Part shown: positions 1-64,000 of the stretch, piece after piece
Layout of the letters: each line of letters begins with the position of its first letter
How positions within the stretch are numbered: the stretch's first letter is position 1
Source of the DNA: Candidatus Latescibacterota bacterium
GTDB taxonomy: Bacteria; Latescibacterota; UBA2968; UBA8231
Direction of reading: 5' to 3'
NCBI GenBank assembly: GCA_963422735.1
Contig: OY730476.1
Span: 1,984,001 to 2,048,000 of the forward strand
DNA: 64,000 nucleotides
Position numbers and translations under genes: made by a program
The notes under the pieces: generated by a model
Seen by the model: the letters and a program-made list of their open reading frames with translations, nothing else
Databases searched by the model: none
Told to the model about the DNA's origin: nothing

Positions 1-17
1 TTTAGCAGCCGCTTCAT
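1..17 (-). CDS. 5' end of a gene running off the left edge (MKRLL...)
   Basis: ATG at 17-15 on the minus strand, preceded by an SD-like GAGAGGA and lying just downstream of 53..2536; only 5 codons visible. Confidence 0.4.
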
Positions 18-52
18 AGCAAATCCTCTCTTTCCGTGCTTTTCAACTAGGG

Positions 53-2536
53 CTAATACGCTACAGAAACGATACGCGTTCGAGCATTGCCCTCATTATC
101 GGCTTCGACCGAAATGCGCAGTACATAGAGGCCCGGCGGCACGATCTGTCCGCTATCAGCGCGGCCATCCCACTGCTGCGAATACCCCCCCGACGACAGA
201 TGGCGCTCAATAAGACGCACGCACCGACCGTTCAAATCGAATATCTCCAGATGCACCGATTTCGGCGTCAGCAGGCGCTGCACATCGAAGAGCACGGTCA
301 TCTCGTCGTTGACGCCGTCGCCATTGGGCGTAAAAGGATTGGGATCAGCCTTAAAATTGCTCACCAGGTTCTCGCTCTGCGCCGAAATGTCGGCGATGAC
401 AGCCAGAGAGTTGCGGTCCGAGAGCTGGTCCGTCGCTCCAAAGTCCACCACATCGTTGCCCTCCGCCCTCTGTGGCAGAAAGAAGGCCAGCGTATCGAGC
501 GCACCCTCGCCGCCTGCGACCGCTAGGATACCACTACGGGTAAAACGCCGCTCCACACCGGCATCCAAGGTATCGAGGAAGGCATTGGCGGAGAAGTCGG
601 TGCGGAAATCGATGACCCGGCCTCGGAAGCGGACTTTCACCAACGCATCGCGCACTTGTCCGTCCTCGGCTGGGCTAATGGTCGGGAAACCGACGACGAA
701 CTGGTTATCGGCGATGTACAATTCTTGAAATTGCCCTTCGCCAGCCTCGCCTTCGCCGAGCCCGACGTGGGAGAGAACTTGGACTTGGCCATCGCCCATA
801 TCCACTTCCATCCCCTCAATCTCTTCGGTGCGTGCCGGCGTAAAAACCTGTAGGCGATTGAAGCCGTTGTTCTCAGCCCCTAGGGAAGCTTTCAAGGCCA
901 GAACGAAAGAGGTATCACGGCCGGCGATTACATCCACTGCCGGGGCGATCTCACCGAGTACCTGATCGGTGATCTGTGGGGCGGAGTACTCAAGGCGCAT
1001 GTTACGGATAACCGTAGCCGACTCCGGTGACTGGCTCAGAAACTCTACCTCAATCTCGATAAAGGGCCGCCCACTCGGCGCATTAACCAATTCGCCATTG
1101 TTGGCTACTTGGGCACTGCTCCAGAACTCGAGGTCGGGTTCGATCCGGTGCCTCACGCTGACCGGCAATCCTATGTAGTCCTCGCGGGTCAGGCGGATCG
1201 CCAGGCGATCCTCGGGCAGGGCGGCATTGAAAATTTCGCGGGCCTCTGTGTTGAATTCCGATGAGTCCAGATACACTTCTTGGCCCTGGGTCGAGGAACC
1301 GAGCCGTCGGTCGACGATAATTGCCCCCTCACTCCACTCCACTTCGCGGTCGTAGTAGTTGACGCGGAAAAACACATCAGGCTCGGCAGTGAATCCCGTC
1401 CGCACACGCACGATGGCACTCGACTTAGTGGGATCGCCGATCTTTTTCTCATCCCAGAAGATCCGCCCCAGAGTCGCTGGGGGCACTGGTAGTGCATTGG
1501 AGGTATATACCGCTTCGGGCATGAAACCGTCGGCGAAAAACTCCATTTCAGCCAAGTCGTAATCCAGCGGAGTCTGAAAATCGAAGCGCGCGTAGCGCAT
1601 TTTGGCGGGCGGGTCGAACACTACTGCAATAGTATCTTCCACGTTGACTGGCACACTCGCTTCGGGGACGAAGATCGGAAATGTCTCTTCTATCCTGATG
1701 AACTTGGGAAAGCCTAATGGCCCTGTGATCGGATCTTCGAGACTGAGGCCGGCAATCACCGTCTCGGTCCCAGGCAAGCCGCGAAAGAGGGTGTAGGCGG
1801 AAACGCGCACCGGCTCTTCGAGGCTGGGGTAGAGGCGAAAAAGCCGGATTGGAAAGTAGTGTCCCAAGTCAGTATAGAGGATCCATTGCTGGGTAACGTC
1901 CTGTCCCACCCGATCAATGCGTTCAAAATGAGTCAATGGATCGCCGTCGAAGACGCGCCCCAAGCCCTCCTGCAAACGTATGCCGGTCAAGGCGTTTTCA
2001 AATCTGCCGAGGGTTGTGAGGTTCAGACTCTTGTTGTACTTATAGCCGCCGGGCGGACGGGGAAAAGACTCAGCCACGTTGATCATGGCCTCGATCTCGG
2101 TGATACCGGCCCGGCGCAATAGGTGGACCCCCTCTAGGCTGCGCGGGAAGGGGCTCCAGCGAGGAACCAGCACCGTGCCCTCCTTGACGATCGTACCATC
2201 CTCGCGCTCCGCATCAGTCAGTGCCACCACATCGGCCCTAGCCACATTGAGCGAAAAGGCAAAGAGGATGGAGTTAATCGCCGCATCTATTTCGTCGGAA
2301 GTTAAAGCAAGGGGAATTTCGGGGACAGGTACTGTGCGCACGGGCGCGAGGGGTCCAATGCCGTTTTCATAACTTTCGAGATCTATTAGTTCAATAAAGG
2401 TATTCTCTGAGACCAAACTCTGTTTGACGTCGCCCCAGGTGGAATTGCCAGGAATGGAGAATAGACGCAACTCCGCGGCGGCGTTTACCACCAAACCCGA
2501 CAAAACCAGTGCGGCGACACAAAGCCCGATTCTCAT
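53..2536 (-). CDS. Large secreted protein with a C-terminal FlgD-Ig/T9SS-like sorting domain
   Basis: N-terminal signal peptide; C-terminus PNPFTPNGDGVND...LEIFDLNGR...WDGRADSGQIVPPGLYV is typical of FlgD_ig/gliding-motility CTDs. Confidence 0.8.
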   Translation of the reverse strand: MRIGLCVAALVLSGLVVNAAAELRLFSIPGNSTWGDVKQSLVSENTFIELIDLESYENGIGPLAPVRTVPVPEIPLALTSDEIDAAINSILFAFSLNVARADVVALTDAEREDGTIVKEGTVLVPRWSPFPRSLEGVHLLRRAGITEIEAMINVAESFPRPPGGYKYNKSLNLTTLGRFENALTGIRLQEGLGRVFDGDPLTHFERIDRVGQDVTQQWILYTDLGHYFPIRLFRLYPSLEEPVRVSAYTLFRGLPGTETVIAGLSLEDPITGPLGFPKFIRIEETFPIFVPEASVPVNVEDTIAVVFDPPAKMRYARFDFQTPLDYDLAEMEFFADGFMPEAVYTSNALPVPPATLGRIFWDEKKIGDPTKSSAIVRVRTGFTAEPDVFFRVNYYDREVEWSEGAIIVDRRLGSSTQGQEVYLDSSEFNTEAREIFNAALPEDRLAIRLTREDYIGLPVSVRHRIEPDLEFWSSAQVANNGELVNAPSGRPFIEIEVEFLSQSPESATVIRNMRLEYSAPQITDQVLGEIAPAVDVIAGRDTSFVLALKASLGAENNGFNRLQVFTPARTEEIEGMEVDMGDGQVQVLSHVGLGEGEAGEGQFQELYIADNQFVVGFPTISPAEDGQVRDALVKVRFRGRVIDFRTDFSANAFLDTLDAGVERRFTRSGILAVAGGEGALDTLAFFLPQRAEGNDVVDFGATDQLSDRNSLAVIADISAQSENLVSNFKADPNPFTPNGDGVNDEMTVLFDVQRLLTPKSVHLEIFDLNGRCVRLIERHLSSGGYSQQWDGRADSGQIVPPGLYVLRISVEADNEGNARTRIVSVAY

Positions 2537-2620
2537 TTCGTTAATCCCCAGTAAAGTTTGTGATCTCGCCTAGGTTGATGGACATTGGGAACGAGGGTTA
2601 TACGATACAGGAGCAATACA

Positions 2621-2650
2621 ATAGTAAAAATAGATAAGCGAAAATTTCAA
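2621..2650 (-). promoter_or_regulatory. Putative sigma70 promoter of 53..2536
   Basis: Minus strand TTGAAA-N18-TACTAT in an AT-rich intergenic region. Confidence 0.4.
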
Positions 2651-2654
2651 ATGC

Positions 2655-2686
2655 AAAGAGAGGGAGGATGATTCCCCCCTCTCTTT
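2655..2686 (-). terminator. Intrinsic terminator-like hairpin after 2724..3629
   Basis: 14-bp arms AAAGAGAGGGAGGA / TCCCCCCTCTCTTT with a 4-nt loop; one G-U pair on the minus strand. Confidence 0.65.
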
Positions 2687-2723
2687 TTCTTTGCACAGGT
2701 CAAACAACAGAATGTTCGGTCAC

Positions 2724-3629
2724 TTACTCGCTCAGCGAAGCCTTGATGCGGCCCCAAGAATCTTCTTCGACCGCTGTTTCATCAATGTCACCACCTAGGC
2801 CGACCAAGCGAGCATCGACAAAGCGTTCGGCAAAACGCCACGTTGCAGCCTGACCAGATATGGTGTGGAAGGCACGATCCTGGCCCGGAGCCTGATCCGT
2901 ATCCGGCGTCGAAATCTGGTACCCAATGATATTACCTTCGACGAGAGGCGTCGCGATGCTGTCGTCGGGACTGTTCCAGATCAGATCGTCGAAAGGCGTA
3001 CAGAAAAACTCAATGATGCTAACCGTTGGCCCGTCGCCAATAGAGACGCCACCACCATCGGCATAGGGTAGATCGTTGACCCACTCAGAACCTGCACCCA
3101 AATAGAAAACGTGACGCCCTGAAGGATCATCCGCGACGGCGATGTACTGCTGCGCCGTGCGATTGTTGTTCAGTTTCTTCTCTTCTTCAGTCCACTCCTC
3201 GTTGGCCGAACCAGTGTAGTCGCCTCCAGTGTGGTCACCGTCGAGCATAACTTCGATGGCCTCATAATTCCAAGGACTACTCCCGTCGTACTCCCTGCCG
3301 AAGTACACGTTGTCTATACGCTCCATGGCGAACCAGATCGTGCCTCCATTGCCGTTCCAGCCTGTCCAGATACGGTAGTCAAGGTCCGCCGGATCGTACT
3401 GGGCACCGTCGCCCACTGTGGGATCCTGATAGAGATCAGTAGGGAGAAACTGGGGGTCACCCATTACATCTTCCCAGTCCTCGACGGTGCCATCATTAAA
3501 ATCAAGGTCAGCCAGATCCGCATCGGCAATCTCAAAGAGCAGGTAAACCTTTTCACCAATATGTGCATTAGCACCGCTTGTCAGGCCCAATATCAGACCC
3601 ATAGCGACAAGGCCATATAGACGTTGCAT
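2724..3629 (-). CDS. Secreted acidic protein, CBM9/DOMON-like fold suspected, with C-terminal SWGRIK motif
   Basis: Signal peptide (ANA-H); DGTVEDWED, EAIEVMLDGDH and IEF motifs resemble CBM9-like domains; SD GGAAGGAG; ends TAVEEDSWGRIKASLSE. Confidence 0.7.
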   Translation of the reverse strand: MQRLYGLVAMGLILGLTSGANAHIGEKVYLLFEIADADLADLDFNDGTVEDWEDVMGDPQFLPTDLYQDPTVGDGAQYDPADLDYRIWTGWNGNGGTIWFAMERIDNVYFGREYDGSSPWNYEAIEVMLDGDHTGGDYTGSANEEWTEEEKKLNNNRTAQQYIAVADDPSGRHVFYLGAGSEWVNDLPYADGGGVSIGDGPTVSIIEFFCTPFDDLIWNSPDDSIATPLVEGNIIGYQISTPDTDQAPGQDRAFHTISGQAATWRFAERFVDARLVGLGGDIDETAVEEDSWGRIKASLSE

Positions 3630-3646
3630 AAGCTGTGACTCCTTCC

Positions 3647-3978
3647 AATATCCCTTATAGGGAGTGTGGTGGTGTTTTGGGACAACGACCTTTTCGGCTC
3701 AATCTGCGTAGCACGGGCTATCGCTTATTACCTCACATAGGTCGGTCTTCCCCGAATAGTTAAGCCAACCTTTCCTCGTGTGTATCAGGAGCAACTCGCC
3801 TGACTGAGGCTACACGCTAGCTTACTAGCTTAGACGTAAACCGATTGGCTCCGCCTTAGGTTAGAAGGCTTATATCTTAATAGATAATTAATTCAATATA
3901 GTAAATCCTCCGCTGTGTTGCAAGTATTTTATATTCTGCAGTGACTGGCCCGTTGGCATACTCCCTATAAGGGATATT
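3647..3978. repeat. Perfect 19-bp inverted repeat pair (3647-3665 and 3960-3978) bounding a 332-bp segment; candidate invertible element
   Basis: AATATCCCTTATAGGGAGT at 3647 and its exact reverse complement ACTCCCTATAAGGGATATT at 3960; extends to 22 bp with one mismatch. Confidence 0.9.
3895..3923 (-). promoter_or_regulatory. Sigma70-like promoter inside the inverted-repeat segment, facing 2724..3629
   Basis: Minus strand TTGCAA (3923-3918), 17-bp spacer, TATATT (3900-3895), with AT-rich flanks. Confidence 0.65.
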
Positions 3979-4001
3979 ATCGGGAGTTAAACAAGACGCA
4001 C

Positions 4002-4919
4002 TTATTGAGAATCTTCGGCGCTGTCGTCAGCACTATCTCCGGTGTTATCTCCGGCAGTGTCGTCAGTGCCATCTTCAGCACTTTCTTCGTCCTTATCTTC
4101 TCGAAAGCGAATCTGCTTTATGTCGTGCATACCAATCGCAAACGGACTCGAACCTACGACGCCCGTAAAGGCTTGGTTGACGCGCTCGAAATAGCTCTTG
4201 TCGGTCTCTCCCGAAAGGCGGACTAGGCTCGCCTCGACCATACCCATAACGGTTTTTCCCGACCGATAGGTCGCCGTTATCGGCCTAAACTCGTCGCCCG
4301 TCCCGCCGTCCTCAAAGTCGATTCGCGCCACTTTGTCTAGCGGAATAAAACGCTTGCCGCGGCCCTTGAAAAAATCGAGCCGCTGCTTGCCGTGAAAGCG
4401 CAAATCTTCCACCTCAAAGCGCCTGCCGTTTATCGTGATGATCGTGGCCTTGAGGATTTTTTCCGCAGGCGGCTCCTCGCCGATGGGATGGCGCAAGACA
4501 ATCTCTTGCACATCGCTGGCGAGAATGAAGAACGGCCCTAGCTCAGTCACCCCAGCGAAGCGACGCCCGCTACTTCCACCGCCGACGGCGTCTTGGTGGG
4601 GCGAAGAAGATCCGCCCGTCACCATCGAGCCCGCTTCTTGGCCGCCGTTCCGGAACACGAGCACGACGCGCTGTTCCTCGTCACTGCGCTCTCCTTCGAA
4701 ACGCAATCTAGCAACCCTGACCAGTTCCACCAGCCGACGCTGCCCTTGGACGTAGATTTCCAAATCCTGACGCCCCTGAAAGGTGAACTTATCCACTTGG
4801 TGCTGGTTCCCGTAGCGATCGATAATGGTCGCCTTGAGGGGGGAAGTAGCAGCTCCACTGGCTGATACCCATAGCGCGGCCAAAAGTGCAACTTCACCCC
4901 ATAATCTTTTGCGCTTCAT
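4002..4919 (-). CDS. Secreted hypothetical protein with two internal repeat domains and an acidic tail
   Basis: Signal peptide; two units that both begin LKATII; D/E-rich C-terminus. Confidence 0.75.
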   Translation of the reverse strand: MKRKRLWGEVALLAALWVSASGAATSPLKATIIDRYGNQHQVDKFTFQGRQDLEIYVQGQRRLVELVRVARLRFEGERSDEEQRVVLVFRNGGQEAGSMVTGGSSSPHQDAVGGGSSGRRFAGVTELGPFFILASDVQEIVLRHPIGEEPPAEKILKATIITINGRRFEVEDLRFHGKQRLDFFKGRGKRFIPLDKVARIDFEDGGTGDEFRPITATYRSGKTVMGMVEASLVRLSGETDKSYFERVNQAFTGVVGSSPFAIGMHDIKQIRFREDKDEESAEDGTDDTAGDNTGDSADDSAEDSQ

Positions 4920-4939
4920 GGCATTGCTCCGCGATAAGC

Positions 4940-5635
4940 CTAAGGCTGTGCGGCCCCTTCGCTCCCGCTTTCGCCCGGTTGTGCCGGTGAGGGGGGCGGT
5001 CCGATGAGAATGTTCTGGGTCTGTCCCATGCTTACCTGTACGAGCCTGATTTCGTCCAAACCAGTGGGAGAATTTTCAATCCGCACCTTGTAATCGCCCA
5101 CCGGCACAATAAAGTAGCGCACCTCTGTCGAGGTCATGCCCCGACCCAGCATAGTCCGCAAATTGTAGTCAAAAATTAGGAAAGGCATCTGACTGCGGCC
5201 CTGAGCATCGGAAAAAATGACCTGAAAACGGCCGATGGGTATGGTCGCGTACATTTCCTGTCCCATTAGAACTTCGACTTCCTTCTCGACGCTGTCGTCG
5301 ATATCCGTATTGACCACAACCCGATAACTGCCAGGGTCCAGATCGACAAATTGCGGCAGAGAGCGGTAGCCCGTCTCGTATCCTATGGGTGAACTCGCAG
5401 CCCTGCGCGGCGATTCCGAGTGAACCTCCTCGCCGGTTTCTTCGTCGAGGACATAGTAGTTTACTTCGTTGATCCCTCCCGTCTCCAACATGAGCCGCCC
5501 CTTGCCCTCGGGAATGGGCGGCAGACCATAACCGCCTCCGCTACCTCCGGTTGTAGCACAGCCAGCCACAACAGCCGCTAACGCACCGACCAGAAGCCAC
5601 TTACGCACCTGCGTATATTCGACTTTCGACGCCAT
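4940..5635 (-). CDS. Hypothetical lipoprotein with PEGA/Ig-like beta domains
   Basis: Lipobox VVAGC; repeated LDPGSYRV / VPVGDYKV motifs; SD AAGGAGG. Confidence 0.7.
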   Translation of the reverse strand: MASKVEYTQVRKWLLVGALAAVVAGCATTGGSGGGYGLPPIPEGKGRLMLETGGINEVNYYVLDEETGEEVHSESPRRAASSPIGYETGYRSLPQFVDLDPGSYRVVVNTDIDDSVEKEVEVLMGQEMYATIPIGRFQVIFSDAQGRSQMPFLIFDYNLRTMLGRGMTSTEVRYFIVPVGDYKVRIENSPTGLDEIRLVQVSMGQTQNILIGPPPSPAQPGESGSEGAAQP

Positions 5636-5726
5636 CTTTCCCTCCTTGCGACGAGCTGTAGAAAAAGGACTTAACTACCTAAGAGCCAAGATGGTGAACA
5701 TAATATAGACCCTCGGCCGCTGTCAA

Positions 5727-7337
5727 CTACTCGTCGCGCCCCGCGAGAGATACGAGGATGAAGTGCCGATCCTTTCTTGGCTGCCGGCTGACGAAGCGCA
5801 TAAATTCTGCTTTGTCGTGCCATTGGCGCGGGTGCGCCGAAGGAATCGTCACACCCCGACGCAAAAGGTCTTGCCAAAAAGACTCGTTCCCCACGACGAA
5901 GCCGGCCGCCACTAGGAAATAGTCTGCGCCCTCAGCCGCGAGGCTGTCGAGCCGCTCGGGCGCAAACTCAGGCGGAGTTATTTGCCATCCCTTGCGATGG
6001 CAGTAGTAGAGCAAGGTCGGGCTTTGCGCTCGGTGCGGTACCCCGGTGTTTTCGTCCTCGTCGCCGATGACCAGAAGCGCATCCTGCGGCAACCTGGCGT
6101 CGAGTATCCGCCCCACCAAGTGGCAGCTCTGGTAGTAGTTATGCAAATTATTGGGCTGCACGTAATACGGCCCAACCGCCCAAGCACTGTAGGCGGCGAC
6201 CCCGACGATCAAGGTACATACCAAAACGACGCGCCAGCGGTATTTCCAGTTCCGTGCGAACCGACACCATCCCGCCGATGCAGTACCTGCCTCGATAATG
6301 GCTTTGAGCACCCGTCCAGCTAGAAGGGCCCCAACCGGGGCAAAGGGTAGCTGGTAGTAATGCAGTCTGCGATTGCCCTCGGGGATGACCAAGACATAGA
6401 GCACCAGCCCTCCCATCCACACCCAGAGCATCCACTCTCGCCGTTGGGTAGGTGCTAGGGCAAGTCCGGCCAAAACCAGCACCACTCCCACAGGCGTATA
6501 GACGCTGTTCCAGAAGCGCTTCAAGATCGTCAGATAAAAATCAGCCGTAAAGAGCAGGCTGCGGTCCCACTTGTCATAGCCGTAGCGGTTCCAAATGCCA
6601 AACGTCAGGCCGGTTTCTTCAAAGAGCAGGTTGGCGTGCCAGTACCAGAACACGGCAGGAGCCAAGGCCAGCACGAGGTAGAGCCAAAGCGCGGGCTTGA
6701 GGACAAAGTTCCATCCCCAGCGCACCCAAGCTAAGGCGACCAGCGGAAAACCGAGATAGAGGGTAGGTATTTTGACGAGAAAACACAGGGCAGCCAAAAG
6801 GGCAGCCAGCGCGAAGTCCCATCGGCGACCGCTGTCAATCCACCGCGCGAAAGCCCAAAGCGACCCCACGCTCAAAAGGATCATCAGCGCCTCGGGCATA
6901 AAGGTACGCCCATAGTAGATGCCCATGGGAAAAAGCAAATAGAGCAGGGCAGCTAACAGAGCACCCGGCTTCCCCATGCCCAATCGTAGGGCCAGCCAGT
7001 AGAGCAGGGCTGCCGCTGCCGTCGAGCACAACGCCGCTAAGAGCCTGCCCAGCCACTCATAGGGACCGTCGGCTGCGGCGTAGAGCAGGGCAACAACGAA
7101 GGGGTACAGAGGAAAATTCGTCTCCACATACCCAAGGGTGGTACCGCGCCAATCGACGCGCGGATAGAAGAGTGAATACCCCTCTTCGTAAAAGTTGCGG
7201 GCTATGGCGGCCGTATCCGTCTGGCGCCAAGCCTGCTTGTCGGTCAGGGGATCTTGCAGGTTTACAAACCGCAGAGCCAGCCCTAGGGCGAGGGCGACAT
7301 AGAGATAAGAAGCGCCCGTAGCCCCCTTCGTTTGCAT
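5727..7337 (-). CDS. ArnT/PMT-like (GT39/GT83) integral membrane glycosyltransferase
   Basis: WRQTDTAAIARNF motif, FPLY, MPE, many transmembrane helices. Confidence 0.85.
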   Translation of the reverse strand: MQTKGATGASYLYVALALGLALRFVNLQDPLTDKQAWRQTDTAAIARNFYEEGYSLFYPRVDWRGTTLGYVETNFPLYPFVVALLYAAADGPYEWLGRLLAALCSTAAAALLYWLALRLGMGKPGALLAALLYLLFPMGIYYGRTFMPEALMILLSVGSLWAFARWIDSGRRWDFALAALLAALCFLVKIPTLYLGFPLVALAWVRWGWNFVLKPALWLYLVLALAPAVFWYWHANLLFEETGLTFGIWNRYGYDKWDRSLLFTADFYLTILKRFWNSVYTPVGVVLVLAGLALAPTQRREWMLWVWMGGLVLYVLVIPEGNRRLHYYQLPFAPVGALLAGRVLKAIIEAGTASAGWCRFARNWKYRWRVVLVCTLIVGVAAYSAWAVGPYYVQPNNLHNYYQSCHLVGRILDARLPQDALLVIGDEDENTGVPHRAQSPTLLYYCHRKGWQITPPEFAPERLDSLAAEGADYFLVAAGFVVGNESFWQDLLRRGVTIPSAHPRQWHDKAEFMRFVSRQPRKDRHFILVSLAGRDE

Positions 7338-7343
7338 GTCAGA

Positions 7344-8519
7344 TCAGTAGGGGCGCCAGCTTGGCGACATATCGTCGCGGTCTTCGTTGTCGGTCAGGTT
7401 GATTGGCATCATCGGCGGAGCGTCCATCTCATCCAAGTCAAATCCGGCCGTTCCGATCAAGTAAATGTCGTATTCGTCGTCTCCCATCTTGCCCGCATAA
7501 GCTATCCCCTTGCCGTCGGGCGAAAAGACGGGCTCTTGCTCGTAGGTCTCCTCGGCAATTGAGATGCGGGTCTGCCCTTGGCCATCGGCCCGCATGATCA
7601 TCAGCTCTTGGCCGCCAAATGCCTCCGAGTTGTAAACCAAGCGGTCGCCCTTGGGAGAAAACGACGCAAACCAGTCAAACTTGCGCCGATTCTCGGTGAG
7701 GCGAGTCCGATTCGACCCATCGAGATCAATGAGGTAGATCTCGTCGTTGTCGTCAAAGGCCGAAGAAGTGAAGGCGATGCGGCGGCCATCGGGCGAAAAC
7801 GAAGGCTCGCGGCCCTGGACCAGCTTGCGCGGGTTGGACCCGTCGGCGGCCATGAGCCAGACGGCCACATCGCCATCGCGCAGGCTGACGAAGGCAATTG
7901 TCTCGCTGTCGGGCGAAAAAACGCCGCGCTGATCGCGCTCGGGATGTTCGGTTAGGCGCACGAGATTAGCGCTATCGGCATCCATGACGTAGAGATCGAT
8001 GTTGGTCACCACGTCGCCGCGAGTGAAGAGGATCTTCTTACCGTCGGGCGACCAAGAGGGATGCTGCTCGGGTTCGGGAGTGTCGGTTAGCTGCTGGCGG
8101 TCGCTGCCATCTGCTTTGATGGTAAACAAGTCCCAGTTGCGGACATTTTTCTTGGTCGAGGCGTAGAGGATTGTGCCCTCGCGTTTGAAAGCGGCATTGC
8201 TCCCCGTGGGAATGTCGAAGGTTGCCTCGTAGGTCCGCACACCCCATAGCGGCGGAGATTCCACTTGCAAGACCTTGTTTTCCATATAATCCCCCGCGAC
8301 GACATTGACTGCGTACGCACCGCGGCCCAATTCGATATTGCTGTCCGGCTCGGGCAAGGCGTAGGTTCCGGCTTTGACCAAGTGGTTGTATTTGTATTGG
8401 ACGTCATTGGCGTCCAAGCGCACGAACTGGCCGTCTCCGCCTCTGATCTCGATTTTGACTTGGTTCGAGCCACATCCTGCGATCGCGACAGCTAAAACCA
8501 ATGCAGATAGCTTGAACAT
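7344..8519 (-). CDS. TolB-like PD40 beta-propeller lipoprotein
   Basis: Lipobox IAGC; repeated PSWSPDG/FSPDG motifs. Confidence 0.85.
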   Translation of the reverse strand: MFKLSALVLAVAIAGCGSNQVKIEIRGGDGQFVRLDANDVQYKYNHLVKAGTYALPEPDSNIELGRGAYAVNVVAGDYMENKVLQVESPPLWGVRTYEATFDIPTGSNAAFKREGTILYASTKKNVRNWDLFTIKADGSDRQQLTDTPEPEQHPSWSPDGKKILFTRGDVVTNIDLYVMDADSANLVRLTEHPERDQRGVFSPDSETIAFVSLRDGDVAVWLMAADGSNPRKLVQGREPSFSPDGRRIAFTSSAFDDNDEIYLIDLDGSNRTRLTENRRKFDWFASFSPKGDRLVYNSEAFGGQELMIMRADGQGQTRISIAEETYEQEPVFSPDGKGIAYAGKMGDDEYDIYLIGTAGFDLDEMDAPPMMPINLTDNEDRDDMSPSWRPY

Positions 8520-8555
8520 GTATTCTCCTTACTGAGTTATTGCACACTCGGCCGA

Positions 8556-9239
8556 TCAGGCTAGACCGCTGAGTACCCGCAAGCGCTGGTCGAGATGATC
8601 CATCAGCTCGTTGACATTGGCGAAAGAAGTCGCGTAGAGGGGTTCGTCAATCCGAAAGTACACCCGAGCCCCGGGCCGAGCGTAGCTATCGTATTCCAGT
8701 CCTATGGGAATCAGCGGTACGCGCATCCCCAACCGATCTTCGGCCTGTACCATATGCTCGACTACTTCCTTTTGCAGGGGCCCCAACTTGTCTTGATAGC
8801 GCATGCCTTCCGGGTGCGAGACAACCAATTCCCCGCGCTGGTACAGCCCGTCTAAATAGTCTTGCATCTGCTGGTTGGCCGCGCGGGCCCGCCGAATCTC
8901 GGCGCGGCGTTGCTCCCGATCTGGGATCCGCCTAATGTCTTTGGGCCGCACCACTTTGACCCCCCCCATCCACTCCAGTATCCCCCACAGGCCAACCTTC
9001 ATAATGTAATTGGCATAGCGCCGGGTGACCCTGTACAGCAAGACCCCTTCGAGCAGAATGTCGCGGTACGCGCAATGTTTGGGCAAAATCAGGGCCGGCC
9101 CCTCGCGCGGCAGATTGCGACCGCCCTCGATCGCTAAGCGGTGATACCGCATAGCACCTGCCGCGAGCAAGCGAGCACAACAGGCGAGGGCATCTACGCG
9201 CTTGATGGAAAAGTCTCTATGCTCAGGCTCTACGGACAT
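8556..9239 (-). CDS. Lysophospholipid/1-acyl-glycerol-3-phosphate acyltransferase family protein
   Basis: HxxxxD motif (HCAYRD), PEG motif (HPEGMR), VPLIPIGL. Confidence 0.8.
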   Translation of the reverse strand: MSVEPEHRDFSIKRVDALACCARLLAAGAMRYHRLAIEGGRNLPREGPALILPKHCAYRDILLEGVLLYRVTRRYANYIMKVGLWGILEWMGGVKVVRPKDIRRIPDREQRRAEIRRARAANQQMQDYLDGLYQRGELVVSHPEGMRYQDKLGPLQKEVVEHMVQAEDRLGMRVPLIPIGLEYDSYARPGARVYFRIDEPLYATSFANVNELMDHLDQRLRVLSGLA

Positions 9240-9243
9240 GGTT

Positions 9244-9720
9244 TTACCTGAACAAGTCCTTTACCTTGCCCCAAGTACTTTCGTCCACTTCTGTAGCCAA
9301 GGGTTGCAGCAGGTCTTGCCCTAGGCCGGCCAAGTACAAAGCACCCTCGGGGTTTATGGCTGCAAAATAATCCCCGTCGGCGTCCAGCCGCACTTTGATG
9401 TACGCGGGCACCTCCGGGGACTGTGCGGCCATCGCGACCGACCACAGGGTCAGCCCCTCAACCGCCGGTACTTGCCCGTCGCGGGCAATGGCGACAAACC
9501 GCTGCGCTGCATCCTGTGTGCGTTTTACCTCGCCCTTTAGGCGAGACCACTGCTCCCATAGCCATAAGACCCGCTGGCGCTGCGGGGCCTCATCGTACGA
9601 GAATACGTAGAATACGCGGCTGTCTTCCGGCAGGGCCTGGATCTCGCCGCTGCCAACTTCACTCGCTGCGACCAGCAGCAGGACCAAGCCCGTCGCCCAT
9701 GTCGTTCGTAGTGCGTTCAT
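9244..9720 (-). CDS. Small secreted protein with C-terminal TWGKVK motif
   Basis: Signal peptide; ends ATEVDESTWGKVKDLFR; 4-7 bp gaps to neighbours. Confidence 0.7.
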   Translation of the reverse strand: MNALRTTWATGLVLLLVAASEVGSGEIQALPEDSRVFYVFSYDEAPQRQRVLWLWEQWSRLKGEVKRTQDAAQRFVAIARDGQVPAVEGLTLWSVAMAAQSPEVPAYIKVRLDADGDYFAAINPEGALYLAGLGQDLLQPLATEVDESTWGKVKDLFR

Positions 9721-9727
9721 ATCTACC

Positions 9728-10795
9728 TTATTCGGCGCGAATTCCGCAGTCCTTTTGCACGGCGTCTTTCCCTTGGAGAACCCTCACCAGCGACAGGTGT
9801 TGGCTAAGCACCTGTTCGACTTGCACGACGCCGACCCGACGCGGCAGGGACATTCCCAACACCTTGCCGGTATCTGGGTCTTTCAGTTCCCGCCCTTTGT
9901 CCCACACGCCGTACTTGTTGCCTTTCTGCACGGAGTCGGCTAATCCCACGTTAATATAGGCACTCAACCGCACTCGCACAGATTGGCCGTTCTGCACTGT
10001 ATCAGCCACCACCTCTATGATTTTCGGCTCGGAGACCCTGAGTGCGGCCGGCGGTTGGATGAGGCTATCCAGCCCGGCGGCCAAGTGGTCCAGACATCGG
10101 CTCACCGACTTGCCCAGCAAGGTTTGGTGGAATTCCTCGCTGCCCCACTCCATCTGCCCCAAGAGGAAGTACTCCTTTTCCAGCGGCACGTAGGCCGCCG
10201 GGTTGGTGATCCCATAGCGCTTGCTATCCTCAGCTATTTCCCGTATCACCTCGCCGGCTGCTTCCCCGTCTATGACCTTATAGGGATATAGCTGCACTGT
10301 GGTCAGGCCCTGATAGCTCCGGTAGCCGCCGATGGGCACGGTGGCGCGGAAGCGCTTCATGCTCATCTCGTCGATCTGCCCCAAGACGACGTAGTCGGCG
10401 TCCACTTCGCGGCCAATAGCCAAGGCGCGCTCGACATCGAGCTTGCCTTGCAATTCTTTCTTTTTTAATCGCACGAGTGCCGAATCAATGGACATGGTGC
10501 TGAAAAAGGCACTGCCACTCAGCGAATCGGCCAAGCCACGGGGCATGGCCGAGTATACGTCCCACTCGCCCTTGTATTTCGACTTGTCGCGAAAGGGCAT
10601 GAAGAGCAGCCGCTGCTTCAGATCCTCCGAGATGGTGCTGTCGCTGACCACCAGCTCCTTTGAGGCCTCCTCCTCTTCTTTTTGCTCCCCCAACCCCATA
10701 ATCGGTACCACAGTCGCCCCCCCGTCTGCCCCCCAGTACAGCGCGGCCAACAAAGCGAATCCCCCCCGCAAAAACCACCTGTGTCTATCGGACAT
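9728..10795 (-). CDS. CsgG/TolB-N-like protein with FlgT C-terminal-like domain
   Basis: Start MSDRHRW overlaps the larA stop; GREVDADYVVLGQI and YINVG...KDPDTGKVLG motifs. Confidence 0.65.
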   Translation of the reverse strand: MSDRHRWFLRGGFALLAALYWGADGGATVVPIMGLGEQKEEEEASKELVVSDSTISEDLKQRLLFMPFRDKSKYKGEWDVYSAMPRGLADSLSGSAFFSTMSIDSALVRLKKKELQGKLDVERALAIGREVDADYVVLGQIDEMSMKRFRATVPIGGYRSYQGLTTVQLYPYKVIDGEAAGEVIREIAEDSKRYGITNPAAYVPLEKEYFLLGQMEWGSEEFHQTLLGKSVSRCLDHLAAGLDSLIQPPAALRVSEPKIIEVVADTVQNGQSVRVRLSAYINVGLADSVQKGNKYGVWDKGRELKDPDTGKVLGMSLPRRVGVVQVEQVLSQHLSLVRVLQGKDAVQKDCGIRAE

Positions 10796-12069
10796 CAGTG
10801 CTCTCCTTTGGTTTGCGTGAGTACGTAAGGCCCTTGCGGCACGACCGCTATGCGCGCCCCGGCCCCGTGCCGCGCCAGCGCGGCGGCTATCCCTTGCTCC
10901 ACAGAGGAAATGACCTCGACCCACACCTTGTCGCGGTACTGAGGATCAACGCCCTCCGAGTAGAACATGACCTCGGCCTTGTCGAGAACCTTGCACAACT
11001 CTTGCAACTGCCATTGGTCGATGGCAAAGAAATCGGGATCCGCAAGGCGAACCGCGAATTCGGCGGCATCGGATGCGCCGAGCAGCATCTCCACAAATTC
11101 CGGGCTGCCCAAGCCCTCGGCACAGCGAGCGGCAATGAGGATCGTCCCGCCCTCTTTGACGATGGGCAACACCGCCGTCAGGCCCTTGACGGCTTGGTAA
11201 AACGTCAGGTCGAGCGGCCAGCCGGCACTGCTGGTGAGCGCGATGTCAACCGGCTCGTCAACCAAGACGCCGTTCTGCTGCTCAACGAAGCGGGCCCCTT
11301 CGGCATGGGCCTTCTCTAGGTCGCCGCAGAACAGGCCGGTGATTTGCCGCCAGTCGTTCATAGCCACATTAAATGTAAAATCAACGCCAGCGTGCTGCGC
11401 CACTTCGAGGGCTTGGCGGTGAAAAGGGTTGCCTTCAATGGAACCTTCGCACACCCGGGGGTGGGCCAACAGCTCGGGGCCGTGCAGGACGCGCATCGTC
11501 TCAATACCCATCAATCCTGGGCAGATGGCCTTGCGACCGCCCGAATACCCAGCCATTAAGTGCGGCTCGATCAGCGAGGTGGCGATTTTTAAGTCGGCCT
11601 CCACGTAGAGCGCGGCGATCCATATTGGGGCACCGCCCGAAGTTTCCCCTAGATACGTCAGGGTCTCGCGGCGACGGGCGGTGTGGTTGACGATGCGATA
11701 GTTGCGGGCGATGTCGGCCCCGACGAGCTGTACCAATTCCTCGCCTTCGTTGGGCCGATGTAGGCCGGTGCCAATCAATATGGTAATATCCTCGCGGGCG
11801 ATGCCTTCCTCTTCGAGAATCCGCAGCATCGGTGGCAAAAGGATGGCGTTGGGGACCGGGCGAGTAATATCGGCAATGACTACGCAGGCGTTTTTGCGCC
11901 CTCGCGCCAGCCGCCGCAAGGACTGAGCCCCTATCGGGTGGGCCAGCGCGCGATTGATCCGCTCCTCGATCCGGTCGAGCCCCTCACTTGGGACCATCTG
12001 CAATACCTCGGCCGAGTCGGGCACTTCGGTTTCGAGGCCGTCGCGGCCATAGTCGAGCTTTATCTTCAT
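10795..12069 (-). CDS. larA: Nickel-pincer-dependent lactate racemase (LarA) family protein
   Basis: DITRPVP, GTGLHR, IEPHLMAGYSGGRK, DLTFYQAVKG motifs. Confidence 0.88.
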   Translation of the reverse strand: MKIKLDYGRDGLETEVPDSAEVLQMVPSEGLDRIEERINRALAHPIGAQSLRRLARGRKNACVVIADITRPVPNAILLPPMLRILEEEGIAREDITILIGTGLHRPNEGEELVQLVGADIARNYRIVNHTARRRETLTYLGETSGGAPIWIAALYVEADLKIATSLIEPHLMAGYSGGRKAICPGLMGIETMRVLHGPELLAHPRVCEGSIEGNPFHRQALEVAQHAGVDFTFNVAMNDWRQITGLFCGDLEKAHAEGARFVEQQNGVLVDEPVDIALTSSAGWPLDLTFYQAVKGLTAVLPIVKEGGTILIAARCAEGLGSPEFVEMLLGASDAAEFAVRLADPDFFAIDQWQLQELCKVLDKAEVMFYSEGVDPQYRDKVWVEVISSVEQGIAAALARHGAGARIAVVPQGPYVLTQTKGEH

Positions 12070-12078
12070 TGTGTGTGC

Positions 12079-12948
12079 CTAGGCCAATTTGCCATTGAGG
12101 TACGCGCGAAACGCCGCGCCGAACTCCCGGTCGGCTAAGGCGAAATCCGCGAAGGCCCGATAGTATGTGAGCGGCGTTCCTATGTCGTAGCGCACCTCAT
12201 CGCTCGCAAGGCGTATGCAGCGGATCTCAGCCCCGCGCTGGATTAGGACGCGGATGGCATCGGTCAACCACAACTCGCCGCCAACCCCAGGCTCAATCTC
12301 GTCAATGGCGGCGAAAATCTCCGGCGAAAAAATATAGCGGGCCGCAACCGCAAGACAACTCGGCGCGGCTTCCACCGACGGTTTTTCAACAATATCGGCG
12401 ATGGCAAAGTCGTCGCCGGCCTCGCCTTGCGGTGTGACGACTCCGTACTTGTAGGTCTCCTCGCGCGGCACTTGCCATACGGCAATGGTGGCGGCCACAC
12501 CCCGTTGGACATGCGACTCTATCATCCGGCCGACCACGCCTGGCACTCGCGGCGAGGCGATGATCGTGTCGCCGAACCCCACCACGAACGACTCGTCACC
12601 CACGAATTCCCGCGCCTGCCGCACGGCATCGGCATTGCCAGCCGGCCGTCGCTGCCGCACATAGTAGAATTCAACGCCCTCGGCCGCGTAGTCAACCTCT
12701 CCAATCGCGCTATCGCCCAAGCGCGCCGCGAGCTCGGGATCGTCGTCGAAGTGATCCTCAATCGAGCGCTTCTTGCGGCCCGTTACAAAGAGAAACTTGT
12801 CCAACCCCTGCTCTATCATCTCCTCAACCACGTACTGCACGACTGGCTTGCAACCAACGGGCAGCATCTCCTTGGGTTGGGACTTGGTCGCCGGCAGCAG
12901 GCGAGTGCCCAAACCCGCTACGGGGAATACGGCTTTGCGAATTGGCAC
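12079..12948 (-). CDS. galU: UTP-glucose-1-phosphate uridylyltransferase
   Basis: KAVFPVAGLGTRLLPATKSQPKEMLP, IVEKP, RYDIG. Confidence 0.88.
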   Translation of the reverse strand: MPIRKAVFPVAGLGTRLLPATKSQPKEMLPVGCKPVVQYVVEEMIEQGLDKFLFVTGRKKRSIEDHFDDDPELAARLGDSAIGEVDYAAEGVEFYYVRQRRPAGNADAVRQAREFVGDESFVVGFGDTIIASPRVPGVVGRMIESHVQRGVAATIAVWQVPREETYKYGVVTPQGEAGDDFAIADIVEKPSVEAAPSCLAVAARYIFSPEIFAAIDEIEPGVGGELWLTDAIRVLIQRGAEIRCIRLASDEVRYDIGTPLTYYRAFADFALADREFGAAFRAYLNGKLA

Positions 12949-13070
12949 GGTTTCTTTTTATTTTAAGTTTAAGAGAATCAAGGACATAACCATAAAATAG
13001 CACCTAGTGAAAATAGGGCGTAAAAGGTGCTAAATCAAGCCCGGCCTGCCCTCTCTGCGCCACCAACCTC

Positions 13071-14120
13071 ATGTTCGACTTGGCCCCAACTCGCCTGCGC
13101 ACCTTCGTCGAAGCGTTTCCCTCACTACGCATTGGCGTAGTCGGCGACTTTTTCCTCGACTCCTACCTCAAATGCGACCCGGCCCTCGACGAAAAGTCGC
13201 TGGAGACCCGCAAGACCTGCTATCAGGTGATCGGCTACCGCCGCCAACCTGGGGCCGCCGGCAATGTCGCCGCCAACTTGCGCGCCCTCGGCGTGGGTGC
13301 GGTCGAGGCCGTGGGCTATTGCGGCGACGACGGCGAAGGCTACGAACTGCGGCGAGCCATGCGCCGACTGGGCTTAGACTTGACGGGCTTGCTCACTGCT
13401 CCGGGTCGCTTGACCCCGACCTATAACAAGCCCTATTACGCCGCTAGCAGCCATCGCGACCGACCCGTCATCGAGGAACTGGAGCGGCTCGATGTCAAAA
13501 ACCGATGCCCGACCCCTACCAGCCTCCAGCGCGATCTCATTGACCACATCCGCCAGCGCCTGAGCCACTGGGACGGGATCGCGCTCATCGACCAAGTCGC
13601 CGAAACCAATTGCGGCGTCCTCACCACGCACGTGCGCCGCGCCATCGCCGCTGCGCTCGGCCCTCAGCCCAAGCTCGTGGCCCTCGCCGATTCGCGTACG
13701 CGCATCGGACTCTTTAAGCACGCCATCCTCAAGCCCAACCAGCGCGAAGCTTGGGCCGCGCTCGGCGGCCAAGGGAGCTTGTCGCTCAGGGCAGCGCACC
13801 ACCACGCCCACGTGCTCAGCAACCGGACGGGTCGCCCGGTGTTTCTAACGCTTGGCAATAGGGGGATACTCGTAGCCGACTACAACGCGGTCGAGCACGT
13901 GCCGGCCGTGTGCCTCACCGCACCCGTTGACTCGGTCGGTGCCGGGGACACGTGTGCGGCCACCCTCTGCGCGGCCTTGGCGGCCGGTGCCGGACTGACG
14001 GAAGCGGCGGCTGTAGCCTGCTTGGCCGCGTCAATTACCATTCAGCAGCTCGGCACGACCGGCACGGCCTCGCCAACCGAGCTGCGCCTCCGCTTGCATC
14101 AGTTGCGTCAGGATGCGTAG
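13071..14120 (+). CDS. PfkB-family sugar kinase (HldE/RfaE kinase domain-like)
   Basis: VVGDFFLD, PGAAGNVAANL, KPNQREA, DSVGAGD. Confidence 0.85.
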   Translation: MFDLAPTRLRTFVEAFPSLRIGVVGDFFLDSYLKCDPALDEKSLETRKTCYQVIGYRRQPGAAGNVAANLRALGVGAVEAVGYCGDDGEGYELRRAMRRLGLDLTGLLTAPGRLTPTYNKPYYAASSHRDRPVIEELERLDVKNRCPTPTSLQRDLIDHIRQRLSHWDGIALIDQVAETNCGVLTTHVRRAIAAALGPQPKLVALADSRTRIGLFKHAILKPNQREAWAALGGQGSLSLRAAHHHAHVLSNRTGRPVFLTLGNRGILVADYNAVEHVPAVCLTAPVDSVGAGDTCAATLCAALAAGAGLTEAAAVACLAASITIQQLGTTGTASPTELRLRLHQLRQDA

Positions 14121-15946
14121 GTCTGTTCGACAATCGTGCGATTCCGCTCGACGATCGCCTTGGGCACGATCTTCTTCAGGCCCTTGGTCAAGGTCCCAGC
14201 GGCCTCGCTCAGCGGCTCGGGCAAGAGCGCGACGCGCTGCGGCCGCTGGTAGCTCGGCAAGCCGGCAGCCGTAGCCTCGGCGAGAAACCCCTCACGGATC
14301 TGCTCGCCCAAGCTCAGATGCGTACGCAGGGCGTCTTCGTCTTCCAGCGGCAACCCGTCAATGCCGCTCTTTTTTGCCTCCTCCACATCCACCGTCACCA
14401 ATGGCAGCGGGTAGTCGCGCTGCTGGTCACCGTACACGAGCACGTGCTCGACTAGAGGCACCCGGGCGAAAATCCGCTCTAGGGCTTCGGGATTGACAAA
14501 CTCGCCGTTGCGCAGCTTGAACTGCCGGCCAACCCGCCCGTGGAACATGAGAAACCCCTCTTCGTCCATGCTGAACAAGTCGCCGGTCCGATACCAGACC
14601 TGGCCGCCCTCCTCCACTAGCACCTGCTCGGTCTGCTCGGGGTCGTGCAAATACCCGCGCATGACATTGGGGCCGCTGGTCCACAGCTCCCCTACTTGGT
14701 CGCCACTAGGCCGACACTCGGCCTGCGCTGGATCGTTGTACCCGAGTTCCGACCCGTCTTCGGCCACGATCTTTACTGCCTGCAACGGCCTTCCCACCGT
14801 GCCGCTTTTGCGCCCGCCGAGATGATTGGCGGCAATCAGCGGCGCGCACTCGGTCGTGCCGTAGCCCTCGTACGTGGTGATGTCGAGCACGTGGTGAAAG
14901 AAGTCCAACGCCTTGGGATCGGCCTTGGCCGAGCCGACGATTAAAAGCTCTAGATGAGGCCCAACCCGCGTGGCGAGCTGAGCGCGAATTTTGCCGATGA
15001 TAGAACGACCTATCGCAGCCAAAAATAGCTTGTCGCCTAGGCCAGCCCGACCGCATGCCAACCGCTCCTTGGCTGCAACCGAGTGCTGGATCAAGACCCC
15101 CTTGACGCCGCCAGCGTCGATTTCCTTTCGCACATTGCCATACACTTTGTCGAGTACCAGCGGCACAGTGAGGAAGCCTTCCGGCTCTGAGAGGCGAATG
15201 TCGCTGAGGACGCGGTCGGGCGAGCGCGCCAAGTCCAAAGTCCACCCCTTGGCCAAGGGATAGTAGATGTTGAGAATCCCCATGGAGTGATAGTCGGGCG
15301 CGGACTTGAACATACGGAGTGGTTGGCACTTGCTAATCACGTCCCAAACCTCTTCGATGTTGGCGACGATGTTGGCGTGGGTTTGGATCACGCCCTTGGG
15401 CAGGCCGGACGAACCCGAGGTATAGAGAATTTTCGATTCGTCTTCCGGCAGTACCTCAACCTCCGGCACGGCCGCGCTGCTCTCCGCCAGCTTTTCCCAA
15501 GGGATCGCGTCCTCGGCCTGACCTTCGGTCAACGCGACTTGCGGCGGCTTGTCCAGCCGCTCCCGGACGGCACCAAACCGCTCGTAGCCCTTGCGATCCA
15601 CGACCAGCAATTCAACCGCAGAGTGCGCGATGCTGTGGGCGAGCACCTCGTCAGGCGACTGAATGCACAGCGGCACCGCGCTGACCCCGATGCAGTCGGT
15701 CGCCAAAAAAATTAAGAGCGGCTCGCTGCCGCCATCGGTGAGGATGCCTACGCGCTGGCCCTTGGCCAAGCCCTGCGCCGCGAGGCCAGCCGCGAGCTGA
15801 TCGCGGCGGCTTTTGAGCTCGGCATAAGTCACAGGCTGGTAGCTCAATGCGCGGCTACCCTCTACGGGCTTGAGTTCGCGAATGGCCGTCTGTTCGGCAT
15901 AGGTTGCGAAGCTATGGTTGAGTAGATCCTTCAGCGTTTTTCCCAT
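14108..15946 (-). CDS. Long-chain fatty acid-CoA ligase (AMP-binding)
   Basis: YTSGSSGLPKGV, EGYGTTE, YRTGD motifs; start placed at MGKTL. Confidence 0.88.
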   Translation of the reverse strand: MGKTLKDLLNHSFATYAEQTAIRELKPVEGSRALSYQPVTYAELKSRRDQLAAGLAAQGLAKGQRVGILTDGGSEPLLIFLATDCIGVSAVPLCIQSPDEVLAHSIAHSAVELLVVDRKGYERFGAVRERLDKPPQVALTEGQAEDAIPWEKLAESSAAVPEVEVLPEDESKILYTSGSSGLPKGVIQTHANIVANIEEVWDVISKCQPLRMFKSAPDYHSMGILNIYYPLAKGWTLDLARSPDRVLSDIRLSEPEGFLTVPLVLDKVYGNVRKEIDAGGVKGVLIQHSVAAKERLACGRAGLGDKLFLAAIGRSIIGKIRAQLATRVGPHLELLIVGSAKADPKALDFFHHVLDITTYEGYGTTECAPLIAANHLGGRKSGTVGRPLQAVKIVAEDGSELGYNDPAQAECRPSGDQVGELWTSGPNVMRGYLHDPEQTEQVLVEEGGQVWYRTGDLFSMDEEGFLMFHGRVGRQFKLRNGEFVNPEALERIFARVPLVEHVLVYGDQQRDYPLPLVTVDVEEAKKSGIDGLPLEDEDALRTHLSLGEQIREGFLAEATAAGLPSYQRPQRVALLPEPLSEAAGTLTKGLKKIVPKAIVERNRTIVEQTYAS

Positions 15947-16050
15947 CGCAAGCCTCTTTCCGGTGATTTGTATCGTTTTCCTTTGCGGCGCGCAAAAGGG
16001 CCGCTCTAGCCATTGCACACGCGGCCCGGCGACCGCATCTTCCCTTACTT

Positions 16051-17679
16051 ATGAACTCTCGCTGCAACCGCGCCTTGGTTTTGCTGCTCTTGGCCTACCC
16101 AGTCGCTTCCTCCGCTCAGCCCTCGGTGGCCATGTTCGGCTACTCGCTCAGCATGGGCAGCGTCTCCGTTGACCAAGAGCAGCTATATCGCCTTAGCCTC
16201 CGGCCCGACTTCCCCTTGGGCCGCTTGGGCATTGGCCTCGACTTAGAGATCTTTATCGAGCGCAATGGCGACTTCGGCTCCCGCGGCTGGGAGGCTGGCT
16301 CGCCAACCCAAACCTTCGACTCGATCTTGCGCAAGATCTACTACGTGCGCTATGGGCGCCCCAACGACGCGGTTTATGTCAAAATCGGCGCACTCGACGA
16401 CGTGACGCTGGGATACGGCCTCATTATGGACAGCTACCGCAATACCCTGCACTATCCAGGGATCAAGAAAACCGGCCTCCAGTTTCGCATCGCCAATCTC
16501 GCCGGCACTAATATCGGACTCGAAGGAGCGATCAACAACCTGCAAGACTTCCAAGAGGGTGGCGCACTCATTGGGCTGCGAGCCTTTGGATACGCCGCCG
16601 GCCTCGAGCTGGGCTTGACCTTTGTGGCCGATCTCGACCAGTACAGCGGCCTGCGCGACAGCGATTCCGATGGCGTACCCGACCCCATTGATGCCTTCCC
16701 GGACGATGGCGACTTCGCCCTCGACAACGACGACGACGGCGTACCCGACCACAGCGACAGCGACGACGACAACGACGGCATCATAGACGCCGACTCCGGT
16801 AGCGGTCTCTCCGCCGATATTGCCTCCGCCCTGTTGGGGATCAACGCCAATTACGGCGACGCCTTCCCAGTGGACCAAAACGTGGACCGCCACAAGCCCT
16901 TCAATAGAAACCGCGTTGGCCGCGACTTCTTTTCGATCTTGGGCGTGGACGCAAGCTACCCGCTCATCCGCGACCTAGGCATAGAGCTCAAGCTCTACGG
17001 CCAATTCGCCCTACTGCTCGACGACGACGACGCCCTCTCCAGCTTCGAGGCGCAACAGCAGGGGGTTTTCCCTATCAATCGCCAAGCGAACGGGTTCGGG
17101 ATCGCCGCCCCGGGCCTGTGGCTGGCTTTAGGCCCGCTCAACGGCCAACTAGATTTCCGCCACTTTCGCCGCGATTTCGACTCGCGCTACTTCGACGAGT
17201 TGTACGAACTCGACCGCGCCCACCTCGACCTCACCACCGGACAGGCCCAATCCAAGGACGCACGGCTCGGCCACAGCGATAATCTATCTGGGATCTTCGG
17301 TCATTTGGGCACTGAACTCGGCTCGTACGCGTATGCCTCAGCCTCCTATCAGTACCTGAAGGGCACCAGCGACCCCAAACAGCAGCTCATCGCCAGCGCA
17401 TCCCTGTCGCGCAAACTGCTCAAATACTTCCCCCGCCTCAAGCGCGCGTACGCTTATTTTCACAAAAACAATATCGGCCGGAGCCTCAACGCAGACAGCA
17501 CCGGTAGGGACGGCTTCTTCGAGCCGAGCGAGGACACCTTCTATGGCTTTGACATTGGACTGAACATGAAAGAAGGCACATCCGTGCGTTGGGATACTCG
17601 CTTCATCTTTGAGCGCACCGCTAATCGGCGCTTACAGCGCCACAAAATTATGACCCTCGAAACGGTGTTCGACTTTTAA
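16051..17679 (+). CDS. Putative outer-membrane beta-barrel protein with thrombospondin type 3-like Ca-binding repeats
   Basis: Signal peptide; alternating beta-strand pattern; terminal Phe; DSDSDGVPD / DNDDDGVPD / DDDNDGIID repeats. Confidence 0.7.
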   Translation: MNSRCNRALVLLLLAYPVASSAQPSVAMFGYSLSMGSVSVDQEQLYRLSLRPDFPLGRLGIGLDLEIFIERNGDFGSRGWEAGSPTQTFDSILRKIYYVRYGRPNDAVYVKIGALDDVTLGYGLIMDSYRNTLHYPGIKKTGLQFRIANLAGTNIGLEGAINNLQDFQEGGALIGLRAFGYAAGLELGLTFVADLDQYSGLRDSDSDGVPDPIDAFPDDGDFALDNDDDGVPDHSDSDDDNDGIIDADSGSGLSADIASALLGINANYGDAFPVDQNVDRHKPFNRNRVGRDFFSILGVDASYPLIRDLGIELKLYGQFALLLDDDDALSSFEAQQQGVFPINRQANGFGIAAPGLWLALGPLNGQLDFRHFRRDFDSRYFDELYELDRAHLDLTTGQAQSKDARLGHSDNLSGIFGHLGTELGSYAYASASYQYLKGTSDPKQQLIASASLSRKLLKYFPRLKRAYAYFHKNNIGRSLNADSTGRDGFFEPSEDTFYGFDIGLNMKEGTSVRWDTRFIFERTANRRLQRHKIMTLETVFDF

Positions 17680-17680
17680 T

Positions 17681-18793
17681 ATGAAAATCACTCGCGTATC
17701 CGCCCATTACCTGCGCCTACCCGACATCACCGCTCGCTGCGACGGCACACAGGACACCTGTCTGATCCAAATAGAAACCAACGCTGGTATCACCGGCTGG
17801 GGCGAAGTTGATTCGGCCCCCACTGTGGTCAAGGCCGTCGTCGAGGCCCCGCTCTCCCACCAGATTAGCAACGGCCTCGCCAACGCGTTAGAGGGCCTGG
17901 ACCCGCTGGCCATCGACGTATGCGGGGATCGCATGCTCGACGCGGCCAATTACTACGGCCGCGTCGGCGTGGGCATGCACGCCATGGCCGGCGTCAACCT
18001 CGCGCTGTGGGACATTGCGGGTAAAGCACACAATTGCCCGGCCTACAAGCTGCTCGGCGGTCCCTATCAAACCAGATTCCGCACGTATTGCTCCATCCTC
18101 TTCGGCGACACGCCGCAAGAGACCGGCGAACTGGCCCGCCGTTTTGCCGGCGAGGGATTCACGGCTATCAAGTTCGGCTGGGGACCCATGGGCCAAAACG
18201 AGGCAAACGACATCGCCTTGGTGCGCGAAGCACGGAAGGGGGCTGGGCCGGATGTGGACATCTTGGTGGACGCGGGGCAGGTATGGGACTGGAAGACCGG
18301 CTTCAAGCGCGCCGAGCAGTTCGCCGAGTACGGCATATTCTGGCTCGAAGAACCTTTGCACCCCGAGGATGTCGAGGGCTATGCTCATCTCTGCGAGCGC
18401 AGTCCGGTGCCCATCGCCGCGGGCGAGGCCGAGTCGCGCTATCAGGACTTTGAGCGGCTGCTCGTCAATGGCTGCATCGACTGGGTTCAGCCGGACCCAG
18501 GCCGCTGCGGGCTTTCGGCGATGGTCGAGGTCGGCCGCCTCGCTCACCGCCTGCATCGCAAGGTCGTCAACCACTCGTTCAAAAGCGGCATCACCATTGC
18601 AGCTTCCCTGCACGGACTTGCGGCAGTTCCCCACGGCGAGCTCTTTGAATACTGCATGGCCGACTCTCCTTTGCGCCACGACCTGACGCACGAAAAATTC
18701 GCGGTCGTCGATGGCTACGTTCACGTGCCGGAGGGGCCGGGCTTGGGTGTAACCATCAATGAAGAGATCGTAGAAAAGTACCTAGTGAATTAA
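17681..18793 (+). CDS. Mandelate racemase/muconate lactonizing enzyme family protein
   Basis: GITGWGE, ALWDIAGK, LVDAG, WLEEP, AAGE, PEGPGLG. Confidence 0.9.
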   Translation: MKITRVSAHYLRLPDITARCDGTQDTCLIQIETNAGITGWGEVDSAPTVVKAVVEAPLSHQISNGLANALEGLDPLAIDVCGDRMLDAANYYGRVGVGMHAMAGVNLALWDIAGKAHNCPAYKLLGGPYQTRFRTYCSILFGDTPQETGELARRFAGEGFTAIKFGWGPMGQNEANDIALVREARKGAGPDVDILVDAGQVWDWKTGFKRAEQFAEYGIFWLEEPLHPEDVEGYAHLCERSPVPIAAGEAESRYQDFERLLVNGCIDWVQPDPGRCGLSAMVEVGRLAHRLHRKVVNHSFKSGITIAASLHGLAAVPHGELFEYCMADSPLRHDLTHEKFAVVDGYVHVPEGPGLGVTINEEIVEKYLVN

Positions 18794-18811
18794 CCCAAGG
18801 GGTTTTCCACC

Positions 18812-19945
18812 ATGCCCGATCGCCCTACGCTCATCATAGACGGCCACCTCGACTTGGCCTTCAACGCCCTGCACCACCGCCGTGATCTCACCCAAGACGT
18901 CCATGTCCTGCGCGAGCGCGAAGACCCCAAACCCCCAGGCCCTTCGCACCCCGACTCGCTGCGCGACAGAAAGCGCTCCGAAAGCACCTCGCGCGGCATC
19001 GCCACCGTATCCCTGCCGCAAATGCGCCAAGGCTGCGTCGGTATCGCACTCTCGACCATTATGTGCCGAGTGCAGATGCCTACCGGCCTCCTCGACGACG
19101 GCATGAGAACTCAAGAAGCGGCCCACGCCATCGGCCAATCGCATCTTCACTACTACAAAGCACTAGAGCGCGAAGGCCAACTGCGCTTCATCCGCGACCC
19201 AACTGAACTCGACGTGGCCATCGCCGCTTGGCAAAACCCCGACCCAACGACTCCGATCGGCCTGATTCTGAGCATGGAAAGTGCCGACCCCATCTTAGGC
19301 CCCGAGCAAGTAAGCTGGTGGTGGGAGCAGGGCCTGCGATCGGTAGGTCTGACGCATTTTGGTGCCAATACTTGGGGGCATGGCACCGGCACCCGCGGCG
19401 GGTTGTACGCCGATGCCTATCCCCTGCTCGATGCCCTCGCCGCAACGAACATCGCCCTCGATCTGACCCACGCCTCGGATTTGGTCTTCTGGCAGCTTTT
19501 GGACTACTGGTCGGGGCCGGTCCACGCCAGCCACTGCAACTGCCGTGCCCTTGTCCCCGGCCAGCGACACCTCAGCGACGAAATGATCCAAGCCCTTGTC
19601 GAGCGCGGCGGCGTCATCGGCGCGGTCTTTGCCGAATTCATGCTCAATTCCGCTATTGACTTCGACGATCCAGCAACCTATCCGCAAACTGCCCGCCGCC
19701 CCATGTCGGCCGCCGTCGATCACATCGATCACATCTGCCAACTCGCTGGCAACTGCGACCACGTCGCCATTGGCTCCGACCTAGACGGAGGCTTCGGGCG
19801 CGAAATGGCACCTATTGACTACGACACCATTGCCGACCTACAGCGCTTCCTCGACATCCTCGACCGGCGGGGCTACTCGACCAACGATATTGCAGCTATA
19901 GCCCACGGCAACCTCTTGCGCTTCTTCCGCCAAGCCTGGAGCTAG
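18812..19945 (+). CDS. Membrane dipeptidase (peptidase M19) family protein, paralog 1
   Basis: DGHLD, SMESAD, DLTH, ASHCN, IGSDLDGG. Confidence 0.88.
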   Translation: MPDRPTLIIDGHLDLAFNALHHRRDLTQDVHVLREREDPKPPGPSHPDSLRDRKRSESTSRGIATVSLPQMRQGCVGIALSTIMCRVQMPTGLLDDGMRTQEAAHAIGQSHLHYYKALEREGQLRFIRDPTELDVAIAAWQNPDPTTPIGLILSMESADPILGPEQVSWWWEQGLRSVGLTHFGANTWGHGTGTRGGLYADAYPLLDALAATNIALDLTHASDLVFWQLLDYWSGPVHASHCNCRALVPGQRHLSDEMIQALVERGGVIGAVFAEFMLNSAIDFDDPATYPQTARRPMSAAVDHIDHICQLAGNCDHVAIGSDLDGGFGREMAPIDYDTIADLQRFLDILDRRGYSTNDIAAIAHGNLLRFFRQAWS

Positions 19946-19949
19946 TATA

Positions 19950-21038
19950 ATGACCGACGCCCGCCCGCTGATCCTCGACAGCCACCTCGATCTAGCTTTC
20001 TCCGCCCTGCAAATCAACCGCGACCTGACGCAAAAGGCGTCCACCGTGCGCGTTCACGACTCGGTGCAGACCATGGAGGGCTTTGGCTCCTGCACGGTGA
20101 CCTTCCCCGAGCTACGCCGCGGTAAGGTCGGCCTCTTCTGCGGCACGGTGATGTCGCGTCTGGACCCGAACGATCGGTGGACCCGCACTGGCATGTACTG
20201 CCAAGCCCAGTGCCACGGCGTCGGCCGCGGGCATCTGGCTTATTACCAAGCACTCGAGCGCACAGGTTTGCTCCGCTTTGTCAAAAGCCGTGCCGATCTA
20301 GACGAAACCATCGCCGCTTGGCAAGACCCCAATCCAACGACTCCCTTCGGCTTAATCCTCGCCATGGAGAGCGCCGACCCCATTTTAGGCCCGGACCAAG
20401 TGCCCGAGTGGCGCGAACTCGGCTTGCGCCTAGTGTCGATCTCGCATTACGGCATCAGCACCTACTCGCACGGCACCGGCACCGAAGGCGGGCTGTTGCC
20501 GCCGGCCAAACCCCTGCTCGACGCACTCAAAGCGGCCGGCATTATCATCGACTTGACCCATTTGACCGACCAAGCCCACTGGGAGCTCTTGGAAGCGTAC
20601 GACGGCCCGGTCTGCGCTTCGCACCACAATTGTCGCACCTTAGTCCCCGGCCAGCGCCAACTCACCGACGAAATGATCCGCTCCATCGCCGAGCGCAATG
20701 GGGTCATCGGCACGGCTTTTGACGCCTGGATGCTCGACCCGGGCTGGCAACGCAAAGTTCCTGCCTTTGAGCAACTGACTAACGCCACTTTGGAAACCGT
20801 TGCCGACCACATCGACCACATCTGCCAGCTTTTGGGCACGTCGCGCCACTGCGGCATTGGCACCGATCTCGACGGCGGCTTCGGCACCGAGCAAGCCCCG
20901 CGCAACCTCAACACCATCGCCGATCTGCAAAAACTCCAGCCCATCCTCGCGCACCGTGGCTATTCGCCAGCAGACATCGCAGGCATTTTCTCCGGCAACT
21001 GGATCCAGTTCTTTAAGGACGTGTGGAGCCGCTCTTAA
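19950..21038 (+). CDS. Membrane dipeptidase (peptidase M19) family protein, paralog 2
   Basis: DSHLD, AMESAD, DLTH, ASHHN, IGTDLDGG. Confidence 0.88.
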   Translation: MTDARPLILDSHLDLAFSALQINRDLTQKASTVRVHDSVQTMEGFGSCTVTFPELRRGKVGLFCGTVMSRLDPNDRWTRTGMYCQAQCHGVGRGHLAYYQALERTGLLRFVKSRADLDETIAAWQDPNPTTPFGLILAMESADPILGPDQVPEWRELGLRLVSISHYGISTYSHGTGTEGGLLPPAKPLLDALKAAGIIIDLTHLTDQAHWELLEAYDGPVCASHHNCRTLVPGQRQLTDEMIRSIAERNGVIGTAFDAWMLDPGWQRKVPAFEQLTNATLETVADHIDHICQLLGTSRHCGIGTDLDGGFGTEQAPRNLNTIADLQKLQPILAHRGYSPADIAGIFSGNWIQFFKDVWSRS

Positions 21039-21198
21039 TCTGCAACAACATCTGAGCCTGTTCCTGCTTTCTCTTTCTTTTCGTTACAAATCGTTCAAAT
21101 TTTTCTCTCCTTCTTGTCATTATCGCCATTTTTGCCTATACTTTGCTCAAGTTAATTACATAATAATTTTTAAACTATTTATTTAGGGAGAAATTGAC

Positions 21199-22917
21199 AT
21201 GGCGAGAGGAGCCGACAAAGTCATCGAAGCGCTCGACCGCTTCGGCGTCGAGTACGTCTTCGGCCATCCGGGCGGCGCGGCCATGCCCATCTTCGACGCG
21301 CTGCTCAACTCCAAGCAGATCCGCTTTGTCCTCACCCGGCACGAGCAAGGCGCGACCCACATGGCCGACGGCTACGCTCGCGCCACTGGCAAGCCCGGCG
21401 TCGCCCTCGTAACCTCCGGTCCGGGCGCAACCAACACCATCACTGGCCTGCTAACCGCGCTGATGGATTCCTCGCCCGTCGTCGCACTTACCGGCCAGAC
21501 CGTCACTCCCATGCTCGGCAAAGATGCCTTTCAGGAGGCCGATGTCTTCGGCATCTCCATGCCCGTCGTTAAGCACTCCTATTTGGTCAGGGACCCCAAT
21601 GACATCCCCCGCGTGATGACCGAGGCATTCCACATCGCCACCACCGGCCGACAGGGGCCGGTGCTCGTCGATCTGCCCAAGGACGTTACGCAGGGCGGCC
21701 CCTTCCCCGAATGCACCGCCGATTTTCCAGAGAAGGTGTACTTGCCTGGTTACACTTGGCAGACCAAGCCCGCGCCCGAACTGCTCGAAGCCGCCGCTGC
21801 CCTCCTGCGCCGCAGTAAGCGCCCCCTGCTCTACTTGGGTGGTGGCTGCATTGCCTCAAGCGCCCACGAAGTCGCCAAGGCCTTTGCCGAAAAGACGCGG
21901 ATGCCCGTGACCAACACTCTGCTCGGCAAGGGAGCGTTCCCCGAGCAGCACGCGCTCTCGGTGGGTATGCTCGGCATGCACGGCACGGCCTACGCCAACA
22001 AGGCTGTCGTCGGCTGCGACCTGATTATGTCGGTGGGGGGGCGCTGGGACGACCGGATCACCGGCAAACTCTCGGAATTCTGCCCGGATGCGAAAAAGAT
22101 CCACATCGACATCGACCCGGCCGAATACGGCAAAGTGGTCATGCCCGATGTTTTTATCGAGGGCGATGCACGCCAAGTGCTCGAAGAACTAATCAACTAC
22201 GTCGAGCCGATTGACACGGCAGCTTGGCTCGCCCAAATCGACGAGTGGAAGGCGAAATACCCGCTCAAATATGGCAAGCGCGGCGGTCTCAAGATGCAGG
22301 CTGTCATCGACCGTCTGTACGAGCTAACCGCTGGCCGCGCCGTGGTGACCACCGACGTCGGCCAGCATCAGATGTGGGCGGCTCAGTTCTACAAGACAGC
22401 CCACCACCGCCAGTGGCTTTCCTCCGGTGGTGCTGGCACCATGGGCTTTGGCTTTCCCGCGGCCATCGGCGCCCAATTTGGCCGCCCCGAAGAGATCGTG
22501 GTCGCCATCTGCGGCGACGGCGGCTTCCAGATGACCCTGTGCGAACTGGCCACTGCTGTCATCCACCGGCTGCCAATTAAGATCCTAGTCCTCGACAACA
22601 AGTACTTGGGCATGGTTCGCCAATGGCAGAATCTCTTCTTCGACAACCGCCTTTCCGGCGTCGATCTAGAGGGCAATCCCGATTTTTTCAAGCTCGCCGA
22701 GGCCTACGGGGCCAAGGGCTTCCGCATCAAGCGCACCGCCGACATCGACAAAGCCCTCAAGCAGGCTCTTGCCTACGACGAAGGCCCCTGCGTCATCCAC
22801 GCCGAGTGCGAAAAAGAAGACAACGTCTTCCCAATGATCCCGGCTGGGGCCGCGCTCACCGATATGCTGGTCGAGGCCCCCAAGCAGAAATTGGCCCAAC
22901 CCAAAGGAAGTACCTGA
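21199..22917 (+). CDS. ilvB: Acetolactate synthase large subunit
   Basis: [37 protein letters not shown]. Confidence 0.95.
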
Positions 22918-23495
22918 TGCCTACGACTGCCATCGACTTTGCCGCCGCAGACCTCAACGCCCGCCAAGAGGCTGTGGACGCGCCACAACTCAAGCCGACC
23001 GAGCCCCAGCAAAAAACGACCATCGGCCTGTTGGTCAACGACCGTCCCGGCGTCCTAGTGAGGATCGCCCAGTGCTTCGCTCGCCGCGGCTACAATATCG
23101 AGAATCTAGTTGTCTCGCCGGCCCACATCCCCCAGTGCTCGCGCATGACCATCACCAGCATTGGCCCCGCCGCCGAGTTGCATCAGATCATTCTCCAACT
23201 CAACAAATTAGTCGATGTCATTCACGCCAAGGACCACCCGGCCGACAACGCGATTACCCGCGAATTGGCTCTCTTCAAGGTCGGCTGCTCGGTCGCCGAG
23301 CGCACCGAGGTCTTGCAGATCGCCGAAGTATTCCGCGGCAAGACGGTCGATATTTCAGAGGCGACCATCACCATCGAGGCCACTGGCACCACCGAGAAGA
23401 TGGATGCGCTCGAATCGCTTTTGAGCAAATTCGACCTCAAGGAGATGGTTCGCACTGGCAAGGTGGTCATGGCCCGCGGCATCGAGCCAACATAA
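22917..23495 (+). CDS. ilvN: Acetolactate synthase small (ACT) subunit
   Basis: ATG overlaps the ilvB stop; LVNDRPGVL, RRGYNI, QLNKLVDV, EMVRTG. Confidence 0.93.
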   Translation: MPTTAIDFAAADLNARQEAVDAPQLKPTEPQQKTTIGLLVNDRPGVLVRIAQCFARRGYNIENLVVSPAHIPQCSRMTITSIGPAAELHQIILQLNKLVDVIHAKDHPADNAITRELALFKVGCSVAERTEVLQIAEVFRGKTVDISEATITIEATGTTEKMDALESLLSKFDLKEMVRTGKVVMARGIEPT

Positions 23496-23496
23496 A

Positions 23497-23529
23497 AAAA
23501 GGGGGACGGGCATCGCCCGTCCCCCTTTT
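23497..23529. terminator. Bidirectional intrinsic terminator between ilvN and the TonB-dependent receptor
   Basis: AAAA-GGGGGACGGGC-ATC-GCCCGTCCCCC-TTTT: perfect stem with A and T tracts, between convergent genes. Confidence 0.9.
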
Positions 23530-23546
23530 GCCTGCTGTACCTTCCC

Positions 23547-26420
23547 TTAAAACGCCACGCCCAATTGCCCAAAGACCAAGCGGCCGATCTCCGGTGCTCC
23601 AATAAAGGTCCGGTGCTTGTTGTCGAGCGCGTTGGAAACATCTACTCCGAGCCGCAAGCTGCGGCCGAACGGCAGCAGGTAACTCGCGTTCAAATCGAGT
23701 AGTGAATATGCGTCCACATCCCCGACGAATACTCCCGCCTGCTGGCGGAACGCCCCCACGTAGCGCCACTGCGCCCCTAGGGTCAGTTGCGGTTGGTCGA
23801 AGGTGTAGGACGTGCCTAGCTTGAATTTGTTCGCCGGCGCGTTGAGGGCCACGTCGGCAATGCCATCGACATTTTTAAATAAGGTCTCATCGACATAAGA
23901 ATAGCTGCCCGTTAGCGACCATTGCTCGCTAGGGAAATAGGCCAAGCTCACATCCAAGCCGTTAAGGGTGATCTCGCCGAAGTTGCGATAGGTCAACATT
24001 ACTGCCGTCGGGTCGTAGGCCTGCTCCGGCGTAACCGTGCCAAACGGTATGCTCGCGGCCCCACCAGCAAACAAAGTGACAATTTCATCGACCGGAGAAA
24101 CATTGCCGTTGCCAGACAAGGTGCCCGGCACCTGCATATTGTCGAGTGGGGCAACCGCCGCGGCCAACTCTGCATTCTCGGCCAGCGCCTCGCTGAGGCT
24201 GGCACCTAGGGCCACTCCCAGACTTTCCGAATCGAGAAAGACATTGGGCGTCTGGACCTGAAGCGGGGAGACGAAATCTTGGATCCGGGTGTGATATAGG
24301 TCGGCGGCTACCACTAACTTGTTGCCAATTAGCCCCTTGTAGCCCAATTCATAAGTCTCGGTGGTTGTCGAGCGGGTCAGCGGTACATCAAAAACATCGG
24401 CTACCGGATCAAAGGGTGCCGAATCGCCGGCAGCCACCTTCTCGAGGTTGAGCATACTTAGGGCGTTGTCCAACCCCGTCAGTTGTTCGGGTACCAGCGA
24501 AACTAACCCGTCCAATAGCTGCTGGGCGGCAGCTTCCGCCGCTGCTTGGTCTAGCCCTTGCAGCACCCCTATTTGGGTCGCCGCTAGTCCTAGAAAAAGC
24601 GGTGTATTGAGTCTGCTCAACACGCCCCTGCGTCCCAGCCCCCACATCACATTGGTAAAGCTCGAATCCCCCAAGTCGATGAAGTCGGCCGGCTTCATCT
24701 CCGCCAACGGCGCGAAGGGCGAGCGGAACTGCGGCCGGCCATTGCCCGACCGGGCGAAGGTCCAGCCGCTGGCAAAGCCCTCGCGATAGGTTCCCTGCAC
24801 GCGGATATCGATGGCCGGCGCAAACCCCAGAGACGGCTCAAAATTCTTGCCCAAATCGAAGGCATCCTGCCTAGAGCGGATATCCAAATAGAGGTTGTTG
24901 CTCGACGGAGTGGCAAAGGCGCGGTTGTACGTCAGCCTCAGGGTCTGGGTCTCTTTGGGCTTGAAGACCAGCCCGGCGCGCGGCGAAATTTCGGCGTCGG
25001 CAATGCGGTTGTGGTCGTCGTAGCGCAGGGCCACCACCAAGTCGAGCATCTCGCTCAGGGCCGTCTCGCTCTGCACGTAGGCCCCAAACTCGTCGATCTG
25101 GTCGTAGTCTTCGTTGCCGCCGTTGATGGTTCCCTTGGTATCGGGCCTCGTCAGCAGCACATCTGCACCGTAAGTAAAGTGCTGCCGCACTCCCAGCGAC
25201 GAAGAGTGCTGGAGCTGGAACGCGGTCAGCTTGGAATTATCGACGATCGGCTGGCCATCGCGCAGGGTAAAGGTCTTGCCGGCGTTGCTCCCGTTCTGGA
25301 AGACTTGGGCGAACCAATTCTTGTACAGCAGGCGAAGCTGGACGTAGTTGTACGCCCAGTCTTGGGTCTGGCCGGCTCCTAAGCCGGTCAACTCGATCTG
25401 GTCGCCCTTGCTGTATCCGGCCGCCAAAATGGCCGTCAAGTCGTCTGCGGGCCGGTAGTCCAAGCGCACTTCAGCGCTCTGGCGCTCAATGTCAAAATCG
25501 CGCGGTGGGATGTCTGGATTGGCGGCTCTAGCCTGCACCTCCTCTGGGTCTTCGTATTCCCAGTCCATTCCCGTATAGTACTGGGCCGAAACCTTGTAGC
25601 CGAGGCGGTCGCCAACAGCCCCGGCGTGGCGCATACCGACTTGGTACACACTTCGCTCGCCCAAGCCAAAGTTGACATTAGTTCCCGCCGAAGTAAACGG
25701 CGAACGAGTGATGATGTGCATCACGCCACTAGCACTATTAGGCCCGTAGAGTGCCGACCCCGGCCCCAATACCACCTCGATGCGCTCGATATCGCCGTTG
25801 GTCACCGGAATGAAATTGTAGGCATTCAGTCGCAAAGAGGGGACGCGGGCAATGCGATTGTCGGTCAGCGTCAGCAAGGCACCCGAAAAGATATTGTTGA
25901 ATCCCCGTACGACCACATTGCTTTGCACCAAACCGGTCTGGGAAAAATCTACCGCCGGCAGGTCGCGGATGTGTTCGGCGACGCTGAGTGCCGGCCGATT
26001 GCGGATCTCTTTGGCCTCGACCACCGCCACTGAGGCCGGGGCGTTGAGAATTTTTTCCTGACGCCGCGAGGCCGAGACTACATTCTGGTCGAGGAAGATG
26101 ATCCCGGTCTCCAGCGTCAGCATCAGCTCCTGCTCGCCAGCGACGATGCCAACCCCTTCTCGCGTTAGGGACCGATAGCCGATGTGCGTGACGCTGAGCT
26201 GATACTCGCCGGTCGGCAGCCCCTCCAAGCGGAAGCGACCCTCTTCGTCGGTGGCCGTGCCGGTCTTGCCGCTCGGCAGCAGGTCGCCGACGAGGACGAT
26301 GTTGGCACCCGGGATGGCTTCGCCCTCCGGCCCCACCACGACACCGGCAAGCGTTCCTTCCTCGCCGAAGGCGACGCCCGCCCACAGCACGAAGGCATAT
26401 AATAGCAGCTTGTACTTCAT
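23547..26420 (-). CDS. TonB-dependent receptor with N-terminal carboxypeptidase-regulatory-like domain
   Basis: Signal peptide; VVSASR TonB-box region; IERIEVVLGPGSALYG plug motif; C-terminal NALD...GR...F. Confidence 0.93.
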   Translation of the reverse strand: MKYKLLLYAFVLWAGVAFGEEGTLAGVVVGPEGEAIPGANIVLVGDLLPSGKTGTATDEEGRFRLEGLPTGEYQLSVTHIGYRSLTREGVGIVAGEQELMLTLETGIIFLDQNVVSASRRQEKILNAPASVAVVEAKEIRNRPALSVAEHIRDLPAVDFSQTGLVQSNVVVRGFNNIFSGALLTLTDNRIARVPSLRLNAYNFIPVTNGDIERIEVVLGPGSALYGPNSASGVMHIITRSPFTSAGTNVNFGLGERSVYQVGMRHAGAVGDRLGYKVSAQYYTGMDWEYEDPEEVQARAANPDIPPRDFDIERQSAEVRLDYRPADDLTAILAAGYSKGDQIELTGLGAGQTQDWAYNYVQLRLLYKNWFAQVFQNGSNAGKTFTLRDGQPIVDNSKLTAFQLQHSSSLGVRQHFTYGADVLLTRPDTKGTINGGNEDYDQIDEFGAYVQSETALSEMLDLVVALRYDDHNRIADAEISPRAGLVFKPKETQTLRLTYNRAFATPSSNNLYLDIRSRQDAFDLGKNFEPSLGFAPAIDIRVQGTYREGFASGWTFARSGNGRPQFRSPFAPLAEMKPADFIDLGDSSFTNVMWGLGRRGVLSRLNTPLFLGLAATQIGVLQGLDQAAAEAAAQQLLDGLVSLVPEQLTGLDNALSMLNLEKVAAGDSAPFDPVADVFDVPLTRSTTTETYELGYKGLIGNKLVVAADLYHTRIQDFVSPLQVQTPNVFLDSESLGVALGASLSEALAENAELAAAVAPLDNMQVPGTLSGNGNVSPVDEIVTLFAGGAASIPFGTVTPEQAYDPTAVMLTYRNFGEITLNGLDVSLAYFPSEQWSLTGSYSYVDETLFKNVDGIADVALNAPANKFKLGTSYTFDQPQLTLGAQWRYVGAFRQQAGVFVGDVDAYSLLDLNASYLLPFGRSLRLGVDVSNALDNKHRTFIGAPEIGRLVFGQLGVAF

Positions 26421-26533
26421 AATTAGCTCCTTGTTTTTGGCCCAAATCTACCCCCAAGCACATGATCCCGCTACCCCTATACCTGAATAAGCAGCGTTGT
26501 GCAGCGTCTGCCGCTTGCTGCCACCGACCCGGG

Positions 26534-26559
26534 GTCATTCCCGCGCAAGGGGGAATCCA
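26534..26559 (+). repeat. CGTC/GTCAT-type REP-like palindrome with ATTCCC-N8-GGGAAT core
   Basis: GTCATTCCCGCGCAAGGGGGAATCCA in an intergenic region. Confidence 0.65.
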
Positions 26560-26804
26560 AGGGGGCGGATCGAGCTACCGCTACCGGCTGTCAGAACTGC
26601 GTAACGTCAGTAAGCAATCTCGCAGCGCATTACCGAGCAAAGGCAAAATCGCTTCTTCAGGCATCTCGTCGCGTAGCGATAGCTCGGTCTATCTCCACTT
26701 CCCATCCTTTCTCCTCTACAGGTCCCGCCGCTCTATTGATTCCCCGCGCCTCCATTGCGTATTTTCCCAGCCTTAATTCACCCACGCTATCGGAGACTTA
26801 TTCC

Positions 26805-27824
26805 ATGCCAGACAAACTCAAACTCGCCTTTATTGGCTGCGGTGCCATCGCTCGCTTTCACCTCGACGGCATCAAGGGCCACGCTCCCCGCATCGCCGTC
26901 ACCGCGTTAGTCGATCTCGACGAATTCAAAGCGCAAGCCTACGCCGCTGAAACCAACGGACAGGCCTTCACCTCGCTCGACGAAGCCCTCTCAAGAGGCG
27001 ACTTCGACGCCGTCGATATCATGCTGCCCCACGACCTACACGAATCCATCGCCCTCCAATGCCTCGCCGCCGGCAAGCACGTGCTGTTAGAAAAGCCCAT
27101 GGCCCCCACCCTCGACGCCTGCGACCGCATTCTCGCGGCCGCCCGCGAGGCCCCGGGCGTCTTCATGATCGCTGAAAACAGCCAGTACTGGCCCGAAATT
27201 GTCGAGGCCCAAAAGTTTCTTGCAGCCGGAGCTATCGGCGAGATCATCACCGCCCGCGCGGCCTTTGTCTATCCTTTTGACGACTACTGGTTCAAAGAAG
27301 AGCGGCCTTGGCGCTACGAACAGGGGCGCACCGGCGGCGGCATCGCCATCGACGGAGGCTCGCACTGGATCCGGCCCTTGCGCATGTGGATGGGCGAAAT
27401 CAAAGAGGTAGTCGGCGTGTTGGGGCATCCGCTCGCGCAAATGGAGGGCGAGTCCCTCGCCCGTGCGCTCTTTCGCTTTGACTCGGGCAAGACCGCCGTT
27501 TTCGACGCCATGATGATCGACACGGTCTTTGCCCCGGACCCTTGGTGGCGTATCACCGGCACCAAGGGAGAGCTGACCATCAACGCGGGACTCGACGGTG
27601 CCGAACTCTGGCTGTGGGACGCAGACCATCCCGAGGGCAAGCGGCTTTTTGCGAGCTTAGGGTACACCGAGTCCTTTGGGCCGGAACTGGCCGATTTTGC
27701 CGCCGCCATCCTCGACGGCAAGGCCCCAGACGCGCCGCCGGAGCACGCTCTCGGCGAGCTGCGCACGGCCTTGGCCCTCTATCGCTCGGCCACGAGCCAG
27801 CGTTGGGAAAAGGTGTGGGCGTGA
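26805..27824 (+). CDS. Gfo/Idh/MocA family oxidoreductase
   Basis: IGCGAIA, GKHVLLEKP, GGGIAIDGGSH; start at MPDKL after SD GGAG. Confidence 0.9.
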   Translation: MPDKLKLAFIGCGAIARFHLDGIKGHAPRIAVTALVDLDEFKAQAYAAETNGQAFTSLDEALSRGDFDAVDIMLPHDLHESIALQCLAAGKHVLLEKPMAPTLDACDRILAAAREAPGVFMIAENSQYWPEIVEAQKFLAAGAIGEIITARAAFVYPFDDYWFKEERPWRYEQGRTGGGIAIDGGSHWIRPLRMWMGEIKEVVGVLGHPLAQMEGESLARALFRFDSGKTAVFDAMMIDTVFAPDPWWRITGTKGELTINAGLDGAELWLWDADHPEGKRLFASLGYTESFGPELADFAAAILDGKAPDAPPEHALGELRTALALYRSATSQRWEKVWA

Positions 27825-28013
27825 TGTTGCACGAACCTCTCCTTTGGGATATATTCAGCCCTTGCGAGGTAGTTCCTCGAAGCACCGAGCATGTTCGACC
27901 CTTGGACTCTTCCCAACACCCTATCGCCCTCCTTTTTAATCTCAGCGGCAAAGGCTGTCAAGGCCGAGATGCCCTCTCGATTCAAAACGCATTAGTTATA
28001 GAATAGGAAAGAA

Positions 28014-30644
<2,631 letters not shown>

Positions 30645-30653
30645 ACTTCTGCC

Positions 30654-31421
30654 GTGAGTCGGGTCATCGCCATATCCAATCAAAAAGGAGGAGTCGGCAA
30701 GACTACTACAGCCGTCAACTTGGCGGCCTGCCTCGCCGTGGCCGAGCAAAAGACCCTGCTCATCGACATGGACCCACAGGCCAACGCCACTTCTGGCTGC
30801 GGCTTTCAGAACAGCAAGGAAGTCGAAACATCCAATATCTACCACGCGCTGATCGGACAAAAGGCGACTGCCGAGGTCACCTACGAGACCAAGATATCCT
30901 TCCTGTCCTTGATCCCCTCGCACATTAACCTGACGGGTGCCGAGGTCGAGATGGTCAACATGATCGCCCGCGAGCAGAAGTTGGAGGGGCTGCTCGACCA
31001 AGTCCGCGACCAATACGCCTATATCATTCTCGACTGTCCGCCCTCTTTGGGGCTGCTAACCCTCAACTCTCTGACCGCGGCCGACTCGGTGATGATACCC
31101 ATTCAGTGTGAGTACTACGCGCTAGAAGGCCTCGGCCGACTGCTCAACACCGTGCGTCAGATCCAACGCCATCTCAACCCCAAGCTCCAGATAGCTGGCG
31201 TCCTGCTCACCATGTTTGACGGACGCTTGAACCTATCGCGCCAAGTATCTTCAGAGGTCAAGTCCTACTTCGGCAACAAGGTGTACAAGACCTCCATCAG
31301 CCGCAATGTACGCCTAGCCGAGGCCCCTAGCCACGGCCAACCCATCGTGCTCTACGACATCTTGTCGCAGGGATCTCAGGATTACATGAGCCTCGCAGGA
31401 GAAGTGATCGACCATGGGTAA
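30654..31421 (+). CDS. parA: Chromosome partitioning ATPase ParA/Soj
   Basis: [34 protein letters not shown]. Confidence 0.95.
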
Positions 31422-32283
31422 AAAGCCGGTCCTCGGCAAGGGCATCAGCGCCCTCATCCCGGAATATGCCGAACCTAGCGGCCAAGGCGACGCCTCGCGC
31501 CAGATCGTCTATCTCAACGTCGACGAGATCGAACCCAACCCCTATCAAGCCCGCACCGAGTTCGACGAGGAGCGCATCGACGAGCTAATGCACTCGATCC
31601 AAGAGAAAGGCGTCATCCAGCCCATCACTGTCAACCGCATCGGCCAGAGCTACCAGCTCATCGCTGGCGAGCGCCGTTGGCAAGCCACCAAGAAGGCGGG
31701 GATCCAAGAAATACCAGCGATCATCCACGAAATCGAGTCTCAGCAAGACTTGATGGAGCTATCACTGATCGAGAACATCCAGCGCGAAAACCTGACCCCC
31801 ATCGAAGAAGCCGAAGGCTACCGCTCGCTGACCGATAAGTGCTTTCTCACGCAGGAGGAAGTCGCCCGCAAGGTGGGGAAAAATCGCTCGACCGTGACCA
31901 ATCTCCTCAGGCTGTTGCAATTGCCGCACGAAGTCCAAGAATTCTTGCGCCGCAGCCAATTGCAGATGGGACACGCCCGCGCCCTGCTCGGCCTCGAAGA
32001 AGACGAAGACCGGCTCGCGCTGGCCCGCCGAGCGGTCGAGGAAAAAATGACCGTCCGCGAAGTCGAAAAGGCGGTCGCCGATCAGCGCGCGGGCCGCGGC
32101 AAAAAGAAGCCTCCCAAAGAAGTCCACAGCGACCCCCACATACGCGACTATGAGGATCGGTTGCAGCACCGCTTCGGCACGGCGGTCAACATCCGCCGCA
32201 AGGCAAACAAGGGGTGGATCCAGGTCGCATTTTACAACGATGGCGATCTAGAGCGGATACTCGATCTGCTCGACGGCGAATGA
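31414..32283 (+). CDS. parB: Chromosome partitioning protein ParB/Spo0J
   Basis: [32 protein letters not shown] region. Confidence 0.95.
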
Positions 32284-33659
32284 ACCTCGATTGGCGCTTC
32301 TTGGCCCCACTCCTCGCCCTCGGTGCCTGTAGCTTGCTCCACGACGAGTTCCCCAACGATCCCCCGACCGTGCATTTGGCGCGGATGACCTGCCAGTCGC
32401 CGGACAAGGCTTTCCTAGATACCCTGATCAATGGCGCGGATGTGGCCTGTCGGGTCCAGCGCGGCGGCGAGATTCGCTTTGAGGTACGCGCGACCGACGA
32501 GGACGACGACCCCTTGTTCTACGAGTGGAGAGCCCCATCTGGAGGTAGCTTACGCGATCCGCAGGCCCAAGAAATCAACTCTTGGTTCGCCCCCCAAACC
32601 ATCGCCAGCTCCAGCGAGCAATTTGTCGTGCAAGTCCTCATAGCCGACCGCAACTGCGATGTCGTACCCGATCTAGCCGACCGCCAGCACTGCGCCGAAG
32701 ACGCACGAGTGCTGGTCGAAAACTTCCTCGTGGAGGTCGTGCAGCGCGAACCCGTGCTGGAAGTAACGACCGACGCGACCAGCGTGTTTAGCGCGCCGCA
32801 GATATTTATCGACGCGTTTGGCATCGATCCAGACGGAGATCGGCTCGAATACCATTGGGGGCAGGTGGTCGGGGACAGCCTCAGCCTCTGGCCGGAGGCC
32901 ATTCGCGACGAGGAAACCGGTCGGCAAATTGGATCGCGCGCCGTCGTCGTCGCCTTCTTTCCCGGCAGCCACAAACTGCGCGTTTCCGCCAGCGACGGCG
33001 CAGCGAGCACGGAGCGCGAAATCGCTTTCCACGTTCCAATCGAGCCGCCACTGCCGGCTGGCGGCATGGTCAGCCTCACTCTGCCAACGGATCAGGTATA
33101 TGAGATTGACGCGTACGAATACCCCAACGCCAAGGGCGAGTGGCCGCAGTCCGCTTCGTTTTTCCAAGCGGCGAGCTTATGTGCAGCCGAAGGCAAACGC
33201 CTATGCAGCCCGAGCGAGTGGAGCGCAGCTTGTCAAGCTGGCCAAATGCAGCGCTTTTCTTCAACCGACGACGTGGCAGCCTATGAAGGCCGCGACCACT
33301 TTGGCGTACGCTTCTGCAACGTGCCGGGTTCGGTCTTTTCCCAATTCAGGAACGACCCAGCCGCACAGCTTGCGCCCTCCGGCTCGTTTCCCAACTGCGG
33401 CGGCGCGACCGGCGTCTTTGACTTGACGGGCAACATAAACGAGTGGATAGCCGCTATCGACGACGCCGGAGACCTAGCGGTGTACGTCGCTGCAAGCAGT
33501 GTATCTGCTAGCGGTGCCTGCGACGGAGCGACCCTTGTGGGCACTCTGTCCATCGAGAGCCAAGACCCGTACGATATAGAGGTCTTAGCAGAAATCGTTG
33601 CCGACTCGCCCTTGCAAAACTACGAGCAGCCCCCCCTTGGGTTCCGCTGCTGCCGTTGA
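32280..33659 (+). CDS. Lipoprotein with Ig/PKD-like domains and C-terminal SUMF1/FGE-like domain
   Basis: ATGA overlap with parB; lipobox LGAC; ATDEDDDPL and DPDGDRL Ig motifs; [28 protein letters not shown]. Confidence 0.8.
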
Positions 33660-33675
33660 TCCCACTTTCCCAGCC

Positions 33676-34431
33676 ATGGACCAAGACCAACTCCGCCAAC
33701 TGATAGAACAAGTCGCCACCGGTGAACTCGCGCCGAGCCAAGCCTTAGAGCGGCTTAGGAACCTGCCCTTTGAGAACCTTGGGTTTGCCCACGTCGATCA
33801 CCATCGCGCCCTGCGAACTGGTTTCCCGGAAGTCATTTTCGGCCAAGGCAAGACCTGCGAGCAGGTGCTGGCCATCGCCGAGCGCATAACCGCACATGGC
33901 GCACAGATGCTGGCCACCCGCGTCGAAGTGGCCACGGCCCACGCACTCATCGAGCGCTTTGACCGCGCCGAGCACGACCCCCTCGCCCGCACAGTCCTAG
34001 TACCAGGAGCCGAACGCCCCGCGTCTGAGGGCCTAGTGGCCGTCGTCACAGCCGGTACCTCGGACTTGCCCATAGCTCGCGAAGCCGTCGTCACAGCCCG
34101 CTCCATGGGCGCGCATGTCGAGGAGATTTTCGATGTCGGCGTCGCCGGCCTGCACCGACTCCTAGCGTACCGCGAGCTCTTGCAACGGGCGCGGGCCATC
34201 GTCGTGGTCGCTGGAATGGAAGGCGCGCTCGCCAGCGTCGTCGGTGGGCTGGTGGATGTTCCGGTTGTGGCCGTGCCGACTAGCGTGGGGTACGGCGCGA
34301 GTTTCCACGGCCTCGCCGCTCTCTTGGCCATGCTCAACTCCTGTGCGGCCGGCGTGGTCGTCGTCAATATCGACAATGGCTTTGGCGCCGGGTACGCGGC
34401 AGCTCAAATCAACCGCCGCCCCAGCCAGTGA
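33676..34431 (+). CDS. larB: Nickel pincer cofactor biosynthesis protein LarB
   Basis: [54 protein letters not shown]. Confidence 0.93.
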
Positions 34432-35036
34432 TCCACATCGCCATACTAGCCGGCGGCCAGAGCCGACGCATGGGCCGCGACAAGGCCCTCCTGCCACTAG
34501 GCGGCCAGGCCCTGATTGAGCGCGTCCTCGCTGCGGTACGCCCCCTCGCCTATCCCTGCCTCATCATTGGCGACCACGCCGCCTATGCTCACCTCGGGCG
34601 ACCCGTCCATCCCGACCGCTGCCCCGGACTCGGGCCATTGGGAGGCCTGTACACCGCGCTCAGCACAACCGCCGCGCCTGTGCTCCTCCTCGCCTGCGAC
34701 TTGCCCTTTCTCACTCCGGACTTCCTCGGCCACCTCGCCGACCGGCGCGGGCCGCATCAAGCGGTCGTGCCCTACACGGCCACAGGACTGCAACCGCTCT
34801 GCGCGCTCTACGAGCCATCCTGCTTGGCAGCCGTAGAAGCGGCCATACAGGCCGATAGGCTCGGCATGCGCGACCTGCTGGGCAATCTGAGTCTGGATTT
34901 GGTAAGGGAAAAGGATTGGCGGCCCTACGACGAGCGCGGCCTGCTTTTTGCCAATCTCAACGCGCCCGAGGAGTACGAGCAGGCACAAGCCGCACTCCTA
35001 AAACCCGGCATCCACCACGCTCAACACCAGCAATAG
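34428..35036 (+). CDS. mobA: Molybdenum cofactor guanylyltransferase-like nucleotidyltransferase
   Basis: [40 protein letters not shown]. Confidence 0.88.
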
Positions 35037-35858
35037 CGGTAGGTAAAGGACCGAAGCCTTGAGCAGCCGCCGCGCACTAGTCACAGAGCGCGAGATGCCA
35101 AGCGCGAGACCGGAGGCGAGAAATAGTGCGCCCAACACTAGCGCCCCGACTAGATAGAACGGCCCGGTGAGGCCCATAAAAGAAGGCAACACCGAAAAAA
35201 TCAGCAGCAGCACTAAGTAGCCCACGACCTGCCAGCAAGTGCTGTTCCCATCCGGCTCGACAACGGGTAACATCTTGAAACCGCCGCGTCGATAGTCGTC
35301 GCGGAAGATCCATGCGATGGCGTAGAAATGAGGGTGCTGCCAAGCAAAGAGAATGAGAAAGAGGACCACGGACCCTGGGTCAATCGCGCCGGTCGCCGCC
35401 GTCCAGCCCCCTACCGGCGGCAGGGCCCCCGGCACGGCCCCCAGCGAGGTGTTGAGCCAATTTTGCCGCTTCATCGGGGTGTACACCACCACGTAGAGAA
35501 ATGCGGAGAGGAGTGCCAAAAACGCCGTCAATAGCCCAGCGGTAAAAAGCAGGAAAAACACCCCGCTTAAAACCAGCGCAAAACCCATCGACAGCGCGGT
35601 GCCCGGCTTGACGCGCCCGGTGGGCAGGGGCCGGTTGCGGGTGCGCTTCATCAAACCATCGACATCGCGTTCCAGATAGTGGTTGAGCACCGACGAGCCG
35701 GATGTGGTTAGACCCGTGCCGACGAGCAGGCAGCAAAAAAGCAGCGGCGCGTGGATGCCTTGCCCGCCCCAGAAAAACCCCAAAGCGGCCGTAACCAGTA
35801 CCAAAAAGGCAATTCTCGGTTTAGTCAGTTCCCAGTAGTCGTGCCAAGTAGCAGTCAT
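34998..35858 (-). CDS. cyoE: Protoheme IX farnesyltransferase (heme O synthase)
   Basis: ELTKPRI, ERDVDGLMKRTRNRPLP, GALPP, WQHPHF, DY..GG..MLP. Confidence 0.93.
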   Translation of the reverse strand: MTATWHDYWELTKPRIAFLVLVTAALGFFWGGQGIHAPLLFCCLLVGTGLTTSGSSVLNHYLERDVDGLMKRTRNRPLPTGRVKPGTALSMGFALVLSGVFFLLFTAGLLTAFLALLSAFLYVVVYTPMKRQNWLNTSLGAVPGALPPVGGWTAATGAIDPGSVVLFLILFAWQHPHFYAIAWIFRDDYRRGGFKMLPVVEPDGNSTCWQVVGYLVLLLIFSVLPSFMGLTGPFYLVGALVLGALFLASGLALGISRSVTSARRLLKASVLYLPLLLVLSVVDAGF

Positions 35859-35887
35859 ATCTATCTCGTTCCGCAAGAAAAATATAA

Positions 35888-38277
<2,390 letters not shown>

Positions 38278-38285
38278 CTCCTAGC

Positions 38286-39719
38286 TCAGGCCAACGACGC
38301 AAATTCCCATTCCTCCAATTCCACCATCCCATCCACTACCACCGGCATTCCCACACCCAAACCTGCCCCTTGCAGCGACCCCACCTCAATCTTTCCTTCC
38401 CGCACATCCAAGGCCACCAACCCACTGCCCAACGCCCGATAGAGCTTCCCGTGCGTGGCCAAGCAGACCGCCTGCTCGTCCGCGGTCAAGTGATCCAACC
38501 CCCGCACGTAGTGATGTCCATTGCGCTCGACATGCGCGATCCCCAGCGCCGCCACATGCGCCAAATCTTGGTGCAAGGGTACCACCGGCAGATTCATCAG
38601 GTCCTCGCCCGAGAGAAAACAGCCCTCCCGCCGCGCCAACGCCAGATTGGCCAGTGCCTTGACCAGCCCTTTGCACGCCTTGGACGAAACGCCTTCGTAT
38701 CCCAGTGCTAACGCCCGACGAAAGGTGTCCAGCGCATCGTCCGACTCGTCAATGAGCAAGGGACGACGCGCAGCGGCGGCCCGGATGCCCGGTTCTAGGG
38801 CAGCATCCAAAGCCACGCTCCGCTCTAGGGGCTGCTCGACATAGATAATGCGCTCGTACAAACGCGGATGTGCGGCTGCAATGCCATCGATCAAGCCGAT
38901 GAGAGAGTCCATTTCCCGGTATTGTTCGTTGCCGTCGAGCGTGACCTTGTACTCGGCGTCGCGCCTGTCCAACACCTCGGCAATCGCGGCCAACCGCGCC
39001 AAGTCGGCCTCCAAGTCGCCATTTACCTTGATCTTGAAGTACGTCAATCCCTGGCACTCGACGCAATCGGCCAGTGATTGCGGCAACCCGTCGTCCAACC
39101 GCTCCTCGGGTGCAATATCGCTTGGGACAATCGGATCGGACAATCCCACCGTGTGCCGCACGTGCAACTGCGCGAGTGGCGCAGCCCCTATCACTTGGCT
39201 GGGCTCTACCCCTTGCAACTCGGGGTGAATCGCCCCTAGCTCCAAGCCGAGGAGATTGGCCTTGAGCAACTCAAAGTAACTCGCGCCTACCCCGCATCCC
39301 ACTGCGTCGATCAGGGCGCGCTCCATCAGCGTACTGCCGTGGACAGCGGTCAACCGATTCAGGCCGTGTGCGTCGCCAGCGGATACCGTCTGTGCATAGC
39401 CGGCCTGCCATATTGTAAAGAATGGCTGAGGGGACCGCGCCGCATCCAAATACGCTGCGCGCGCTGCACGCGCCGCCCACAGCAAGTCAGCGACATTGTC
39501 TTCGTAGCTTTTGGCCGGGTCCTTGTCGAACCACTTAGGTGGGAGGATGTCGGCTGCAACCCCTTGTACCGGAGTACCATTTTTTAGAGCCCCCTGAGCC
39601 ACCACGTGGAGGATCGGCACGGCGGTCAGCACGGCCGCGCCGTATTTGAAGGGCATGCGGGTATGCACATTCCGCATGTAGAACCGCACCTCCTCAAGCT
39701 TTATTTTTACGGCATTCAC
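38286..39719 (-). CDS. Uncharacterised enolase-superfamily protein, paralog 2
   Basis: FKIK (KxK), LDGNEQ, VEQP, IDES metal-ligand pattern, SSK. Confidence 0.8.
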   Translation of the reverse strand: MNAVKIKLEEVRFYMRNVHTRMPFKYGAAVLTAVPILHVVAQGALKNGTPVQGVAADILPPKWFDKDPAKSYEDNVADLLWAARAARAAYLDAARSPQPFFTIWQAGYAQTVSAGDAHGLNRLTAVHGSTLMERALIDAVGCGVGASYFELLKANLLGLELGAIHPELQGVEPSQVIGAAPLAQLHVRHTVGLSDPIVPSDIAPEERLDDGLPQSLADCVECQGLTYFKIKVNGDLEADLARLAAIAEVLDRRDAEYKVTLDGNEQYREMDSLIGLIDGIAAAHPRLYERIIYVEQPLERSVALDAALEPGIRAAAARRPLLIDESDDALDTFRRALALGYEGVSSKACKGLVKALANLALARREGCFLSGEDLMNLPVVPLHQDLAHVAALGIAHVERNGHHYVRGLDHLTADEQAVCLATHGKLYRALGSGLVALDVREGKIEVGSLQGAGLGVGMPVVVDGMVELEEWEFASLA

Positions 39720-41152
39720 GAGAATTGCGCCTCCGCCAGCGGCTTCATAGCCGCGATATCGACCGCGCCATCAACCGCGAGACCAGGCCGTTGTAGCGAG
39801 CCGACCGCGATTTGGCCCTCGCGAATGTCGAGAAAGCCACTCTGGCCCTCAAAGCGGTACAGATCGCCGTGCCGCTCAAAGCACCACGCCCGCTCGGCGG
39901 CCGACAAGTGGTCCAGCCCCCGCACGTAGTGGTGCCCATTGCGCTCAACGTGTCTGATCCCCAACGCCGCCACATGCGCTAAATCCTGGTGTAGCGACAC
40001 CACCGGCACCGCAGTCAAATCCTCGGCCGAGACAAAGCAGGGACAGCCTGCAGTTGTGCGCTGCGAGGCGAGCGCACTGTTGGCCAGTGCCTTGACCAAC
40101 CCCTTGCAACACTTGGACGAGACGCCGCTGTATCCCAAGTCCAACGCGCGGCGGAAGGAGTCCAAGGATTCGTCCGACTCGTCGATCAGCAGGGGGCGTT
40201 TCGCCGCCAACACCTCAAGGTCGCTCTTTAGCGCGGGATCGAGGGAAAGGGCGCGGTCCATGGGCTGCTCGACGTAGAGGATGCGGTGGTAAAACGCCCC
40301 CACGTCCTTTTCAACCTGCTCCAGCAAAGCCAGCAAATCGGCCGCGTTGCCGTACTGTTCGTTGCCGTCGAGCGTGATGTAGTACTCCGCGCCGCTCTCG
40401 TCCAACAGCGAGGCAATTTCTGCTAAGCGGTCGAAATCGGCCGCGGGATCGCCGCCGATTTTGAGCTTGAAATAGCGCAGACCCTGGCACTGAATGCATT
40501 CTTCCAAGGACTGCGGCAACCCGTCGTTCAACCGCTCCTCGGGCGCAATCGCGGCCGTGCGGATGGGATCAACCAAGCCGACCGTATGGCGGACATACAG
40601 CGAGCGCACCGGCTCCGCCGGCAGTACCGCCGCAAGCTCCAACCCCTCTAGCTGCGGGTGAATCCCCCCCAGCACCAACCCGAGGACATTGCCCTGCAAC
40701 AGTGCAAAATAGGGCTGCCCCAAAGCAACCCCCAAGCCGTCGATGAGTGCCCGCTCCATCAGGGCCGCGCCGTTGGACGCCAGAAGGTAGTTCGTGCCCC
40801 GCGCCCGGCCCCACGCCCGACTAGCCTCGTAGCCTGCCTCCCATATTGCGAATGGGGTCGCGCCTGTTCGACCCGACTCCCGATAAGCAACGGCGGCCGC
40901 TCGCGCTCCATCCACCAAGTCCCGGAGGCCCTCGGCGATCGACTTGCTTGGGTTTTTGTCGAACCACTTAGGCGACAGCATGTCCGCAGCCCAACCCCGC
41001 GCTCGACGGCCATTGCCCAGCTCTAGGTCCATGGCCACGTGTAGCGCGGTCAGGCTATCAGCGACCACGTTGCCGAACTTAAAGGGCATGCGCATCGGCA
41101 TGTCGCGCACGTAAAATTCGATGTCTTTAATCGCCACCAACATTCGGCTCAA
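39716..41152 (-). CDS. Uncharacterised enolase-superfamily protein, paralog 1
   Basis: FKLK, LDGNEQ, VEQP, IDES, SSK; start is either TTG 41152 (overlapping argH stop) or ATG 41143. Confidence 0.8.
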   Translation of the reverse strand: MSRMLVAIKDIEFYVRDMPMRMPFKFGNVVADSLTALHVAMDLELGNGRRARGWAADMLSPKWFDKNPSKSIAEGLRDLVDGARAAAVAYRESGRTGATPFAIWEAGYEASRAWGRARGTNYLLASNGAALMERALIDGLGVALGQPYFALLQGNVLGLVLGGIHPQLEGLELAAVLPAEPVRSLYVRHTVGLVDPIRTAAIAPEERLNDGLPQSLEECIQCQGLRYFKLKIGGDPAADFDRLAEIASLLDESGAEYYITLDGNEQYGNAADLLALLEQVEKDVGAFYHRILYVEQPMDRALSLDPALKSDLEVLAAKRPLLIDESDESLDSFRRALDLGYSGVSSKCCKGLVKALANSALASQRTTAGCPCFVSAEDLTAVPVVSLHQDLAHVAALGIRHVERNGHHYVRGLDHLSAAERAWCFERHGDLYRFEGQSGFLDIREGQIAVGSLQRPGLAVDGAVDIAAMKPLAEAQFS

Positions 41153-42534
41153 CTCGCGGCCAAGGCACGCCGCGCCTTTTCCATCTGTTCGGCCACGGCC
41201 TGCGGGCCGGTGCCGCCTTCTATATTACGGCGCGCCAAGCTGTGGCGCACATCGAGCAGGCCCATCGCGTCCTCGCCGAAATCCGCGCTGTGTGTGCGCA
41301 GATCGTCCAAGCAGAGATCGGTGAGGGCGCGGCCTTGCTCTAGCGAGTCTCGCACCAAGCGGCCGACGACGCGATGGGCCTCGCGGAAAGGCACCCCTTG
41401 GCCCACCAAATGGTCGGCCAAATCCGTTGCCAAGGCCGTGGAATCCACCGCGGACTCCATCCGCTCGGCATGCACCTCCATGCTCTCCCAAGCACCGGCG
41501 AAAACCTCTAGGCAAATAGCCGATGTTTCCAGCGCGTCGAAGAGCGGCTCCTTGTCTTCCTGCAGATCCTTGGCATAAGTCAACGGTACGGCCTTCATCG
41601 TCGTCAGCAACGCCATCAGGCTGCCGTACACCCGGCCGGTTTTGCCGCGCACCAGCTCCAGCGCGTCCGGGTTTTTCTTTTGCGGCATCATGCTAGAGCC
41701 GGTGGCAAAGTGATCGTCGAGCTCGACAAAGCCAAACTCCGACGACGACCAGAGGATCAAATCCTCACAGAAGCGGCTCAAGTGCATCATTAGGATCGCC
41801 AGCGCGGACAGGGTCTCGAGCAGAAAATCGCGATCGCTGACCGCGTCGAGGCTGTTAGGAGTAACCTGCGAAAACCCGAGTTCGCGGGCGAGGAAGGCTC
41901 GGTCGAGCGGAAACGCGCTCCCAGCCAACGCCCCGGAACCCAACGGCAGAAAGTCGGCCCGACGCCAAGCGTCCCCCAGCCGCCCGCGGTCGCGCTCCAG
42001 CATCCAGAACAGCGACAGCGCGTAGTGGGGAAAAAGCACCGGTTGCGCCTGTTGTAAGTGAGTGTAGCCGGGCAGCACCACGCGACTGTGCCGCTCGCCC
42101 GACGCCAGCAGCACGCCTTGCAGGTGGCGAATCTGAGCCTGAAGCGACGCAATCGCGCCCCGCAGGTAGAGCCGCTCGTCTAAGTTGACTTGGTCGTTGC
42201 GGCTGCGCCCGGTGTGCAATTTGCCCCCGGCTGGCCCGATCAGCTCGGTCAGCCGCTGCTCCACCGCCATGTGGATGTCTTCAAGCGCGTCGGGAAGTGT
42301 GCAGTCCGGGGCTGAAAATTCTTCCTGCACCTGCCTTAGCCCCACTTCGATCTGCTCCAATTCCCCAGCACTGAGGATGCCGGCCCGCTGCAGAGCGCGG
42401 GCGTAGGCCACGCTGCCCGCAACATCGGCCTTCAACAGCTTGCGGTCGAAGCCAATAGAGGCGTTGAAGCGCTCCATCAACTCGGCCGGCGCGGACTGAA
42501 ACCGCCCGCCCCAAGGCGTTTGTACCTCGGCCAT
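41149..42534 (-). CDS. argH: Argininosuccinate lyase
   Basis: WGGRF, HTGRSRNDQ, PGYTHLQ, GSSMMPQKKNPD. Confidence 0.97.
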   Translation of the reverse strand: MAEVQTPWGGRFQSAPAELMERFNASIGFDRKLLKADVAGSVAYARALQRAGILSAGELEQIEVGLRQVQEEFSAPDCTLPDALEDIHMAVEQRLTELIGPAGGKLHTGRSRNDQVNLDERLYLRGAIASLQAQIRHLQGVLLASGERHSRVVLPGYTHLQQAQPVLFPHYALSLFWMLERDRGRLGDAWRRADFLPLGSGALAGSAFPLDRAFLARELGFSQVTPNSLDAVSDRDFLLETLSALAILMMHLSRFCEDLILWSSSEFGFVELDDHFATGSSMMPQKKNPDALELVRGKTGRVYGSLMALLTTMKAVPLTYAKDLQEDKEPLFDALETSAICLEVFAGAWESMEVHAERMESAVDSTALATDLADHLVGQGVPFREAHRVVGRLVRDSLEQGRALTDLCLDDLRTHSADFGEDAMGLLDVRHSLARRNIEGGTGPQAVAEQMEKARRALAAS

Positions 42535-43730
42535 CAGACACTTTGACGCAAGATCTCGTCGAATACATCTACTACTTCGTCGATGCGATCCCGCTCGACG
42601 ACCAGCGGCGGCAAAAAGCGCACCACATCGGCCCCGGCCGTGGCCACTAAGATGTCGCGCTGGCGGAAGGCGGTTAGGTAGTCGGCGGCCGGCTGGCGAG
42701 TGACCGCGCCGACTATCAGGCCTTTGCCACGGATTTCGGCGATGTGCTCAGGCCAGCGCTGTTGCAGCTTTTGCAGGCGACCGATTAGGTATTCGCCTTT
42801 TTCGCGCACCTCGTCGATAAAGCCCGGCTCCAGCAGCTTGCCCAAGACCGAGGTCGCCGCGGCGCAAGCCACGGGATTGGCACCGAATGTCGCGGCGTGA
42901 TCACCGGCCTCGATGGCGTCGGCGACCTTCTGCCGCAAGAGCGCGACGCCGATTGGCAAGCCACCGCCGAGGGCCTTGGCCAAGGTCATAATATCCGGCT
43001 CAACCCCGTATTGTTGATAGGCCCACAGCGAGCCTAAGCGCCCGCACCCCACTTGGATCTCGTCGAAAACCAGCAGCATCTCCCGCTCGTCGCACAGGTG
43101 CCTCAGCCCGGCGAGAAATTCCCCAGTCGCGGCGTGGATCCCACCCTCGGCTTGCAACGGCTCGACCAAAATCGCGCAGGTCTGATCTGTGACCAGCGAC
43201 TCCACGGAGGCCAAATCATTGAATTGGGCGAAGTCGATGCCCGGCAGCAGCGGCTCGAACCCCTTGTGGTACTTGGGCTGGCCGGTCGTCGAGATGGATC
43301 CATACGTCCGCCCGTGAAAGGAATTTTCAAAGGCGATGAGGCGGTTTTTGGGTGGGTCGTGGGTGGTGTTGCCCCACTTGCGGCAGAACTTGAGCGAAGC
43401 CTCCCATGCCTCGGTGCCGCTGTTGCAGAAGAACACCCGGTCGGCAAACGAGTGCTCGACCAGCCGCTGCGCCAGTGTTACCGAGGGGATTGTGTGGTAG
43501 AGGTTAGACACGTGCATCAGCTTGGAGGCCTGGGTCTCAATGGCCTTGAGCACCTCGTAGTCGCCATAGCCCAGCGCGTTGACCGCCAAGCCGCTGACAA
43601 AATCGAGGTAGCGGTTGCCGTTCATGTCGAAGAGATAGACCCCATTGCCTCGCTCTAGTACGAACTCGGGCCGACCATAGGTCTGCAAAATGTATTGCGC
43701 TTCGCCCTTGATAATGTCTTCGGTTTTCAT
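42534..43730 (-). CDS. argD: Acetylornithine aminotransferase
   Basis: FCNSGTEA, SFHGRT, FDEIQVG, TLAKALGGG PLP lysine; start at MKTED. Confidence 0.93.
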   Translation of the reverse strand: MKTEDIIKGEAQYILQTYGRPEFVLERGNGVYLFDMNGNRYLDFVSGLAVNALGYGDYEVLKAIETQASKLMHVSNLYHTIPSVTLAQRLVEHSFADRVFFCNSGTEAWEASLKFCRKWGNTTHDPPKNRLIAFENSFHGRTYGSISTTGQPKYHKGFEPLLPGIDFAQFNDLASVESLVTDQTCAILVEPLQAEGGIHAATGEFLAGLRHLCDEREMLLVFDEIQVGCGRLGSLWAYQQYGVEPDIMTLAKALGGGLPIGVALLRQKVADAIEAGDHAATFGANPVACAAATSVLGKLLEPGFIDEVREKGEYLIGRLQKLQQRWPEHIAEIRGKGLIVGAVTRQPAADYLTAFRQRDILVATAGADVVRFLPPLVVERDRIDEVVDVFDEILRQSV

Positions 43731-43746
43731 GGTTTGCTCCGTCGTC

Positions 43747-44637
43747 CTACTGGACAATTTGGGTCCCAATGCCCTGCCGGGTGTAAAACTCGAGTAACAT
43801 CGCATGCGGCACGCGCCCGTCAATGACGTGAGTTTTGCGCACGCCGGCTTTGACGGACTTGACACAGGCTTCTACCTTGGGAATCATACCACCGCGGATC
43901 ACCCCTTGATCAATCAACTCGCCCACCTCAGAGACGCGCACAGTTGACAGCAGAGATGCATCGTCTCCGAGATCCCGCATGACGCCCTGCACGTCCGTCA
44001 AAAAAACCAATTTCTCCGCGTGTAGGGCTACGGCAATTTCCCCGGCCGCTGTATCGGCGTTGACGTTGAAGCTCTCGCCTTCCGGGCCGCGACCAATCGG
44101 CGCAACCACCGGGATCATGCCCTTGTCTATCAAGTTCAACAAAGGCGCGGTATCCACGTGCTTGACATCGCCGACGTAACCGATGTTCATGGCACCGCCA
44201 TCGGTCTGGACCCAGTGCTTGTGCACCTGCATGATCCCGGCATCCTTGGCCGAAACGCCCACGGCTCGCCCGTCCAGTTCGCCAAGCTCGCGGACGATCA
44301 GCGCGTTGACCTCGCCAAAGAGCACATCCTCAACCACCTTCATCGTCGCCTCGTCCGTCACCCGCAGCCCAGCTACGCGCTGGCTCTCAATACCCAACTC
44401 TTGCAGGCGGCGAGTGATGGCCGGACCACCTCCGTGGACCACGACCGGATAGATCCCGACCGCCTGCATGAAGACAATGTCCTTGTGTACGGTGTCTCCA
44501 CTGCCCATGGTGCTGCCGCCGTATTTGACGACCATCACTTTGCCGCGGAATTCCTGTAGATACGGCAGGGCCTCGATCAGTGTCTCGGCTTTGCCGATAT
44601 GGACTTGCAAGTCCTGCAAGACTTCGGCGTCCATCAC
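43747..44637 (-). CDS. argB: Acetylglutamate kinase
   Basis: VVKYGG, VHGGGP, GLRVTD, NVNADTAA, GGMIPK. Confidence 0.95.
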   Translation of the reverse strand: MMDAEVLQDLQVHIGKAETLIEALPYLQEFRGKVMVVKYGGSTMGSGDTVHKDIVFMQAVGIYPVVVHGGGPAITRRLQELGIESQRVAGLRVTDEATMKVVEDVLFGEVNALIVRELGELDGRAVGVSAKDAGIMQVHKHWVQTDGGAMNIGYVGDVKHVDTAPLLNLIDKGMIPVVAPIGRGPEGESFNVNADTAAGEIAVALHAEKLVFLTDVQGVMRDLGDDASLLSTVRVSEVGELIDQGVIRGGMIPKVEACVKSVKAGVRKTHVIDGRVPHAMLLEFYTRQGIGTQIVQ

Positions 44638-45101
44638 TGCTCCTCACTGCACACCGCGTTGATCTTATAGACTAACGCAGCCGCATCTTGCTCGGAACGA
44701 GTGACGATAAAGATCGTGTTCTCGCCGGCAAGCGTGCCCGCGACCTCAGCCCAACCAATGCGATCAATGGCCTCACAGACGCTCTGGGCGTGCCCCGACG
44801 AGGTCCGCACCAGCACCATGTTGATCACTTGTTCGGTCTGGACCAAGAAGTCCTGCAACTCTCGCTCTATAATGTGTAGGTCGCGTAGCGTAGCCCCAGC
44901 TCCGGGCAGCGTATAGCGAAATCCCCCATCGGCCTGCGGCACCCGGACCACGCCTATTTCGCGCAAGTCTTTCGACAAGGTTGACTGGCTGACCTCAATG
45001 CCCTGTTGCTGGAGGACCTCGGCCAATTTCTCGTGCGTATCAATGGCACTTCTGTAGATCAGATCCCGTATGCGAGCCTGCCGCATCTGTTTATTTCGCA
45101 T
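44634..45101 (-). CDS. argR: Arginine repressor
   Basis: SQSTLSKDL HTH, GHAQSV, GTLAGENT arginine-binding region. Confidence 0.92.
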   Translation of the reverse strand: MRNKQMRQARIRDLIYRSAIDTHEKLAEVLQQQGIEVSQSTLSKDLREIGVVRVPQADGGFRYTLPGAGATLRDLHIIERELQDFLVQTEQVINMVLVRTSSGHAQSVCEAIDRIGWAEVAGTLAGENTIFIVTRSEQDAAALVYKINAVCSEEQ

Positions 45102-45133
45102 AATTTTTATTATTTAATTGAAATAAAAATTTA

Positions 45134-45162
45134 AAGTTAGCGCACCGTAGGGACTGTGTCAA
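45134..45162 (-). promoter_or_regulatory. Sigma70 promoter of the arg operon
   Basis: Minus strand TTGACA-N17-TAACTT followed by a very AT-rich leader. Confidence 0.65.
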
Positions 45163-45178
45163 GAAAAACGCAGCCGCA

Positions 45179-45961
45179 CTACGCTCGGCCCGAGGCCATC
45201 TGCTCTTGCAGACGCAGCTTGAGCTGTCGGCGGTCCAGCCCCCGCCAAAAGACCCCGCCAATGGCCAATGAAATGATGCTGTTCTCCTCGGAGACGACGA
45301 TAATCACCGCGTCCGATTCCTGCGATAGACCCAATGCCGCCCGATGTCGGGTTCCCAGCCGCTGGTCTTCGACCTCTTCCGCCAGAGGCAAGGTGCAGCG
45401 AGCCGCCACCAAACGCTCACCTTGAATAACGACGGCTCGGTCGTGCAGCGGGGTGCGCGGGCTGAAGATGGTGGCCAGCAAATCACCCGACACCTCCGAG
45501 TTCAGAGGCACTCCGGTCTCAATGACCGGTCTGATCTGGACTTGGCGCACCAGCACGATCAGTGCCCCGTACCCCAAGTCGGCCAAGCGTCCCACTCCAC
45601 TGACGACCTCGTCGATGATCCGCGATGGCTCGGCCTTGTAAAACCAGCGGAACGCCGGGGTCTGCCCCAAGACTTGGAGGAGCCGCCGCAGCTCGGGCTG
45701 AAAGAGGATGACCAGTAGGATTAGCAAAATGGAGCGCGCCTGCTCCAGCAGCCAAGACAGGGCGTTCATCTTGAGCCAAGGCGCGGCCAAGGCCACGATC
45801 ACCATTAGCAGTAGCCCGGCGACCATGTGCGCTGCTCGGGTCTCCTTGATTAGGGAGAGCAAGCGAAAAAAGATAAAGGCCACCAGCAGGATATCCGCCA
45901 CGGAGGTCAGCGAGACGGGCAGAAAGCCAAAGAGGTGAAACAGGACCGGGTCTTTTAGCAC
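45179..45961 (-). CDS. cdaA: Diadenylate cyclase CdaA (DisA_N domain with N-terminal transmembrane helices)
   Basis: ILFQPELRR, PLHD, LGTRHRAALG, SEE; GTG start overlapping the folP end. Confidence 0.9.
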   Translation of the reverse strand: MLKDPVLFHLFGFLPVSLTSVADILLVAFIFFRLLSLIKETRAAHMVAGLLLMVIVALAAPWLKMNALSWLLEQARSILLILLVILFQPELRRLLQVLGQTPAFRWFYKAEPSRIIDEVVSGVGRLADLGYGALIVLVRQVQIRPVIETGVPLNSEVSGDLLATIFSPRTPLHDRAVVIQGERLVAARCTLPLAEEVEDQRLGTRHRAALGLSQESDAVIIVVSEENSIISLAIGGVFWRGLDRRQLKLRLQEQMASGRA

Positions 45962-46803
45962 GGTACTTGGCCCCGCACGGCCTCGACTAAGCGGACGGCT
46001 CTCAACGTCGCGGCCACGTCGTGGACTCGCAGTACGTGGACGCCCGCCCCGGCGGCCAGAGCTGCAGCAGCCAAGCTGCCCTCCAAGCTCTCGGCTGCCG
46101 AGAGCCCGAGCGTCTTCCATATAAAGGACTTGCGCGAAGCCCCCACCACCAGTGGACGCTCTAAGCCCAAGAAGCACTCTAACGTCCCCAACAAGGCGAG
46201 GTTGCCCTCCGGCGACTTGCCGAACCCCAAGCCTGGATCCACGGCCACGCACTCGACGCCCTGGGCGTGGGCGACGCGTACGCGCTCTTGTAGGAAAGCA
46301 TACACCGTCCCAGGCAAGTCGTCGTAGTGGGTATTCTGCTGCATGGTAGCCGCCGTGCCCCGGCGGTGCATCAGTACCACGGGGGCCTTGGCCTGTGCGG
46401 CGACCTCGGCCATGGCCGGATCGTGCCGCAGGGCACTAATGTCGTTGATAATATCAGCCCCTACCCCAAGGGCCCGGAACGCCACCGCGGCCTTGACCGT
46501 GTCAACCGATATGGGCACAGCGCTCTGGCGGCGGAGGCCCTCGACGATCGGGAGAACCCGAGCGCACTCCTCGGCAACCGAAACGTCTTCGGCGACTCCG
46601 TACATCGGCGGCCGCGACGATTCTCCGCCTATATCGACGATCGCCGCTCCTTCCTCCACCATCTCCAAGCCGCGCTCCACCGCGGCCCTCGGATCGCAGT
46701 AGCAACCCCCGTCGTAAAACGAATCGGGCGTCGCATTGAGGACGCCCATGATCTGCACTTGATCGCCAAAGTGGAGGACGCGGCCTCCCAACTCCCAGAT
46801 CAC
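45955..46803 (-). CDS. folP: Dihydropteroate synthase
   Basis: MGVLNATPDSFYDGG, DIGGESSRP, DPGLGFGK, SRKSF, RVHDV. Confidence 0.95.
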   Translation of the reverse strand: MIWELGGRVLHFGDQVQIMGVLNATPDSFYDGGCYCDPRAAVERGLEMVEEGAAIVDIGGESSRPPMYGVAEDVSVAEECARVLPIVEGLRRQSAVPISVDTVKAAVAFRALGVGADIINDISALRHDPAMAEVAAQAKAPVVLMHRRGTAATMQQNTHYDDLPGTVYAFLQERVRVAHAQGVECVAVDPGLGFGKSPEGNLALLGTLECFLGLERPLVVGASRKSFIWKTLGLSAAESLEGSLAAAALAAGAGVHVLRVHDVAATLRAVRLVEAVRGQVPC

Positions 46804-48737
46804 GCCCCATCCTCGTCAGTCAAGTCGCGCACTGGTTTGCGGGCGAGAGGCTCTCCGGCCAAGACCTGGTCGATCTCCGGGTCGTCGAGGACCTCGTATG
46901 CGAGGAGGGCGCGAGCCAAGGAGTGGAGCTTGTCCTCGTTGTCCCCGAGGATGCGCAGTGCGGCTTCCTCGGCCTCCACCACCAGCTTGCGGATCTCGCG
47001 ATCGACAGCTTGAGCGGTCTCCTCACTCATGTGGGGGCTGCGGACGAATTCCTTGCCGAGGAAGACCTCGTCGTCGCCGCCGCCCAACGAAAGGGGGCCA
47101 ATATCTTCGTTCATGCCCCAATCGCAGACCATCGAACGAGCCAGGCGCGTCACTTGCTGGTAGTCGCCTTGGGCTCCAGTCGAGCGCTCGGCAAAGATCA
47201 ATTTCTCGGCTGCGCAACCGCCCAGTGCCGTGGCCAAGTGCGCCTTTAACCGAGTCTCGGTCAGCGAACGCCGCTCATCGGCCAAAAAGGCTACCATCCC
47301 CATAGCCTGCCCCCGCGGGATGATGGTAGCCTTGCCAATGGCCGGGCCGCCTTTGATGCTCTTGGCGACCAAGGCGTGGCCCGCTTCGTGGTATGCCGAA
47401 AGCCACTGATCCTCTTCGGTCAGGACCATGCTGCGGCGCTCGGCTCCAAGCATCACCTTGTCTTTGGCTGCCTCAAAGTCGCCCATGTCAACGGTCTTGC
47501 GATCGCGCCGCGAAGCCAGCAAGGCCGCTTCGTTGACCAAGTTCTCCAAATCGGCTCCGGAAAGCCCAGGCGTACCCTGCGCCACCTTTTGCAAATTGAC
47601 GTCCGGATCCAGCGGCACTTTGCGCACGTGGACCTTGAGTACGCCCTCCCGACCCCTGACGTCGGGTAGGTCAACCACCACCCGGCGGTCGAAGCGACCG
47701 GGCCGCAAAAGCGCCGGGTCGAGTACGTCTGGGCGATTGGTCGCGGCGATGAGAATGACGCCGTCATTGGACTCAAAGCCGTCCATTTCTACTAGAAGCT
47801 GGTTGAGGGTCTGCTCGCGCTCGTCGTGGCCGCCGCCAATGCCCGCACCTCGGTGGCGGCCCACCGCGTCGATCTCATCGACGAAAATTAGGCACGGGGC
47901 ATTGGCCTTGCCCTGTCCAAAGAGATCGCGCACGCGCGAAGCCCCAACGCCGACGAACATCTCGACGAAGTCCGAACCGCTAATCGAAAAGAAGGGCACA
48001 CCCGCTTCGCCGGCTACCGCACGCGCCAAGTGCGTCTTGCCCGTACCCGGCGGCCCGACCATCAAGACGCCCTTGGGAATCCGCCCGCCGAGACGCTGAA
48101 ACCGGTGCGGATCCTTGAGAAATTCAATGATCTCCTCCAGCTCTTTCTTGGCCTCGTCGGCCCCGGCCACGTCGGCAAAGGTAGTCTTGTGCTTATCTTC
48201 CAACAGGAGCTTGGCCCGACTTTTGCCAAAGGAAAACAGCCCGCGCGCGCCGCCCTGCATCTGCCGCAACATGAATATCCAGAAGGCGATAAACAGCAGC
48301 CACGGCAAAAAGCTGAAGAGGAAATTGTACCACCGGAATGGTTCTTCCTCAAAGCGAAAATCGACCCCTTTTTCCTCCCACTCGCGCCTGGTCTCCGCGT
48401 CTATTGGACCCAAGTTGACCACAAAGCGGGTCCGGTCGTGCAAGACGCCCTCGAACTCGCGCTCGCCGACAATGACGGCCTCGGCGATGCGGCCCTCCTC
48501 CAAGTATTGGCGGTATTCCTTGTAGGAAACGAGCTGAGGCTCGGAGGGTTTGCTGCTAAAGAATTTGGCGGCGAAAATCATAACCAACACGAAGAAGAGC
48601 CAAAACGCCTGAGTGCGCGAAGGGCGGCGCCAGCGGCGCGGCTTGTCTTCGCCATCGGTCTGCTGGCGATCCGGTTCGCGTTCGTCCCTAAGGCGCGTGG
48701 GGCGCTCCTCCTCGGCCTGCTTTTTTCGTCCCTCCAT
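46800..48737 (-). CDS. ftsH: ATP-dependent zinc metalloprotease FtsH
   Basis: Two transmembrane helices, [28 protein letters not shown]. Confidence 0.97.
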
Positions 48738-48754
48738 GACAGATGCTCTAGGTC

Positions 48755-50128
48755 TCAGTCGCCGTCCCAACGCCTCAGCGTACACAAGGCGATGCGGCTC
48801 GTAGTGGATTTTATTCTGAAGGCATGACTAGAACGAAGGGGCGCGACCCAAGCTATTTTCTCTCCCCGGGTCAGCACCAGCACTTCGTCGCGCGAGATTT
48901 TCGGCCACTTGGCGTCGATGAGAAAGTCGCTCAGTTTTTTGTGCCCTTCCATGCCCAGTGGCTGGAAACGATCGCCCGGCCGCAGGCTGCGCACTTGCAC
49001 CCGCTCGCCGAGGCGATTCGCGTCTAAAGCCACCTGCGCACCTCCTAGCTGGGCCTTGTCGAAGTACTTCGGCGAGACGATTTGGACGCGGATTTCCGCA
49101 CCGTGCTCTCTTAGCACCAGCGCGCCGGGTATGTCGAAGCCGCACACAACCGGCGGCCGCTGCCCGCGACGTAGGATATAGCGCGTGCCACAGCCCTGCC
49201 CCCTCAGCCCAGCACCCAACACCCGCAGGCACTTGTCGCCGGCCCCAATCCAGCCCCGCACTCGCTCGACGCGGACAAAATCAAAAGGACCATCTGTGGC
49301 GGCGAGGCCCTGGAGCGCGGCGCGCAGTACGCGCCTTTGTACGGCTATATGATAAGCGAGAAGCCTAGTACTATCAAGGGCTACCTTGTCGTTACAACGC
49401 TCACAAACCACTGTATCTAAAGCCTCTTGGGTTAGCTCGGCGATCAGGTTGTCCTCGGCTTTGAGAAGCGCGGCCGTGCGATTTAGAACCTCGGCGATGT
49501 TAGGGTTATAGCTCTTGAGCAAGGGCATTAGTTGCCCACGCACCCGATTGCGCAAAAATCGCGGGTCTCGGTTGGAGGGATCCTCTCGGTAGCGCAAGCC
49601 CCGCTGGTGTGCGTATTTTTCAATCTCAGCGCGCCGCACGCGCAGCAGCGGCCGCAGATAGCGGCCCTCGCGCACAATCTCCATCCCCCCTAAGCCGGTG
49701 GCACCGCTACCGCGCAACAGGCGCAAGATCACGGTCTCGGCTTGGTCGTCGGCGTGGTGCCCCAAGATGATGAATTCGGCCCCGACCCGGTCGGCGACTT
49801 GGTCGAGAAAGGCGTAGCGCTGCCGCCGACCCGCTTCCTCCAGCGACAGACCCTCGGTTCGGGCGTAAGTCCTCACGTCGCGCCGCTCTAGCGAACAGGG
49901 CAACCCGCGCCGCTTTGTCTCGCCGGCGACAAAGCGGCTGTCGGCCGCCGAATCCGGCCGCAGCGCGTGGTCCAAGTGCGCCACGTGCAACCGGTGCCCT
50001 AGGCCATCCAAGACATCGAGCAGCACGGTCGAATCGACGCCACCCGATGCGGCGACGACTACGCCAGCACCTGCCTCTAATCCTGCCTCCTGTAGCACTT
50101 GCCACACACTGGCGACTATCGCTTCCAT
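48755..50128 (-). CDS. tilS: tRNA(Ile)-lysidine synthetase
   Basis: SGGVDS, HHADDQAET, DPSN...RNRVR, KKLSDFLID. Confidence 0.95.
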   Translation of the reverse strand: MEAIVASVWQVLQEAGLEAGAGVVVAASGGVDSTVLLDVLDGLGHRLHVAHLDHALRPDSAADSRFVAGETKRRGLPCSLERRDVRTYARTEGLSLEEAGRRQRYAFLDQVADRVGAEFIILGHHADDQAETVILRLLRGSGATGLGGMEIVREGRYLRPLLRVRRAEIEKYAHQRGLRYREDPSNRDPRFLRNRVRGQLMPLLKSYNPNIAEVLNRTAALLKAEDNLIAELTQEALDTVVCERCNDKVALDSTRLLAYHIAVQRRVLRAALQGLAATDGPFDFVRVERVRGWIGAGDKCLRVLGAGLRGQGCGTRYILRRGQRPPVVCGFDIPGALVLREHGAEIRVQIVSPKYFDKAQLGGAQVALDANRLGERVQVRSLRPGDRFQPLGMEGHKKLSDFLIDAKWPKISRDEVLVLTRGEKIAWVAPLRSSHAFRIKSTTSRIALCTLRRWDGD

Positions 50129-50209
50129 GGCCGTCGTTCCCGTGGCGCGAAAACAGAAAATTCTCCTGAGCAAGTAATGGAGAGGGCAAATTAGACGAAG
50201 AGGTGCCCC

Positions 50210-50242
50210 TTGACAAATGAACTAATGTGCAGTATATATAAT
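50210..50242 (+). promoter_or_regulatory. lexA promoter with candidate SOS box TGAAC-N4-GTGCA (50218-50231)
   Basis: TTGACA at 50210; TATATA/TATAAT at 50233-50242; imperfect palindrome lies between them. Confidence 0.6.
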
Positions 50243-50288
50243 TTCAGGTTTGCTTTCACTTTTCCTCCCCAGTTATGGAGGTACACTC

Positions 50289-50915
50289 ATGCCCAAACCC
50301 CTAACCGAGCGCCAACAGGCGATTTACGACTTCATCGCTGATGCAATCCGCTCTGGGGGCCCCCCCACTATCCGCGAGATCATGGATGTCTTTGACATCA
50401 ACTCCACCAATGGCGTCCGCACCACCTTGGAGGCTTTAGAAAAAAAAGGCTACATCCGCCGCCGGGCGCGCCGTTCCCGGGGCATAGAGCTCGTCGATTA
50501 CGTCAGGCCCGCCTCCCTTTCCACCGACCTGCGCGAAGTGCCCCTAATTGGCCGGGTCGCCGCGGGCACTCCCATCCTGGCTACTCAAAACATCGAGAAC
50601 ACGCTCAACGTCGATGCATCGCTCGTTCCCGCTTCGGGCGATGTCTTCGCGCTGCGCATCCACGGCGAGAGCATGTGCAACGCCGGGATTCTCGACGGCG
50701 ACATCGTCATAGCCCGCCAGCAAGACCGCGCCGAGCACGGCGATATAGTCGTCGCGCTGCTCGACGATGAAGCCACGATCAAGCGCTATGCACCCGAATC
50801 CGACGGCATCCGGCTCCTGCCTGAAAACGAGGCGTTCGACCCCATCGTCGTCCCGCCCAACGCCGACGGGTTCAGCATCGCTGGCAAAGTAGTGGGCCTC
50901 ATGCGCCGCTTTTAG
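50289..50915 (+). CDS. lexA: SOS transcriptional repressor LexA
   Basis: LTERQ, PPTIREI, LEKKGYI, VAAG cleavage site, GESM serine, TIKR lysine. Confidence 0.95.
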   Translation: MPKPLTERQQAIYDFIADAIRSGGPPTIREIMDVFDINSTNGVRTTLEALEKKGYIRRRARRSRGIELVDYVRPASLSTDLREVPLIGRVAAGTPILATQNIENTLNVDASLVPASGDVFALRIHGESMCNAGILDGDIVIARQQDRAEHGDIVVALLDDEATIKRYAPESDGIRLLPENEAFDPIVVPPNADGFSIAGKVVGLMRRF

Positions 50916-50925
50916 GTGTGCTTAG

Positions 50926-52254
50926 GTGGATGCTGCTTTGCGGCGCGCCCACGCACGCGCCATTTTTGACGCCGGGGTCGCGGCTGCCGATCCCGGCCAT
51001 TGCGTCCACCAAGCCCTCGCGGTCGCAGGCGATAAGTTGCGCTGTGGTCCACTTTACTTCCCCCTCGATACCATTTCCAGCCTGCGCCTAGTCGGTGCTG
51101 GCAAGGCCACCGCGGCTATGGCCGCGGCCGCTGAAGCAATCCTCGGCGACCGCATTGAGTGTGGGGCCATCAACACCAAGTACGGCCACGCGCTGCCGTT
51201 GGCGCGAGTCGAGACTTTTGAAGCCGGGCATCCGGTCCCGGACGAAGCCGGCGTGGCTGGTGCGCGACGCCAGCTTTCACTGTTGGCGAACTTGGATCCC
51301 AACGCGCTGGTCCTTGGCCTCTTCTCCGGCGGGGGCTCGGCCCTGCTGCCCGCCCCAGCCGAGGGCCTGACCCTCGCAGAAAAGCAAGAAACCACTCGCC
51401 TCCTGCTCGCCTGCGGCGCGACCATCAACGAAATCAACGCCCTGCGCAAACACCTCTCAGCCATCAAGGGCGGGATCCTCGCCCGCGCGGCCGCGCCCGC
51501 CCGCACGGCCGCCCTCATGCTCTCGGACGTCATCGGCGATCCCCTCGACACCATTGCCTCCGGCCCGACCCACCCAGACGCCACGACCTTTGGTGATTGC
51601 CTGGCGATAGTCGATCGCTACGACCTGCGCCACCAGCTTCCCGCCCCAGTCCGTCAGCACCTCGAAGCCGGTGCCCGAGGGGAGCGGCCGGAAACCCCCA
51701 AACCCGGGGATTCCTGCTTTGCCCGCGCCGAAAGTTTGGTCATTGGCAACAGCCGCTTGGCCATTGACGCGGCCGCGCACAAAGCCAGCGCGCTAGGCTA
51801 CGAGGTGCTCGTCCTCACCAGTCGCTTACAGGGCGAGGCGCGCCATGCCGCCGCCGCATTGGTCTCCATCGCCCAAGAAACCGCAGAGACCAACTGTCCC
51901 ATCGCTCGGCCCGCCTGTCTCATCGCCGGCGGCGAGACGACCGTCACCCTCCGCTACAATGGCAAGGGCGGGCGCAACCAAGAATTGGCCTTAGCCGCGG
52001 CCCTGCAACTCGACGGTTGGCCTGCCATCACCCTGCTGTCCGGCGGCACCGATGGCACCGACGGCCCCACCGATGCCGCCGGTGCCCTAGCCGATGGCCA
52101 GACCTTGAGCCGCGCCCGCGCCCAAGGTCTCGACGCCCGTGCCTTTCTCGATCGCCACGACTCCTATCGCTTCTTCGCGGCGTTGGACGACCTCGTCATT
52201 ACGGGCCCTACGGGCACCAACGTCATGGATCTGCAAATCGTCCTCATATCCTGA
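50926..52254 (+). CDS. Glycerate kinase (MOFRL/TtuD type)
   Basis: GAGKA, GHPVPD, SGGGSAL, GGETTV, GGRNQE, GTDGTDG, TGTNVMD. Confidence 0.92.
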   Translation: MDAALRRAHARAIFDAGVAAADPGHCVHQALAVAGDKLRCGPLYFPLDTISSLRLVGAGKATAAMAAAAEAILGDRIECGAINTKYGHALPLARVETFEAGHPVPDEAGVAGARRQLSLLANLDPNALVLGLFSGGGSALLPAPAEGLTLAEKQETTRLLLACGATINEINALRKHLSAIKGGILARAAAPARTAALMLSDVIGDPLDTIASGPTHPDATTFGDCLAIVDRYDLRHQLPAPVRQHLEAGARGERPETPKPGDSCFARAESLVIGNSRLAIDAAAHKASALGYEVLVLTSRLQGEARHAAAALVSIAQETAETNCPIARPACLIAGGETTVTLRYNGKGGRNQELALAAALQLDGWPAITLLSGGTDGTDGPTDAAGALADGQTLSRARAQGLDARAFLDRHDSYRFFAALDDLVITGPTGTNVMDLQIVLIS

Positions 52255-52293
52255 AGATCGCCCCCTTTGCGGGAGGTGATGCAGTAAGCCGAT

Positions 52294-52322
52294 TTGACAC
52301 TCCGCCACCCTTCCGCTAGCTT
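52294..52322 (+). promoter_or_regulatory. Putative sigma70 promoter of the porV-like/era/purD genes
   Basis: TTGACA-N17-TAGCTT, 10 nt before the ATG at 52333. Confidence 0.55.
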
Positions 52323-52332
52323 TTTACAACCC

Positions 52333-53259
52333 ATGCCCAAGAGCCTTCTTCCGCTTACATTGGCCCTGTTGCTGACCGGGGCTGCACACGCCGCCTCGCG
52401 CTACGCTGGCGAGTTCCTCGGCTTGGGCGCGGGTGCCCGCTCTGCGGCCTTGGGCAGCGCCTATGTGGCCCTTGCAGACGACGCCACCGCGGGCTATTGG
52501 AATGCGGCCGGCCTATCCGCCCTCAGCAGTCGCCAAGCGCTCCTGACGCATGCTGAACACTTCTCTGGCCTCATTCAGCGCGATTTTGTCGCCGTCGCCC
52601 GGCCGGGCCGCCTCTTGCACGGTATGGCCCTGAGCTTAGTGCGCATGGGCATTGGCGACATCCATTTTACCGAACTGCCAGATCCCCTCCAGCCTCCAAG
52701 CACCGACAACCGTCCTCGCATCGCCTCGACCGAGCAAAGCGTGGATTACGCCCTGTATCTGTCGGGCAGTCGCCGACTCGGTGCGCGCCTATCCCTCGGG
52801 CTAAGCACCAAGGCCATTTACCGCCACGTCGCCTCCATCAACGCCTACGGCTTCGGCCTAGACCTAGGCGCACGCTACCAATTGAGCGACCAAATCGCGA
52901 TAGCGGCGAACGTGCGCGACATTACCACCACGCCCATCGTCTGGAATACGGACAGCACCGACCGCATTCAGCCCTCGCTGCTGTTGGGCGTAGCGTACGC
53001 CATACCCATGGCCAGGGGCCAAACCACCGCCCTCCTAGCCACCCATTCCGGCGGCGACACTGCGACCGCCGACGTCCCGCTCAACGCCGGGCTAGAATAC
53101 CGCCACCATTATATCGCCCTGCGGGCCGGGCTAGAGGAAGGCCGCCAGTCCTTTGGGCTAGGGCTTACCCCCCACCGCAACCTCGATCTCGACCTCGCCT
53201 ATTTGCAGCACGATGCGCTCGAAGCAACCTACCAGTTGTCCGCCAGCTTCTGCTTCTGA
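52333..53259 (+). CDS. PorV/PorQ-family (FadL-like) outer-membrane barrel
   Basis: FLGLGAGARSAALGSAYVALADDATAGYWNAAGL N-terminal signature; GFGLDLG; terminal Phe. Confidence 0.8.
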   Translation: MPKSLLPLTLALLLTGAAHAASRYAGEFLGLGAGARSAALGSAYVALADDATAGYWNAAGLSALSSRQALLTHAEHFSGLIQRDFVAVARPGRLLHGMALSLVRMGIGDIHFTELPDPLQPPSTDNRPRIASTEQSVDYALYLSGSRRLGARLSLGLSTKAIYRHVASINAYGFGLDLGARYQLSDQIAIAANVRDITTTPIVWNTDSTDRIQPSLLLGVAYAIPMARGQTTALLATHSGGDTATADVPLNAGLEYRHHYIALRAGLEEGRQSFGLGLTPHRNLDLDLAYLQHDALEATYQLSASFCF

Positions 53260-54139
53260 GCAACCCCGCGTCGGCTACGTAGCCTTAGCTGGTCGCCCCA
53301 ACGCGGGTAAATCTACCCTCTTCAACGCCTTCTTGGGCCAGCGGCTCTCCATCGTCACCGCCAAACCGCAGACGACTCGCAGCCGCATCCTCGGCATCCT
53401 CACTCGTCCACAGAGCCAAGTGATTTTCTTAGACACGCCGGGCCTGCTCAACGCCTCCTACAAGCTACACGAGACCATGGCGCACCAGATCGACCAAGCC
53501 GTCCGCCAAGCCGACCTCGTCTTGCTGCTGTTCGACGCCTCCCGTCCCAAAGATCGCGGTGCGCTAGTGAAGCACTTCATAGCGCACACACGGGCACCAG
53601 TCTTGGCCGCGCTCAACAAGATCGATCTAGTACAACCCACCCAGCTAGACGCCTTGCAAAAAAGCCTCGCGGACGAGTTCGGCATCTCAAGCCCTATCCC
53701 GGTCTCCGCCCGGCGCGGCGACGGACTCGGCAAATTGCTGTCGTGCTTAGAGGCCCAGCTACCCTGCGGCCCCAAGCTCTACCCGGACGACATGGTAGCC
53801 GAACAGCCCGAACGGTTTTTTGCCGCCGAACGCATCCGCGAGGTAGCTTTTGAGCACCTTGAGGACGAGCTACCCTACGCCATCAACATCCACATCGAGG
53901 AATTCCGCCAGCGCCCAGGCCACAAAACCTACATTCGCGCCATTATCTACGTCGGGCGCGAGAGCCAGAAGGGCATCGTCATCGGCAAGAAGGGGATGCG
54001 CCTGCGGTCCATCGGACGCCAAGCCCGCGCTGCCTTAGAGGAACTACTCGAAGCGCCTGTCTATGTAGAACTATGGGTAAAAGTCCGCCCAGACTGGCGC
54101 GACAAAGAGCGCGATTTGCGAGAATTTGGGTATCTCTGA
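53213..54139 (+). CDS. era: GTPase Era
   Basis: GRPNAGKST, KPQTTR, DTPG, NKID, KH domain GIVIGKKG; exact start uncertain. Confidence 0.93.
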   Translation: MRSKQPTSCPPASASEQPRVGYVALAGRPNAGKSTLFNAFLGQRLSIVTAKPQTTRSRILGILTRPQSQVIFLDTPGLLNASYKLHETMAHQIDQAVRQADLVLLLFDASRPKDRGALVKHFIAHTRAPVLAALNKIDLVQPTQLDALQKSLADEFGISSPIPVSARRGDGLGKLLSCLEAQLPCGPKLYPDDMVAEQPERFFAAERIREVAFEHLEDELPYAINIHIEEFRQRPGHKTYIRAIIYVGRESQKGIVIGKKGMRLRSIGRQARAALEELLEAPVYVELWVKVRPDWRDKERDLREFGYL

Positions 54140-54158
54140 GCCTCAGAAAGGAACGCCA

Positions 54159-55460
54159 ATGAACATCCTAGTCGTCGGCAAGGGAGGGCGCGAACACGCC
54201 CTCGTGTGGAAGCTGGCGCAGAGCCAGCGCATCGACAAACTCTACGTCGCCCCCGGCAATCCCGGCATGGCCTCCCTCGCTGAATGCGTCGATATCCGCG
54301 TTGACACGCCCGTGGCTGAACGCGAAAAACTCGTCGGCGAAATCGAGCGCCTAGTCGCCTTTGCTCACGAGCGGCAAATCGGGCTGACCGTCGTCGGCCC
54401 AGACGACGCCCTAGCCGGCGGCATAGTCGATCGCTTCCGCGCCAGCGGCCTGGCGATCTTTGGCCCTACTGAGGCCGCCGCCCGCATCGAAAGCAGCAAG
54501 GTCTTCGCCAAGGAGCTAATGCAGCGCGTCGGCGTCCCCACCGCCCGGCACCATAGCTTCACCGATAGCCAAGCCGCCAGTGCCTATATCCGCGCCCAAG
54601 GGGCCCCGATCGTGGTCAAGGCCAGCGGCCTAGCCGCCGGCAAGGGCGCGGTCGTCTGCGAGAGTGTAGATCAAGCTCTCGCAGCAGCGCACGAAATGCT
54701 CAACGAAAACATTTTAGGCGGGGCCGGCCACCATATCGTCGTCGAGGAATACATGGCCGGCGAGGAAGCCTCGCTCTTTGCAATCTGCGATGGCGAACAT
54801 TTTATCACTCTGACGCCCGCCCAAGACTACAAAGCTATCTACGACGGAGACAAAGGCCCCAACACCGGCGGCATGGGGGCCTATGCGCCGGCACCTGTGA
54901 TGACGCCCGCCTTAGTGCGCGAGGCTGAGGAGCGAATCATCCGACCCGTGCTGGCCGAAATGCGCCGGCTGGGCACCCCGTACCAAGGTGTGCTTTACTG
55001 CGGGCTGATGCGTACCGAAGCGGGCGTTAAAGTCGTAGAGTTCAATGCCCGCTTCGGCGACCCCGAATGCCAGATTCTCATGCCCCTCCTCAAAACCGAC
55101 CTCGTCGATTTGCTCATTGCCGCCTGCGACGGCCGCTTAGACCAGGTGCAAGTCGAATGCGCCCCTCGGGCGGCCGTCTGCGTGGTCATGGCCTCGGACG
55201 GTTATCCGCAAGCCTATGAGAAGGGCTTTGAGATCCGCGGCTTGGAAACCTTTGCTGACCGCGACGATATCCTCGTCTTTCACGCCGGCACGGCCCAGCG
55301 CGACGGTCGCTTCATTACGGATGGCGGCCGGGTGCTCTGCGTGACGGCCACGGGCACCGATATCCAAGCCGCCGTCGCCAAAGCCTACTCGGCAGTCGAT
55401 CAGATCGCCTTCGACAACTCCTATTGCCGCCGCGACATCGCCTATCGCGCCCTAAGATAG
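54159..55460 (+). CDS. purD: Phosphoribosylamine-glycine ligase
   Basis: GGREHAL, GLAAGKG, GPNTGGMG, EFNARFGDPE, GGRVL. Confidence 0.96.
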   Translation: MNILVVGKGGREHALVWKLAQSQRIDKLYVAPGNPGMASLAECVDIRVDTPVAEREKLVGEIERLVAFAHERQIGLTVVGPDDALAGGIVDRFRASGLAIFGPTEAAARIESSKVFAKELMQRVGVPTARHHSFTDSQAASAYIRAQGAPIVVKASGLAAGKGAVVCESVDQALAAAHEMLNENILGGAGHHIVVEEYMAGEEASLFAICDGEHFITLTPAQDYKAIYDGDKGPNTGGMGAYAPAPVMTPALVREAEERIIRPVLAEMRRLGTPYQGVLYCGLMRTEAGVKVVEFNARFGDPECQILMPLLKTDLVDLLIAACDGRLDQVQVECAPRAAVCVVMASDGYPQAYEKGFEIRGLETFADRDDILVFHAGTAQRDGRFITDGGRVLCVTATGTDIQAAVAKAYSAVDQIAFDNSYCRRDIAYRALR

Positions 55461-55464
55461 GGGT

Positions 55465-55539
55465 CGGTGGTCAGTGGCCAGAGACCAGCCCCAGCACCAC
55501 GCCCGGTGGCCGGGACGGGGGACTGATCACTGGCCACCG
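55465..55539 (+). repeat. Intergenic stem-loop built from 7-nt periodic units
   Basis: CGGTGGTCAGTGGCCAG (55465-55481) pairs with CTGATCACTGGCCACCG (55523-55539); inner CCCGG-TGG-CCGGG hairpin. Confidence 0.7.
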
Positions 55540-55556
55540 GAAACAGGCTACTAAAT

Positions 55557-55922
55557 ATGCCCAGCGACGCGCTTCGCCTGCGCAATATGCGCTTTTTTGC
55601 CTACCACGGGTTTTTCCCCGAAGAGACCGCACTCGGTCAGCACTACGAAGTCGACGTCGAACTCTACGGCGATTTTCGCCAAGCAGGACGCAACGACGAT
55701 ATTGACGCAGCGATTAACTATCCGGAGGTGTACGCGCTGGTGGCCGAGCAAGTCACCGGCTCGCCCTGTAAATTGGTCGAAACCCTCGCCGAGCGCATCG
55801 CCGAGAAGGTGGGTACCCACTGCGCCCCGGTCGAACTCATCGTCCGCGTACGCAAACCCAACCCCCCGGTCGCCGCGCACTTTGACGGCATCGAAATCGA
55901 AATACACCGTTCCTATGCCTGA
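55557..55922 (+). CDS. folB: Dihydroneopterin aldolase
   Basis: FFAYHG...EE...GQ, INY, LVETLAE, VRKPNPP. Confidence 0.93.
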   Translation: MPSDALRLRNMRFFAYHGFFPEETALGQHYEVDVELYGDFRQAGRNDDIDAAINYPEVYALVAEQVTGSPCKLVETLAERIAEKVGTHCAPVELIVRVRKPNPPVAAHFDGIEIEIHRSYA

Positions 55923-56427
55923 GCGAGCCTATATAGCCATCGGCAGCAACCTCGGCGACCGTCGGGCGTACCTCGAAGCCGGGATCAGGGAAGTAGCCGC
56001 GCTCCCCGGCACGCGCCTCGCGGCGACCTCCCGCGCCTACGAAACCCGGCCGCTGGGGCCGGTCGCGCAACCGGATTTCCTCAACGCTGTCTTTGCTATA
56101 GAAACTTCGCTCACCCCCGAGCCGCTGCTAGCAGCCCTGCTCGCCGCAGAAAAAAAACACCAGCGGCAACGCCACATTCACTGGGGGCCGCGCACTCTCG
56201 ATCTCGACCTTCTCCTCTATGGAGAGCGCATCGTCGAAAGCGCGGATCTGACCCTGCCGCATCCGCGCATGAACGAGCGCCGCTTCGTGCTAGTGCCCCT
56301 CTGCGAAATCGCCCCTGACCTGCACCATCCCATCACCAGCCTACCCTTCGCTACCCACCTCGCCGCACTCGCTGACGGCGGGGACGCCCGCACCGTCGGC
56401 CCTCTCACCCTCCCCACCATTCCATGA
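55915..56427 (+). CDS. folK: 2-amino-4-hydroxy-6-hydroxymethyldihydropteridine diphosphokinase
   Basis: YIAIGSNLG, FLNAV, WGPRTLDLDLL, LPHP...R.FVL.PL. Confidence 0.95.
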   Translation: MPERAYIAIGSNLGDRRAYLEAGIREVAALPGTRLAATSRAYETRPLGPVAQPDFLNAVFAIETSLTPEPLLAALLAAEKKHQRQRHIHWGPRTLDLDLLLYGERIVESADLTLPHPRMNERRFVLVPLCEIAPDLHHPITSLPFATHLAALADGGDARTVGPLTLPTIP

Positions 56428-57278
56428 AACGCATACACACAGTCGCGGAAATGCAGGCTCAGTCCGACGCTTGGCGCGGCGCGGATTTGTGCATCGGGCT
56501 GGTGCCGACGATGGGGTTTTTGCACGAGGGGCATCTCAGCTTGGTCGATCACAGCCTTGAAGCCGCGGCTCGCACGGTCGTCAGTATCTTCGTCAATCCG
56601 CTGCAATTCGGACCGAAAGAAGACTACGCCATCTATCCGCGCGACATGGAGCGCGACCTCGACCTGCTGTCTCGCCGCGGGGTCGATGCGGTCTTCCACC
56701 CGCGGACAGCGGAATTCTATCCCTCCGATTTCTCGACCTTCGTCGAGGTCGAAGAGCTAACCAAGGGCCTGTGCGGCCCTTTTCGCCCCGGGCACTTCCG
56801 CGGCGTCACCACCGTAGTGACCAAGCTATTCACCGCTGTCAAACCGCACCTAGCCGTCTTCGGCCAGAAAGACTACCAGCAGGCGACCGTCATTCGCCGG
56901 TTAGTGCGCGATTTGAATTTGGATTTGCGCATCGAGGTCGCTCCCACCATGCGCGAGGCAGACGGCTTGGCCATGAGCTCGCGCAACATTCTTCTCAGCG
57001 CAGAGGACAGACAGCGTGCATCGGCCCTCTGCGAAGCGCTCACAATGGGCCGAGAACGGGTCGAACAGGGAGAGCGCGACGCCAGCCGGATCATAGCCGA
57101 GATGCGGGCGCATATCGAGCGCGCGCTCAGCCCGCGCATTGACTACATTTCTATCGCCCACCCGGACACGCTCGAAAGAGTGGCCCATATCACCGGCCCG
57201 GTCGTCCTTGCACTAGCCGTGCGCCTGTCCAACGTCCGGCTGATTGACAACATCGTCGCCGCGCCGATCGGCCACTAA
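56424..57278 (+). CDS. panC: Pantoate-beta-alanine ligase
   Basis: VPTMGFLHEGH, FVNPLQF, RPGHFRGV, FGQKD, GLAMSSRN, RLIDN. Confidence 0.96.
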   Translation: MKRIHTVAEMQAQSDAWRGADLCIGLVPTMGFLHEGHLSLVDHSLEAAARTVVSIFVNPLQFGPKEDYAIYPRDMERDLDLLSRRGVDAVFHPRTAEFYPSDFSTFVEVEELTKGLCGPFRPGHFRGVTTVVTKLFTAVKPHLAVFGQKDYQQATVIRRLVRDLNLDLRIEVAPTMREADGLAMSSRNILLSAEDRQRASALCEALTMGRERVEQGERDASRIIAEMRAHIERALSPRIDYISIAHPDTLERVAHITGPVVLALAVRLSNVRLIDNIVAAPIGH

Positions 57279-57312
57279 GTAGCCCACTCTCTTAAAGGGA
57301 GGACAAAACGCA

Positions 57313-57946
57313 ATGGCTTCGAATATCGCCAAAGTGGATAAGCGATTCTTGTGCCCTGGGTCGCCCCCGATGGCCTATAGGTCATCGGCCAAGGCGATCA
57401 CAAAGTGTACAAGTTGGATTATGAAACCGGCGAAACCTTGTTCGCAGCCCAGACCAATACGGTCCACGCCAGCGGCATTACCGCGGGGGGCGGGTATCTG
57501 TGGATCGCCTCTACCTATGAACCCAAAATCGCCAAACTAGAACTGGCAACGGGCCGCACCATCGCCAAATACGACTCGCCCGGTACCGGCATCGCAGCGC
57601 CTCGAGAGGGTATCGCAGACGCACACCCCACCGGCTCCCACGGCTTGGAATGGAAAGACGGCAAGCTGTATGTGGCCACGCCGCCCTCCCAAATGGTCCA
57701 CGTCATAAACCCCGACATCTCGGAAGAAGAACGCCAATTTCGCACCCCCGGCATCGCTTGGGGCCGAACGACAGGTTGTTGGTGGCCGGCACCGTCAGTC
57801 TGCTCGACACCAAGGATGGGCGAGTCTATGACGTCATCCGGGTGGCCGCCCCCGATGAGGTACACGGATTGACCGCGCACCAAGGCGTCTTGTGGTACTG
57901 CGACGCCCATACCCGCGACATTGGCACCCTAGAGTTGGAGGATTGA
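57313..57946 (+). pseudogene. Frameshifted beta-propeller protein (glutamine cyclotransferase/Vgb-like)
   Basis: Strong SD GGAGG and start MASNIAK; propeller motifs (SGITAGGGYLW, HGLEWKDGKLY, HGLTAHQGVLW) are split over more than one frame. Confidence 0.65.
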
Positions 57947-57948
57947 GT

Positions 57949-58011
57949 TCCCCGGACATCGTAGATGGTCAGGCGCACCGGGGCCGGCGCATGTATCTGA
58001 TAGGGAATCCT
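57949..58011 (-). pseudogene. Orphan fragment of a T9SS/FlgD-type C-terminal domain
   Basis: Minus strand reads RIPYQIHAPAPVRLTIYDVRG without the flanking parts of the domain. Confidence 0.55.
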
Positions 58012-58046
58012 CTTACTACACGACAGTAATCCAATGGCCGTTACGC

Positions 58047-58130
58047 ATGGGCTTCTTGCGCTGCGCTCAGCGCGACCTTGGGAAGCAGCGCACCAGCTCT
58101 TGTTATGCTGAGCAGAGCGCAGCAGCTCAT
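58047..58130. repeat. Degenerate inverted pair of CGTC-type REP-like units
   Basis: TGCGCTGCGCTCAGC (58057-58071) vs GCTGAGCAGAGCGCA (58107-58121); pairing extends imperfectly outward. Confidence 0.5.
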
Positions 58131-58170
58131 ACCCCTTCTACTGTCGTGTACTTAACGGTTAGTCCAACCT

Positions 58171-59760
58171 TCACCGGACCAGCATCAACCGGCGCGTCCG
58201 CGTCTCTCCACCCGCCTTCAACACGGCCCAATACGCCCCGCTGGCCGCGCGTTCACCGCTCCAGCGCGCCAAGTGCTTCCCGGCCGCGAGCCGCTCCGCC
58301 ACCAAAAGGGCCGTGCGCTGGCCCAAAGCATTGTATATCGCCAGTTCGATGTCCGCTTCCCTTGCCAAGCGAAAGGGTAGGTTCACCGCGCTATTGGCCG
58401 GGTTCGGATACGCCGGTGCCAAGTCACTGGCCCCGGCCCGCTCCTCGGCCTGCATGGCTACAACCGTGGGTGTAACATACCGGGCCGCGAGGACAAAATT
58501 TCCGCCCGTCGGCGAGGCTCTGCCGACGATAACCGTTGCGCTATCTACGTCCGTGGCCTGCACCTGCCCTGCGTTGTCCTCGCTAAGTTCCATCGCTACC
58601 AGCTCGCCGTGCTGGCCGCGCATGGCGTACACCCACACGGCATAGTGCCCCTCGGCCGCCCCGACGAAATCAACGGCTACATCGCCTTCCGAGCGAATGA
58701 TCACATTAGCCGCGCCCCATTGATCTCTGACCTCGCCAGCCAGTGCCGCGAAGGGGATCTCGGGCGCGGCAATCGCGGCTGCACGGCGGCCGCGCAGGGC
58801 CTCGTACCCAGCCGCATAGTTGGCCGCGATCCACAAGCGCCAAGCACCCGCGTAGTTCTCGATCCAGTCTTGACTTTTGAAAGCGTCGTCAATGCCCAAA
58901 ATGCCGTTGCGCGGCTCGGCGACGATTTGGCGAATCAGCCCCGGGCCATAGCGCTCGGCCAAAAATGAGGCGAACAAATAGGTCTTGCCGTAGCTTGCTG
59001 ACTCAAACGTCCAACTCGTTAGATTGCGGCTGGGATCCTCAAGAAAACTCGGCACCATGCGTGGATTGGCTTCGGGGAAACCCACCAACTCTTCGGCGTA
59101 TCCAGAAAGCCCTTCGTCAATCCATGCCTCCTCGTCGGAATCGCGGCCCCAGTGAATCAGGTGCTGGAATTCGTGCGCTAAAGTCGCGTGAGCGAGATAG
59201 GCACTGAAGACCAGCTTGTGCGCGTCGAGGTAAATCGTATCGCGCCGCAAGTCGGGCTGCGATACCCGGTCATACAGCGTACCGTCAAAATAGCCGACTA
59301 TCTCCTCGCCGGGCAGGTCCAAAATCAGGATAAAGATGCGGGGATCGCCGTCCTCATCAACAGGCTCGCCAAAGGCATCAACCGCTATTTCAAATATCCC
59401 GCGCTCGGGATCGGCCGGGGTCTCCGCGTCGAAAAGCGTACCCAGCTTATCCACATCCTCCTGGGCCGCTTTAATGTCCCACTGGCTCTCCTCGACGAAG
59501 ATATAGCAATGCGTCCCCTTGTAGCGGCAGGTGGCCCACTTGAGCACGGGTTCGGTCGGAGCGTAAAAGGCGAGTTGGGTCCCCACTTCAATGGGGCCCA
59601 GTTCTTGACTTGCCCCGACTGCCTTGGCGGCCGGCGTGGGGAAGGACACGCGGTGCTGATCGAGCCAACGCGTCCCGCAGATCCGCCCTTCGGCTGCGGC
59701 CGCCAACGGCAACGAGAGCATCCACGTGGCCAAGGCCACCCGCGAGAAAAAGCAGGCCAT
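58171..59760 (-). CDS. Secreted zinc metallopeptidase (M30/M6-like) with T9SS type A-like C-terminal domain
   Basis: Signal peptide, CGT propeptide motif, AHEFQH...W.DEGLS zincin motif, C-terminal YPNPAN...IYNALGQ...ASGAY; ATG overlaps the upstream stop. Confidence 0.82.
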   Translation of the reverse strand: MACFFSRVALATWMLSLPLAAAAEGRICGTRWLDQHRVSFPTPAAKAVGASQELGPIEVGTQLAFYAPTEPVLKWATCRYKGTHCYIFVEESQWDIKAAQEDVDKLGTLFDAETPADPERGIFEIAVDAFGEPVDEDGDPRIFILILDLPGEEIVGYFDGTLYDRVSQPDLRRDTIYLDAHKLVFSAYLAHATLAHEFQHLIHWGRDSDEEAWIDEGLSGYAEELVGFPEANPRMVPSFLEDPSRNLTSWTFESASYGKTYLFASFLAERYGPGLIRQIVAEPRNGILGIDDAFKSQDWIENYAGAWRLWIAANYAAGYEALRGRRAAAIAAPEIPFAALAGEVRDQWGAANVIIRSEGDVAVDFVGAAEGHYAVWVYAMRGQHGELVAMELSEDNAGQVQATDVDSATVIVGRASPTGGNFVLAARYVTPTVVAMQAEERAGASDLAPAYPNPANSAVNLPFRLAREADIELAIYNALGQRTALLVAERLAAGKHLARWSGERAASGAYWAVLKAGGETRTRRLMLVR

Positions 59761-60365
59761 CAGTAGAAATGCCGCACGAGGAAGAAAGCCGCTCCCGCAG
59801 GACCCACCACCACCTTGGGCGCGAAGCTGGTCTGAGCTTGATCCGCGCCAGCCACCCGCGCCGCATGGATAGCGGCCACGAGGTGATTGACAATTACCAA
59901 CCCCGTCATATAGAGCGCCTGCCGATGCGCGTGCTGGCTCGCATTGCGCAAACCTCGATAGCGCTGGCGCGACTCGCCGCGATCCCATTCCCAGAAGAAG
60001 TCCGCGTCCACAGGATATAGCTCTGCCTCTGGGCCGTCCTCGTAGCGGGCAAACTGGTTGTGCTCCAGCCGGCTCGCATAAAACCCCAAGTCGTCGAAAT
60101 ACTCGCGCCCCTTGCCCTCTGGCCGCGCACCCGCGCGTTCCGCCGCATGCGCCCGGTACTGATCGCGGCGCACTTGGCCCAGCCACTCAAAGCCCCAATA
60201 TCCGCCCCAAAGCGCCAACTCAGCGGCCAAAAAGCCACCGCCGCCGCTTTGGGCGTATTTCTGCCCCCAACCGGGCACCAGCAAGGAGCGCCAAAATGCC
60301 CCTTGGGCCTTCCCGGCCTCAGCCACGCCGGGCAGTAGCAAAACTAACGCAATCCATCGCCACAT
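59760..60365 (-). CDS. DUF5683-like hypothetical protein
   Basis: AFWRSLLVPGWGQ.Y motif; NHLVAAIHA. Confidence 0.7.
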   Translation of the reverse strand: MWRWIALVLLLPGVAEAGKAQGAFWRSLLVPGWGQKYAQSGGGGFLAAELALWGGYWGFEWLGQVRRDQYRAHAAERAGARPEGKGREYFDDLGFYASRLEHNQFARYEDGPEAELYPVDADFFWEWDRGESRQRYRGLRNASQHAHRQALYMTGLVIVNHLVAAIHAARVAGADQAQTSFAPKVVVGPAGAAFFLVRHFY

Positions 60366-60369
60366 CGGC

Positions 60370-61308
60370 TCAATCCAATGGCTTGTACGCCACGAGCATG
60401 GGCACGCGCGCCCGCACCCAAGGCTGCATGACCAACGCAAAGCGCGTCCGCCGCCGCAGGGCTGCTTCGTCTGCGCCCGCAGCGCGTACGCGCGCCACCC
60501 GCGCTGCATCAATGGCACTGATAACGTGGTTTATTAGAATGACTCCGCTTACCGTGGAGGCTCGCTTGAGAAAGCGATTGCTCTCGTCGCGTTGGTCTTC
60601 GTAACGGGGTCGTCGCGCGGAATGGAAATTTTCGACTGAATCGACTTCAGTAGGCTTGGCGGGATTGCCAGTACTGCGCCTCACTAGATCGGTCCAACCG
60701 GCTGCGAATTGGTCATATTTGCCAATCAACTCGTAGTATTGCTGGATCTGGCTCGGCGCACATTCGCCAAAAGCCGCACTACCCAGCCCACTTGATTTCT
60801 GCTGCTGCATCCACTCGTTTCGCGCCGGAATGTACACTTCGACGACTTGGCTGACTTGGCTACTACACGGCAACGCATGCGTGATTGACGAATTGTTCGA
60901 AATCGCCGAGCCTCGCCAAGCCAAATAGTTGTGCGGATTCCAGTGTTCGTCGGCTACTGCCCGGAACTCTTCCTCCACGTCGTTGCCCTTGCCCTTCCAA
61001 GCCACCCATAAGCCCACCAGTGCGGCTTCGGCCCCTAAGAACACCAACCCCCGCTTCTTCGACCCCGCATACCACTCGCCCAACCCCGGTACCAGCGCGG
61101 AAAGCAAAAACGCCCGCTTTGACGACTTGCCCTTGTGCGCCTCTGTGCGCGGCATCGGTGCCGGCTCAGGATCAGCACCACCTTCCACCGCCTGCAATCC
61201 CACCAAGAACGCCTGCCCCTCTTCACTCAAAATACTCGGCAATCCCTCAGCCCAGACGCTGGCGGCGGTTAGCGCGGCAACCAGCAGCGCGAGCCCTGTC
61301 CTCGTCAT
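60370..61308 (-). CDS. DUF5683-like hypothetical protein
   Basis: AFLLSALVPGLGEWY, QQYYELIGKYDQF, NHVISAIDA; SD AAGGAG. Confidence 0.72.
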   Translation of the reverse strand: MTRTGLALLVAALTAASVWAEGLPSILSEEGQAFLVGLQAVEGGADPEPAPMPRTEAHKGKSSKRAFLLSALVPGLGEWYAGSKKRGLVFLGAEAALVGLWVAWKGKGNDVEEEFRAVADEHWNPHNYLAWRGSAISNNSSITHALPCSSQVSQVVEVYIPARNEWMQQQKSSGLGSAAFGECAPSQIQQYYELIGKYDQFAAGWTDLVRRSTGNPAKPTEVDSVENFHSARRPRYEDQRDESNRFLKRASTVSGVILINHVISAIDAARVARVRAAGADEAALRRRTRFALVMQPWVRARVPMLVAYKPLD

Positions 61309-61391
61309 AAGAATCTCCTTTCTATTGCGGCAGCGCCCAACAGCGCGACCGGCTATTACACTCTAGTTGCCTTCACATTCGAGATGATTTC

Positions 61392-62250
61392 TCAACACAT
61401 TAGGGAAAGCGAGCGGGGAAGCGACTTGCCGTGACTTTTTTCGCCGGTTTTCCCGTTGTAGCTCGCCATGTACGAAAGCCCCTGGTCGTTCATGGCTTGC
61501 AGCGCGTCTGAGAACTCATCATAGCTCCCTGTGATCTCTCGTAAAGGACGTACCCTGATAGGGCGGGTCCAAGTAAATGAGGTCCTCTTTCGCAGCCTCT
61601 GCGACCACCTTGCGAAAAGCGACGTTTTTCCGGCGAGCAGCGAGTGCGCGGTGCGCTGCTTGGAGGTCCAGAACTCATTGACGAATACGGGGATGCCGTC
61701 GCATTCTTCGACGACCGTCTCCTTGTCGTAGCACCGCCATTGTTCAAGCTCGCGTTTGAACTCGTCGAGGGTCAGGCGATCACTATCGGTGAAAGGGAGT
61801 TGGCGTTCCCAGCAATTTGAGTGTTTTAGATCGATATACAGTATAGTTCCAGCGCCGAGCATTCCCCGTTCATACCAATAGCGAACAGTCGGCTCGAAGA
61901 TCTTCCATACGGGTATCTTGGAGAATTTCTCGACATCGCCGACGAATTAGCCTTCGATTTCGGACAACTTGGCCATGAAACCATCTTCGTCGAACTTACG
62001 ACCTGAACCGACCATGTAGCTGGGACAGAAATATATCTTGCTCGTTATGGATCGCACTCCCCACTTGTGACCATCTCCGTCGAGCAATCAAAACCCGCAC
62101 CTTCGCTTGGCGATAGCGTTCCTTGCAGATACGTCGTTCAAGAATGAATGAAACGTGATGTCGTCGATGAAGTATTTCCGTACTTCGCTTTGGGTAAGGT
62201 GCAAGGATTGGGCGACATTCTCCAAGTCCCACCCCAGACACCTACTTGCT
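61392..62250 (-). pseudogene. Decayed restriction-modification remnants (putative endonuclease plus DNA methyltransferase fragments)
   Basis: DLIYLDPPYQG motif (DPPY at 61569-61558); VNEFWTSKQR segment; nuclease-like frame with in-frame TAA at 61949-61947 and several frameshifts; visibly lower GC. Confidence 0.65.
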
Positions 62251-62297
62251 CAATCTCGATCGTGCGAATTCCTCCGATCCTATACAACAGTGCATCC

Positions 62298-64000
62298 CTA
62301 CAAATACCCGAACAACACGGTAAAATACGATTTCCAACGCCCCTTATCTCGCACCTCGTCAATCCCGTAAGCCACATCCACCTGTACCCGCGCCGGCACA
62401 CTGTAATAAGAAATCAAATCAAAACGCAACTGCCCCCCCACATCCCGCAGCGGGCCGTCGCGTCCATACCGTTCGTTCCACTCGCCTATATCTCGGTCCC
62501 AAGCCTTGCCCATGCTAGCGTACACCGCGCCATACACTTTGTCGAAATATAGCTGTGCAACGCGCTTGCCCATATCCGGTAGCAGGGGAAAGCGCAGCGT
62601 CGCCGTACCCATCAGGGCCTTGCGCCCCTCAGTGCTGTAAAAAGTATAGCCCTTCATAAAACTGAGGCCGCCGAGGCGGTAGTCGAAGAAATCGCCGACC
62701 CGCGTCGTGTCGTTCACCGCGTCGCTGTCGATCCAGCCGCCGTACAGCCGTAGGCCCAAGCGGGTATTGCCGGGCATGCCGATGTACTCTTTCCAATCGA
62801 CGGTAAATTGGTTGTAAAAGAGCTTGATATACTCCTCGTCGATAAAGGACGCCTGCTCGTTAAAGCCATCTAGAAAAAAGTTGAACATCCGGTCATAGCG
62901 CGCGTAGAGCTGGCGGCCCACAGGGCTTATATCGCGGTCACGCCGCCGCGCAATCAGCTCCATCCGATAGGCCAACCCCAAGCCAAAGCCATTGAGATAG
63001 GTATAGCCAAAGGGCCTTTGCCGCTGGCGCTCAAAGCCGATGCCGCCGTCTCGGCGCGGCATAAAAGCCTCCCATTGGACACTGGCATCGTAGCGGTCGT
63101 ACGTGGCCGAGGCCGTCAGCTCCCCATGGCGTCCCAACTTGCCGCGCACCCCCACGCCGAGCTGGCTCAAGCTGTAGTTGACGGCGTTGACAATGCCCGC
63201 CCGCGCCTCCGTGCTATCGCCGCGGGCCGAGCGCCGACGCTGGTTGAATACCTCTAAAAAGAAAGTGGGACGGAATCCCTTGAACTCGTATATAGCGAAC
63301 AGATCGCGGTCGGCATTGGCCGGCGCGATGGCACCCCCGGCGAATACGCTCTGGCGATTGAGCACATCGCCAGAGGTGAGGTACGCGCCCGCTTTGAAAT
63401 GCCCTTCATCTATGGCCAGCCTCGGCAGGATCCCGGTCTTGAGAAAGTCAATGCCATACGCTTGGGGCGCACTTGGCAAAGCGGGTGCAGACGCGCCGCG
63501 CCAATCCAGCGGCATGTCTTGAAAAAACCACGCATCTTCAGCCGCCACCGGCGTCCCCTCGTCCTGTAATCGGCGAATCTCAAAGCCAGCCGCCGTATAA
63601 GCCGCAAAGACGACCTCGCCCTCCGGGCCAACCGACGGGTTGAACGCGCCACCGATGGTGTTGGTTAGCTGCCGCAGCGCGAGCGTTTCCAAGCTCAGAG
63701 CATAGATATTGAAAATGCCGCTGAAATCCGACGCGAAGACAATCTCCTCGCCATCCGCGCTCCACGCTGGGTCGCGGTCTGTGCCGGGCGTAGCAATTAC
63801 CCGCCCGGTCCGTAGGGGCAACCCTTGTGGTTGCCCTATTGGATCACCAGCCCAATCGCCATCAGTCCCCAATTCCACCACGGCGATGTCGCGCTGTCCC
63901 TCGCGCGAGATCGCAAACGCCAGCTTGCGTCCGCCGGGCGAAAAGCGCGGCGTGTAGAGCTGGGTGCCGTCCGCGAAATGGGTTAGATAGCGCAGTCCCG
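62298..64000 (-). CDS. PD40/TolB beta-propeller plus BamA/TamA-like C-terminal barrel protein (5' part outside window)
   Basis: Frame is open to the window edge; PRFSPGG and PAWSADG repeats; LGGLSFMKGY loop-6-like motif; C-terminal YFTVLFGYL. Confidence 0.8.
   Translation of the reverse strand, partial: GLRYLTHFADGTQLYTPRFSPGGRKLAFAISREGQRDIAVVELGTDGDWAGDPIGQPQGLPLRTGRVIATPGTDRDPAWSADGEEIVFASDFSGIFNIYALSLETLALRQLTNTIGGAFNPSVGPEGEVVFAAYTAAGFEIRRLQDEGTPVAAEDAWFFQDMPLDWRGASAPALPSAPQAYGIDFLKTGILPRLAIDEGHFKAGAYLTSGDVLNRQSVFAGGAIAPANADRDLFAIYEFKGFRPTFFLEVFNQRRRSARGDSTEARAGIVNAVNYSLSQLGVGVRGKLGRHGELTASATYDRYDASVQWEAFMPRRDGGIGFERQRQRPFGYTYLNGFGLGLAYRMELIARRRDRDISPVGRQLYARYDRMFNFFLDGFNEQASFIDEEYIKLFYNQFTVDWKEYIGMPGNTRLGLRLYGGWIDSDAVNDTTRVGDFFDYRLGGLSFMKGYTFYSTEGRKALMGTATLRFPLLPDMGKRVAQLYFDKVYGAVYASMGKAWDRDIGEWNERYGRDGPLRDVGGQLRFDLISYYSVPARVQVDVAYGIDEVRDKGRWKSYFTVLFGYL
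63812..63836 (+). repeat. GTAG-type REP palindrome inside a coding sequence
   Basis: GTAG + GGGCAACC-CTTGT-GGTTGCCC; the minus strand encodes GQPQGLPL. Confidence 0.8.

Follow-up and report, generated by a model that had tools for sequence, protein, structure and literature searches.

The 294-bp segment at 3666-3959 of the window, i.e., the whole 64,000-nt stretch of the Candidatus Latescibacterota bacterium genome analyzed here (G000:C1:1984001-2048000, part of one 4.95-Mb contig), is quite probably an invertible promoter (inverton) lying between two oppositely oriented 28-bp sites of the tyrosine-recombinase type. This arrangement, hereafter locus 1, had been put forward in a preliminary description as a promoter switch assembled in its ON orientation and flipped by a recombinase encoded elsewhere. 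That reading is supported by a second pair of sites of the same plan, by a conserved Xer-like gene preceded by a cognate-looking site, by flipped paralogues in the related genome G042, and by one recombinant junction among the contigs of a sequencing run (X1).

Ongoing flipping at locus 1, the rate of flipping, the enzyme responsible, and the effect on expression are matters that we infer, and the mechanism would be as follows. The recombinase would bind the arms of both oppositely oriented sites, and strand exchange across their identical TATCCC spacers would turn over the 294-bp cassette of promoter and leader. As assembled (ON), the promoter would drive a leader of ~259 nt together with the gene of a secreted protein with a SWGRIK tail, whereas in the flipped state (OFF) it would read antisense into the 3' end of the gene at 4002..4919, leaving the SWGRIK gene silent. 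The Shine–Dalgarno (SD) sequence and the controlled gene would remain in place through the flip. Moreover, a private spacer would confine each switch to its own pair of sites, apart from the other switches and from the site of the enzyme itself.

Anatomy of the promoter segment and the controlled gene

The perfect 19-nt inverted repeat of the preliminary description was recovered (AATATCCCTTATAGGGAGT at 3647-3665, with its exact reverse complement at 3960-3978), and it lengthens to 31 nt at 84% identity (3638-3668 and 3957-3987). With up to 3 mismatches allowed, the 19-mer occurs at just these two places within the window, and 0 of 100 shuffles contained any match; the repeat is beyond chance expectation. 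The repeats are thus real, as had been claimed, but the emphasis placed on a TCCCT-TAT-AGGGA core within each of them is less useful than a 28-bp reading, in which an 11-bp arm, a 6-bp spacer, and another 11-bp arm follow each other at both ends of the segment. Under this 11-6-11 plan, the 19-mer takes in the complete inner arm and spacer but just 2 nt of the outer arm. Judged by its sequence, the plan is that of a dif-type core site for a tyrosine recombinase. The features of locus 1, in window coordinates, are listed below.

2659..2679, minus strand: terminator-like hairpin 3' of the controlled gene
2724..3629, minus strand: controlled gene, encoding a 301-aa signal-peptide protein that ends in ...TAVEEDSWGRIKASLSE (...SWGRIKASLSE)
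3638..3665: putative proximal recombination site, 28 bp, ACTCCTTCCAA TATCCC TTATAGGGAGT, defined by sequence anatomy; outer arm 3638-3648 (ACTCCTTCCAA), spacer 3649-3654 (TATCCC), inner arm 3655-3665 (TTATAGGGAGT)
3639..3646, minus strand: SD sequence GGAAGGAG of the controlled gene
3666..3959, minus strand: putative invertible interior, 294 bp, with the promoter and most of the ~259-nt 5' leader
3895..3923, minus strand: sigma-70-type promoter TTGCAA-17-TATATT (9/12), aligned in 18 group-1 relatives
3960..3987: putative distal recombination site, full 28 bp, ACTCCCTATAA GGGATA TTATCGGGAGT, defined by sequence anatomy; inner arm 3960-3970 (ACTCCCTATAA), spacer 3971-3976 (GGGATA, on the other strand TATCCC), outer arm 3977-3987 (TTATCGGGAGT)
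4002..4919, minus strand: upstream gene, 305 aa, of no family, with its stop 14 nt from the distal site

Two further claims, namely that a promoter (TTGCAA-17-TATATT, 3923..3895 on the minus strand) is aimed at 2724..3629 and that the SD adjoins the left arm, were both borne out, and the start of transcription is predicted near 3888. The outer arm of the proximal site is degenerate, agreeing with the distal outer arm at 7/11 positions, and the SD is the complement of this proximal outer arm. Since the SD lies outside the crossover region, it would stay with the gene after a flip. Inverted repeats around a promoter beside a gene, which make up the layout of a promoter inverton, are all present at locus 1. 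The interior is lower in G+C than its flanks (0.41-0.45 vs. ~0.57), and across the genus its ends are conserved and its middle is variable. ARAGORN detected no tRNA or tmRNA in the window. A promoter-like element (TTGGCA-16-TATTAT, 10/12) was also seen on the plus strand at 3953-3980, over the distal site and aimed antisense into the upstream gene.

The product of 2724..3629 falls into no Pfam or NCBIfam family. Its C-terminus places it among ~36 ORFs of G000, mostly of ~300 aa, that share a (TAVE..)[ST]WGx[IVL]K tail followed by a few further residues; the tail could serve as a hitherto undescribed C-terminal signal for sorting or anchoring. Two SWGxIK-tailed proteins out of this family of ~36 ORFs were tested, and neither matched an NCBIfam or Pfam model. 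The controlled proteins of locus 1 and of the second locus described below have no detectable mutual similarity, though both belong to the SWGxIK-tail set. The nearest named homologues of the controlled protein and of the Xer-like recombinase are both labelled Latescibacterota. Many close homologues of 2724..3629 are located on contigs of only ~0.95-1.4 kb, which could represent assembly breaks at a variable switch or, alternatively, transcript-like assemblies.

Further sites and their distribution in the genus

A genome search for the 19-mer, which the preliminary description had called for, returned 3 copies in 4.95 Mb and no dispersed family. The third perfect copy (C1:2789151-2789169) is located ~800 kb off and constitutes a full 28/31-nt duplicate of the distal site. 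It has no partner site within 5 kb, its flanks were sought in 5 relatives and found in none of them, and its surroundings are a glycan-type cluster. If any matched pair of sites recombined freely, this third site would yield a large inversion or deletion, a consideration that counts against the inverton. The WbqC-like gene beside it is duplicated 28 kb off (C1:2817360, L004), and there only a half-site-like remnant follows the gene. A RAYT/Y1 transposase acting on a REP-like hairpin was considered and dropped, given only 3 fragmentary PF01797 matches and only 3 copies of the element.

A check for such sites around the promoters of other secreted genes had also been proposed, and a second pair of the same plan surrounds the promoter of another SWGRIK-tagged gene. 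This locus 2 was found by searching G000 for any ATAA-N6-TTAT element and then for partners of the elements obtained.

C1:2789142-2789169 (L003 1492-1519): solitary third site, between a DegT-type aminotransferase gene and a WbqC-like gene, with the same spacer as locus 1
C1:572182-572357 (L162 2182-2358): locus-2 site pair, a 20-nt repeat (TAAAAATAATTATCGGTAAT) with 128 bp between the sites; distal site ACTATTTATAA AAATAA TTATCGGTAAT; proximal site sharing this spacer and the inner arm, its outer arm being degenerate

The interior of locus 2 contains a promoter (TTGACA-17-TAAATT) aimed at the gene of a 299-aa signal-peptide protein that ends in SWGRIKGYMVQ and has a weak CBM9-like match, and the locus is divergent from a solute-binding-protein gene. 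Inverted-repeat pairs of at least 19 nt within 3 kb number only 12 in the 4.95-Mb genome, loci 1 and 2 being among them. Locus 2 is paired in 6 of the 24 genomes examined, and in all 6 the promoter faces the gene and the spacer is identical in both sites; in G007, both sites show the same spacer change (AAATAG) and the same two arm changes. Moreover, G042 contains three more pairs with interiors of 130 bp and the spacers CAACAA, TAAAAG, and TAAAAG. The 28-bp 11-6-11 plan is found in full in the distal site of locus 1, the third copy, site A of locus 2, and the G042 sites, and with one degenerate arm in the proximal site of locus 1.

The syntenic region of locus 1 is present in 24 of 24 same-genus genomes and in 0 of 16 genomes of other families. 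Paired sites were found there in 12 of 25 genomes, the spacer and inner arm (17 nt) being identical in 10 of them and 1 base off in 2; the remaining 13 genomes offer at best a partner with 5-7 mismatches and nonetheless keep the promoter. At locus 1, five genomes have the spacer TATCCC, four TACCCC, two TGCCCC, and one TTCCCC, and the inner arm has A, C, or G as its fifth base depending on the species, with both sites of a genome sharing the variant. These site variants are interleaved on a flanking-gene tree (420 nt, only partly resolved). Since the sites vary between species and yet match within pairs, they have not drifted independently, and something keeps both sites alike. Besides the spacers, the inner arms also co-vary, and as simple recombinase logic makes no such demand, this counts against the inverton.

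Taking all loci together, partner sites have identical spacers in 21 of 21 pairs (12 from locus 1 and 9 from locus 2 and G042), which present 8 different spacers, although the locus-1 partner was defined as the best 17-nt match, a procedure that leans towards identity, whereas pairing at locus 2 and in G042 ignored the spacer. None of these 8 spacers equals that of the site beside the Xer-like gene described in the next section. A loose pattern, ATAANNNNNNTTATMRRKART, has 92 matches in the 31 genomes vs. 3 for a reversed control. To judge from these sites, locus 1 is one member of a small genus-wide family of switches. A metagenome scan with ACTCCCNATAAGGGNNATT gave at least 119 stretches and, among the matches listed, none with the flanks of the locus; this pattern is too loose, and thus the scan says nothing either way. 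Other repeats observed in G000 are a small MITE-like family with terminal repeats (TCTAAGAAGCGTTCTTAAAA) ~115 bp apart (C1:1883332, 2434692, 2449105, 1504422), many heptamer repeat arrays of the CACTAACCACTAAC type, and two copies of a 32-nt palindromic element 409 bp apart (C1:3420825-3421297), situated 3 kb from a 403-aa integrase-like gene (3424423-3425634).

Evidence on inversion and the candidate recombinase

A flipped state at locus 1, which the preliminary description had proposed to look for in related genomes, was found in 0 of 23 assessable group-1 relatives, all of them being assembled ON. These 23 comprise the 18 relatives of the alignment, in which the promoter and both interior ends align in the orientation of the window, together with G018 and 4 more genomes; the count leaves out 5 more distant genomes with an unalignable intergenic region, G041 (contig end), and G044. 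In G018, two nested MITE-like insertions totalling ~1.1 kb (L014 about 763-1860), flanked by the 8-bp duplications ACATTCTG and CCCGTTGG, are located between the promoter and the distal site, and both sites are still perfect though 1.4 kb apart.

An inverted segment was found in the three extra switches of G042. These were duplicated together with part of the locus-2 flank (5' region of the solute-binding-protein gene), which extends >150 nt outside the sites, and comparison with locus 2 of G000, G006, G018, G007, G004, and G042 itself places the site-bounded segment in inverted orientation relative to the homologous flank, with the change of strand falling inside the sites. The internal promoter is aimed at the flank remnant and away from the real neighbour gene, which at one of these loci (L226) encodes a dynamin-like GTPase. 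Since the three copies are mutually related, they document at least one inversion and not three.

Logan contigs of four runs (X1, X4, X5, and X6), i.e., contigs and not raw reads, were compared with window positions 2700-4950. The X1 contigs break exactly at the arm ends, one of them ending at 3665 and a 343-nt unitig corresponding to 3636-3978, and the depth of the unitig over the native right junction (3949-3989) is 65.5 vs. ~98-105 in its neighbours, which would suggest a recombinant frequency of up to about one third in this run. One X1 record runs on from 3978 with GGAAGGAGTCA; this is the reverse complement of 3636-3646 and, thus, exactly the predicted recombinant junction. The reciprocal junction is absent from the X1 contigs, in which neither the 3636-3978 unitig nor the third-copy contig branches at the expected join. 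This one-sided junction evidence is suggestive, since Logan contigs have low-coverage paths removed and no depth is given for the junction record. The inverted junction was found in one of the four runs, the three others having no branch, and the contigs of X4 (depth ~1400) and X5 (~216) run through. X6 represents a variant strain in which 18 nt are inserted after 3768, within the variable middle part of the interior; the insertion resembles the sequence of relatives at that place.

The absence of a recombinase from the window, noted in the preliminary description, was confirmed with the Phage_integrase family (4 matches in the genome, 0 in the window) and with Resolvase (0 in the genome). The four proteins are a XerC-like protein (316 bits), XerD (336 bits, above the cut-off), the 403-aa integrase-like protein, and a divergent 326-aa Xer-like protein. 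The score of the latter against XerC is 130 bits (cut-off 335), and its closest solved relative is XerD 1a0p, with which several motifs align that are presumably the catalytic ones of the family. Its gene is present in 29 of 31 genus genomes, with 89-93% identity in the main group, and homologues at 60-70% identity are labelled Latescibacterota.

G000:C1:741627-742607: gene of the Xer-like recombinase, 326 aa, 1.25 Mb from the switch
C1:741569-741596: recombinase-adjacent 28-bp site, ACTATCTATAA CAGGCA TTATCGGTAGT, 30 nt upstream of the start
C1:739155-739182 (L161 2155-2182): more dif-like element, ATGTCTTATAA AATTTT TTATGTAAATC, intergenic, 2.4 kb from the Xer-like gene

The recombinase-adjacent site overlaps the TTGACT-17-TATACT promoter of the Xer-like gene in G000, and a 28-bp site is found upstream of this gene in 26 of 29 genomes, with the spacer CAGGCA in most of them, CGGGCA in G045 and G046, and CAGACA in G041. 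Its spacer is reversed relative to the gene in G006 and G042. The arms of this site agree with those of the distal site at 9/11 and 10/11 positions in G000, and in G021 both match the genus-consensus distal-site arms at 11/11. The genome also encodes XerC-like and XerD proteins, but the switch arms resemble the site of the third Xer-like gene instead. Since the switch sites and the recombinase-adjacent site form one family, the adjacent Xer-like recombinase is the natural candidate, and adjacency and site similarity, the two grounds for the assignment, make this conserved third recombinase a reasonably likely enzyme of the switch.

The Xer-like gene and its site are located at a sharp GC-skew switch, with the global maximum of G000 at 741,529. 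The skew is +0.045 to +0.069 in the 20 kb to the left and -0.055 to -0.070 in the 20 kb to the right of the locus in 9 of 9 genomes examined, and these nine loci, being orthologous, represent one conserved feature and not nine. Of 2000 random positions in G000, 1.3% have a left-minus-right difference of at least 0.1. Across the genome as a whole, GC skew is patchy and does not allow the window to be placed relative to the terminus. The element at 739155-739182 has what we take to be the look of a canonical dif site, and AT-rich matches ~2.5 kb from the Xer-like gene were also seen in G020, G018, and G002. The idea that the distal site of locus 1 is the chromosomal dif was dropped on account of its fast evolution in relatives and of the better dif-region candidate at 739-742 kb. 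A broader scheme, tentative and somewhat doubtful as a whole, is that the third Xer, situated at the GC-skew switch (probable terminus) and 2.4 kb from the dif-looking site, might run a genus-wide network of promoter switches in trans, in which private 6-bp spacers would serve as 'addresses'. The site in its own promoter would couple switching to the expression of the enzyme or act as a dimer-resolution site, so that a housekeeping Xer would have been taken over for the phase variation of the ~36-member SWGxIK-tailed family and other genes.

Alternative explanations and known recombination systems

The absence of the flipped state from all 23 relatives, the degenerate proximal outer arm, the decay of the pair in 13 of 25 genomes that keep the promoter, and the unbranched contigs of X4 and X5 would all suit a relic, i.e., an inverton that once worked and whose flipping at locus 1 has stopped or become extremely rare, with the promoter in effect fixed ON. 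This is unlikely, since a relic would drift independently at its two sites, whereas the 17 nt of spacer and inner arm are perfect in 10 of the 12 paired genomes and 1 base off in 2 despite the differences between species, and since a recombinant junction is present in X1. Selection for pairing in RNA could in principle produce the same co-variation if the distal site formed a stem-loop at the 3' end of the upstream mRNA and the proximal site a 5'-UTR hairpin by the SD, with the 19-bp stem of read-through transcripts serving as an RNase III target or SD trap. Relatives lacking the repeat indeed keep the potential for a distal hairpin through compensatory changes (CTGCCGA/TCGGCAG in G009, ACTTCCGATAA/TTATCGGAAGT in G022), a small CCC-loop-GGG hairpin precedes the SD in 18 of 18 group-1 relatives of the alignment, and ACUCC is able to pair with GGAGU of the SD; such local hairpins may be a by-product of palindromic sites that are incidentally transcribed. 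However, RNA elements leave unexplained the third identical copy 800 kb off, the same architecture before the recombinase gene, the flipped paralogues, and the DNA junction in X1. In four genomes with A at the variable arm position, moreover, the distal stem has a G/A mismatch and the two sites still agree. The predicted fold of the leader (3895..3620) is unremarkable (z = -1.69), and Rfam gave 0 matches at E<=1 on 3000-4600, hence no curated covariance-model RNA. Taken together, this makes an RNA function of the sites very improbable.

A pair of operators, on which a dimeric DNA-binding protein would loop or repress the promoter, is in keeping with the palindromic nature of the sites, with the overlap of one of them with the -10 region of the promoter of the recombinase gene, and with the position of another beside the SD. 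Operators, however, would have no reason to carry private pair-specific spacers (21 of 21 pairs, 8 spacers), nor would they explain the inverted interior of the paralogues and the X1 junction, and this possibility is accordingly remote, slightly more so than the RNA elements. The terminal inverted repeats and the lower G+C of the interior would fit a MITE or other small mobile element that brought the promoter along, but the genome has no dispersed copies of the segment and no target-site duplication, and the extra G042 copies were duplicated with >150 nt of flank outside the sites. Since the interior ends and the promoter are ancestral, being conserved in relatives without the repeat, this alternative fails and its probability is next to negligible.

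The inverton between tyrosine-recombinase-type sites can be set beside several known systems. In fimS of Escherichia coli, a 314-bp promoter segment with 9-bp inverted repeats is flipped by the tyrosine recombinases FimB and FimE, with the RBS and gene staying in place; unlike the switches described here, the fim system has adjacent recombinases and a single locus. The sites of the Rci/sfx shufflon are asymmetric, with the spacer and one arm conserved and the other arm not, and only inverted sites recombine; shufflons, however, shuffle coding segments of a pilus tip gene and flip no promoter. One recombinase acting in trans on several promoter invertons of surface structures is known from RecV of Clostridioides difficile (cwpV and other switches) and from Tsr/Mpi of Bacteroides. 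Both lineage and repeats differ here, and we know of no description of dif-like 11-6-11 sites with private spacers in those systems. In the single-recombinase modules XerS/difSL and XerH/difH, the site is located just upstream of the gene and at a strong GC-skew switch. The Xer-like gene described here resembles them in having a 28-bp site upstream and in lying at a GC-skew switch, but its genome also contains XerC-like and XerD genes and a separate dif-looking site 2.4 kb off.

A further likeness is that to the pXerC/D (pdif, Re27) sites of Acinetobacter plasmids, which are 28-bp 11-6-11 dif-like sites whose opposed pairs invert reversibly and whose active inverting pairs have identical 6-bp central spacers (PMC9947245), in agreement with the spacer pairing and mechanism proposed here. 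Their enzyme, too, is encoded elsewhere. Those plasmid sites, however, lie around resistance genes and other gene modules and are recombined by the housekeeping XerC and XerD. In contrast, the switches considered here are chromosomal promoter cassettes of 125-300 bp, their arms are like the site by a third, divergent Xer-like gene, and the proximal site has one good arm. An Xer-family recombinase that switches surface proteins of a multigene family is Xer1, which drives the vpma inversions of Mycoplasma agalactiae (PMC2268961). There, xer1 lies beside the locus and one promoter is moved among several genes, whereas in the present genome every controlled gene is served by a cassette of its own, with the candidate enzyme encoded 1.25 Mb off.

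Promoter inversion by tyrosine recombinases, including Xer relatives, and inversion between dif-like sites are therefore already known. What is new is the lineage, the layout in trans around a single conserved, orphan Xer-like gene, the occurrence of private spacers in several switches, a proximal site that is half degenerate and merges with the SD, and the class of controlled genes. No report of phase variation in Latescibacterota was found in the literature searched, and a genome paper on Latescibacterota nowhere uses the terms inversion, invertible, phase variation, or recombinase. Neither Latescibacter nor Xer is mentioned in the main text of the DeepInverton survey, whose supplementary tables might list such loci. 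Should the switch prove functional, programmed phase variation would be indicated for the first time in this uncultured lineage. The switch could also provide a natural example of a 6-bp spacer giving each switch its own identity under one enzyme, which would be useful for engineering orthogonal inversion switches, and it would imply that the SWGxIK-tailed proteins are probably exposed at the surface, with selection acting in favour of variable expression.
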